Part shown: positions 1 to 64,000 of the stretch, piece after piece | How the letters are laid out: each line of letters begins with the position of its first letter | How positions within the stretch are numbered: position 1 is the first letter of the stretch | Source: Mustelus asterias | Lineage: Eukaryota | Assembly (NCBI RefSeq): GCF_964213995.1 | Contig: NC_135815.1 | Coordinates: 42,222,001 to 42,286,000 of the forward strand | Length of the DNA: 64,000 nt | Direction of reading: 5' to 3' | Notes under the pieces: model-generated | Database searches by the model: none | The model's input: only the letters and a program-made list of their open reading frames with translations | What the model was told of the DNA's origin: nothing | Program-made: the position numbers and the translations under genes

Positions 1-2199
1 GCTCACAACTCCATTCACTCCTTTTGCCACCTTAGAAGGGGTAGCACCCAATAGGTTGGGAGCTGCTTATTTATGTTTGGCTACCTAGCCAAAAGTTGCA
101 TGAAATCTAGCACAACTGTGCTCAGATTTAAACGGTAGCCAACATTTATTTTAAAACAGAAACCCTAGAACAAAATATTTAATAATACCTATTTTCCCCC
201 TTGATTCATAATATCATGGTATAATTACTAAGTTATAAGTATAATTACTAAGATAATCGACAGATAAGTTGCCTCTGATCTCAACACATCATTGTGAATA
301 TTCTGTAACATTCTTGAACATTAAAAAACTTCTAATATTTTGAGCAAATTGTTTCTATTGACTGCTATGATGCATTCATTCAGGCACAAAATGAAATAAA
401 GCTATGGTAATTATTTTTGACCTTCTATGGCCATTAAACTTATTTAGTTGAATGTATTTTGCATGCTGTTTTCGATAAAACCAGTACTGCACCAAAGAAT
501 GCAAGGGGTAGTTATCACAAGATGAGCAATTTGCTAGTGTAGTATTTGCATTATCTGAATGTTACATCTCCTAATGTCAGTGTAAATTGTTCTGACAGTT
601 CCTCAGGCCAATTAAGCCTCAATTTTAACTACCTTTTTTCCACATACATAAGTAGTTTCTCTGTGATAAGTTCCACCACAGCATCTGTCAATTCGTTTAA
701 TACAGCATCTGAACTAAGTTACATATTAATCAAGCAACAGCATGAAGAACAAATTCCAATAGTTATTGGATTTCTTTTGCACCTTCACAGTTCGAAAACG
801 AAAACGTCTGTAAACACTAGATTATCACAATTTACACAACATAAATAATAAATTACGTTGGTCTCTTCCCTCGCCACTCACAGGTTTTCCTTATGAACAG
901 TTCAAAAAAGCATGCATAATGCTGAGAAAAATTGGTCATTCTCATTAGACTTGTAAAATATCTGAATGCTATATTGAATCAATGCAAAAATAAACAAGTG
1001 TACCGCAAAGAGCCGACCAACTAATCAGGACTTTGTTGAAAACTCTGTAGACACTGAAGAACTTCATTTAAAAAAAAGTACTGTATGCACACTTCCATCC
1101 ATCAGAAGGCTGTAAGCCCCACTTGAACAAAATGTAAAATTGACAAAATTGAGGCACTATGGACGTTTCCCAGCATTTTAACTTGCATTGCATCAAAAAG
1201 GCAGTCTCCATAAATAGACTTAAGTTGTCTCCAAATCAAAAGTTGCAACTTTATGCATACTACAAGCCTATTAATCATCCCATAACTACACTGGCAACCA
1301 CTCTGCTTGTCCATCACATTAAGGTAAAATTAATAGTCAGATTTACAGTGTAAGATAATATAAAGAAACTGCAAAGCACAGCACAGTTGCTGACAATCAA
1401 TCGAGACAGAATTCTGCCAGTCACAGATCTATTCAAATTATATTTGTTTTTCTGCATTTTAAAAAAACACAAATCCAATGTCTTGCTGATTTTACTAAAA
1501 TTGTTTTACACAGCAGCTGGTTGAGATCAGTACGTCTCTACAAAAATCTACACCCCTGGCTAGCATATAAATATAACTTCAAAGGGAACTGTCCAACCTC
1601 TGTTTATATGGATTACTTAAGAAGAATTGGAAGTAAACCAATTTCTGTATTTACCATCCCACACAGGGGAAGTCTCTCATCCACTATCAGATATGTTACT
1701 TGGTTCTATGGGTATTAAAAATTAAAATCAGCAAATCTGTAAAGCAGTCCTTATGCCCTTCAATTTCACTTTGAAAACAATTTGATCTTCTCTTGCATCA
1801 GTTTTTCATTTCCTTTCTCACAATCAAAGGCCAACAAAGGACACTGTAGGGTTCATTTCTTATGTGAAAGCTTTTGATCAAAGACACGTGCTCTAACTTA
1901 TTTACAGTATTCTAGAAAACTACTGAAGGCTTCAAGATTTTATTGCTTTAAAAGAAACACAATGAGTTACACTTTATAAACCAGCGAGAATATTTTATTT
2001 ATTTTACTCATGCTTTCATTAATCTCACCTCTTAATGATGTGATTCATAGTTGTCAGTTTAAATATTAAAATTGCCAGCATAGTGTTTTCGGTCAGGCAT
2101 CTTATGGAGTCAAATATTCCTCAGGCCACACTCAATTACCATAAATGTTGGCCACAATAAAGACAGGACTGGCAGGATTTCTGAGGGGCAATGTCAGAG

Positions 2200-3510
2200 A
2201 ATCATAGGATAGTTACAGCGCACAAGGCCATTCAGCCTGTTGAATCTTCACCGACTCGCAATTCAGCGAAACTCATTCCCATGCTTTTCCAATAACCCTG
2301 CACATTGAATCTACCACCACCACCCTTGCGAACATTCCAAATCCTAATCACTCACCACATTAAAAAATGTCTTCTCATATTACCTTTGGCTGTTTTACTA
2401 ACCACCTTAAATCAGTACCCTCTGGTCCTTGACCTCTTTGCCAAAGGAAGGTTCTTCTCTATCTATTCTGTCTGGACCCGTCTACACAATTTGGCTTTAA
2501 CAAGTCAGTGCTACCTTTCCTTAATTAATCCACCTCGTCCAAATTACTTTTGTCAGGAATTTTCTTTTTTCAAGGTTTTCCCACCACCAAGATTAAATTG
2601 ACTAGCCTGTTGTTCTAGAGCTTTATCCTTACACCCCACTTTTGAACAAGGGTGTAACAGCTGCGATTCTTCAGTGTCCTGGTACCACCCATACATCCAA
2701 GGAGGATTGAAAATTTACGGCCAGTACCTCAACGATTTCCATCTGTACTTACTTCAGCATCCTTGGATGCATCCCATTCAGTCCTGATGTGTTATCCCTT
2801 TTAATTGCTGCCAGTCTTTCCAATACTTCCACTTTTGATCAATTATTAGCACATTCAATGTGTTAATCACCTCTTCCTTCACCATGACTTTGGCAGCATT
2901 TTCGTCCTTGGTGAAGACAGATTCAAAGTACTTTTTTAGTACCTCTGCCATGCCTTCTGCCTCCATGCATAGATTCCTTTTGGTCCCTAATTAGCCCCAA
3001 CACTCCTCTGACCATCCTTTTACTATTTATATGTCAATGGAAGACATTAGGATTCTCCTTTATATTAGTTGCCAGTCCCTTCCAATACTTCGCCTTTCTC
3101 CCACTTATATCCTTATTCACTGCCCCTCTGAACCATCTAGTCAGCCCTAGTTCTCACATATTATCAGCCTGGCCTCTGTCATAGGCATTCTTTTTCTGCT
3201 TTATCTTACTGCCATAACTTTATCATCATCAAGGTGGGCTTTTCTTGCCCCATCTTTCCCCTCCATGTGAATGCACCTCAACTGTACTCTAACCTTCGCC
3301 TCTTCATAAGCAACCTAGTGTTTGTCTTAAACAGTTTTGCCTGACAATCAGGTCTGTAATTGGCACAGAAAATGGCCCCCCTCTAATTATGTATTTTTAC
3401 TCAAGGAGCAATCTCATCTTTTTCCATAGCTAATCTAGATTTTATGAGACTATGATGACAATTCCTGTTCCCCTCACACTTGATCCACTTCAACCACCTA
3501 AATCCTCAGA
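2200..3510 (-). mobile_element. Degraded CR1-clade LINE remnant
   Basis: ORF 2778..2966 (EVLKKYFESVFTKDE...) and neighbouring sequence resemble CR1 ORF2; CR1-type 3' tail near 2200; many frameshifts. Confidence 0.7.
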
Positions 3511-3528
3511 ACTTATTGGGTCAGAAAG

Positions 3529-3740
3529 ATGTGGAGTTGCCGGTGTTGGACTGGGGTAGGCACAGTAAGTCGTCTCACAACACCAGGTTAAAGTCCAACA
3601 GGTTTATTTGGTAGCACGAGCTTTCGGAGCGCTGCTCCTTCATCAGGTGAGCACTCATCTGATGAAGGAGTGGCGTTCCGAAAGCTCGTGCTACCAAATA
3701 AACCTGTTGGACTTTAACCTGGTATTCTGAGACTACTTAC
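3529..3740. mobile_element. Palindromic Penelope-like element fragment with hammerhead motifs (copy 1)
   Basis: Long inverted arms; CTGATGA-GGAGC/GCTCC-GAAAGCTC core on both strands (3615-3649 minus, 3656-3690 plus); flanking duplication TGGGTCAGAAAG at 3517-3528 and 3741-3752. Confidence 0.8.
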
Positions 3741-3827
3741 TGGGTCAGAAAGAGGCTGATCAAAAAAAATCCTTCTGAACACATTTTAAAAGCTCTTCTC
3801 CTTATCTGACCTGTACAATATTGCTTT

Positions 3828-4055
3828 GATGTGGAGATGCCGGCGTTGGACTGGGGTAAGCACAGTAAGAAGTCTCACAACACCAGGTTAAAGTCCAACA
3901 GGTTTATTTGGTAGCAAATACCATAAGCTTTCGGAGCAATGCTCCTTCGTCAGATGGAGTGGACTCCATCTGACGAAGGAGCATTGCTCCGAAAGCTTAT
4001 GGTATTTGCTACCAAATAAACCTGTTGGACTTTAACCTGGTGTTGTGAGACTTCT
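3828..4055. mobile_element. Palindromic Penelope-like element fragment with hammerhead motifs (copy 2)
   Basis: 96-bp inverted arms 3865-3960 / 3963-4058; core CCAT-CTGACGA-A-GGAGCattGCTCC-GAAAGCTT-ATGG on both strands; TSD TACAATATTGCTTT at 3814-3827 and 4056-4069. Confidence 0.85.
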
Positions 4056-4989
4056 TACAATATTGCTTTCCCAGTTTCTATTAGGATAATTTAAGTCCTC
4101 CATTATCACTACACTTACCATTCTTACTCCTCTCTTATTTCCTTGCAAATTTGCTCCTCTGTATCTTTGTAAAGACACCTATTGTTTCTTAACTATGCTG
4201 CCCTTTGTTGCTCCAGGACATTATCTCCTTCAAACGCTATAATATTCCCCCAAATCACTGCTACCAATCCATCTCCTTTATTTTCTTCCCCATCTGTCCT
4301 GAACACACTGTACTCAGGAAGATCTGACTTGGTCCACCTCTTAGAGTTGCATCATAACAAAGGGAGGGTTGGGATGACAGGTACAGGAAGTTTCGGCTCC
4401 TCTCCATTCTAAGTTAACATTGGAGCAGATACATAGCAGAACATGGTTCTGCCGAAATTCCAGGCCCACCACCCAACCCAATACCCCCTGAAAACTTGTA
4501 TCACTGGATCATCATGCTGTCATCCCAGCCCAAAGAATTGCAAGGAACAGGAGTTTATGCTCAATTCCTATACGAGCTCCAGTGCCTACCTTAGCAGTAA
4601 AACAAGATTCACCATTAACCATTCTGTCTGCTATCCCAGATTATTAAATTTATTCATTCAAGGTCTTGTTCAGCTCATACAATACGAGAGCTTCTCTAAG
4701 AAAGCTGACTCTGTGTTCAACACAAAAATAAAAGTAACAAATATTCACATAAATCTAAAGATAGAATCTGTCCACAAAAACTTTGATAATTTTCTCCAGC
4801 ATTTATCTGGTGCACACTCCAATAGTGTTAAAAAAATATAGATAGGACAGGCAAGTTCCAAACATAATCACAGATATAACACAGTAGAAATTTCTGCCAA
4901 ACACATGTTAGAAACTGTCAACTGGGTAGATGCAAGTTAAACAGCTACGGCAGTGTTTTTTTTGGTAAAGGAAACCTTTTCATGCTACA

Positions 4990-6110
4990 AATGTCACGCT
5001 GAATTATGAACTTGGGAGGGGGAAGATTGTGTGCGGGGATGGGGGAGGGCAAAGCAACAAGTGTCCAGGACAGGAAGAGGGCCCAGGGATAAGGGAGCAT
5101 GCGGCAAAGGAGAGCATGCAGCGTAGTGTGGTGTGGAGAGAATGTGCAGGTGGGAGTGGGGGTGGGGTGCCAAAGGAGCACACGAGAGCAGGATCTGGGT
5201 GAGCCTCGGTGTGAGACAGACTGGCAAAATGTGGGATGGCAGGAGAGCCCATGAGACGGGGTGAGGAATGGGGTGCGAGTTAAATTCACAGGATGTTGGG
5301 TTGAGGGCTGTGCAAGCTTCCAACTGTGATTGGTGTTGGGAAGGGGGAGCACACACAATTGGGTGTGGGGGAGGGGGAGTATGTCATGGCTTGGTGGAAA
5401 GGTAGCACATGCAAAGGGTTTGGTAGGCAGGACCGCATGCCATTTTGGCAGGAAGGAGGCCATGTGAGACAGGGCCTGGAGGAACATACAGAGCAGATGG
5501 GGTGAGGAGTGAAGGCACGCAAGCAGAAAGGTTTTGAGGCAGCCGCTCTCATCAGAAATTGGGAAGTGAGCAAGCTGGAAGGGGCGGAGGAAAGAATCAT
5601 ACACACTGCAAGAAGTAGGTAGCTCCCACATGGCAGTGGTTGGGGTGTGCTTAAGAGACATGGGGTGGAAGAACAGGTTTGCTGGCACAACGGGGAATGC
5701 AGGAATGCATGAGCACAGACATGGCAGGGGCTAGGAAGCACAGCACTGACACAGCTAGAGATGTAAGAAAGGGGGAGGGCACACTCAGCAGGCGATTGGG
5801 TTTGTGTGCACGGTGGTGGGATAGCTTAAGCGACAGAGTTGAGGGGAGGGAGAGTTTGTACGACAAGTTTTAGGGAAGGGGCAACATGTGCACCACAGAC
5901 TGCGGGGAACCTTTGCAGCAGGGGTTGTAGGAATGCTAAAGTGGAAAGGTGGTCACATAGTCCCAGCGGGTTGAAAGGGGGGGGATAGGGGATATGGGGG
6001 TGTAGTCAGGTTGCATGGGCTGCACGCAGCGGGTTCTGCAAGTTGCAGCGACAGGATCAAGTGCCCATGAGAGGGAAAGCACATGCACTTGCAGTCACTG
6101 ACCCTTGCAA
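4990..6110. repeat. G/purine-rich low-complexity tract
   Basis: Strong G-skew on + strand producing overlapping Pro/His/Ser-rich spurious ORFs on the minus strand. Confidence 0.55.
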
Positions 6111-8454
6111 GTGAGCAAGAGCAAGCCAGAGAGGAAACAAACAGAGAAAAATATAAATTTTATGAAAATTGAGAGTAGGTAGTAGACAAACTAGATTGAT
6201 CTTTCAACAATTTCTGGTATATTCACAAAATCAGAAATGCTTTCTGACCTAAAGTGAAGCTAATTTTGAAATGCTTAGTGAATTAGTTTAATCACCAATT
6301 TAAAAAGCACAATTAAGCTTTGGATGTTGAAATTAGGCAAACATGAACAGGACCCAACAACTCTAACATTCTATTTCTTTTAAATAAAATTACTAAATAC
6401 TACTGTATTGCTGCCACATGGTTTTTACACCACACACCGCAAGTATGATATGGAACCTTTTAAGACTTCAACACATCCCAAAGCACTTCAAAACCAATGG
6501 TGAAGCAGACTAGAAGAACCTGTTACTTCAATTACTTGGCCTATATAATGAGGACTTTAGTAAATGGGAATATTTTCCCCCCAATATTTCCTGACTAATA
6601 TTCTCCTTCTCCTCTTGAAAAGACCGACTCTTGCATTGCTCCAGAGCCCAACAATACCTCAAGTGGCCAAGCCCCATCCATTCATTTCTCACCAAAACTA
6701 TCATTGGGATCATTGGACAGTGTTCAGGAGCAGAACTGTAGTCAAATGTGCCTCTTGATACCAGGGGTAGCAGTCCAAACTCAAATACTACACCAGAGGA
6801 GAATTATTTAAGCAGTTCTCTAATATGAAAGACTACCATCCTGTGAAAGAATGTTGATTAACAAAATATCATCACTACATATCACTTCAACATTTTAAAA
6901 ACAAATAGGGAACAGCAAATCATGAATTACTCGCAAGGTTGCTGCTGAATCAAATCATGCATCAAGCATTGCAGAGCAACGCGAAAAAGGTTTGAAACAT
7001 TATTTGTGTTTACCTCAGGATTAAAGTTATGTAACACCCTCAGGCTGCTTTACCATATTAAAGTCACTTTCTTAATAACAAGTGCATATGTTGATGGTGA
7101 TAGCTGATAGTATACATAACATCCAATCGGATAATGTTAAAATCTATTAGTCCGTAGAGACATTCAGAAAATAGCTACCCTCAATGCTGAAATTAGATTT
7201 GATTGCCAGAAAATTTTGTCTATCATATATTTCATAGCTATTTTTATGCACACATTTATGTAACTGCAGGCACTGTACAATTCATCCAAAATTCATTATT
7301 TGTTACATAATCGGATGAATATGTTTATAATATTTGGGTATCAGAATTATTTGCATTTTAACATAAAAACAATACACCTACCCATAACACCATTTTAAAC
7401 TTCAAATGGGAAACAAGGATTGTTTGAAATTATTTACTTTTGACATATTATTTGCTTTTGACACAATAAATATCTCAAGGTGTTTCACAGAGAAGAAACC
7501 AAAACTGAGTAATAATACAAGACCTATAGAGATAATTAATAATTAGGTTGATAAGATTGGTGTTGAAGAGGCTTCTGAAGGTTGGAAGTGAGGTTTAGGA
7601 AAATAATTTGAGGGGGGGGGTCGAGACTGGTAAATGCTGCGCCACACTATGATGGAACGGGGTGGAGAGGAAAGTAAAAGCAGATCGTAGAGGCCCTGTC
7701 AGAAGGCCAACTTACATTTGTATTGCACCTTTCACAATAAAATGCCTACTGTGACATGCCTAGAGACTTGTAAAAAAAAGTATGACACTGAGTCACATAA
7801 GGAGATATTAGGTCAGATGACAAAAAGCTTGGTCAAAGAGGTAGGTTTCAAGGGGTGTCTTTGAGGAAAGTAAGTCGAGGTGGAGAAGTGTAGGATCAAA
7901 GGACAGACTGAGAGGCATAGATAGAAAGCCAGTTCATCCAAAATTCAAGTAAATGAATGTAAAGATATGAATGTGGAGATGGTGAAGCCAAAAAAGGGCG
8001 ACAAGTGGGTTGTTAGTACAGGATAAGTTGCAGACAGTGAAGTTTTAGACAAGTTGCAATTCATGCAGGATAAAAGGGGGAAAGAATGCATTCCATCTCA
8101 TTGTTGCTGTAAGCAATTTCAGTGCAAATACATTAAGGAAGGAAATGTCATAGGACGCATTCAAACATTGGAAAAAGTGAGTCAAAAAGATGGATGAAAG
8201 CTCACCTATGAGAAATGACTGACATTTGTTTTTTTAGAAATGTACTACTTGCTTTCCTTGAAATTAAAACTGGGAGAGGGAAAAATAAACTAATGTCTAT
8301 TACAATTTTAGTTTCAATTGACCACAGGTTGATCATTTTTACTACATTGATACCTCCTTTTTATGCAAGTACATAAAAAAACAGAACTTGTATAAATTTA
8401 TAAATCAAAATAAAATTTTTGAAAATTTCAACCAGTTCTCCACTACCACCCATT

Positions 8455-8635
8455 GAAGACAAAGTCATTGTATATACTTAAAGGCTGAGACAGATAGATA
8501 TTTGAACAGTAAGGGAATCAAGGGCTATGGAGAAAGAGCAGGAAGGTGGATGTGAGGAACGCTGGATCAGCCATGATTCTATTGAATGGCAGAGCTGGCT
8601 CGAGGGGCCAAACAGCCTATTCCTGTCCTTTATAG
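8455..8635 (+). mobile_element. CR1 LINE 3' end fragment
   Basis: GATCAGCCATGAT...GAATGGCAGAGC...AGGGGCC tail, shared with 21150-21240. Confidence 0.7.
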
Positions 8636-9289
8636 TTTTACATCATTTAAGTAAATCTCCAACTTCAACGTTCACAATTGCAGCAGCTCTGACACAAATC
8701 AGTATTCTCCATCATTGAGAAAAGCAAAAAATATTGTTTTTACTTCACAGTAATACATTTTTATAAAACTAACTCTGAAACACTATAGCAAGTTAGTAGT
8801 GAACTGTATCACCTACATAGAAAAATTATGCCATTGTAAAAAGTGTACATGTCAAATTGCTCAATATTAAGAAACAACCTCAAACAAAAAATAATGCACA
8901 TATTTGAACAATCTCAAGAAATCTCATCTTAAAATGGAATTCCAGTACTTAAAGCATTTAAAGAACTGTAAAGTTGAAATCTACATTTTAAGATAATTTG
9001 ATGACGCTGAAGATTGATAAATTAATTTAGTTTCGGACATGTAAATTATCTCAGTCACTCAATTTTCAAGGAAGGGGTAAACACCTTTATCAGAAGCAAA
9101 TAATTATCATAGGCAGAGGTGGGAGAATCTGGTGAAAACAGTGAATTTCAATACTTCTCAGGTGAGAATCAGGAGTACAGTTCCCAAACTTCAATATTAT
9201 TATGGGTTAGAAGGGCTGAAGGGACTAGATGGGCTGAAGGGATACAGTATCAAGTCCAAGGATCACAATATTTTTCAGAGCGAGTTCTG

Positions 9290-10490
9290 AAGTCTCTGAA
9301 AGTATTGATTTTATTGGTGAAATGGGGGGGTATTGATTTTTATTGGTGGAATGGGGGGGGGGCGGAGCAAGAGAATAAATTCTGAACCAAGAAATTTAAA
9401 ACCAATGACAGTATCATTTGTGAATGGCAAATAGTCTCCAAACAATGGCACTTCTATCGGTGGACTAACATTTTTCATCTCATTATAGAATAATCTGAAT
9501 TATATAGGTGTAAGGGAGATACTTTGATGAGCAAGTTGGGGGGAGGGCAATATCTCCAAATCACAATACATTGATGGGTTGGTACGGCCCAAATGCTGAT
9601 ACTTATATTGGTGTGTAAAGGATTAAATTCTATTAAAAGTACAAAAGGTGTGTGGTCTGTACGTTGTCGGATGGGGACAGATTTTTAAACTTCAGTATCT
9701 TGACGGATGAAGCGGTATCTGAAACTTTGATATTTTGATGAGAGAAAAGTTGGTCTCTGAATTTAAGTGTCCAAAACTGGATGGGTGATGGGGTGTTAGG
9801 AGTGTTAGGATACTTGTTAGGAGAATAAGGGTACAAAAGGCATTTTGATGTGTGACTACAGGTGATCTCTGAACATTGACATTTTGATGGGTGCCATGAT
9901 GTGGAGATGCCAGCCTTGGACGGGGGTGGCACAGTATGAAGTCTCACAACACCAGGTTAAAGTCCAACAGGTCTATTTGGAATCACGAGCTTTCGGAGCA
10001 CTGCTCCTTCATCAGGTGAGCCTCCTGATCAAAAAGCAGTACTCCAAAAGCTCGTGATTCCAAATAAACCTGTTGGACTTTAACCTGGTGTTGAGAGACT
10101 TATTTTAATGGGCGCGTAGGGGGCAATCTTTGAACCTGAATACTTGGGTGGGTGTGATCTATGAAGCTTAATGTTTCGATGGGGAGGGTCGGGTATTCTC
10201 TGAAACTTGATATTGTGTTGTGTCGCTAGGGGTGGTCTCAACCTCTATATTGTCATTTGGTGAGTATAGGTATTCTCTGAAACTCGATATTTTGATGAGT
10301 GAACGAGGGTCGTTTCTGAAGATGGATATTTCGATTGGTGGGTTGGGATGCTTTTCTGAGCTGATATTTTAAATGGACGAGTGGGGCCCACGGTGCATTC
10401 GATATTTTAAATATGCAAGTGGTGGGTAATCTTCAAACCTGGGCATTTTAATGCGCCAGTCGGGGTGGATATTTTGACTGGGCGGGCGGG
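9290..10490. repeat. Degenerate ~35-40 bp tandem repeat (TCTCTGAAACTTGATATTTTGATGGGTG-like)
   Basis: Related units near 9291, 9716, 9866, 10197, 10273, 10315, 10355, 10399, 10431, 10467. Confidence 0.6.
9898..10101. mobile_element. Palindromic Penelope-like element fragment (copy 3)
   Basis: Same family as 3529-3740; intact hammerhead core on minus arm (9984-10018), decayed core on plus arm; degenerate flanking duplication ATTTTRATGGGYGC. Confidence 0.75.
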
Positions 10491-10519
10491 AGGTTGGGTT
10501 AGTGCAAGGACCTCGGTAC

Positions 10520-10679
10520 CTTTGAGGGGTGGGAGAAGCAGGATCTCGACCGGGCTGCTCCGACTCCTGAACTGCGACGATCCCTGCGATCTCTTCTGCC
10601 TGGCCGCTTTCCGCACGGATTTCCTGGTGAAACCATCCACTTTTTCCGCCGCTGTCACCACGGCTGCCGCCGCCGACAT
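10520..10679 (-). CDS. PPP2R5A: PP2A regulatory subunit B56-alpha, first coding exon (gene continues beyond left edge)
   Basis: ATG 10679-10677; [53 protein letters not shown] matches the B56-alpha N-terminus; phase-1 GT donor after 10520; synteny with DTL and INTS7. Confidence 0.93.
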
Positions 10680-10879
10680 CTTATCAAAAATAAAAACTGG
10701 CGACCACACGGGCAGGGAAATTAGCGGGGAGGGGGAAACAGCGGGCGGTGAACCGTGTATATGTAAATCGGATCCAGTAAAAGGTTTAAACCTTTTACTT
10801 TAAAGTAACCGTCTGCGGGGGGGGGGGGCTGGTTAAAGAGGAGGAGCAATTTTTTCTAAAGTGCAGGCGATAATACGGG

Positions 10880-11760
10880 AGAAGTTAATGTTGGCGGCGA
10901 GGGCCGGAGCTCCAGTCTCCCCCCCCCCCCCGCCCCAGGCCCTCGCGGCCTGCTCCGCTCCACTGGCCCCCCCCCCCCCCCCCCCGGGAGTGGCTGTCGG
11001 CCGTTCCTCACCCCGAGCTGACTAACACGCTGTCAATACCCGCGACCTATCGCCTTCACTCGCAGCAGCAGCTCTCTGCGTGTCCATCAACGGACAGGGC
11101 CGATAACCACCTTCCCCGCAAAACAACAACAAATTTTCGTTCCCACCGTTTTTTCTAACCTCCTCCCCCCCGCCAACGGCCTGAAACCTGCTCAAGGGTC
11201 AATGGTGGCTTTAAAAAAAATTTTTTTTAAAAAAAACACACGTTAAAAAAAGGGGGGGCGCCAACTGCCGCCGCGCGCGCTCCAAAACACTCAGCTTCAA
11301 CCAATCTTGTCCAGCGGAAGTGTGGGGGGGGAATGGCCGTGATTGGCGTGCGCTTCGACCAATGGGCAATGGGAAAACGACATTCCCTCGAGCGCGTCCG
11401 CGCTGTTGTTGTCGTCACCTGGCCAATCAGGAGAGTTGGAGAGGCCGGGGGGGGGGGAGCCACGCAACCGACTTCGGTTGGCGGAGGCCATATTGTTTGG
11501 AGGGCGTGTGATAACTGAAGGTCGATGTGATTGGCTGTCGGGTTGTGGGTGCTCGCGCCGTGTTGTTGTGGGTATGTCGAGGTATTTGTGTGCGTGCGCG
11601 CGAGAGCGAGCGAGCGAGTGGTGTGTGTGCGCGCGCGAGCGAGAGAGCGAGCAGTGCGTGTGCGCGAGAGAGCGCCAGGAGGGAATGTTGTTGTCATCTT
11701 TCCACTTTAAATCATGTACTCGGGCACTTTTCGGTTCGCTGGGCTTTATGTCCATTCGCT
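10880..11760 (-). promoter_or_regulatory. CpG-island promoter / 5' region of PPP2R5A
   Basis: High GC and CpG; CCAAT boxes near 11301, 11342, 11359, 11423, 11530 (both orientations); ETS-like CGGAAGT near 11315; (GCGA)/(GT) microsatellite 11588-11675. Confidence 0.75.
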
Positions 11761-11960
11761 GAGGTGATTTTGCCCCCCCTAGTTATGAACGGCGTTTTGA
11801 TTTTGGTTTCCCCCATTGTGGTACGTTATTGAGGTTAATTTCGAAAATGCTGAATTTAACTCTGCACAAGTTTCTTTGTCACTGTACAGGTTGTTGTGGA
11901 TAGTTGGTGGCATCTTGCATTCGTGATACTTCCTGTAGTGTAGTGGTTATCACGTTCCCA

Positions 11961-12033
11961 CTTTCTGTAGTGTAGTGGTTATCACGTTCGCCCCACACGC
12001 GAAAGGTCCCCGGTTCGAAACTGGGCAGAAACA
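11961..12033 (+). tRNA. tRNA-Val(CAC)-derived gene, probably a pseudogene
   Basis: 73-nt match to vertebrate tRNA-Val-CAC with intact A and B boxes; G1 changed to C (C1-C72 mismatch), U33 changed to C; no oligo-T terminator immediately downstream. Confidence 0.8.
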
Positions 12034-12049
12034 TTCAATATAGTTCTGG

Positions 12050-12342
12050 CAGTGGTTCCCAAAGGGCGCGGTGCGGCAAGTGTGGCGGGAAGATTCAAGG
12101 ACAATCAAAGAAACATTTAAACATGGATTAGATATTTTTCCAAAGTGATTGTTTTATGCTTTCCGAATGTCCCATGATCATATTATAAAGTAGTTGTGTT
12201 CTATATTATGAATCAAGCACTGCTAGGAGTTGTTTTTCTTTGTTTTTGAATGTATTTCTTATATCAATTAAAAATTTGGTGTGGCGCGAGCAAATTTTTA
12301 TTCTGAAAGTGCAGCCCAGTGAAAAAAGTTTGGGAACCACTG
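12050..12342. mobile_element. Non-autonomous hAT (Charlie-like) MITE
   Basis: 14-bp terminal inverted repeats CAGTGGTTCCCAAA (12050-12063) / TTTGGGAACCACTG (12329-12342); imperfect 8-bp flanks AGTTCTGG / CCTTATGG. Confidence 0.75.
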
Positions 12343-12454
12343 CCTTATGGGATAACAGGCTCAAACACATGTTACCTTTTAGAAAATTAACACGGTAAGC
12401 TTAACGAAGTTAATTGCAATTTACTTTTTGTTACAGAAAGCAATGTACTTGAAA

Positions 12455-12623
12455 TTATATTAATATATAATATATACTATATGAAATCAATATTGATTTC
12501 TATATAATATAAATATAATAAACTATATTATATATATTGATTTCTATATTACTATTATACTATGTATAAATATAAACTATATATAATATGTAGAATCAAT
12601 ATATATATATATATATGTGTATA
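12455..12623. repeat. AT-rich quasi-palindromic low-complexity tract
   Basis: Almost pure A/T with recurring GAAATCAATAT/ATATTGATTTC; partly repeated in inverted orientation at 17845-17933. Confidence 0.8.
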
Positions 12624-13092
12624 TGAGGAACACGCACATCAAAATGCTTGGTGCAGTGGCAGGCTTGTCAGGCCACCTGTCAAGGCACATAGAGGAGTCC
12701 AAATCCAATGTGACACAGGGCCCTTCTTTCACACTGTAGAAGTGATGACCAACTCCATGACTACATTTGATGGTTGCTGTCTCAGCTTCCACTGTCGCTC
12801 AGACAGAAGCCACTTAAAGTCTCAGTGCTGCAGACAGAGATCATGAGACCAAACAGGTTCAGCTACCAAGCAGGTTCAGCTTGTACATCATCATGGCTGC
12901 CGATCTCAGAGCTCAAAGGGGCATGCAGGCTCCTACAGTAAATTAGCAGTCTGTACTCCAACTGAGCAACAACACATGGTGCACCATGGAGCATGAATTA
13001 TACCATTTGTGCACTCATCCGACCATTCTGCCCATGCCCTTTCTTGCACCTTTCAGCCAGCCATTCCAAAGTACTTCCATTCATGTTTAGGT
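12624..13092 (+). repeat. Inverted duplication, arm A
   Basis: Reverse complement of 17934-18409 apart from a 7-bp indel and about 3 substitutions; ORF track gives identical translations. Confidence 0.95.
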
Positions 13093-14640
13093 GGAACAAT
13101 CCAAAGCCAAGCCCTCAAGGCTCAAGCTGCTTGAAAGAGTCCATCAAGGTCATCTGCAGTCTCCCCTAGCGAAAGTCAGCAGCTTTCTCATCATTCTGCA
13201 GCCACTAGGGTAGTACTGCATAGAGGCACATGCCAGGCAAAGCCACCTGCCAAGGCAGGCACTAGGGAATGCACAGGGTGAATATTTAAGTAATGTTTGT
13301 TTCATTGAGTTTGTTCTTGGATAGACATGTTACGGAAAGGCTTTTGTTGGGTGTATATTATTGCAGGATCTTGGCCTAGGGGATGCTGTGATGGGCATCC
13401 CAGAGGGATGGGAAGGCAGGGAAGGGTAGATGATGATGGGATGATATCTTAAGGGGGGCAAAGTCTTGGACAGATGCTCCCAGACAACCCTACTGGAGTG
13501 AAGGTGTCCCAAGAGCCTCAAAAATGTGTCCCTGCCGCCTCCTCTTCCTGAGGTGACCACTGGTGACAATGGTTGTGCCTCATTATAGTGATGCAGACCA
13601 CTACAAACTTTGATAAACACCCATGCCAAGCATCAAAACTGTTGCTAAAGAATGCCAAAAGTCTGGTCCATAATTTTTCTGCTGCCAACATGGTTTTCCT
13701 TGTACACCTCTGTTCTCAAGTCGTTTGGTGGTGGAGCAGGGTTATCACCTATCTTTAAGGGGGTATCTCTTTTCTCTGAGCAGCCATCTTTTGGCTCTTC
13801 TGAGCGGCTTGAAGATGGTGAGAATGCAGACTCTCAGTATGAAGGAATTGTGGCTTCTGTCAGAAAAGTGGGCATTCATCAGCATGATAGTTTATACTGG
13901 TCACACACTGACCAAAGTGGGTGCTTGCCATTGCTAGCACCTATGAGTTGATGACTCTTCGCACCATTGGGAATCCTAGATCAGCATGCCCACTCATTCT
14001 GCTTCTATCTGCTTAAGAGAGAAAACAATGAAATGTCCTCTCTTGGCATATAGGACCTCCATCCCAGCGCCCCCCCCCCCCCCCCCCCCCCCCCGCCCCA
14101 ACAAATTGCTGTGATGCATGCTGTACTAGGAGATGTTTACTATATTGACATTTCCCCTTGGTATGATCCCGAGATGTAGAAATTGAGGGTGACCGTGACT
14201 GGAATCATTGAGCTTGTCCTGGCAAAAGGTCCTATTGAGGGAGTTCTGTGGTGATCTGTTCACTAAATATGAGACAGCTTGAGCATTATTTGGAGATATG
14301 GTGGAGATATGAGAAGTACTCCCTGACTCGTGAAGTTAGGGTCTGCTGTGAAGGGTCCTCCTCCTTCTCCTCCCTTCATATAGAACTTCCTCTCTATGCA
14401 ACCTCTGCTCCATTTCTCTGTCATGTTGAATATCCAGAAGCATTGCTACGACAGCTCCCATATCACTTACTGAATTGGTAAAGACAAGTAACAAAATCTT
14501 CTGACCTCCCTGCATGGATGCACCAAATGACCACAATACTTCTAAAAACACTCCACAGTACTTCACAAACTTTGCTACATCAGAAGTAAGTCAAAAAAGC
14601 ACTTCACCTGCAAGCTGAATGGCTGGTCCTTCAAATAGTA
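13093..14640. mobile_element. Degraded Harbinger-like transposon remnant (continuation of arm A)
   Basis: GC-richer decayed sequence resembling the Myb/SANT-gene half of Harbinger elements; no intact ORF. Family call is by recollection only. Confidence 0.35.
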
Positions 14641-14829
14641 TTAGTAGAAAGTCAAATTAACTGGAATGGTTGACTGATATTACAATCTATATTGTCAAAC
14701 TGCACATCCAACATCCAATATTGGGGTCTGTGCTCAGGTTGCCACCTACCTGCCAGGCTAATGATGACAGATGATAAAGGCAGATGATAAAACATGTGGA
14801 AGATGGAACTGTCATAGATTAATTTTGAT

Positions 14830-14915
14830 TACTGCTGAAAAAAAACATTTTGTTGAAGCTTTTTGTCTTGCACTCATCAGGACAATCACAAGAATACCAA
14901 TGTCAGGGGAAACGA
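14830..14915 (-). mobile_element. Old Penelope-like terminal fragment with decayed hammerhead motif
   Basis: Reverse strand TGTC-CTGATGA-GTGCAAGAC-AAAA-AGCTT-CAACA; homologous to 60881-60974. Confidence 0.55.
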
Positions 14916-15774
14916 ATGTCAGATTAATTTTTTGTAGTTTTGCTTGATTGCTTGAAAAGATGAGCAATTATATCATAAAATCTTTCCTTGAGGAGATTAA
15001 AAATTTGATTTAGAGTAACTGGCCCAGGCACGACGATGATTATTCAATTCTTAAGAGGTATATTTCTGACCTCTAATCTTCATTCTTTCCAAGATGGCAC
15101 TTTCTTTTACGAATAACTTTGACTTCTTTAAGAGATAATGAATTTTACTTGAAGTGGATATTTTTAATTTGACTACCTTAATAACAAAGTTATTTAAATA
15201 AATATCTTTTTTCTACCATGCACATTATTTTTGTTTGGTTTGTTTTAAATGTCAAAATGTAACTATGGAAGTTAGTCTGTGATGATTCTAGGAGGGGAAT
15301 ATAATATGGTGTTTGTGTAACAGATATTGCATTTTGGGGGCAATCACAAGATGGGCAAAGGTGCAGACTTGTGTAAACAAGGTGTCCATTGACCTGTAAT
15401 GAAGAAATGACGGCAAGGAATCATCATCAAGGTTTCAAAAAAGATTCAATATTTTTATTTGTTCTATGTTTTTCTTTACTTGTATTTATTTTTATAGCTG
15501 TATGTTTACATTATCACTTTCGCAAATGCATGTCTGATTCAAGCAGTGTTCCACAGTAGAAAGATAAGTTATCTTCATTCTTTTTGGTTATGATTGGATT
15601 CTTAATCAAGTGATGCACTTAAATTTGTTCTATGGAATAAGAATGAATGGTACCAACGCAAGATATCACAACCTGCTCTTTGACAAAAGCTTACTAACCT
15701 ATGTATCTTTCAAGCATTTCTGTGCATAATTTCAGTTTGTCCATTTTACGTTAATGTAATATGGCATTCTTAAT

Positions 15775-15943
15775 ACAAAAGCAAACTAGTGCAGACACTG
15801 GAAATCTGAAATAAAAAAGAAAATGTTGGAAATGCGCTGTGGAGACAAACAGTTAGCATTTTAGGTCAATGACCTTTCATCAGATTAGTTCTGATGAAAA
15901 GTTATTGACATGAAATGTTAACTCTCCACAATTCCTGCCTGAC
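15775..15943. mobile_element. Old palindromic Penelope-like fragment with decayed hammerhead motifs
   Basis: Inverted pair GACCTTTCATCAG / CTGATGAAAAGTTATTGACATGAAATGTTAAC; related to 50215-50345; truncated on the right by the 15944 duplication. Confidence 0.55.
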
Positions 15944-16617
15944 TTCTGCACTCTCTCGTTTCCTTCTCTATGAACAGGATGCTTAGCGCACAAGAAGCAA
16001 TACTTTTCACTGTACTAATACATGTGACAATAAATCAAACTGTGAATATTTTTTTTAAAGTATCATATGGAGGTTTTGATCATTTAATCTTTTAACTTAA
16101 AGATAAAGGAACTGAGCTTGATTCTAATTTCATGTAACAGGTCTTTGTTGACATATAATGGTCATCTGTTTAGTATAATGATGATGTGGAGTATAATGAT
16201 ACCAGTATGCTTAAATGGTGTGATTTCAACTTTTTATTAAAAGTGGTGAAATAGCAGTGGTTAGCACTGCTGCTTCACAGCTCCAGGGACCTGGGTTCGA
16301 TTTCCGGCTTGGGTCACTGTCTGTGCGGAGTTTGCACATTCTCCTCGTGTCTGCGAGGGTTTCCTCCGGGTGCTCCGGTTTCCTCCCACAGTCCAAAGAT
16401 GTGCGGGTTAGGTTGATTGGCTATGCTAAATTGCCCCTTCGTGTCCTGTGATGCGTAGGTTAGAGGGATTAGCGGGTAAATATATAGGGATATGGGGGTA
16501 GGGCCTGGGTGGGATTGTGGTCGGTGCAGACTCGATGGGCCGAATGGCCTCTTTCTGTACTGTAGGGTTTCTATGATTCTATGATTAAATGCATTATTAG
16601 GATCACTAAAGTAGCAA
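15944..16617 (-). repeat. 674-bp inverted copy of DTL intronic segment 54081-54755
   Basis: Direct comparison: Rex1 tail + unique DNA + SINE + flank all match the reverse complement of 54081-54755. Confidence 0.92.
16255..16585 (+). mobile_element. HE1-like tRNA-derived V-SINE
   Basis: GTGGTTAGCACTGCTGC A-box head, GGTTCGATT B-box, V-domain GGAGTTTGCACATTCTC, CR1-derived tail ending (TTCTATGA)n. Confidence 0.85.
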
Positions 16618-17469
16618 CATAAGAACTAGGAGCAGGAGTAGGCCATCTGGCCCCTTGAGCCTCTCCGCCATTCAATAAGATCATGGCTGATCTTTTCGTG
16701 GACTCAGCTCCACTTACCCGCCCGCTCACCATAACCCTTAATTCCTTTACTGTTCAAAAATGTATCTATCCTTGCCTTAAAAACATTCAATGAGGTAGCC
16801 TGAACTGCTTCACAGGGCAGGGAATTCCACAGATTCACAACCCTTTGTGTGAAGAAGTTTCTCCTCAACTCAGTCCTAAATCTGCTTCCCCTTATTTTGA
16901 GGCCATGCCCCCTACTTCTAGTTTAACCTGCCAGTGGAAACAACTTCCCTGCTTCTATTTTATCTATTCCCTTCATAATCTTATATGTTTCTATAAGATC
17001 TCCTCTCATTGTTCTGAATTCCAATGAGTATAGCCCCAGTCTACTCAGTCTGTCCTCATAAGCCAACCCTCTCAACTCCGGAATCAACCTAGTGAATCTC
17101 CTCTGCACCCGCTCCAGTGCCAGTATATCCTTTCTCAAGTAAGGAGACCAAAACTGTACACACTACTCCAGGTGTGGCCCCACCAGCACCTTATACAGCT
17201 GCAACATAATCTCGCTATTTTTAAACTCCATCCCTCTAGCAATGAAGGACAAATTCCATTTGCCTTCTTAATTACCTGCTGCACCTGCAAACCAACTCCT
17301 TGTGATTCTTGCACAAGGACACCCAGGTCCCTCTGCACAGCAGCATGCTGCAATTTTTTACCATTTAAATAATAGTCCATTCCTACCAAAATGGATGACC
17401 TCACATTTACCAACATTGTACTCCATCTGCCAGACATTTGCCCACTCACTTAGACTATCTATATCCCTA
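16614..17469 (-). mobile_element. CR1 LINE, 5'-truncated
   Basis: ORF 16923..17138 RKDILALERVQRRFTRLIPELRGLAYEDRLSRLGLYSLEFR is the CR1 ORF2 C-terminus; 3' tail at 16614. Confidence 0.9.
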
Positions 17470-17933
17470 TGTCACAGTCATGCTGTTGTCCAGCACAGGA
17501 GTGACAGGAATGGTTATAAAATCATAAGCTGAAATAAACATGGACCTGACCTGGCAGTCAATCAACAGACACTCAGTTACACAAGACTTGATATCGAGAT
17601 TTATTATTTTTATTTCGTGATTAAAAATAGATCCACAATTTTAATATATCTCTATACACAGTAAAATGATCAATTATGATTTTATAGAAAGAATCAACAT
17701 TCTAAATATAAAATTAGTTCATGACCGAAAAGTCACTCAGCAACTCACTTTATAATTCCCTGTGAATTATTAATAAAATTAATAAACAAATAGTCTGTGC
17801 CCAAAAGGCGAGTTCATGCATCAGCAACCACTTTTCATCTGATTTATAGAAATCAATACACAATATATTGATTCTATATAGTATATAATAAAGTTTATTA
17901 TATTTATATTATATAGAAAATATATATATATAT

Positions 17934-18409
17934 ACCTAAGCATGAATGGAAGTACTTTGGAATGGCTGGCTGAAAGGTGCAAGAAAGGGCATGGGCAGAA
18001 TGGTCGGATGAGTGCACAAATGGTATAATTCATGCTCCATGGTGCACCATGTGTTGTTGCTCAGTCATCTGTTGGAGTACAAACTGCTAATTTACTGTAA
18101 GAGCCTGCATGCCCCTTTGAGCTCTGAGATCGGCAGCCATGATGATGTACAAGCTGAACCTGCTTGGTAGCTGAACCTGTTTGGTCTCATGATCTCTGTC
18201 TGCAGCACTGAGACTTTAAGTGGCTTCTGTCTGAGCGACAGTGGAAGCTGAGACAGCAACCATCAAATGTAGTCATGGAGTTGGTCATCACTTCTACAGT
18301 GTGAAAGAAGGGCCCTGTGTCACATTGGATTTGGACTCCTCTATGTGCCTTGACAGGTGGCCTGACAAGCCTGCCACTGCACCAAGCATTTTGATGTGCG
18401 TGTTCCTCA
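17934..18409 (-). repeat. Inverted duplication, arm A'
   Basis: Reverse complement of 12624-13092. Confidence 0.95.
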
Positions 18410-18930
18410 GCATTGTCCAATAGGACACGTCATCACAATCCTCATCTTGTCTCGCGTAGAAGAACATACTTGTGATTTTGCCCTCAGTGAGCTCGTCCTT
18501 GGTTAGACAGTAGCCTTTTGGTGAGCAGTGACTCCTCATTTGCAGACCCAAACCTTCACCACCCTCTTAAATTCACAAAGTGCCAGTATCTGAGCTGGAA
18601 ATGAAGAACAGCATGAAGTTTGCATACTGCCAGCCTCAAGGAAATCGGTGTGCTTATTGCAAATAGTGGCCTCTGAGTGCAAAAATGGGTGCAAACCAAA
18701 TTTGGGCTTTTGTCAAACAGAGCTAGAATGGAATTTAGAACTGATCTCGTACCTCCAACAGGTGATATTGTTGGACCTGAACCCTGCGCGCCAATGAAGA
18801 ACTGGTGATCTCTGAATAGTCTAGTGTTGAGGGCTGAGTAATATATGATATGTCTTCTGGTCCCCCGTTCATAGTGCACAAAAAGCAGCTAGGCACAAAA
18901 TAATGCTGCTGATTTGTTTTCATTAACATG
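18410..18930 (-). mobile_element. Degraded Harbinger-like transposase remnant
   Basis: Weak motifs (e.g. KGYCL, compare DKGYPL of HARBI1-like nucleases); contiguous with arm A'. Confidence 0.35.
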
Positions 18931-20109
18931 TTTCAATAGAAATCTGAGAAATGCAGAGGTGACACCTCAACTAGAGCAGCCAGGAATTATTTTTGTCACT
19001 GAAGCATTGAGGATTATTGTAAATGCACACAATGGGGAAGATGCTTTCGCACTGAATAGATTTCGCAGACAAATTGAGTGTTCATAGGCTGTAGCAATCA
19101 TGTGTAAATTAATTTCCAGTAATTAGTCAGGTGTATTTTATTACAATCATTATATTTGATGTCTAGATTTTGTGTATGATGCACACAAATGGAAAAAATG
19201 CTTTATGTATACATATTATGTCCTTGTTAAAATATTATTTGCCCTTGACACTGAAAGTCTGATTTTAAAGTACTGAAGATCAATTTATAAACTGACTCAG
19301 TGCCAGTAATGTTTTGTCAAACGAGAATGTAGAGATTTTAATAGAGAATTTAAAAATCCCTGGTGAGCATCCACATGGAACATTGATCTGTTTTTCCCCA
19401 GGAATGAGCAGCCATGTTCCCAGGAATATAGAGAGAGTTGGATAAACCTCCGGAAAGACTTAAAAGGGAAGAAAAATTGGAGGTGAATTCAATGTCGATG
19501 CACAAAATGGGTTCTGTGGGAAGGTGGCACAGCAGTGAACATGGACATGAGGTGAGTGTAATGAGGCTTGGCCTTTTTGCACCACTAGACACCATGTCTG
19601 GCTGGAAACAATGGTGAGACTGAATACTATCAATAATACCTGGAAATGAATGTGGAAAATTACAGCACACTTCAAGTGATCTGACAAAGACCAAGCAACA
19701 GTACTGTCTATTGGTCAGATGGCATATAATGCAAATTGCAACTATCAGCCTGTTCAGTATTTAGTTTGCCTATGCCACACCTTGATCTAATCTTGTAGCT
19801 CTTTCACTATATCTAATGTTCACCAATGCCTGAATAAGCACACAGTCAACAGTCAAAATGTGATGCACAAAAGAATTCTGTTACATTCAAATCCCTAAGT
19901 CTAATCTTTCAACACCCAACCTACCAGGATATTTTAGTGTTTAAAAGCAAGCCTACCTTAAAAGAGTGAGCATAAATGATTGTCAATATTTTCCCCTAAA
20001 GTTCAAATGTTCTGAAATGTTTCATCAGGAATGCTTTATTGTGAATCTTCTGTAAACACTCCAAAAACAAAAAATATTCCAAAGACTGTTTAAGAACTTT
20101 TTCCAAATA

Positions 20110-21240
20110 CTCCAAGGTTAGATCACATGGGATTAGGGGTAATTTATTATCTTGGATAGGTGACTGGCTGATAGCCAGAAGACAGAGAGTCGGGATAAGT
20201 GGGGTATTTTTCTGGATGGCAAAAAGTAAGTAGTGGGGTGCCATAGGGTTCGGTCCTTGGCCTCCAGCTATTTACAATCTATACTAATGACTTGGATACA
20301 GAGATAGGAGGCTCTATAGCCAAATTTGCAGATGACACAAAAGTAGGCGGGGCAGTAAGTTGCAATGAGGAAATAAGAACCTTACAAATGAATATAGATA
20401 GGTTAGGAGAATGGGCCAAAAGATGGAGTTTAGCATAGATAAGTGTGAGGTCATGCATTTTGGTTGGAAAAATGGAAAGGCGACTTATTATTTAAATGGG
20501 GAGAGACTTCGGGGTGCTCTGGTGCAGAGGGATCTGGGTATCCTCGTTCAGGAGTCACAGAAAATTAGCATGCAGGTAGAGGAGATAATAAAGCGAATAG
20601 AATGTTGGCATTTATAGCTAGAGGAATAGAATTTAAAGGTAAGGAAGTACTGTTGCAACTGTACAAGGCATTGGTGAGACAGCATCTGGAGTATTGTGCA
20701 CAGTTGTGGTCCCCTTATTTGAGGAAAGATGTAGTGGCATTGGTGGCAGTTCAGAGGAGGTTCACTAGATTGATTCCAAAGATGAGGGGTTTGTCGTATG
20801 AAGAGATATTGAACAGTTTAGGCCTATACTCTCTGGAATTTAGAAAAATGAGGGAGATCAAATTGAGATATACAAGATGATAAAAGGTATGGATAAAGTA
20901 GACGTTGTGCGGATACTTCCTCTGTGGGGCATTCCAGACGAGAGGTCATAATCTTAGGATAAGGGGTAGCAAATTTAAAACAGAGTGGAGAAGAAACTAT
21001 TTTTCCCGAAGGGTTGTGAATCTGTGGAATTTGCTACCACGAAGTGCGGTGGATGCTGGGACAGTGAGTAAAGTTAAGGAGGAGTTAGACAGATTTTTAA
21101 TTGGTATTGGGTTGAAGGGTAAAGGGGAGAAGGCAGGAAAATGGGGATGAGGAGCATATCAGCCATGATCGAATGGCAGAGCAGACTCGATGGGCGAAAT
21201 GGCCTAATTCTGCTCCTATATCTTATCAACTTATGAACTC
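20110..21240 (+). mobile_element. CR1 LINE, 5'-truncated
   Basis: RT motif region (KFADDTK at ~20322) and ORFs 20411-21150 with CR1 ORF2 C-terminal motifs; 3' tail at ~21240. Confidence 0.9.
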
Positions 21241-23337
21241 ATGCAAAAGAAAAGAAAATTTGGCAGACATATTGGGTAATCGAGGAGCATCAATTCAAAT
21301 GTTATGGAATTAAATTTGGGCATTAAAGAGACTTATGCACAAAATAGGTATGAACAACAGTGATAGAAAAGCACAGAATTGCAGACCTAACAGAAATAGT
21401 TACTGGATCTTCACTTTGAAATTTGTTATTCCATCTGCATTGAGGGTTGCATACCCCTTCTTGTGGCAAGCTGTTTGGCCTTAAATTGTGACCTAGTAAA
21501 AGCACTGCATAAACTCAGTGTGACACCTCCTCACTTGTATCCTGCAATAAAGTTCAAATATTCTATTTATTTTGTAACTTACTAATCTAAAATGTCTCTT
21601 GTGTTCTGTGTTTATTAATGCCCTTTGATCTCATCTACCTTGCTAATTTGTTTTTTCAATATCATTGTGTACGTGTTGACTTTTTTTTCTAATCTGCAAT
21701 AATTTACAATTACTCGTGTTGAATTTCACTTATCACTATCCCACCTTCTTAAATATTCATTCTACCTGATTTGTTTCTTAAGTGTCTGTAACAGTCTCCT
21801 CAAAATTGAGTTTTGTTTGACTCATAAATTTGGAACGAATAGGGCTTCTATCATCAGTACCTTTATTCATTTAACTTCATCCTTAGCTTTGCAACTTTGT
21901 TGCAAAATCACACGTCTAATGAGGACAATACTGGCTATTTAATACCTTTCAGCCAACTTCTTGTTCATTTTCATAGAGTAAGCAAGATGAAGAATAATAA
22001 AATAACAAAAAGATATTCAAGTGTCTTGTGAAATGCAGCCACTTTGGTTGCATTTCCAACATCTCAAATTAACATTCTCTCCAGTAATGCCTTTTCATGC
22101 TTTTTCCCTAGATTGGTGCTAAACATTCAGGACCACGGAGGGCACTCCTATCTCAATGCTCTCGGATTTGAAATATCCATATTTTTTTCCTATCCACTGT
22201 TGTCCACTCCTTGGTTCACCATTACAAAAGGAGCAGGTTGTTTTCATGACTGTCTTCTGCTGGGAAACAAAGATATAAATCTAGTGTTGCAAAATTAAGT
22301 CGCCAGCCTTTTTCTTCTACAGAATTCTGTGGGATTACAGATGTGTTTTGATATCAACGTTGGTTCAAACTGTTTGTTCAAGGTGCCTTTTCAACAGGCT
22401 GAGAGCAGCAAAGCTGGATTGTATGAGATTAGTTGGTTAATCCGGCACAACATGGTTGACCTGACTATTCCATGATAGCTAAGTGCCGAGCTCTACTCCA
22501 CTTGGATTCAGAAGCCAGGATATCAATGTTGCTGTTGAGTCTTCTGAATTTGGAAAGGATGTCATAACAGCAGTTTTTGGAATACAATTACAATGTAGTA
22601 GTAGTATCTTTCCACACTTACATGAATAAGCCTCAAATCTTATTTATACAGTCCAACTAGGATACTTAGTATACCTGCACTGGAATAGGGTACACGCATA
22701 AAATTCCCCCACATCAAAATTTTAACATACATAAAACAAATGATTTGTGTTCTTCATGTAGCTGTTGGAGGCATGAACTGCAAATTTGCAGTTGATAAAA
22801 TGTGTGTAAATATTATGACTGTAGTTGATGCCTGATTGCTTCAGGCAAGGCTTAATGTATTGGGAGATTGGTCTCACAACTGGCATATAATGCTTATTTT
22901 GGTTAAGTGGAGTCTTAATCATGTGGGCAGGGAGAATGTTCAACTTTCAACATTCTTCACAGAAAAGCATAGGCTTAGATAAAGTGGGTGGGGTAGGACT
23001 GGTTGGGGGGTGTATAAGAGAAGACAGTTGAACCATTACTTTGACTTGCATATCCCACCTGTTCAACTCCCAGCAGGAACTTCCATCCAGTTGTTGCTGC
23101 TTCTGTCCTGAACACCAGAAAGATATTGGCAACACGATCAACAAAGGGATGGAAATGGGATCAACAAAAGTGTTGAAGTCTGAGCCTTGATCAGAATCAC
23201 ATCTGAACACTGAAGATGCTGGCCATTTCAAAAAAAATTGGAGACCAATTTTCATCTTATTTATAGAACTTGGACTTAGTAACTTAGAAAACAAGTGATG
23301 CAGGGTGAGACATTAAGGGCATTCAGGAAGAAGAACA

Positions 23338-23922
23338 TGGTAGGATTTTGCACCTGAAACCCCTCTGTGATCATGTTCTCCTCATTTATGTTAATTAATT
23401 GTTAGTACCTAATAGGTATTTAACATCCATCAACAGAACCTAATAAGTTAAGTTCCGTGCCCACTCGGCACTGCAGGGACTGGGGTGTATTATTGACCCC
23501 AACAATCACATTATGATTTGATGTTTTAAGTTTCCTTTGTGCTTTGTCTTTTATTTTGGGCAGTTCCCCCTCCTTTTGGGGAGCTGCCTTTTTTGCTTTG
23601 TCCCTAAGTTAATTTGATTTTTTTATAATTGGTATGTACACAAAAAGAAGTCCCCTTCCTATTGGGGAGCCGCCCCTTTTACTTTGTCCCTAAGTTAATT
23701 TGAGTTCGTTTACTTGATTGGTGCCGAAAAAGCTACCTAATAGGTTAAGATAATAAAGGTGAACAGCTGTTAGGTGTTGATTAGTTAATTATACTCAGGT
23801 GTGTACATAAAGAAGAGCCAGCCAGTATTAGGGTGGAGAAATAAGCAATAAACAGCCTTTTTAAAAACAAAATCCAAGTCTTTGTGTCTTTTTCATAGCC
23901 AGGCTTGGGACTATCCTGTAAC
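23338..23922 (+). mobile_element. Possible solo LTR with internal ~50-bp direct repeat
   Basis: Ends TGTAACA; AATAAA at ~23848; repeat CCCCT..TTGGGGAGC..CTTTGTCCCTAAGTTAATTTGA at 23566-23616 and 23652-23703; no clear TSD. Confidence 0.3.
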
Positions 23923-24799
23923 ATTAATGACAATTCTCTTTAAATTTGTGAATGTAACTACTTTCAGATGAAGGAATCAGAAGGATTTGAAAACTTGCTG
24001 TCTATTGCTTCACAGATCTCACCCCAGTGTCTTGCTTTTCACGGTCATTATTGAAAGTTACTCCTATAACAAGATTGACGGAGGTAGGTTTGGGCTGGCA
24101 TGCAAGGAATGTCTCCCAGGTGGCTATCTGATAGCTGATGTAATAGATCTGCTGGTATCAACTGGTTAAAGTGGAAGAACAAGTTGTAAAATTCTGCAAG
24201 TAATCTTTGTTATGGGTGATACCATCTCTCTTTTTTTTCTCTTCCTCTCTCTGTCCTCATTGTTCAAAGAATGGGGCTATGTACAAATGGCATGGCAGGA
24301 GTCTATACATTATGCTGTTCTCACTCCAGATTGCAGCACAGATGAGCTTTCTATTCAGTGATCTCTCTTGCCTTTCATGTATTTGAAAGGAGTTAGCACT
24401 AGCTGCTGAGTCTGGACCAGTGGAGAACAGAACCTGCAGCAGAGTACTTACTTTGAGGATGAACTGCTTTGACAAAAGGACCATGTGAATTCCCAAAGGC
24501 AAATTTTACTAAAATACAGCCATGCAGTTCCTGATCCTTGACTCATAGGCAACCAAGGTAGGCTGAAGGATGGTACTCGAGAGAAAGAAAATTATTACAG
24601 TTAATCACATTTTTAAAAAAATGTTTAAATAATCTTGTGATAACAGCTGTTCTAGGGGAGTCTTATCTTTGCTGGGGTTCACAGACTAGATCAGTATGCT
24701 GTTGGTGCTTATGAGAGATAGTAAAGTTTCTATTTACTCTGCAACCACAATAAAGATTAGTTCCTTTTATTTACTTATTGGAAAAAGTATTTCGTAAAA

Positions 24800-25300
24800 A
24801 GCTGCTATTAAATCTGTCTTGTTCCTGGTCCGGACTACTCTTCCTGCTGTCCTGTTCCTTTGCATAACATGATCCCATTCTGATCCACCTTTCTCCTTGG
24901 GAATGCCTTTCTCCAGGACATAGTTATGGAGAACAGAATAAAACACAAACATTCTTGAGACTCTGCTAGCTGTAAACTGCAAAATATCAACAGAATGACC
25001 CCTTTTTACTGTGCCAATGATATGCTCTATGACGCAAGTCCTGGAATGGGGCTCATTAGACTTTTTCAGCTGTTGTGGGCATCTGAACAAATATAAATGA
25101 ACTGTGGATGATGGGGAAAGTCCCTGTCTTCCTAAACAAATCCAATTCTTCTAAATGTGGAATACCTTAGCAAAACTGAGTCAGAACAGTGGCTGGATAA
25201 GTCTGCAAAATTTATAAAACCATAAAACATTCTAAAGTTATGTCAGTCATGCCAAAATTTATGAATCTTGAAGGCACCTGCACCTGTTGGCCTTATCTTT
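24800..25300 (-). mobile_element. Harbinger (HARBI1-like) transposase remnant
   Basis: ORF 24767..25090: HSRTCVIEHIIGTVK...SRVSRMFVFYSVLHNY resembles the Harbinger DDE C-terminus (H..TR..IE..IG.LK...C..LHN). Confidence 0.6.
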
Positions 25301-25729
25301 CAGGTTTGATCGAGGTTGTGGATTTGCAGTGCAACTTATAGATGGTAAACACTATCGCTACAAGGTGTTTGGTGTGGGGTGGTAGAGGGAGGAGAGAGGA
25401 GAGTGAATGTTTAAGGCAGTGGATGAGTTGCCAATCAAATGGTCTATTTTGTCATGAATGGGATGAAGTTTCGTGTGTATTATGGGACTTGTACCCATTG
25501 AGGCAAGTGGAGAGTGTTCCATCATACTTGTGACTTGCAGGTGGTGCACAGTGTTTGGGGAGTCAGGAGGTGAGTTATTCACCATACAATATTCATGTCG
25601 CTAGCTCTTGTCGCGATATTGTAGCTAGTCCAGTTAAGTTTTTTAGAGCGATGGGAACCTGAGGGTAGATGAGTCGGGACAACTTCAGAGCAGAGAACGG
25701 GAGGCAGAAAATTAGACAGTGACTCTCAA

Positions 25730-27350
25730 AGACAGAAAAAGGAATTTAAAAAATCAAGAATTTGGCAATGTTAAAAGATATTTATTTTAAATACAAGGAA
25801 TATAGCAATAAAGCCGATGAGTTGAGGCCACAGATACACAAGACCATGATATCACTGCTATAGCAGAAACTTGGCTTAGAGAAGCCAAAAGTAGCAGCTC
25901 AACATTCCTGGCTTATATGGTTTCAGGCAAGATAGAGAGGGGGATGAAAAACATAGGGATGTAGCATTATTGGTTAAAGAATCAATTGCAGCTATGAGAA
26001 GGGAGAATATAGTAAATCATCAAATAAGGCTATATGTATTGAACTCAGAAATAAAACGGGATAGACACCGTAATAGCAGTCTACTGAAGAACCCCCAAAT
26101 AGTGAGAGGGAGTTAGGAAAGTAGATATGTCAGCAAATTTGAGTGCGTAAACAAGAGACCAGTAATCATTGGAGACTTCAACTACCCTAATTTCAATTTG
26201 GATACGAACAGTGCAATAGGCACAGTGGGCACAAAATTCTTGAACTGCATCCAAAATAACTTTTTTTAGCCTGCATGTAACAAGCCCAACAGGAAGCACA
26301 ATTCTGGATTTAGTCTTAGGAAATGAAGCTGGGCAAGTGGATAAACTAGCAATGGGGGACCATTATGGAGATAGTGACCATAGTAGAGTTAGATTTAGCA
26401 TCATTATGCAAAAGAACAAAGATAGAACTGGAGTAAAAGTTCAACATTGGGGAAAGACAAACTTTACAAAGCTGAGAGGTGAGCTGGCAAGAGTGGACTG
26501 GTTATAGCTACGTAAAAGGAAATTGGTGACAAACCAGTAGTAGGCATTCAAAAGCGAGATTCTACAGTGTAGACATATGCCTACAAAGTATAAGGGTGGT
26601 CCTGCCAAAGCTGGAGCCCCCGGTTATCTTGAAGTATACAAGGTAAGATGAAGCAGAAAAAGCAAGCTGATGATGGTCACAAAATAATTAATACTATAAA
26701 AACCCTAGCTGAGTATAGAAAGTACAAGGGTGAAGTAAAAAATATTAGGAGAGTTGAGAGAATATGTAAAAATATTGACAAGTAAAATTAATGAAAATCC
26801 AAAGATGGGTTGCCAGTACATTAAGAGCAAGAGAATAACTCAAGAAAAGATAGAGATGTACATGGTAACTTGTGCATTGATGCTGTGGATGTGGGCAAGG
26901 TTCTCGATGAGTACTTTATCTCTTTCTTCACAGAGAGCTGATGCAGATATTTTAGTTAAAGGAGTGTGAAATATTAGATATAATAAGCATAGTGAGAGAG
27001 GAAGTATTGGAAGGACTGACATCTTTGAAGGTGGATTAATCACCAGGGCCAAATGGATTGTATCCCAGGCTGTTCAAGGAAGCCAGGGAGGAATTAGCCA
27101 ATGGTCTGAGAATCATTTTCCAATCCTCACTGCTACATTTGAGGTCCCAGAGGATTGGAAGTCTGCAAATGTTGTACAATTATTTAAAAAGGATATGAGG
27201 GATAAGTCAGAAAATTATAGGTCAGTCAGTCTGACTTCTGTGGTGGGCAAATTATTGGAAGCAATCCTGAGACAGGATAAACGGTCACCGAAAAAGGCAC
27301 AGATTATCAGGGATAGTCAGCATAGTTTTGTTGAGGGAACATTGTGTTTT
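25730..27350 (+). mobile_element. Degraded CR1 LINE (endonuclease to RT)
   Basis: GDFNYP (26171), SDH, PEDWKSANVV...ENYRSVSLTSVVGK motifs in broken frames. Confidence 0.8.
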
Positions 27351-28550
27351 TAATCAGGAGTGTCTTAAACAAAGATAGAGAGACAGAGAGTTTAGGGAGG
27401 GAAGTCCAGTGCTGAAGACCTTAGGCATAGCTGTCGGTGATGGAATGATTAAAATCAGGAATGTGCAAGAGTCCAAAATTGGGGAAGCACAGAGATCTTG
27501 GGTGGGTTGAAGAGCTGGAGGAACTTAGAGGTAGGGAGGAGTCAGGCCAAAGAGAGATTTATGAACAAGGTTGAGAGTTTTTATATCACAACATTGTAGA
27601 GTGGGAACCAGTGTGGGTTAATGAGTACAGGGTGAATGGAATTTAGATCGACTTAGGAAACAGGCTGCAGTTTTGGATTCGCTCAAGTTCATGGAGGGTG
27701 CAAGGTAAGAGATTAACCACGGGAATGATTTGAACATCTAAAAAGTTGTTGGAAAAGGGACAAACTAAGAAGGTGGCTTTTCAAAAAATGTGTACTGAAG
27801 CCCAAACTGATATACTACCCACAATATGTTCTACTGCCAACATACTGTAGGGTGGGACATTGCAATTTTGTATTTTTAATCATTATCACATGATTTTTGT
27901 GCACGCATGCTATACATGTGAAGATTCCAGTCCATCTAATACAACCTACTTCTTCATCTGAGTGTTCTATTTATTCTCAGGAAACAGGCTCTTCCTAAGT
28001 TCAGTCACAACCATTGCCAGTACAGACTCGGGAGCCTTATTTCCTAAAAGGCAATAACCATAAAATATATGATCACATTATACAATCCTTCCTTGTTAAG
28101 ACTGTTGTGCTAAACTGCTTTTTAAAAAAATCATTAATCATGATCAGAATGGTGACCAAGCAGCTGAGTAATTGTATGGCATACATAAACTTTAGGTAAT
28201 AGTTCTGCTTGAAAAAGAACACTGTCAAAAGGTCTAAATTAGAACTCTTCCTCCCCTCCCGGATGCCTTCTAAACACATGATGAGAAGGCATTGGGAACA
28301 GATGGCATGTAGGTAAATACCAGGTGTTTCTCTAAAGACCTGAATGCAGGGCCGCAAAAGGTTTAATGGCTTCACCAGTGATTAAAATCAATAAATGCAA
28401 GTTCAATTGCCATTTCCTACAAACTGCATCACTAACCTCAGCCACTACTAAATTCAACATACTCCAATCACTCATCTACCATCCATTTCTATCAGAATTC
28501 ATATAATTATTAACATCCTTCACCTCACTTAGCACTGTGTAAGTCTCACA

Positions 28551-28834
28551 GCGTAAGAGTTTTAACAACACCAGGTTAAAGTCCAACAGGTTTATTTGGT
28601 AGCAAATGCCATTAGCTTTCGGAGCCCTGCTCCTTCGTCAGATGGAGTGGATATCTGCTCTCAAACAAGGCACACAGACGCCTTGTTTGTGAGCAGATAC
28701 CCACTCCATCTGACGAAGGAGCAGGGCTCCGAAAGCTAATGGCATTTGCTACCAAATAAACCTGTTGGACTTTAACCTGGAGTTGTTAAAACTCTTACTG
28801 TGTTTACCCCAGTCCAACGCCAGCGTCTCCACAT
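28551..28834. mobile_element. Palindromic Penelope-like element fragment with hammerhead motifs (copy 4, opposite orientation)
   Basis: About 120-bp inverted arms; core CCAT-CTGACGA-A-GGAGCaggGCTCC-GAAAGCTA-ATGG (28706-28742 and opposite arm); TSD TAAGTCTCACA at 28540-28550 and 28835-28845. Confidence 0.85.
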
Positions 28835-28966
28835 TAAGTCTCACACCCACATCTCATGCCTTACATACATGCTTGCTGTTCAACCATGTTGGCCATATTG
28901 CCTAAACAGATTGCACAATACTCACTAACACATTTCCCTGTCTCCTGCAGAAGATGGCCCACAACC

Positions 28967-29064
28967 TGTTAATCCATGGAACAAAAATAATTGTTTGACC
29001 AATAATTTTAACTAATTCAAAAAGACAGCAGTACAAGAGGTGAATGGCACAGCCACAAAAAAAA
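28967..29064 (+). repeat. ~98-bp direct duplicate of 30822-30919
   Basis: Identical by eye from TGTTAATCCATGGAAC to the A-run. Confidence 0.9.
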
Positions 29065-31409
29065 ACAGATGGCAAGAATCAACTGGAGAGGGCAGGTGAG
29101 CCTAAACCCCATGCTGGCTAGAAAGTTGCTTCTGACATGAAGCTGTGGCCAGCAGCGAAGCTGTGGCCAGCAGCAACGCTGAATCCATTGAAGATGAAAG
29201 TGTCCTCATACCCAATCATCCTTCTCATATCCCACTTTCCTCACATCCCACAATCTTTTATGACTTACTAAGCCCTTCTTACTTTCCCTTCTCCCCTCAC
29301 CACAACCTTTCCCTTATCCATCTTTACTTATACTCAGGAACTGATAGCTGGTTAGACAGTCAAGAAAGACCTAGAAGACAGTGATGATAAAGATAAACCA
29401 TCACAATTTCATACTCAGCATCTAGCATGGATATTGACATTGCAGATAACTTAGAGGTAGCTTACAGGTGGGATCTGCATGTGGTGAGACATTGATCTCA
29501 AGTGTGCTGCAGCAGCTAAGTTCGTTGCAACTGTCTGCTCATTGAAGGATGTTGCATATAAGTTCTGTTGAGAGGACCCAAATAAAGGGTGCACTCTTAC
29601 TGGCTCGCTGTGCCGGTTGTTCAGCGTGACAAGCTGGGAAGATAGCGTTACGAGGCCAAAAATCCGATTAGTGCGAATCGGTCTAGTTTCTTCCAGGCCC
29701 TGTTTTTGCAGCGAGAATGGCTTTGCACCGAAAAAGGGAGACATGCATTTAAAATAATTGGCAGAAGGGCTTGAGGGAATTTGGATCATTTTTTTCATCC
29801 AGAGTGTGGTGAGGTTTGGAACTCACAGACAGAAGGGGTGTAAAAGATTCTTGGATATGCAATTAAAGTGCCATATCCCCAACAAGGCTATGGTCTAAGA
29901 GAAAAGTGGAATTAGGATAAGACATCTTCTGGCTGGCACAAATGACCTCCTCTGTGCTGTGCATTTCTATAATATTGCGAAATCAGATACAAAGTATATA
30001 ATATATCTGCTGTTTCCTTATTCCCCATTCTCATTTCTCCAGTCTCAGCTCTACTCTCTTTTTTACATACTTGTAGAGGTTCCAAAATCTGTTTTTATAA
30101 TAATTCTTCTTTACTCGAGCGAGAGGAGTAGCAATTGATAAAATCAGACCTAACAATGGGGCTGCAGCAGAGTAAGAGAAACTGTGGGAAATAAAAGCAG
30201 TTGCAAGACCAGAACTGCAGGTCTTGAGCAAGAACGTGAGTGGAACGGCACTAAATAAAGGAGGCTTGAGAAGGGGAGAGTAAGAGAGCTGGTATAAATA
30301 TAACCAGGTCCAAGAGTGGAGCAGAGGTGAGGGGAAGACAGGAGGCGTGGGGGGGCGAAGTAAGTTGGATGTAAGTAATGCTTTCACTCATTAATATGTT
30401 TGCCGGCAAAAAGTAATGGACTTATTTCAACAAAACTTACTACACAAAGTGTGCAGCCCAAGGAAGAATGTATTCGTTTTTTGGCAAAGATGTTGCAGAT
30501 TTGGATCGTGGAATCTTTTAAAGGATCCATTAATATTGGAGATAGGACAAGTTGACGGTTTCAAAAAAAAGTTGATTGTGACAGTGGCTGTGGTGGAATT
30601 TGTCTCAGATATTAGAATGTGAGCAGGATTTTCAGAGCAGATTGTTAGATGTTGATTGGTCTCAAGCCTCCTTAACAGCGTGGAAGCTCTTAAAAAGTTT
30701 CTTTTTCTTCAGTTTTGTAGTTAGAGCATAAACCAGGCAGGCAAAAGCCTCATTGGAGAGGTATTTAATGGTAATAACATTGAGTTAATGCAACATGTAT
30801 GCACTCTGTGTTCTCTTCACTTGTTAATCCATGGAACAAAAATAATTGTTTGACCAATAATTTTAACTAATTCAAAAAGACAGCAGTACAAGAGGTGAAT
30901 GGCACAGCCACAAAAAAAATCAGTGATATGACAGCATAAGAGATGGTGAAGGAAAATTTACGAATAAACATTTAAGCTTATTTGCATATAGCAGGTTAAA
31001 TGTGTGCAGATAAAGAGGGAATGGGTGACCACGGACAGGCAGGAAGGACCAAGCTGTTAGTCCCAAGTGCATTTCACTCACCAACCTGTATTCAGTTTTG
31101 AGGACTGATGAGTGATGGTTCCTCAGAGGAGTACAGTGAGAGCCAAGTCCATGGCACCACAGCTCACTCAGCTATCGAGGGGCAGGAGGAAGACTGGAAA
31201 AGCAACAGAGAGAGAGATTCTATAATTAGAAGAACAGACATGTTTCTGTTTCGCAGATCTGATTCCAGGATGGTTATATTGTCATACAAGGGCCAAGGAT
31301 GTCACAGTGGCGTTGCAGTGTATTATGAAGGGGGTGAATAGCCTGACATTATGATTCACATTATTGCAATGACATGAGTAAAGAAATGAGATCTTGCAGG
31401 AGGACTTTG

Positions 31410-31662
31410 GGGAACTTGTGAGGAGACTAGCCAGCAGGTTCTCAAACCTTTGGATTACACCTCATGCAATTTGCTCACAAATATAAATAGGATAAAGCAG
31501 ATCATTGTGGGACTGGAAAAAGGGTGGACAGGTTGCATCTGAATCTGCTGGAGGGAAAGAGAATGACGTTAAAATAGCTTAGTAGGCAGATAGGAACTAG
31601 GATGTAACATTAGAGAGGAACACAAAACGCACAAAGGATTGGGACAGACAGATAGCATGATT
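31410..31662 (+). repeat. ~250-bp direct duplicate of 33517-33768 (within a decayed CR1 ORF1-like region)
   Basis: Shared GGGAACTTGTGAGGAGACTAGCCAGCA...GACAGATAGCATGATT with several substitutions and indels. Confidence 0.85.
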
Positions 31663-32319
31663 CTATGAAGTAGTAAGGTATTAGTTGGGGGTCAGAGTAA
31701 GAAAGAATTCAAGTAGTTTGAAATCACATGGTAAGGAAGGTGTGAGCTGCAGATAGCCACTTGGAAATGAAGACCTTACTCAAAAAGGGCAGGACACTAT
31801 TTATGGTTAGATGCTATTGATTGAATTGGATGATCAGCCATGATCATAATGAATAGTGGAACAGGCTTGAAGGGCCAAAGAGGCAGAGCACACCCGAATG
31901 GCCTCTTCCTGCTACTATTTTTTACATTTCTATATTCAGGAAGAATGGAAGGCAGGTGATAATATTGATTTAAAATAATATTGCATTGCTTCAGCTAATT
32001 CTGTTGCACTTTACACAATATAGGTTAAAGAAACTTGAGATTTAGAAAAAGAGATTTTATATAAAAAGCACTAATCACAATTTCCAGACATTTCAAAACA
32101 CTTGGAAATGCTTGTTGTAGAGAAATACGGCAGCCAATGTATATACTGCAAAGTTCAAACACTGACTATAGAAACAATAATTAAATCAGTTTATGAAGTT
32201 GGGAACTACTTAAAAGAGAAGGATGATGGAAGTGTTGCAATTGGACAAATTTCTTGTTTTTACCTTTCACTGCGCCAGTCTCAACATTCAATGGATCCTG
32301 TTATTTTTGTCATCTACAG

Positions 32320-32725
32320 GTGATGCCACCATCAGATTGTCCCTCCCCTTTGTGTCCCAAAGTGTTCCTTCTGCTACTCCTCAAATCATTCTCCTCTCCT
32401 TCCCACAGCGACTTCCTTTGCAAGTGCAGGAGATGCAACACCAACCCTTTGACATTCTTTGTCATGGTCAAGGGTCACAATTACTGTTCCCAAATGAAAC
32501 AGATTTACTTGCATTGTCAATTTAGTATATTGTGTTCCCTGCCTCCGCTGTGGTTTTCTTTATAAATGGGTGGACCAAACACAGATTCGGCGATCACTGG
32601 TGGAACACCTCTGCTCAGTCCATAAAAACATGCTGGTCTTCCTGCTGCCTGTCCATTTTCATTCTCCATCCCACATTAACTTCCTCTTCCAGCACTGTTC
32701 CAATGAAGCTCATGTTCAGTATTTA
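32320..32725 (+). mobile_element. Penelope-like GIY-YIG endonuclease remnant
   Basis: Fragments CKCRRCNT, GWTKHRFGDH, EHLCSVHK, HFHSPSH across frames resemble the PLE Cys linker plus GIY-YIG domain (YIGETKRRLGDRFAEHLRSV). Confidence 0.7.
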
Positions 32726-35700
32726 ATCTTGCTTGAAATGGAGGAGTTAAAACCTGACACTCCATTTCATTAACACATTTTTGGGTTCAGAAAAATTTCA
32801 TGTTCACCGCCTGTCACAGACACCAGCCAAAGGAGTAGTTAAAGAATCCTGGAAACTTATGCCAGACTAGGGAGCTGTATGTAGCATTTTCACCAACCAT
32901 AAAGAATCTCATCCAACAATCAGATGTTAAATGACTGCCAGAGATCTCAATTGTACTTGAGACAGTTTATCATGTGAGGAATTAAAGGCAAGTCTGGCCT
33001 TCATTTCTTAGGCAGCAGGTTTATTGCAGACAAGGGAAAACCTTTCGTGGTATAATTTGATCTCTTGACTACTGGCAGGAAGATGAATGTACTTGCATTA
33101 ATAACATACCTTTCACATACTCAAAGTCCAAAACACTGTGGCTATCTAAAATAGGACCTTAGTTTCAAAGTGACTAATTATATGCAGCACAGGTCCTGGA
33201 TTATACTCTCATGCCAGACTCTACCCCCATGTCACCTCTGCTTGGTCAGTTCGCCCTGCTTTACTTTTTCAGGTGACAACCTTTCAATCAGCATTATACT
33301 CTTATTAGTCTGCAGCTCCCAAGAGGAAGTCCTGTCTCATAGAGCTGCCAGTCGGTCAGTAGCTCTGTACCAACACCAGGGTGTGATCACTGCCAGTATT
33401 GCAGGAGGAAGAGGAAATATGGATGCCCCCAAACCCTAGCAAATCTGGGATCCCACCAGGGCTGGGTTAGGGTGGTTGCAGGGAGGCAAAAAGAGTGGGA
33501 CCCTTCGATTGGCACAGGGAACTTGTGAGGAGACTAGCCAGCAAGTCCTCAAAGGTTGTAATCTTTGGATTACACCTCATGCAATTTGCTCACAAATATA
33601 AATAGGATAAAGCAGATTATGTGGCTGGAAAAAGGGTGGACAGGTTGCATGTGAACCTGCTGGGGGGGAAAGGGAATGGCATTAAAATAGCTTAGCAGGC
33701 AAATAGGAACTAGGATGTAACATTAGAGAGGAACACACAAAGGATTGGAACAGACAGATAGCATGATTTTTTCCACTCCCCCCTTTCTACTCATCAGCAG
33801 CCCATAGAGTTAAACTTGTCAGGCTACATAGTTGGCAAAGGCCTCTTCCACTGCCCATTAAATCAGAGCATCAATTGGATGAGGCCTTTAATTATGTATT
33901 AATTGCTCATTCCACAGGCAGGCAGCCCAACCAACACCTCCCCTTTCACCCATGGCACAGTTCTGTAATTTACAGGTCTACCTCTTATTTATCCACCTTC
34001 AGGGGGCCTGCAAAGATCAGTCCAGAAAGTCCATCTTTTGGACTGTTGGTTCAGAAAGGAATGTTGTCCTAGACCCCAGGATAACTTCTGTTCTACACAG
34101 AACATCAGGGTTTTTTTTCCATGTACTTGCAAACAGGATTTAACGTTGCAGTACCTCTGCCAATCCTGCATTCTCAGCATGTGCTGCAGTGTTATCTTCA
34201 TATCCAAAGCTACCATTAAACCAAGCTGTCACAATTGACATTAGGCTTATTCCAATCACTGAACTGTATATTTTGTTCTATTAATTAAGGAAACATTTTA
34301 ATAAACAGCAGGATATTTACCATAAGAGTTAAGCCCCTGGTAGTATTTCAGAGGTCAGAAACTTGATCAGGTAACAGATTTGAACCTTTGGTAGATTCTA
34401 TGAGGACTTATTTGAGACAACCTTCATCTGCCCCAATGTTCCCTGATAAGAATTTGAATATACCATTGCAGAGGGCATTTAAAAATCTGAAGTCACATGT
34501 AGGCCAAACCACGCAAGGATAGCAGATTTCCTTCCCTAAAAGGAAATGACTCAGATGGGATTTTATGACCATCGACAATAGTTTCATGTCATCATTAGAT
34601 TTTTAATTCCAGATTTTTAGTTTCTATGGAATTCAAATTCCATAGAAATTTGATCTGTGGTGAGATTCAACCCCAGATCTTCAGCGCATTACCCTAGCTA
34701 TCTGGATTACTCATCCAAAGGCAATACCACTATCCCACTGCTTCCCCTCATGTAAAGCCACTTTTGAATGATCTGCTTTCTAAAAGCTGGAACATAGTGA
34801 TATTGCTCCTGTTCTTCCTCTATTGCCTGCATTCCTTAATGTCCAAGAGACAGCAGTAGTACATTATTAAGAAGGTGCATGGCATCTAACAGACCAATTG
34901 CAAAGCTGGGTATGGTCAGACCTAGTGTTTAAACTGCAGAAGTGTTGATTTAAACACACCAAAATCTGCTTTATTATGTTTCTGGTGGTAGCACAGCTTT
35001 TGTGGATGGAGAGCTCTGCAGCTGCAGCTTGGTTCCGGATAGCAGCTGTAACTAAAGGCAATTTTACTTTCTAGTCAGTGATGTTACAGCCTAGTTGTAA
35101 TAAAGGCAACCCAAGATACTGGCACAGAATGAATAAATCGTGGTTACTGCAGTAAGCAGACTTGCACCATGTTCTGCTTGTGATCACAAACAAGCTAGGC
35201 ATTGATTAAGTGCATCCCTTTCTATTAAGAAAAATGCTAGGATATTAATGGAAGACAATACAAAGCAACATGTACTTCAAGCGCTTTGATTAATTCAGTA
35301 CTGCAGCATTGAATGGAGAAAGCACTACATATTTTGGAAGCAGAGCCTTGCTTCAAGCTGCAGGGTACAAATTTAACCAAACTTCATGGAGAAAGAAATC
35401 AATTAAAACCTTGTAATTACTTTGAGGGGATCAATGCAAGCTGCAACTTTAATTTGCAATTTAAAATAAAACTGCTCGAGAAAATGAAACACTGAAACAA
35501 TTATACCTCAGGGATTACGCAGTAAAAATACTGCTGACAATTCGATGATAAGCTTGAGTTGCAACATTTTTTACAGCATCAGTAAGTTAACCTTTATGTA
35601 CAATAGATAGGAACATAATTAATAAAACAATTCTGAAAAGTTAGAGTAACATAATGAAAGTAATGGTAAAACACTGTCAAGTTAATAGGCTTGGAGAATG

Positions 35701-36628
35701 GCAGTGAAGTTCAACTGCTCAATGTAAATAAACTACTGTTTTGACTTAAGAAAATCATCAATGTACCTCCCCAGCATCATCATTTCATATCACGATTACA
35801 CCGCCTTGACGCTCAAAATATAACCCATTCCTTGCAACTTTTTAAACTCCACACACATTCATGTAATAATAAGAAGAAATCCTTATGCATTCTCAAAATA
35901 AAGATGGTAAAATCTATATAAACTATGCAAATAATTTAGCTACAGCTAGGTGTCTGTATTTAAACAAAAATACATTTAAGGACATGAAGCAACAAATGTT
36001 GAAATATGCGGAGCAAAGTTTCAAGAACAATAGGGTTAAAACTGACCAGTAACACCACCAGTTTATGCACATAGTTGCAATTCAGTGTTTTTGAAAGGTA
36101 ATACAAGATTTTTAAAGAGAGAATAAAGTGATGTTGGAAATTGCTGTTTAAAATTCAAATGGAATCACATCTTTTGCAGGAAAGTAAACAAAGTGGTTAT
36201 TTCAGTAGTTAACCATTGATTAGTTAAATGCAGGAATTCTGCTTTCACTTGTCCTTTATTTTCTGCAAGTTGCTCATTTCCCAATATGGAAAGATGAATT
36301 GGTTTTTCCATTATAAACATACAGAAAAATCCACTGGCCTTCTCTATGTAGACCAATACTCAAGATAACGCCTCAGATCTATAGTACAGTGTTCCATTAC
36401 CAATATATATTTTATTGCACCAGAATTTGAATTGTTACCTAGCAAGGAGGAGGTTTTTTTAAAAATCCAGTTTAACTGATAAACTAATTGAAAGAACTAC
36501 ACATCACAGATGGCACACAGATGAACAACTGCACAATGAAGGCAAGTGTTCCATCAAGAATGCTGCAAGGTCATAATGCAGCATCAATTTAAGTCAATAA
36601 TTTGTCCATTCTCAGCAGAACAACCTGG

Positions 36629-36685
36629 TCAGTCAGATGGCTTTTGCTGAAAATATGAAGAAATCTTGCGCATTGAAGCTGGAGT
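36629..36685 (-). CDS. DTL: DTL exon 15 (last coding; PIP-box tail)
   Basis: TPASMRKISSYFQQKPSD-stop; compare human TPSSMRKICTYFHRK. Confidence 0.9.
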   Translation of the reverse strand, partial: TPASMRKISSYFQQKPSD

Positions 36686-39600
36686 CTGTAGAGAAAAAAA
36701 TAACAGCTTGTGATGTAAACTTTGCTACTCAAGTAATACATTTTCTGAATATTAATAGTTTGCACATGGAAGGTAAACTAACCAATACCTGTTTTGCATT
36801 TTAATCAATTTAGCTTAAATGGAAATTGCCAGTGGCATCAGCAAATTGATTTAACTGATGTAAAGCATGCAAGGCTGTTTAATGGTTACCAGTTCATGTT
36901 CAGATGCAGTAAGACTTGTACTACATTCAGGCTTGGGCTGATAAATGACAAATGACTTGCGCACCACACAAGAGTAAGAGAATGACCATCTCAAAGAGAA
37001 TCAATTCACTTCTCCATGACATTCAATAGTAACACCGAATCCCCACAATCAAGATCCTGGGGTTACCGTTCACCAGAAACTTAACTGAACCAGCCACATA
37101 AATACTGTGGCAACAAGAGCAAGTTAGAGGCTGGGAAATTTAGGGCGAGTCAGTCATCTCCTGACTCCCCCAATGCCTGTTCACCAACTGCAAGGAACAT
37201 GTCACAAGTATGGTGGAATACTATCCAGTTGCCTGGATGAAAGCAGCTCCAACACTCAAAGCTTGACACCATTCATAATAAAGCAGCCCACTTGATTAGC
37301 ACACTATCAACCAATGCATTCACTTCCTCCACCACCAGCATAGTGGCAGCAGTCTGTGCTATCTACAAGGTGCATAGCAGCAATTTATCATGGCTCTTCC
37401 CAAAGCCACAACCTCTAGCACCTAGAAGAACAAAGGCAGAAGGCACAAGGGAACACCACCACCTGCAAGGTCCCTTCCAAGTTGTAGACCATCCTGACTT
37501 GGAAATAGTGATATAGAAACATCAGATTGAATCAAAATCTGGGAACACCCAGCAATGCGTGCTTTTACATTGACAGCAATGGTTCAAGGTGACTCACTAT
37601 CACCTTCTCAAAAGCAATTAGGAGTGGACAATAAATGCTTATCTTGCCAGCAATATCCATATCCCAATAAGAATTGTACTTTACCTGCAGAGTTTTACTT
37701 CATATCTGCCAGGGGTTAGATTTCAATGACAATTTAACCAAAATAAAATACAGCGCCATTCATACACAAATAAATTTAGACATTAGTCAGCATCTGAAGA
37801 CATACCAGAATTCTTTATCATTAATAACTCCGTCAGAGAGAGGAGATGCAATTTTAAAAATTCCAAACTAACTTTCTGAATGAGCGACTCAGCAGTCATT
37901 TTTTTATATATATATAAAAAAGGGGCACTAATTGGGGAAAATGAGTGTTTAAACCTGTATAGAGCATTTGGAAAGCAGTACCATTAGAGAGAGTGAATTA
38001 TCCATAAGCAAAAGGAGAAACCCCTCATTAAGGGCTATTAGCACAAGTGTTTAAAATTGGCAACGGAACAAAAAAAAGGCAATTGCAACTTTGTAACGTC
38101 AACCAAAACCAAAAGTCTAATTTGCGCATTGGAATCTGTGCAACTTAAACTTTATAAACATAGGCGTGTTTATTTCATAATCACTATCCTGACAGCTGGA
38201 CCCATCATAACACAGCATTTCAGTAAATGACTTACTGGCAAACCTGCTGCAGTCCTTTCTTCCCTTTTCTTTGCAGCTGGACTCCATGCGAGTGTCGGAC
38301 TGTTGGGTGATCTCCTTATCTTAAAGCCCATTTCAAATTTCTGTTTGTCCCGTAGATCTGCAAGCCAGTTTGAATTTTGAGGAGAGCCGTTTTCTTTGTC
38401 CAGCTTTGTAGGTTGCTGTCTGCAGTGGAGTTTGCAGAAGGGGGGAGAAGCTTCCAGGTCTGGACTAGGCAAAGGGTTTGCCAGAGGGAAGTGTTCCCCA
38501 GTATTACAGTCACACCTTTTCATCCCTTTATCTTCGGTATCTTCAATAGATGAGTTTTTCCTACTCTGCTCCTTTATGTAACAGATAGCAACTTTACATT
38601 TTTTAGAAAGGGGACTGACTTCTGTTGCAGTGCTGCTGTCTTCATTTTCACTCTTGGTCGTTACTGAAACACCACTGGTGTCCAATCTCCTTTTAGCTTT
38701 CCTCTCGAAAACCTGGTTGCTTACAGTTTCCGAGACATTTTTTGACTGACTTTCTTCAACTGGGGCCAACACACTCCTCGGTGAAGTATTGGGGGTATGA
38801 GAGAGAGAGGTAGGAGTACTGGGACTCTTAACAATCCATTTCTTGATCGACATTTTCCCAGAGGTAGACTTTGGAGAAGTAGAATTTGTCTGAACTAGCT
38901 GACATGGTCTACAGTTATTGCCCAAGGATCTTTGAGCCACAGAGGTGGGTGTGCTGGAAGAGCCTCCACGGACATTAGGGGTACATACAGTTTGCTGTGG
39001 TGATGGCAGAGTTGGATCCTCTATCACTGATGTTTTAGGAGGAGTATTCTGTATTGGCTGAATGGTAGCATCTGTTAAAAGCAAGATAATAAGACAGATT
39101 AAAATTCAAAATTGCAAAAGTAAAGAAACGGCAAGTTAAAGTTGCTAATCCATAAATTCTGCAGACAACATTGTCATGTTATCAGGAAAGTATTTGGAAT
39201 GTAAACTGCAAGTATTTAAACATCCTGCATGTTTCCACAATTTTGTGCCCGCAAAGTTAGTCTTCACCAGCACAACAATTCATAGCCAAACTCCAATTTG
39301 CTTCAAAATATTTAAATACTGCAGTTTTATGTTCATATTCGCTGCTGAGCACAATATGGCCAGTTACAACTGGCAGTCCCAACTGCAGAGAGATCAGTTC
39401 ACGTATGATTCATTTCTGCTCAGCTGACCATGTCAAACACTTGCCTCTCCATCATTGCAAACAGTCAGCTAAACATATTGCAATCAAGACTGGAAATTCA
39501 AGTGATAAGAGGATTGAAAACCTCATTCTCATAGTTATTATGGTGCTTAGTAGCCATGAGGATATCTAATAGCAGAAAAAGGAGCCTACCAATAAAACAT

Positions 39601-42600
39601 GTAAAAATGGGAAAGTACAGCCAGCATTTGAAGGAGAAAGACAGGTTACATTTGGAACAATGCTACTGTAATTTAAAGGGTTACTGCTAAAACATTTAAC
39701 CTAGTTTTAACTTTCACATGCCTAAGAATGACCTGTTACAAACAGCTTCTATTTTAAAAAGTTTTGAAAATATTGCATTTGTTTAGCACAATTTGCCCAA
39801 GAAGAAATTTAGTTCAACATTCTATCATATACAGGGTTAGCTCTGTAATGTATACATACATACAGTTCAAATCATGCCACTGTACACAAGACAAGACCAC
39901 ATTACCTTTCTCCAGATGCTTCTTCTGACACACAGATCCCACCAAATCAGACCTTGCCTCACCAATTTTTTGATTGAGACGCCAGATTCGGACAGTATTA
40001 TCATCAGAACAAGTGGCAATCTGAAAAAGGAGACAAACTCGAATTAGGACTCCAAAATTACAAATAGTTGTGCCTTTGTGGTGTATAGATTTACAGGACG
40101 GGCTCTTACTTATGTAGTTGAAAGCCTACCTTCATGAAGTTGGTCATTTTAACTTTTTAGAATGGACACCATTTCTGGTCTTTGGGGCATTTTTTTTACA
40201 AAAACTAAACATTGCTGATAAAGCAAAATTATAGAATGATCACCCAAAATAATTGTTTCCTTAAAGGCCACAGAGGCCATTCAGCCCATCAAGTCTGCAC
40301 CGACCACAATCCCATCCAGGCTCTATCCCCATAACCCAATGCATTTATCCTAGCTAGTCCCCCTGACACTAAGGGGCAATTTACCATGGCCAATCCACCT
40401 AACCTGCACATCTTTGGACTGTGGGAGGAAACCAGAGTATCCGGAGGAAACCCACGCAGACATGGGGGAGAATGTGCAAACTCCACACAGACAGACACCC
40501 AAGGCCAGAATTGAACCCGGGTTTCTGGTGCTGTGAAACAGCTGTGCTAACCACTGTCACCGTGCCGCCCGGATTAGAGATGCACCGACAAGATTTGCTA
40601 CCTCAGGATGTAATTCGAATACTCTGAGGAGCTTAGTCCAATTGTACACATCAAAATTCTTATTTTGGTGGGGTAATTAGCTATTCATATCTCTTTAGTG
40701 AAATTTTGTAGAATCACTTAGCTTAGATACCACCCCCTACTGGCTCAAATGTGAGTTGACCAATTTACAGTTGCAAAATCAAGCAAACAGGACTAATGCA
40801 AAGTTATATTAAAAAATAATTTGTTACATACTTGACAGAAAAAAAATGTTCAATTTTCAAAGCAAATAATCAGGTTATTGAATTGGCTCAAGGCAGATGC
40901 CCCAAATGCTTCAAGCGCAGCGGATTAACCAGTTGTTAATGACAGACTTCGCCTGATAATCTGGAACAAACAGTGTTTATACTATAGCCAAAGTGACAGT
41001 GACTTCCCCTTTATTACTACCTGGGTCAAATCACAAACACGTGCACACTGACCTTTGAGAAGTCTGAAGGGCACCAGGACACACAGGTCACCTCTTGAGT
41101 GTGCCCGTGGAGCATTGCTGGAGGATGATGGGGATCAGAGGTCTGAAATAACAAGAATGAGGATTAAACTGATTAGCATTAAAGCAAAATAATCCAACAA
41201 GCCAAACATCATCTGTTGCACTATAGCATTGTGTTTAGCTTGATTAGGTCTCATTAATGTAATAATAAATCCCACATTGTATTCAGGTGAGAGAAAGTCA
41301 CAAGTGGGATAACTTCTAATGAGTGCTGCAATTCAGACTCATTATTATTGTGAAGTTCCATGAGCATTCAGTCACTGCGATCAAAATGCTGCAGTCTCGA
41401 CTGGAACACTGCCAAGAAGACTCCAGAGTGCTTTGGGATCATATGGTATAGTTCCTGACACATTAGTGTAGCCTAAATTGCAAATGATAAGATGACAGAA
41501 TGTGTCAATTCTCAGTTCAAACATCCCATCTTCAGAGGTTAGGCTCATTTGTCTGCCTGTCTCAATCAAGTTCACCCACTTTCAGCAGATGGTGAAAAAG
41601 GGGTCTTGGAATCATCCATCTGCACGGGAGACCACGAGAGTTTGGTGCTGAATTTCTGTAGAGAGTTTCCACTCCCCCAATCTACACTGGAACGGCACAA
41701 CTCACTGGAAGCGGTTGCGAGTTCATCATTTGCAATATCTGCTCTTTCTTTTCCAAAGGTGATAATTCACGCTGTGGTGTAGTGCAATAAACAGCTCTAT
41801 GAAACCTACACTGACGCTCAACAGTGAAGTTAACCTATTCAATTGTGAAGGCATCACAACCAGGCTGAATCCAGTTTTCATTTAATCTACCTGGAATAAC
41901 CTTCCAGCAGAAATTCCTAGTTTATTTTTCTACATCCTAAAACCAAATACGGAAGTCAGCTAAAGTACCACTGCTGCCCCAGTTAGTATCCTGCTAATAC
42001 TTTACAGAAGTGATTATATAGGTGTCTCCTTGTTCAGTTTCTCACTTCACAATGAAGTACCAGAAGAGCCCTGAAGGTGCTGATTAAATAGACTCCTGCA
42101 CAACACAGAACCATAGCTGTGATTCAACATGGAGCCTCATTGTCGAAGACTGAAATTAATTGTACACTTCCTCAGCCAAGGGAAGATTGTTGAAAATGAA
42201 ATCGGTGTTGATTTAAAAGACCCGGTGCTCAAGCTCCCCCACCATAAATTCTCTCTCTTGCCTCTCGAAGAAATAGTCACAGGAAGATTCCTAATCTCCT
42301 ACAACAGTTCTGGAGACTTTCAATTTCCTGTGATGAGTCACCCTCTATTTCAGCACTGACGCAGATGTGACAGTTAATAGATTGGCTGTTACAGTGAACT
42401 CAAACATGAAAAATCTATCAAGGAAAAAAAATGTAGGTTTACAGTGAGAGTGAGCTGGGCACAAAATATATTTAACAAGACACTGGAGCAAGTTACAGCA
42501 AAATCCAGAAGACTAACCTAGGCTATACTAGAATTTAGCAAAGTGCTAATATTAATGCTTAAACACAGAAACAAAACATTTAAATTTAGATCCTAAACTA

Positions 42601-45600
42601 AGTGCAATCTATCCAAGGTTTATGCAGATCTGGGTAGTCCCACTTCTAGCAATATCATCAAGCAACAACCCTGTGCAGCCCACACAGATAGTGGCTCACA
42701 GTGCTGCCTGTCCCTGAGGAATTTACATTAATTTCCCGCCCAGTGAGTCTGTCATATCTGACATTGTGATAATCCATCCAATTCAGGGACCCCAACTGAA
42801 CTTCTCTTACATGGCAAGCAATTGTTGGTTGTAGTAACTCAATACAATTCATTTGCTTTCAGCATAACAGCAGCACGGTTGAGAAAAGGGGAGGGGAAAG
42901 ATCTGCAGTGCTCTTTGATGTAGATTAAAGTGTGTCGTATTTATAAGCATTGTGCCTTGCTGCATCGTTTCCACTTCTAACCGCACAGCAGTCACTCACC
43001 TTCCAGATATAGGCATTATGGTCATTGGATCCACTGAGGAGGAATTGATCATCCAAACTAAGACTGGCCTTAATATAGAAGGTGGAGTTCTGGTGACCAT
43101 TGAAGGTTGCCACTATATAAAACATAAGCAATCGTTAAAAGAAAGAAAATCCAAGAATTAATATTTTGACTGCTTGGGTAAACTTGGCATCAGATTTTAA
43201 GTCTTAAATTATTGGAAATTTTAAAACCATACAGAATCGGTCAAGCAGCTCAAGAATAATAATGTTATTATGCATTTATATTCCCAAGTTTGCATTCTTC
43301 CCCAATGGTAAAAAATCTCCAATTGTTGTCTTGACTGCGATCCTGAACTTGATAAACAGAACAAGTTCCATCAAGGCTAAAGCAAGATGTCAATGTAAGC
43401 AGAGTCCATATCAGACATTTGAGGAAACTACAGTGCAGGTGAGTTCATTGAGCTGTGCCCATATTTTCTCACACGGCTATGTTTTAATCTCATGCAATGC
43501 AGTCACAGCAAATTAAGCTTTTCATAGGGAATGCAGCTTGCAAAATAGAAGGCCTTCACTCTGGGAAGAACCCTTAAAACTTTAATATCTTCAAAATAAA
43601 TTTCCAACTCATTCCCTCAGGCAACTAGTATTAGACGTGGGGGGTACTTAAAGAAAGGCAAGTTTAGAAAAAAAACATATCTGGTAAACTTTGCCTCAAG
43701 ATCTACCAACCCAGTTATCACTTTGGAAAGGTGTTTTGCTCACTAAGCTAGATTTTTAAGGCTATAAGAGCAATGGACATCAAATTCTCACTTAACCAGA
43801 TTATTTTGTGATTTACCTCAATGCTGCATGTATTGGAGGTAAACTCACTGCTACAGTTCCTTACACACATTACAGGCGGCAACAAAAATTCCTTAATGGT
43901 TGCAAAGCATTTTGGAACAGGTAGAGATCATATGAATGCAATGCCTTTTCTTTGTATTCACATTACAACTCCCATCTTGGTATGCAGTTGTTTCACTTTG
44001 CATCAACACTAGAATTGTGGGGCAAAAGATCAGTGCCCAAATGGAGTTCTGGGTGCATTTATAGATATATTAAATATTCTTTCATGGAACGTGGGCTTTG
44101 TTGGCTAGGCCACCATTTATTTCCCATCCCTGATTGCTCTTCTGAAGGTGATGGTGAGCTGCCTTGAACATAGTCCATGTGCCGTAGGTATACACACTGT
44201 GCCATCCAAGGAAGTTCCAGGATTTTGACCCAGCTGTGAAGGAACGGTGATTATAATTCCAAATCAGGATGGTGTGTGGCTTGGAGGAAAATTTGGAGGT
44301 GGTAATGTCCCGGTCACCAGTCCTTCTAAATTCGAGGTCACAGGTTTGGAAGGTGCTGACGAAGGAGCCTCGGTGAGTTGCATCATATAAATGGTACGCA
44401 CTGCTGCCACTATTGGTGGCGGAGGGAGTGAATGTTTAAGGTGGTGGATAGGGTGCCAATCAAGTGGGCTGTTTTATCTTAGATGGGGTCAAACTTCAGT
44501 GTTGTTGGAACTGCACTCACCCGAGGCAAGTGGGAGAGTCTCCCATCACATTTCTCAGAACCCCCACAGCACAGGAGGCAGCCATTCGGCCCACCGAGCC
44601 TGCACCGACAACAATCCCACCCAGGCCCCAACCCTGCATTTATCCCTCATATTTACCCAGCTCATCCCTCCGACACCAAGGGGTAATTTATCATGGCCAA
44701 TCAATGTAATCTGCGATTTTTGGACTGTGGGAGAAAACACACGCAGTCACAGGGAGAATGTGCAAACTCCACACAGACAGGCCCCCAAGGCTGGAATCGA
44801 ACCCAGGTCCTTGGAGCTCTGAGACAGCAGTGCTAACCACTGTGCCACAAGGCACTTCTGACTTGGGCCTTGCAGATAATAAACTGGTTTTGGCGAGCCA
44901 GGAGATGAGTTATTCTCCACAGAAATCTCAGCCACTGACCTGCTCTTGTAGCCACAGTATTTATAATCACCGGCCCAGTTCAGTTTCTAGTCAATCGTAA
45001 CATCCAGACTTTGACAGGGTTCAGCGATGGTGATGCCATTGAATATCAAGGGGAGACAGGGATTCTGTTTGGAGATGATCATCCCTTGGCACTTATGTGG
45101 CATGAACATCATGTGTCACATATCAGCCCAAGCCTGAATGTTGTCCAGGTCTTGTTGCATACAGACATGGATTGCTTTGGTCTATGAGGAATTGTGAATG
45201 GTCAACATCATCGGCAAACATCCCCACCTCTGACCTTCTGATGGAGGGCAGGTCATGAAGCAGCTGAAGATGGTTGGGTCTAGGACACCACTCTGGAGCA
45301 GCTCCTACAAAAGATGTCCATGGCTAACTTCTAATAATCACAACTATCTTTCTTTGTGCTAGGTATGACTGCAACCAGCAGAGATTTTTTCCTCTTATTC
45401 TCTGATTCCAGTTTTGCTGAGGTTCCTCAATGCCACACTCAATCAAGTGGTCCCTTTATGTCAAAGGCAATCACGCTCACCTCGTTGTCCATATTTGGAC
45501 CAAGACTGCAACATCAGGAGATGAATGGCCCTGTCAGAACCCAAGCTGAGCATCATTGAGCAGATTATGAGCAAATGCTGCTTGATAGGACTGTGGATGA

Positions 45601-48600
45601 CCCCTTCCATCCCTTTTCTGATGATCGAGACAATTTTCCACATTGCCAGGTCAATGCCGTTGTTGTAGCTGCATTGGAACAGATTGGCTGAGGGTGTGGC
45701 TAGTTCGAGAGCACAAGCCTTTAGTACTGTTCTCTTGGTCCATAGCCTTCCCAGCTTCCAGCATCTCTAGCCGTTTCTTGATGTCATGTGGACAGAATTG
45801 AATTAGCAGAAGACTGGCATCTGTGATCTTGGAGACGGAGATGGATCATTCACTCAGTTGAATGATGGTTACAAATGCTTCAATCTTGTCTTTTGAACTG
45901 ATATGGTTCTCCCATCATGCAGGATCAAGACACTGGTGCAATCTCCTCTTTCTACAATTTGTTTAATTGGCCACCACCATTCTTGGCTGGATGAGGCAAG
46001 ACTGCAGAGCTTAGATCTGATCCTTTGGTTGTGAAATTGCTCAGCTCTGTCCATTGCATACTCCTTTTGCTGTTTGGCACATAAATAGTCCTCTGTTGTA
46101 GCTTCACCGGGTTCATACTTCATTGTAAGCATGCCTGGTTTTGCTCCTTGTATGCCCTCTTTCTTCAATGATCCAGGGTTGATCTACTGGCTTGGTGGTA
46201 ATGGTCGAGTGGGGGATGTGCCAGGCCATGATGTTACAGGTTGTACAATTCTGCTGATGACCCACAGCACCTCATGGATGTCCAGTTTGGAGTTGCTAGA
46301 TCTGTTTTGAATTTATTCCATTTAGCACAGTGGTCGTGTCACATAACACAACGGAAGGCATCTTCAAAGTGAGGACAGGACTTTGCCTTCACAAGAACTG
46401 AGTGGTCATTCCCATCAATACTGTCATGGACAGATGCATCTGTGACAGGTGAGGACAAGGTCAAGTAGGTACTTCCTTCACCACCTACTACAGACCCAGA
46501 TTCAGCCAGGTCATTCAGTACTGGTGCTATGAAGCCACTCTTGGAGATGGATATTGAAGTCGCCCACCTAGAGGATATTCTGTGCCATTGCCACGTTCGG
46601 TACTTCTTCCAAGTGTTGTTCAGCAAAGCGCACTGATCATCAGCTCAAAGGTCAGGGGTAAGTAATTTGCAGGAGATTTCTTGCCCATGTTTGACTTGAT
46701 GCCATGAGATTTTGGGGAGTCCGGAGTCAATGTCGAGAATTCCCAAGGCAATGCCCTCTGAACTGCATGCCACTGCACCACCACCTGGTGAGCCAGGACA
46801 TAGCCTGGAATGGTGCTGTCTAGGGTCTACTCATTGTCCATAATGAGTTTGTGACTATGTCAGGCAGTTACTTGACTGGTGGGACAGCACCTTCTGCATG
46901 GTCAACAGGGCTGGGTATGTCGTTGTCATTTCTGGTCCCTTGGTTGATCCTGGCTGGTACATCCCCATACATTCCTTCACAGCAGTTTGATACAAGAGTG
47001 GCTTGCTGCACTGCTTCGATTTATTATTGTCACATGTATTAGCATACAGGGAAAAATATTGTTTCTTATGTGCTATACAAAGCATACCGTTCATAGAAAA
47101 GGAAAGAGTACAGAATGTAGTGTTACAGTCATAGCTGGGATGTAGAGAAAGATCAACTTAATCCAAGGTGGGTCCATTCAAAAGTCTAATGGCAGCAAGA
47201 AAGAAGTTGCTCTTGAGTCAGTTGGTACACGACCTCAGACTTTTGAATCTTTTTCTCTACAGAAGAAGGTGGAGGAGAGTATGTCCAGGGTGCGTGGGGT
47301 CCTTAATTATGCTGGCTGCTTTGCCGAGGCAGCATTAAGTGTAGACGGTGTCAATGGGTCGGAGACTGATTTGAGTGATGGACTGGGCTTCGTTCATGAT
47401 TCTTTGTAGTTTCTTGCATTTTTGGACAGAGTAGGAGCCATACCAACTGTGATACAACCAGAAAGAATGCTTTCTATGGTGCATCTGTAGAAGTTGGTGA
47501 GTGCTGTAGCAGACATGTCAAATTTCCTTAGTCTCCTGAGACAGTAGAGGCGTTGGTGGGCTTTCTTAACTATAGCATCCGCATGGAGGGACCTGTTTGT
47601 TGGTGAACTGGACACCTAAAAACTTGAAGCTCTCAACCATTTCTACTTTGTCCCCAATGATGTAAACAGGGGCATGTCCTGCACTGCGCTTCCTGAAGTC
47701 TGACTATCTCCTTTGTGTTGTTGACATTGAGGGAGAGATTATTGTCGTCACATCAGTTCACGAGATTCTCTGTTTCTGTACTCCCTCTCATCATTGTGGT
47801 GTCATCAGCAAACTTGAAAATCGAGTTGGAGTGGAATTTGGCTACAGTCATAGGTGTATAAGGAGTGTAGTAGGGGACTGAAGACACAGCCTTGTGGGGC
47901 ACCAGTGTTGAAGATGATTGTGGAGGAGGTGTTGTTGCCTATCCTTACTGATTGCGGCAAGGGCATTAAGAGTTAACCGCATTGCCTGGAGTCACACATA
48001 GGTTAGGCCAGACAGCCAAGGAGGGTATTAGTGAACCAGGTGGGGTTTTAAGTCTACTGACAATGGTTTCACGGTCACTATTACTGAGACTAGCTTTTCA
48101 TTTTAGACTTAACAATTGAATATTAAGTCCACCAACTCCCACTGTGGGATTTGAACCCATGTCCCCGGTGCCTGGGTCTCTGGATTACTAATCCAGTGAC
48201 ATTACCATTGTGCCACCATCTAGAGGGAGACCTGATGGAAAGTCTCAACTCACACTTTATTCCACAGTCAGTTTGGACCTAGACCCCAAATTTATATTAT
48301 GTTTTTAACTTTTACCTACACTGTAGGTTAAATACAACTTGTTTTACTCAGATAAATTATTCATCAGAATTTTAGTAATAGTATCTACACAGCATCTTTC
48401 ATATCAAAATGTTTTAAAATGCTTTACACAATTACTTTTTAAAGTGTCGAGAAGTTGGAAACATAAAAGGATGCAGAGAGATTTTATATAAAAAATAATC
48501 TAGTTCTCATTTTTAAAAGCAGAAAGAAAAGAGTAGTCGAACAATTAACATCATGGTCCCTGAATAAATAAAACAGGTCCTCTCATATCACAAGTGTAAT

Positions 48601-51600
48601 GGAGAGGCCATTTCTTACTCACCTGGTACAGTTTTCAGGCCAGTCATATTAAACATGTAAATGTTATCATCAGTGCAGCTTGCAAAAAGATTGGAGCCTT
48701 TTGAATCCAAGACAAGACTGGAATATCCTACAAAGTGAGATTAAAATTCCCCAATTATTTCACGACATTGCTTAAAAATCTATTTTATACACTGCCAGAA
48801 ACTAACTGTACTTACAACTGAATCAATTAACGCTCACACCCACACAAGAATGTAGTTCAAAACAGGGCCGTTAGGCCTCAAACAGTGTCAAACGGATCCT
48901 CTATTCTTTTCTAAATATTCAGGCCGGAATGTAACAGTTTTAAATCTTCAATGTTTCATGACATTAATTACTTCAATATTTCACCTCTGCAGGACTTGCT
49001 CCCTGCTACTGCTATTTGTCAGTCAGTCATGCACCATTTCCTCTGCTCCTTCAGGGGAATGATGCTGAAATGTTCCTACATTCAATAGCAGATTCCTAAC
49101 CATACATCAATGAATCCTCACCCTCTCCCACAGCTGCACCATCAGCAAAAGTATATATACCTAGCTTCCGTGCACTGGTTCCTGGATAAAGGAAGGACTG
49201 GACTGGCACAGGATCTTGGTGATGATGGGTGTAGTTCTTCCTCAAATCCCACACTTTGATGACACTGGAAGATAAATATAACCCATTTTTAAAGATTTGA
49301 CAGGCATTGCATAAATGCTCTAAAAAAATATCAGCCTTGGTTCAGTGATAGCGCCTTATCCAAGTTCAAGTCCCAATCTATATGGAAACGCAGCTCTCAT
49401 TCCCGTTTCCCTTACCCATCCACTGCTCCTGCAGAGATCAAAGTTTTCTCATCTTGAAAAATCACCACCGTTACACTCTGCAGAAAATCCTGTGGAAAAC
49501 AAGAGACACAACTCAGCACATGGATCAATCCTGACTATCATGACCAGAAGACTGGAAGTCCAAATACTAAAGCAGCAGTGACTAGAGCACCACTACAGAC
49601 AAAAGGAATCTTACCACAGAAGGAGCAAGTCCCCTAGCTGCCTGTCGTCGTTTCTTCTGTTTTGGAGGAGTATGCTTGGCTTGCGTGTTGTGAGCACCAG
49701 TAATTTGCTTCACTTGTCTGTAAAATCCATCTAACCAAAAGCAAGTCGTCGATGAATAACCTTGAACTCAACACACAGTCTTCATCCCCCTGCAAATCCA
49801 GTGGAACCAATTTACCCAAATGGTCGCTCTTTGTGCTTTAATATAGACAGCAAGAATTAGCCATCTCTTGGACCTGGACTGGGAAGGGGGTGGAGAGGAG
49901 AACATCACAGCCAAACAAAGTAAGGCAGTATTGTAATCACCTACTGAGGCTAGGGATCTCAGCTTTGTGTTCTGTATGGCTCAGGTCCAAACTGACGCAG
50001 CGCAGCATTATATAGGGGGGGATGGAATTGAAAAATTAGGGCCTCATCCTTTTTCCAATTTTAAAAACTGTACTCATTTAAACTGATCTTAAATATAACA
50101 CATTTGTTAATGGGTCACTGGTAACCATGTAGGTATTGCTCTGAAGGGAGTGCCAAATCACACTAAAAAAATTGGAAATGATATTTGTAAATAAATTTAT
50201 ATTATTGCAATAATAAGAAACAGAAAATGCTGGAAATACTGAGCACATCTGTGGGGAGAGAAACAGAATGAACGTTTCAGGTTGTGACCTTCCATCAGCA
50301 CTCATTTTATTTCAGCCAGCCTCCGCAGTATTTTGCTATTATATATTATAGAAATATGGCATCAGTGTATAGTCATTTTGCTCCTTTAGTCACATGAGCA
50401 GCCTGGGAATGGAGGGATACAAACGATTGATCTAGTTGGACCAAGGAGCGGCACAGGCTTGGAGGGCCGAAGGCCTGTTTCCTGTGCTGTACTGTTCTTT
50501 GTTCTTTGAAGGGGGGGGGGGGGAGGTTTAACACAGATATCAGAAGGACATATTTCACACAGGGGGTCGTGGGGGCCTGGAATGTGTTGCTGGGCAAGGT
50601 GATGGAGGCGGACACACTGGGAACGTTTAAGACTTATCTAGACAGCTATATGACCGGAGTGGGAATGGAGGGATACAAAAGAGTGGTCTAGTTTGGACCA
50701 GGGAGCGGCGCGGGCTAATTGTTCCTTGTTTCTCGTTTCAAGGCTTCATTCTATGATCATCTTGCTGGTGCCAGTACAGAGCGAGACTGCGGATAGTTGG
50801 GAACCTGTCTCGGGGGCAGGGAATTCATATGGTGTTCATGGAAGTGGAAATGACTAGGGTTGGGAAGCATTTTCCGATCAGGGCCATTGTGATCTCCTGG
50901 ACTCGTTTCGATCGCCTCAGGGGATCGGAGAGGAATTTCCCAGATTTTTTTTTTCCCCATATTGGCCCTGGGGTTTTTCACTCTGGGTTTTCGCCTCTCC
51001 CTGGGGATCACATGGTCTGGAATAGGGGGGTGGGGGTGAGTTAATAGGTTGTAATGAACAAAGCATCGTAGCTGTGAGGGACAGCTCGGTGGATAGGATA
51101 TTGGTATGTAGATAGGCTGGAAAATTGGGCGGGGATCCTGGATTCAGGATTCAATCCTGGACCGGGGAGCGGCGCGGGCTTGGAGGGCCGAAAGGCCTGT
51201 TCCTGTGCTGTATTGTTCTTTGTTCTTTAAACAGGACTTTTGCAGTCAATGCACCACTGACGTCAGCATCTGCTCTTTAAAATAAAAGAGTAGAAACCAA
51301 AAGTTCCGAATTGCTATAAAACAACTTCTAAAAATGTTTCTCTGAATGCAAATACTGCTCTAAGCAGTAAAAGCATATATGGCATTCTGTTATGGACAGA
51401 CCAATGCACACAAGCTCTTACTAAAAGATTTCAATACAATCACCGAGGTTTTTACTTTACACATGGCACAATTTTGTTTTCTGCCACTTCCTCCTATTAA
51501 GGAAATATTTTAATAATCTGACGATGCAAGTAGTTAATATTTCAGTCCAAACATCAAAAGTTGCAGAAATGTTGGGATCACTGATATCCCAACAATTCAT

Positions 51601-54600
51601 CAAGTTACACTGGCACCATTGACAAATCTCTAACACATCCAAGCCGGGAGACAAAAACTCATTACAAAAAGCTGTTCAAAGTGTCTCATTTTGTTACACG
51701 TGCACAAATAAAACAGAGAGGGACAGAAGAGTGTATCCCATTAACATCTGCATCCAGATTACTGGCACAAAAGGGAGGTATTTAGGCCTTTGAATCGACC
51801 ACATCAAAATAGACCTTTCAGCTATACGTGCCAGTGGTGACTGTCTGAAAGAGCTATCTAATTCACCTCTTCCTATTTGTGCATAACTTCAAATGTTTTC
51901 TTACTGTGGTAAGCCCCGTTTCCCCACTTCACCAGAAGAATGGATTCAATAAAATAGTTGGAGCAGAAACGAAGTCACATGAACCTGAAAAACTTTAATC
52001 CAGTATTGCTCAGTACTTTAAGCTATGCAGAGTCCACATGGAGCAAATTGCAATTCTCTGATGTACAATTGAGTGATTTCATTACATTTTGCATTTTTCT
52101 TAAACAATGTTGAATAGTGCTCTCTTTGGTCAAGACATTACTGCAATACAACATATTAATTGTCCGAGTTTATGAATGAAAAATTCTAGTTTTGATGTGA
52201 GTTTTAGGAGATAGAGATCAGTTCAAAGAGAACAAAATGATCTCAACCAGTGTCATTGTCAAGCACATCTAAGCTGTCAATAGCAAAGCCAGCTGCGGAC
52301 TAATGCTCCTTCTGTTCTTCCCAGCTTGATTTTAAACTAAAAAATAAAACACCCTTATAACGCATGAGGAACTGGCTTCTGTTTTTGCTACCAGCAACCC
52401 ATACCTGGCTTAAGGCGGGGTGCCAGTCATTACAGACAGGCTTCAGACCATTTGAACTAAAGTTTGATAAAGCCTTTACAGCCAGCAACAGGGTCCGAGA
52501 GGTAATGGTTACCCCAATCAGAAATTCATTTGTATACTTAGTTAAAATGATTATTCTCAAAAGATACAGTCGTAATTGGACAGCCAGGAGAAATGGAATC
52601 TAGTCAACTGTAATTGCGCTCCATTTAATCCCACAGTTCTACTTTCAAGACGACCTATTTTTATTCCCACATCTCCTGTCTTATTGGAAAGTACTAGAAA
52701 AGATTTGATCATGGTGCCCCTGTAGGGTCTCCTAGTCTATCAGCAGCTACAATGAGTGACCAGTGCACAGATTCTCAAATTTCAATCTTTGTTTCAACAT
52801 GTCAGGGAACGGTCTCAATCAATTGCAGTGAGTGGGGAAGTGGGGGGAGGAGGGGGGGAAGCAGTTTTTGCTAGGAATTTCTTGTGTACCGCTCAGGGGC
52901 TTATTACATATTTTCAACTGCAGGAGTGTGGGCAAGGATGTCTGTGACATATACATGTCAGGGACTCAAGATTAGGAGAGGTGACAAAGATAAAGTTTGT
53001 AATGGCAAATCTTCCTGATTCTCAAAGTGTGCTGCTAGGTCCCTGAAACACAATTAATTGAACACTATTGACACTTTAACAAAATGGGTTCATGTAACTA
53101 GCTTTAGGCAGCACCTACCTTTCTTACTGCAGCGGGTGTCCCAGACGATTATGTTGCCATCTCTTCCACCAGTGCAAAATACAGCTTCGGGAAAAAAAAA
53201 TGAAGAGGATGAAATTATAGAAACCCTACAGTGCAGGAGACCATTCGGCCCATCGAGCCTGCACTGACAACAATCCCACCAAAGCTCTATCCCCGTAACC
53301 CCATGTATTTATTTTGCTAATCCCCCTGACACCGAGGGACAAGTTAGCATGGCTAATCCACACATCTTTGAACTGTGGGAGGAAACCCACACAGACATGC
53401 CGGGAGTTGATCCCGGACCCCGGCATTGTGCCACCATGCTGCCCCATGAAAACTAACTCTTCCTTTACAAATAAAGCTCTACAAATCAAAACAATTCAGA
53501 ACAGTACCTTTTTCCTGCTTTCCAAATGCCACAGATTTCAGGCTGCACTGATGTCCTTTAAACGTGCCAAGGAGTTCACTCGCATTCACATCCCAGAGTT
53601 TTGCTGTCTGATCTCCCGAAGCTGTAACCTTCAGAACACAGACACACACACAATGCAAATGTTCAACAACACGATCATCACACCCTTTTCTCTGTTCGAG
53701 CAATGTACAAGGAAAACATACTTACTAATTTTGGCTCTCCAGGAACCCAAGCAAGATCAAACACTGCATTGTTGTGAGCCAGCCACGCTGAAAATATAAA
53801 ACATCTAATTTAGAGAGTAGAAACCAGGTTAAAAACAGAAAATAGTCATTGAGGCCTCAGTACAAAGAGATTAACTGGTAAATACATTGTTAATTTAAGC
53901 TGTAAAAGGCATGAACAATTCTGCCCTTCCAAAATTAGATGAAGTCTACAGAATTTTGAGTTTCATGTTATTATGGTGGAATGTGGACAGTCCTATCACT
54001 AGTACTATGATAGGGGATATAATTCGGTGTGATGTTAGAATGATGAACAATAGTGTTGCTGGGTAGGAGATTCCCACTATTTGCTACTTTTAGTGATCCT
54101 AATAATGCATTTAATCATAGAATCATAGAAACCCTACAGTACAGAAAGAGGCCATTCGGCCCATCGAGTCTGCACCGACCACAATCCCACCCAGGCCCTA
54201 CCCCCATATCCCTATATATTTACCCGCTAATCCCTCTAACCTACGCATCACAGGACACTAAGGGGCAATTTAGCATAGCCAATCAACCTAACCCGCACAT
54301 CTTTGGACTGTGGGAGGAAACCGGAGCACCCGGAAGAAACCCACGCAGACACATGGAGAATGTGCAAACTCCACACAGACAGTGACCCAAGCCGGGAATC
54401 GAACCCAGGACCCTGGAGCTGTGAAGCAGCAGTGCTAACCACTGCTATTTCACCACTTTTAATAAAAAGTTGAAATCACACCATTTAAGCATACTGGTAT
54501 CATTATACTCCACATCATCATTATACTAAACAGATGACCATTATATGTCAACAAAGACCTGTTACATGAAATTAGAATCAAGCTCAGTTCCTTCATCTTT

Positions 54601-57600
54601 AAGTTAAAAGATTAAATGATCAAAACCTCCATATGATACTTTAAAAAAAATATTCACAGTTTGATTTATTGTCACATGTATTAGTACAGTGAAAAGTATT
54701 GCTTCTTGTGCGCTAAGCATCCTGTTCATAGAGAAGGAAACGAGAGAGTGCAGAATGTAGTGTTACAGTCATAGCTGGGGTGTAGAGAAAGATCAGCTTA
54801 AATGGAAGGGAGGTCCATTCAAAAGTCTGATGGCAGCAGGGAAGAAGCTGTTCTTGAGTCATTTGGGACATGTCCTCAGACTTTTGTATCTTTTTCCCGA
54901 TGAAAGAAGGTGGGAGAGAGAATGTCCGGGGTGCGTGGGGTCCTTAATTATGCTGGCTGCTTTGCCGAGGAAGCGGGAAGTGTAGACAGAGTCAATGAAT
55001 AGGAGGCTGGTTTGCATGATGGATTGGACTACATTCACGACCTTTTGTAGTTTCTTGAGGTCTTAGGCAGAGCAGGAGCCATACCAAGCTGTGATACAAC
55101 CAGAAGGGATGCTTTCTATGGTGCATCTGTAAAAGTTGGAGAGAGTCGTAGCTGCCATGCCAAATTTCCTTAGTCTTCTGAGAAAGTAGAGGCGTTGGTG
55201 GGCTTTCTTAACTATAGTGTCGGCATGGAGGGACCAGGACAGGTTGTTGGTGATCTGGACACCTAAAAACCTGAAGCTCCCGATCATTTCTACTTCGTCT
55301 CCATCGTGCCATGACTAACCTTTCAAAGCACTTCATAATGATGGTTGTCAGAGCCACCAGACGATAGTCATTAAGTCATGCTGCTTGGCTTTTCTTTGCT
55401 ACTCGGTTGATGGTTGTCTTCTTAAAGCTTAAGAAGCCCCTGCATCTTTGCCCAGGGCTAGAGGGTCATGCACTACTACTGAGCATGGCTGTATTTAACT
55501 TCACAGCTCAGGCTAACAACTCCCTGCTTTCGGAGGGAAAACTTCTCCACGCCACTATGTCAATACTGAGTCAATGCTCCAAAGTGTGGATAATTGGGTG
55601 GCACAGTGGTTAGCACTGCTGCCTCAACGCCAGGGTGCGATTCCCTGCTTGGATCATTTGTCTGTGCAGACTCTGCACAGGCATTCTCCCCATGTTTGCA
55701 TGAGTTTCCTCTGGGTGCTCCGGTTTCCTCCCACAGTCCAAAAGACGTGCTGGTCAGGTGCATTGGCCATGTTAAATTCTCCCTCAGTATACCCGAACAG
55801 GCGCCAGAGTGTGGTGACGAGGGGATTTTCACAGTAACTTCACTGCAGTGTTAATGCAAGTCTACTTGTGACACTAATAAATAAACTTTAATTTGATGGA
55901 CTCTGACTCCTTTAAACTGGAAACAGAACAAAAAGGCCATAGGAGGCAACTATGTAAATGAACTTTTCTTGCCTGTGACGACCATGAATGATGCCTCAAT
56001 GTCAAAGTCAGTCACTCTCACCTCACCAGTTCAGCTCTTTTGTCAATTTTTGGACCAAAGCCAAAGTGAGGTCATCAGAGCTCAAACTGAGTAAGTGCCA
56101 TTTGACAGTATCGGCAACAACATTTTCCACCACTTTGCTGATGAATGAATTGTATTGATACAACAGTAATTTTTTTTCATAAACAGTGTAGTTGCATTAC
56201 ATGAGCAAAATTTATAAATATCTCTTTCAAAAGTTACCCAGGAAAGCAAACAAACAAAACCTTTGCACACCTCGCAAAGTTGGGTCCTCCTTGTTGTGTC
56301 GTTCTGCACCATACAGCCTGACTACACCTTCTTCATTCGCTACTCCAAGGACCTGACGCAACTGATCTGCTGTAAAGCAATCATGGTAAACATCAACCAG
56401 CATATCAGCAATATTTAATTTGCACATGGTCCTTTTTACATAGAGGGCAATACTAGTTACACAAATGAAGACTGAAGGAAGCTCACAATTTGGTATTAAC
56501 ATGTATTCGGATTTAAAGCCCTTTTTAGCATGATTCTCTGCATAAATATTTGGAGACTCTTCAAGTTGGATGGGCAGATGCCAACTCCAATGCCATCAAA
56601 AATATTTCTCAATCCAAGTGTGCAATTTATATAAATAACACCGTTGATTCATAAGTTGACAGATTGAAATGTTAGGCAGTGTTAAAACTCAAACTACTCA
56701 CCACATTTTGAATTTCCAATTGGTTCACATTGTTGTTCCTCAACATAACTGAAGGAAACACATACTTGAATTGCTAAGGCTTGTTCTGTCGTTAATTCTG
56801 CCTCTTTGTTCCCATCACTACATGGAATCATATTTCAGAGTTTGCTTTGGATAACTGTAACTTCAGATGTGTCGCAATCAAACTTGCAGCTTCCAACTAC
56901 TGGAATTGCAGATTGTATCAAGATCCCAAACTAATGCCTACTCTCAATGAAAGAAAATTTAGTGAGATTTAACAAGTGTGTGTGTGAAGTTTCATCTCAC
57001 TGAAAACTCTGAATAGGTCAATTTACCTGTAGACCACAAGCAGACAAAAGGAGGGACTGGTACCCCGAGGTCACCATACGAAATGTGCTCATCCCGTCGA
57101 TTACATTGGTAATACTGCAGCAGGGTCTCTAAGGGGTAACTGCGAGGTTCTGGTGGGAAAGTTAAAAGTATACTGTAACTGATGGAGAAGCAACAAAGAA
57201 TAAACAGATGTTTGCATGAATGAATTAAACTTATCTTTTGTATCAGTTGCATCTTTAAAACAAAAATCAGGCTACAGTCAGATCAGCCATGATCTTATCA
57301 AAAAGGCAAAACAGGCTCCAGGGGCCAAAGGGCCTTCTCCTGCTCCTGATTCGTATGCATCAGCTATTACACATCTGCACATTTACAGCAGTCTGTACAG
57401 AAATGAAGCACTAACAAAACAGTATTCAAAAGGAAATCTGAAGAGAAATTTTCAACCAAGTTAATGGAGTTGAATTTTTCTTTGACTACCTCTTTTCCTC
57501 CCTCAAAGGCCAAACGTTCATCCTTCAGAGCCACTTTAAGTGGTAATTAACCGAACACAGATCTACAAGGTATTGGAGCTGATCTCAATTTCATTCTCAT

Positions 57601-59525
57601 CCAACATCCATACTTTGCAATGTTGAACCACTAGATTGAAGTCAGGAAAAGCAACTGGTGTTGTTGCTCTCCTCTGGAAGGTGAAACTTGCAGCACTGTC
57701 AGGTGAACCCTCAGGTGAGAAAAGGTCACATGGGACCTTTCTGATTGGTATAACTCAGTTCCAGTTTGAATCAGGAGGAAGTATATTGCCTACAGGGAGT
57801 CGTTTTAAACCTGTATCACAAACAGTTGGATGGTGGACTTTCTGCACCATATGGTATCTCAAGTTGAATTTTTCTTCCTGCTTCATTCTGCATTATTTAA
57901 CGACTGCTAGATAGAAATTGTCAACTGAGAGGCAAAACTCAAACAGCAACACAAATCACACTTAGCTCATTATGAGAACATACAAAAATGAATAACCGGA
58001 GACTGACTCTCTTTTCCATCTGATCTGACACTTACTGATACAGTGCAACATCTTAGCCCCAGTGCTCGACATCTGCTCAAGTATCCAAAGAATGTCCCCA
58101 ATGGAAAATGTCAAAATATAATTGATAAAATATCCATGAAATGAACTTTTAACACGATAACACCTAACACATACTCAAAGTACATTGAGGCCATTCAGCC
58201 TTTCGCATCCCTATCCGATTAGTTCTCTCTCTGCATCGTCCCACTGCGGAACATGTTTTTTCTTTTCCAAGTACATACCCAATTCCCATTTGAAATTTTC
58301 TACTAAATCTGTTTCAAATCAGCCTTTTGGGTATCAATTTCAAATTGTTACAACTTATATAGTGTAAAAAAAATCACCCCAGCCACCAACCTACTGCTAG
58401 TAGAAATGGTTTGTCCCCATCTAAACAGCTCTATTAATTCAACCCGTAACTACCTTTGGTCTAAAGTTTCTCTAGTACCTTTACAAATAGATTCAACATC
58501 TTGTATTTAAATTGCAGCTTTAATTTAATTAAAAAGTATAAGGCATTGCACTGTAGCATTATGAAACAAAATATAATAACTAGGCAGAAATGGACACAAG
58601 GAAAGATAAACAATAGCTTGGTCAAAGTAAGCTTTAAGGAAGAGGGGTGGAGGGAACTTAAAGGCTGAGAAGACTAGGGGGCTGAAGGCATGACCAGCAA
58701 TTTAAACCAGGGATGTTCGAGGAATGCAGATATCTCTGAGGGTTGTGGGGCTGGATATTACAGAAGGGGGGGGGGGGGGGGCGGTGCAATGGAGCAATTT
58801 GAAGACGGAAGCAAATTTTAAAATCTAATCCTTACTTAGCCAAAAACCAATGCAGATCAGCAGACACTGAGCGAACAGGGCTTAATCACAGTTAGATTCT
58901 TTTTTTATAAAGTATTTTCCCTTTATGGCAACACAGAAAATATATAACGCCGAGTAAAAACAAAAATTTGTTACACTCATTCAAAAATAATTCCTATAGA
59001 GCCTTGATTAAACTCATTCACAAATACCCAGCGGAAATAACTCGATCCTGGTTATTTTACACAGCTAGCGACTTAATGACAAGAGACAAAAGTAATACAA
59101 ATGTGCGGATTGCCAGAATAACTTTTCTTCTAAAGCCAGTGCCAACTGAGACCAAGATCGTAAATAATTAGGATTATTTCGAACCTGCATTTAACATAAT
59201 TAGAGAGTCGCCCTTGAGCTTTACTGCAAGAGGCATTTCAAACAATTAACCTAGAGGAATTTTACCTTTAAAATTAATAGTGGAAAAACATAAAAAAGAG
59301 ATGAGTTTATATTCTAATATAGGTCCAGGACAGATAGTCATTAATAAAATGTAAATAAATATTGTTACAGAAAAAACTTAAGACACTCCCTGACTTTAAA
59401 TAAAAATACATTTCTTAAATAGAGAGCGGATAGTCAAACGTAACTCTTAAATAGAAACAGGAGAGTAGTCTCTCACCCCGCGTTTTGCTGTGAATTCTGC
59501 TATTAAGGACAGCACGGAGCAGCAT
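36629..59525 (-). CDS. DTL: Denticleless / CDT2, CRL4 E3-ligase substrate receptor (WD40); complete 15-exon CDS, 2130 nt, ~709 aa
   Basis: Exons 59525-59477, 57149-57027, 56369-56271, 53787-53726, 53628-53508, 53184-53119, 49730-49615, 49489-49416, 49264-49161, 48727-48623, 43112-43000, 41142-41053, 40020-39906, 39071-38236, 36685-36629; all GT-AG, phases join in frame, peptides match vertebrate DTL. Confidence 0.95.
36890..37670 (+). mobile_element. Degraded L2/CR1-group LINE 3' part
   Basis: Same family as 25300-25660 and 44080-47000 (ILGVTVHQKLN, EYYPVAWM motifs). Confidence 0.6.
38236..39071 (-). CDS. DTL: DTL exon 14 (large Ser/Pro-rich exon)
   Basis: Within ORF 38170..39084; KMSIKKWIVKSP, ERKAKRRL, DKENGSP..NWL motifs; AG/GT boundaries. 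Confidence 0.9.
39906..40020 (-). CDS. DTL: DTL exon 13
   Basis: IATCSDDNTVRIWRLNQK... Confidence 0.92.
40266..40570 (-). mobile_element. HE1-like V-SINE
   Basis: Reverse-complement similarity to 16255-16585. Confidence 0.8.
41053..41142 (-). CDS. DTL: DTL exon 12
   Basis: TSDPHHPPAMLHGHTQEVTCVSWCPSDFSK. Confidence 0.92.
43000..43112 (-). CDS. DTL: DTL exon 11
   Basis: VATFNGHQNSTFYIKASLSLDDQFLLSGSNDHNAYIWK. Confidence 0.93.
44080..47000 (-). mobile_element. Degraded L2/CR1-group LINE interrupted by a V-SINE (44555-44850)
   Basis: ORF fragments such as NQRIRSKLCSLASSSQEWWWPIKQ and DASVHDSIDGNDHSVLV; the LINE resumes on either side of the SINE. Confidence 0.7.
47020..47955 (-). mobile_element. 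Rex1/Babar-like LINE fragment
   Basis: KKAHQRLYCLRRLRKF...LTNFYRCTIESILSGCIT. Confidence 0.8.
48623..48727 (-). CDS. DTL: DTL exon 10
   Basis: GYSSLVLDSKGSNLFASCTDDNIYMFNMTGLKTVP. Confidence 0.93.
49161..49264 (-). CDS. DTL: DTL exon 9
   Basis: VIKVWDLRKNYTHHHQDPVPVQSFLYPGTSARKL. Confidence 0.93.
49416..49489 (-). CDS. DTL: DTL exon 8
   Basis: DFLQSVTVVIFQDEKTLISAGAVDG. Confidence 0.93.
49615..49730 (-). CDS. DTL: DTL exon 7
   Basis: DGFYRQVKQITGAHNTQAKHTPPKQKKRRQAARGLAPSV. Confidence 0.93.
50215..50345 (-). mobile_element. Old Penelope-like terminal fragment with decayed hammerhead motif
   Basis: Reverse strand CTGATGG-AAGGTCACAACCT-GAAA-CGTTC; same family as 15775-15943. Confidence 0.5.
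50385..51228 (+). mobile_element. CR1-like LINE 3' end(s) with repeated tail modules
   Basis: ORF 50506 RFNTDIRRTYFTQGVVGAWNVL...FKTYLDSYM is the CR1 ORF2 end; tail ending (TGTTCTT)n occurs at 50445-50507 and 51166-51228. Confidence 0.75.
53119..53184 (-). CDS. DTL: DTL exon 6
   Basis: AVFCTGGRDGNIIVWDTRCSKK. Confidence 0.93.
53215..53445 (-). mobile_element. Internally deleted HE1-like V-SINE
   Basis: Head and tail of the SINE family in DTL intron 5. Confidence 0.7.
53508..53628 (-). CDS. DTL: DTL exon 5
   Basis: VTASGDQTAKLWDVNASELLGTFKGHQCSLKSVAFGKQEK. Confidence 0.94.
53726..53787 (-). CDS. DTL: DTL exon 4
   Basis: AWLAHNNAVFDLAWVPGEPKL. Confidence 0.93.
54113..54444 (-). mobile_element. 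HE1-like V-SINE
   Basis: Reverse complement of the 16255-16585 copy. Confidence 0.85.
54660..55305 (-). mobile_element. Rex1/Babar-like LINE 3' fragment
   Basis: SFRFLGVQITNNLSWSLHADTIVKKAHQRLYFLRRLRKFGM...ITAWYGSC. Confidence 0.85.
55598..55890 (+). mobile_element. tRNA-derived V-SINE, alternative-tail subfamily
   Basis: Same head and V-domain, tail ...GTGACACTAATAAATAAACTT; second copy at 59945-60240 (minus). Confidence 0.75.
56271..56369 (-). CDS. DTL: DTL exon 3
   Basis: ADQLRQVLGVANEEGVVRLYGAERHNKEDPTLR; tandem CAGCAG acceptor. Confidence 0.92.
57027..57149 (-). CDS. DTL: DTL exon 2
   Basis: EPRSYPLETLLQYYQCNRRDEHISYGDLGVPVPPFVCLWST. Confidence 0.92.
59477..59525 (-). CDS. DTL: DTL exon 1 (coding part)
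   Basis: ATG at 59525; MLLRAVLNSRIHSKTR; GTGAGA donor, phase 1 matches exon 2. Confidence 0.85.
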
Positions 59526-59716
59526 CTTGTAACTCAGACTCACTTAACCCACTGGAACTCCCGCGCTCTCCCCACAGTCAACCTCCCGCCAAATAGACGT
59601 CACGCCCGCTGATTGGTCGTCGAACGGAAGGGACGCGATCACTCGGCAACTCCGTCACTTCCGCTCCCGAGGCATTACTGGGAGGAGACGGTTGGAGGCT
59701 GCGGGTGGCTGCAGTC
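59526..59716. promoter_or_regulatory. Bidirectional DTL/INTS7 promoter
   Basis: 191 bp between divergent ATGs; CpG-rich; E2F-like TTTGGCGGGAG (minus, 59583-59593), CRE-like GACGTCA (~59596), inverted CCAAT (~59612), ETS CGGAAG (~59625) and CTTCCG (~59658). Confidence 0.85.
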
Positions 59717-59810
59717 ATGTCGCTGGCGGCGGCCAGGCCCTTCCTGTCGGAGGGCGGCTATGGGGAGCAGGAGATGGACGCTAACTCCGCCCTGATGGAG
59801 CTGGATAAAG
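59717..59810 (+). CDS. INTS7: INTS7 exon 1 (coding part)
   Basis: MSLAAARPFLSEGGYGEQEMDANSALMELDK; GTAACG donor. Confidence 0.93.
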
Positions 59811-62800
59811 GTAACGGAGCCGGGGGACCGGAGCCGCCGCCGCTCCCACTCCAGGTTGTGTCACCCACTTGGATTTACCAAAGTCGCCAGTTTCCAATCG
59901 AGCTGGATTTAAATAGAAAAAAACCACCTTTTTAAAAGTTGAAATTTATTTATTTAGTATCACAAAATAGTCTTACATTAACACTGCAATGAAGTTACTG
60001 TGAAAATCCCCTAGTCGCCACAGTCCGGCACCTGTTCGGTTACACTGAGGGAGAATTTAGCATGGTCAATGCACCTGACCAGCACATCATTCGGACTGTG
60101 GGAGGAAACTGGAGCACCCGGGGGAAACCCATGCAGACACGGGGAGAACGTGCAGACTCCGCACAGACAGTGACCTGAGGCTGGAATCTAACCTGGCTCC
60201 CTGGTATTGTGAGGCAGCTGTGCTAACCACTGTGCCACAATGCAGCCACTTGGGTTCTTAGGACCATCCCTGAACAGAAGCACTGTTTTATTTTTTATTT
60301 TCTCAGCCGCACTTCTCCCCACCTTCTGACTTTACCTTTTGGTGGTGGCGATCTATGCAATTGAGTATTAACTTTTCTATCTGGAAGGGTGCAATTCCAA
60401 CAAGGTAGCTGCGGACAGATGTGAATTGATTCTGTCACTTCAGAAAAGCGCCAAGTTATAATTGTGCCCAACCAGCCCGTCCTTGCAAAACTCAAAACAA
60501 CACCAGATATGATTCTGTGATTGCACATTTATTCAATAATCCTCTGTGCTAAGAATTACGCTGACAAATTTAAGATTGTCAGTCGGGCTTGCAGTACGGT
60601 GCATATTCATGTACTGGAAATTACATATATTAATACACAGGACCCTGTTTATTTTGCAGATAGAACATCTATACACACACCTGTTTCACCTAATCAAAAT
60701 AAGTGACAGCCGTTCACTCCCCATGGCAATGTCTTGACCAATTGGAACCGAGCTGCCTGGTTTAAACTTCAAACAATTCTTGGTCGTTAACTAAGTCACT
60801 GTCAATTGATGCATTCTATCAATCCGAGTTCATTTGCCAACCAATCAGCAATTCTCTTCACATTCAGTATAAATATGTTATTTCCCCTGACAGTGGTATT
60901 TTATTGCAAATTGTCCTGATAAGTACAAGATGAAAAGCTTTGATTAAAAATATTTTTTTTCAGCAATACTCAAGCTTTGTGAAATGTTTGACATCCTACA
61001 CTGCTTTCCACTGTAGAGATAATTTTGACAAACCTGTTCGAGGTGTTTAGATTTGTCAAGTTTATAACATGGTCAAATGCTGTTGGAATATTCATTTAAA
61101 TTGACGACAAATCCACTAATCACAGAAGTCAGCGACCCTGTGATCTAGAATTCCCAAATGAAGTATGTTGAAAATGTGCTGTGGAGTACTTGAAAAATGC
61201 TGTTGGTGGCGCACAATTTCAAGTGTCAAATCCAAGCAACCATGATATTTTGAATGTGTTTGAAAAGCCACTTGCTCCCGACCACTTTCACAGAGCTTCT
61301 CTCTTTCATAGTTCAAGGAGGTGCTTTTCTCTCCTACCTTTTCCTCCTCCCTTGCTTCAGTTGACATTTTTCTCTCCCCAAAACCAATTTGGTTCACAAA
61401 GGCCATGTTTCACTCAGCCACAGACTGCAACAAATTTGAATTTCTTGAGTAAATCAGCACTAATACAAAGGAGCCAAGAGCTGCAGTGTGGGACAAATTG
61501 GGGAATGGAAGCTAACTGTTTGAGGAATGAATTTCATGCTGTACATTGGAATCATTAGAATTTCATTTCCTGGTATCTACATTTGGGCTTAGAACTGCCG
61601 TTTGAGAAACATACATAGTAAAAGTACTGTTTAATACATGCTGTATTTTTATTGAAACTAATTGTGAAAAGAACATCACAAGCTTAAAATGTTAGAAGGC
61701 ACCCAAGAAAAAAAGACAAGAGTCAGCCACCAGGCCCTTCAAGCCTGCCCTGCCATTCAATATGATCATGGCTGATCGAAAAGGATAAATTGAAATTATG
61801 AGTTTTGATTTTCATTTAAAAATGATTCAATGAGCAGTCAGGAGTAGAGGTCAGAACTGGTTGCAAATAGAACTCTGCTCCAAACAAAGCTGTTGTGTTT
61901 TACCTGCTTCACAAGCAAGATTCAGAATTTAGACTTTTAAAAGTACAAAATAAAATATTGTGACTCCAACCTGATTTGTATGTTAAAGAGTATATATCTT
62001 AAAACATGGTGCAGTGAGTTGAGGAGCTAATGTAATGTTTTGTATCCTGTTTCTCAAGGGCTGAGATCAGGGAAACTTGGTGAGCAATGTGAAGCAGTTG
62101 TCCGTTTCCCTCGGTTATTCCAAAAGTACCCATTTCCAATTCTTATAAACTCTGCTTTTTTGAAACTTGCAGACATCTTCAGAGTTGGGTAAGCATTGTA
62201 ATTTCTGGAAAGGCTATTTTAACAATTACTTTTTTAAAAATTGTTTTGAAAAAATACAAATTCACTGCTTCCCTTCTTCAGAAACAACTTTTTGAGATTG
62301 TGTGTACTAAAGGTGACTCAACAGAGTGAAAAGCACTTGGAGAAAATCTTAAACGTTGACGAGTTTGTGAAGAGAGTCTTCTCCGTAATCCACAGCAATG
62401 ATCCAGTGGCCAGAGCCATCACTCTTCGGTAAGCACAATTCCACTGAAGGCTCTCAAACAAGCTGTCCCTTTGAGCAAATAATATTTGTTGTGACTTTGT
62501 AGATATTTAGCCAAAATAAGTAAATCAGATTTGTGCAAAATGTTTAGTAAGTAAACTACACTGTGATCACACTGATCTATATAACTGTGGTGATTGATAA
62601 CCCCTTCAGTATGTGATTTATTTCAAGAGATGTTTGCTGTGTTGGCCATAGGATTTCCCAGAATTAAACTGTAATAACTGGCTCAAACTGCATAAAATAG
62701 TGGTGTGTATATAATTTTTAAAATCGGGTCTTTTCAAGGTAATATAATTTGTATTTTAATTATAAGCCCATCAAGATTGGCTCTTACTGTTGATATCATC

Positions 62801-63356
62801 TAGATCTGTCTAGTATATACAACAGACTTTTTCTTCATTTTCAGCTGCAATTTATTTCCTGATGAATGTTACATCCTGATGTCACAGTTATTCCTTTGGT
62901 GTGAGTTCAGAAAAGTGAACTGACCAGAATTTATAAAGAATTGCCCTGAGTATTATTTATGTTAGGCATATCCTAGAGAAATTCCAAGCCATCTAATGTA
63001 GTTCCTGGGATGAAATGAACATTGTACTTAGAGCAATGCTCTTGTGATCTGTAACTTGGTATAATCCCCTTGATCTGTATAGCGTGCAAGAAACAATACT
63101 TTTCACTGTATACTAATACATGTGACAAATCAAATCAAAAGATGTGTGATTATATTTATGTCAATCATTGTGTACCTAATCAGTGAAAATTGAGTCATTG
63201 GACTGTATTCTTTTGCAGAATGCTAGGAAGTATGGCATCTATTATTCCTGACAGAAAAAATGCTCATCACAGCATTCGACAAAGTTTAGATTCACATGAT
63301 AATATCGAAGTAGAAGCTGCCATTTTTGCTGCTGCCCATTTTTCTGCACAATCCAA
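59717..63356 (+). CDS. INTS7: Integrator complex subunit 7, exons 1-4 (partial; continues beyond right edge)
   Basis: Exons 59717-59810, 62059-62188, 62282-62428, 63219-63356; GT-AG, in-frame; GYGEQEMDANSALMELDKGLRSGKLGEQCEAVVRFPRLFQKYPFPILINSAFLKLAD...AQSK matches INTS7. Confidence 0.95.
59945..60240 (-). mobile_element. tRNA-derived V-SINE, alternative-tail subfamily
   Basis: Reverse-complement similarity to 55598-55890. Confidence 0.75.
60700..60975 (+). mobile_element. Old Penelope-like terminal repeat with CCAAT/TATA and decayed hammerhead motif
   Basis: CCAATCAG (60841), TATAAAT (~60868), TGTC-CTGATAA-GTACAAGAT-GAAA-AGCTT-TGA; homologous to 14830-14915. Confidence 0.5.
62059..62188 (+). 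CDS. INTS7: INTS7 exon 2
   Basis: LRSGKLGEQCEAVVRFPRLFQKYPFPILINSAFLKLADIFRVG. Confidence 0.94.
62282..62428 (+). CDS. INTS7: INTS7 exon 3
   Basis: NNFLRLCVLKVTQQSEKHLEKILNVDEFVKRVFSVIHSNDPVARAITLR. Confidence 0.94.
63219..63356 (+). CDS. INTS7: INTS7 exon 4
   Basis: MLGSMASIIPDRKNAHHSIRQSLDSHDNIEVEAAIFAAAHFSAQSK. Confidence 0.94.
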
Positions 63357-64000
63357 GTAAGTACAAGTTGATCTTTCAAATTACATTTAACCTTGCCATA
63401 AAGCTGAGAACAATTTGAAAGTTTGAGAAGAATTACATCTCAGTTCTGATTTTGGATGAGAAGCAGGAACATTCATTCATATCGACATATGTTTAAATAT
63501 GGTTACTGTCAACAAAACTGCTGTGAGTAGCTACTGTGCCCCTCGGGGGACTATAGATGGTGTTGGTCAATACCAGGATGTCTTGCTGTGTTGTTTTGTT
63601 TATAGCAAGAGCTTGGTGCTCTGCAGGCACTGGGCAAGGTATCCTAACTGTTGCAAAATCAGTGAATTAATTGGTATGGGGTTGTGCACCAGGATGAAGC
63701 ATTGAGTAGGGTAACGAGGTCCCAAGAGGATTGAGGGAGGTAAACATAATTTAGAATAAATTATCACTCAGTAATATGAGGGACCAAATGTGGAGAAATG
63801 TGATTCAGACTAATGTTTGGAGTGCACATGCTTGAATCCCTGGAGAGTGGTAAATGAGGTTGAATTAATGAGTTTTAGGCACAAATTGCCACACGAGACC
63901 ATGACATGGTGGTGAAACAGAGACCTGACTCAAACAAGGAATGGAAAGCATACTTAGTAATCCTTGTTACAAAGTATCTAGGGAATATAGGGGAGAAAAT

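Follow-up and report, generated by a model that had tools for sequence, protein, structure and literature searches.

Minimal type I hammerhead ribozymes (min-HHR) have been described in the pseudo-LTRs (pLTRs) of metazoan Penelope-like elements (PLEs) by Cervera and De la Pena (2014, PMC4209133), and also by Lunse et al. (as cited in PMC6765202). The published motifs have a CUGANGA core, one additional base that separates position 9 from position 10.1, a G10.1-C11.1 pair, palindromic positions 15.2-16.2, no stem III and a short stem I, fall into several subfamilies with compensatory changes and mostly truncated copies, and in Schistosoma form opposite-strand pairs 100-700 bp apart (PMC4209133). 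The family described here resembles them in each of these points. It differs from the Schistosoma motifs in stem II (5-6 bp here, with a stem I of 3-4 bp, against 7-8 bp) and from published PLE min-HHR in its CUC/CUU/CUA triplets, and its copy number is far above the ~4,000 of coelacanth and ~9,000 of Xenopus, which were found by another method (PMC4209133). Two supplement files of that paper contained no shark term, and its remaining file may list a shark motif. A literature search on Penelope elements and hammerheads in sharks returned no paper on the present family, for which a Repbase or Dfam entry may well exist.

EN+ PLEs of the Neptune type (Craig et al. 2021, PMC8557442; Arkhipova et al. 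2013, PMC3846280) carry a single ORF in which RT is followed, at the C terminus, by GIY-YIG, form pLTRs from partial tandems, and typically insert with an inverted 5'-truncated copy, a 30-40-bp tail at one end and a target duplication. The present element shares all of this and the CX2-5CxxC linker between RT and EN (PMC8557442, PMC3846280), a mark of both Neptune and Nematis (PMC8557442). In PAc, the Poseidon element of Anolis carolinensis (Frangieh et al. 2024, PMC11167929), two internal 3' ends likewise define the tail and the hammerhead lies upstream; the cutting of both target strands by PAc, followed by extension, would explain inverted pairs. However, PAc belongs to the Penelope/Poseidon clade, and its ORF starts inside the hammerhead (PMC11167929), whereas here the ATG is ~130 nt downstream of the core. 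The intronic hammerheads of amniotes (RECK, CTCL, DTNB; PMC6155905) are also of type I, lie in host introns and are by inference derived from retroelements. Unlike those, which are conserved across species, the present ones are young repeats among tens of thousands, each core is covered by its own antisense arm, and one copy (copy 2, below) is absent in a relative. Both the motif class and the PLE architecture are, then, already known.

In the window, that is, the whole stretch of 64,000 nucleotides analysed, we found four copies of the family, all of them with an inverted 5'-truncated structure and a one-sided tail; these copies and the features that go with them are as follows:

3530..3740, no strand: copy 1, two PLE 3' ends, both 5'-truncated, in a divergent inverted pair
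3517..3529 (left) and 3741-3753 (right), + strand: target-site duplication of copy 1, 13 bp, read from the sequence
3828..4058, no strand: copy 2, perfect 96-bp palindrome plus a tail (~35 extra bases) on the left (-) arm
3814..3827 (left) and 4056-4069 (right), + strand: target-site duplication of copy 2, 14 bp
9899..10105, no strand: copy 3, older palindromic pair with a decayed target duplication
28551..28834, no strand: copy 4, longer-armed palindrome outside PPP2R5A, tail on the right (+) arm
28540-28550 and 28835-28845: target-site duplication of copy 4, 11 bp
10520..10679, - strand: first coding exon of PPP2R5A (B56-alpha), best match human B56-alpha

An earlier note on this DNA had described copies 1 and 2 as adjacent hairpins with minimal hammerhead cores on both strands, and this is borne out by the core positions given below and by the complementarity of the arms, which is 92% in copy 1 (3563-3651/3654-3742) and 100% in copy 2 (3865-3960/3963-4058). 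Copy 1, with a tail of ~34-35 nt on its left (-) arm, belongs to an older subfamily of the CAC/GUG type, and its left arm matches the full-length element L226 at 111/123 positions. Copy 2 is of the young CCAU/AUGG subfamily; its left arm equals the 3' pLTR of the ORF-bearing L226 over 132/132 bases, and the initial three letters of its right target duplication are common with the element end. The placement of the hairpins in PPP2R5A intron 1 also proved correct: the exon at 10679-10520 (-) had human B56-alpha as its top match (6nts_B, E 3.9e-16; epsilon, E 1.5e-11), and the next B56 exon lies ~65 kb downstream of exon 1, on the same strand and in a compatible splice phase. The intron begins at 10519, is ~65 kb long and extends beyond the window start.

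Some other features of the window were recorded. A tRNA match at 11961-12033 (+; Rfam, 50.2 bits), presumably resembling tRNA-Val with several non-standard pairs, lies upstream of PPP2R5A, ~1.3 kb from its start codon. Two inverted pairs of 99% identity, 15944-16610/54089-54755 (37 kb apart, with a SINE-like repeat and other sequence inside) and 12624-13092/17934-18409 (5 kb apart), are recent duplications, inversion ends or assembly features. A short palindrome at 15852-15922 holds two decayed CUGAUGA cores that differ in sequence from those of the present family, and is probably the stub of a second PLE hammerhead family; loci L035 and L056 have similar motifs.

The hammerhead cores of the four copies are these:

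3615..3649, - strand: copy 1 core, minimal type I hammerhead, sense to PPP2R5A, CAC/GUG with CUC, predicted cut after 3618
3656..3690, + strand: copy 1 right-arm core, stems weakened; antisense in the pre-mRNA, with 3615-3649 as its predicted pairing partner there
3921..3957, - strand: copy 2 core, minimal hammerhead, sense to PPP2R5A, CCAU/AUGG with CUU, predicted cut after 3925
3966..4002, + strand: copy 2 right-arm core, antisense in the pre-mRNA
9984-10018, - strand: copy 3 core, intact-looking
28609-28645 (- strand) and 28706-28742 (+ strand): copy 4 cores

Each arm is laid out as stem I, CUGANGA, A, stem II, GAA, AGCU, H and stem I'. In the + arm of copy 1 both stems are weakened by wobble, stem II reading GGAGU/GUUCC and stem I containing a U-G pair. 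The CUGANGA...GAAA pattern matches at 9991-10015 (-) in copy 3, the + arm core of which is dead, and at 28617-28641/28710-28734 in copy 4. Direct reading of the cores gave the stem I pairs and triplets that had been claimed (CAC/GUG-CUC, CCAU/AUGG-CUU and CCAU/AUGG-CUA for copies 1, 2 and 4, respectively); the covariation of stem I claimed with them is real between subfamilies, but within the window it comes down to a single base pair, whose change from C-G to U-A is the marker of one subfamily. A loose core pattern matched 14 times in the window, a modest excess over chance (shuffled mean 6.27, maximum 13), and a descriptor requiring, in addition, at least 4 pairs in stem II matched 7 times, always at family cores. 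A chance origin of the cores is ruled out by one exact core pattern: across the 3.68-Gb genome it matched 52,093 times, and its reversed control 0 times. Rfam scans of the window and of one native pLTR returned no hammerhead match, which is no evidence against the motif because its stripped form falls below those models.

Hammerheads are numbered by a common scheme in which position 17 is any base but G, and catalysis needs G8 and G12. To sample the family we took 120 evenly spaced 10-kb stretches (1.2 Mb) and an anchor outside the hammerhead; 43/111 arms had no parsable core, being truncated or decayed, and 11/68 were dropped for missing upstream stem-I context, leaving 57. Position 17 in these was U in 30, A in 17, C in 9 and G in 1, where the G follows a one-base deletion. 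The bulge A and G10.1 were present in 57/57, position 11.1 was C in 48 and U in 9, and the AGCU segment was present. The invariant core of PLE min-HHR (C3 U4 G5 A6 G8 A9 G12 A13 A14 and A15.1-U16.1) was intact in 48/57, an upper estimate since some of the dropped arms are mutated. On every sequence feature tested the cores belong to the PLE minimal hammerheads; G8 is required for hammerhead catalysis (PMC11167929).

That the hairpins are PLE ends, as the earlier note had proposed, was supported by full-length copies, by their RT and by the match of copy 2 to L226. Ten of the 16 loci fetched around long open frames had a pLTR-ORF-pLTR organization with a core before and after the ORF, and several of them an inverted truncated copy upstream. 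The full-length element consists of a pLTR, an ORF of 892-893 aa (RT and a GIY-YIG-type end) and a second pLTR, in a unit of 3.0-3.1 kb; the hammerhead lies ~130 nt upstream of the ATG, at which the tail ends. RVT_1 was above cut-off in the ORFs of L221, L226, L060 and L051. The GIY-YIG profile stayed below it (21.1 vs 22.6 bits, E 3.9e-4) and appeared only in L052 among five proteins scanned; at this end there is a VYLI..WYIGET motif preceded by a C-X4-C-X2-C linker. A GIY-YIG search of the genome found mostly another PLE family, with loci linked to the present one among the matches, and atlas look-alikes of the ORF protein showed RVT_1, HTH_animal and partly GIY-YIG. Copies were counted by exact sequence patterns; the initial 30 matches shared a 3' part, stopped at one or the other of two 3' ends and began at any distance upstream, the longest extending into an ORF. 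Two full-length ORFs are identical at 2,675/2,679 bases, so the family is young. It is an EN+ Penelope-like element, and the linker, a mark also of Nematis, points to the Neptune type.

Several observations concern the pLTR and its copies. Further conserved hairpins are present in the pLTR (L226:5026-5295, window 3829-3910): one lies just upstream of the hammerhead, and in the minimum free energy (MFE) fold a stem between body and tail encloses the shorter 3' end, a candidate structure for an RT start site. AAUAAA occurs ~10-20 nt after the core. In L250, L105 and L180 there are arms with the ORF start joined straight to the pLTR, and in L250 the junction is identical in both arms, which implies one template. 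Many small contigs (e.g. G000:C35, C62, C235, C247 and C489) carry the element with an open frame of one and the same length, 444 aa, perhaps through the amplification of one copy within a larger repeat.

The same 1.2-Mb survey showed how the inverted pairs are built. After one of 112 anchor matches, cut by a locus end, had been dropped, and with convergent neighbours not scored as pairs, there were 111 arms in 78 insertions, 33 of them divergent pairs and 45 solo; extrapolation gives ~340,000 arms genome-wide. In 32/33 divergent pairs the tail was on exactly one arm. Two, one or no full cores were present in 15, 8 and 10 pairs, respectively, and the centres were scattered above, inside and below the hammerhead, with an anchor-to-anchor spacing of -18 to 1,284 nt. 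Since 10/33 pairs lack a full core and the centres vary, palindrome formation is independent of the ribozyme. On the behaviour of PAc, we propose that the element endonuclease would cut both target strands 11-14 bp apart, that the two resulting 3' ends would prime reverse transcription at two internal start sites, one giving the short end and the other the tail end, and that a divergent palindrome would arise when the two truncated cDNAs are joined; the published alternative is self-priming by fold-back. As to the ribozyme, the PLE literature suggests that in a tandem pLTR-ORF-pLTR transcript two hammerheads may pair via AGCU and cut weakly, probably with an element protein, and that selection for cleavage would act on source elements only. 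We are highly confident that each hairpin is one PLE insertion of two back-to-back 5'-truncated 3' pLTRs, and that its hammerhead is carried along as a passenger, which is likely to cut only within the RNA of the element and which, by prediction, is held in a closed fold within the PPP2R5A pre-mRNA.

Whether the family bears the mark of selection for cleavage, as had been suggested, depends on where one looks: between subfamilies the motif does look selected for the hammerhead fold, whereas selection on the inserted genomic copies is not supported, since they show CpG decay of G12 and G8. We compared 28 haplotypes, hand-picked to span the subfamilies. The core letters were invariant, in part by construction because all 28 came from core-intact matches, and position 7, position 17 and loop II were variable, in agreement with the free variation of the stem II loop noted earlier. 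Of the stem cells, 95.8% were paired, and 5/10 pairs changed on both sides, against 0/500 shuffles and at most 1 in slid controls, although these covariation counts are inflated by related rows; in stem I the covariation comes for the most part from a single pair (C-G 21, U-A 7) and goes back to one event that was then inherited. The comparison upheld compensatory changes in stems I and II. In the sampled copies the core is about as variable as the flank immediately downstream: non-CpG core positions departed from the family majority in 5/513 cases and the downstream flank in 23/1,881 (both sets intact-biased). Between the two subfamilies with full-length copies, 42/60 nt agree upstream and 46/48 downstream of the core. 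With a 48-nt flank as conserved as the core, conservation alone cannot single out catalysis.

In the subfamily to which copies 2 and 4 belong, the catalytic G8 and G12 each sit in a CpG. Intact cores numbered 25,378, the lethal G12A occurred 1,766 times and its CpG partner C11.1U 1,705 times (P 0.31), the balance expected of symmetric methyl-CpG decay. At the other CpG the tolerated C7U (2,474) exceeded the lethal G8A (1,310; ratio 1.9, P 5e-81), an excess that we read as sources bearing U7 plus effects of sequence context on mutation, though selection on copies may also play a part. Each catalytic G is lost in 5-7% of otherwise intact cores. In counts made by hand on the first 100 listed arms per class, G8A was found in both arms of 5 pairs vs 0.62 expected (Poisson P 5e-4), with 3 vs 0.84 for G12A, 3 vs 1.17 for C7U and 1 vs 0.81 for C11.1U; the sample is small, the expectation comes from 12 intact-intact pairs, and age differences among copies inflate it. 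Both arms often share one template change or were later homogenised, and template origin, RT error and conversion are all compatible with this, no dead-core haplotype having been established as recurrent between loci. Dead cores in both arms fit the unimpaired in vitro insertion by hammerhead mutants of the anole element. Pairs with the same dead core (G8A or G12A) in both arms can be seen in G000:C1, C2 and loci L241-L248.

In run X24, from a related organism, one contig joins 3813 to 4056, which is the empty site of copy 2, and runs on into copy 1, entering its right arm. This makes copy 2 a recent insertion and copy 1 an older one. Equal depth on both sides of copy 2 in run X21 hints at the same empty site. 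The contigs of relatives break inside the hairpins.

Three readings other than the one preferred here have to be weighed. The earlier note had envisaged that the three sense cores could dimerise through AGCU in the PPP2R5A pre-mRNA, unless the hairpins sequester them; cutting of intron 1 in this way, with altered splicing or transcript level, appears very improbable. Five letter-intact sense cores in the 150.5 kb of the gene read (a 6-kb gap left out), the ~300 nt between copies 1 and 2, and the conserved intronic hammerheads known in amniotes (PMC6155905) speak for it. However, the gene has antisense cores just as often (5 intact and 2 mutated), and with the arms divergent, transcription of either strand yields the complement of a core ahead of the core itself. 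In folding models, which ignore helicases, ADAR editing and RNA-binding proteins able to open hairpins, each core pairs with its antisense arm, as the sequestration clause of the note had it, and forcing the hammerhead fold would cost 46.0, 63.5 and 47.9 kcal/mol in copies 1, 2 and 3. The predicted probability of stem II is 0.0 in nascent transcripts ending right after the core vs 0.88 in the native L226 pLTR; in the native youngest subfamily (L221) stem II is predicted to form, with a stem I probability of 0.0. The AGCU duplex is worth only ~-2.5 kcal/mol, and cofolding of the cores of copies 1 and 2 predicted no AGCU dimer. PLE minimal hammerheads have low activity even as dimers (PMC4209133), the anole hammerhead required protein (PMC11167929), and copy 2 is restricted to a lineage. 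A domesticated intronic hammerhead would be recognized by its conservation at orthologous sites and by a fold that stays accessible in the pre-mRNA; copy 2 is absent in X24, and the predicted cost of 46-64 kcal/mol argues against such a fold. Probably, then, the hammerheads are locked by their mirror-image arms and cut nothing here. Outside the window, L063 and L067, in PPP2R5A introns, have sense cores with an antisense core upstream at ~0.4 and 1.7 kb, respectively.

Hardly more credible is that the palindromes are a non-autonomous, retrozyme- or MITE-like hairpin element copied as a unit and processed by its hammerheads. Short palindromes with target duplications are indeed common, and a preprint derives animal retrozymes from pLTRs (10.64898/2026.07.22.740005), but the centre differs at each locus, on which ground we rejected a palindrome copied as a unit; moreover, the pairs without a full core, the arms that sort by the autonomous element's subfamilies and merge without a break into copies with an ORF, and the lack of tandem arrays in the loci read all weigh against it. 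A non-LTR retrozyme, made of head-to-tail tandems, was also discarded, the window copies being divergent inverted pairs contiguous with autonomous pLTR sequence. We give somewhat more room, while still thinking it unlikely, to a motif that is non-catalytic even in source elements and is retained in the pLTR as a signal for protein binding or for folding, a reading that agrees with ours on the origin of the hairpins. It would account for the normal in vitro insertion of anole hammerhead mutants and the lack of RNA reads ending at the cut site (PMC11167929), for the G8A cores in both arms and for a flank as conserved as the core. It would not account for a position 17 that is G in only 1 of 57 arms, and there after a deletion, or for position 7 and loop II varying freely between subfamilies while the catalytic letters stay constant, and related motifs do cleave in vitro (PMC4209133, PMC11167929). 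Most likely the hammerhead is active in the tandem RNA of the element, if weakly and aided by protein.

The copies look like neutral debris, and PPP2R5A is probably unaffected by them. The value of the family lies elsewhere. With its near-identical full-length copies, a PLE of the Neptune type can be set beside the single one examined in vitro. As copies run to tens of thousands, the purpose of a PLE hammerhead can be approached by counting: paired counts at the CpGs tell decay in copies apart from selection on source elements, and the paired arms record the making of the inverted structure. We also consider, as a speculation with little probability, that a young, intact Neptune-type element has strewn ~340,000 pLTR arms, most with a hammerhead, through the genome, the ribozyme being dispensable in the copied 3' pLTR, as dead cores in both arms suggest, and that sense intronic solo copies could pair in trans via AGCU and cut host pre-mRNAs when the element protein is expressed, which is conceivable because solo copies (45/78 sampled insertions) are not trapped in a hairpin. 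If true, host pre-mRNAs would carry a genome-wide ribozyme load switched by the transposon.
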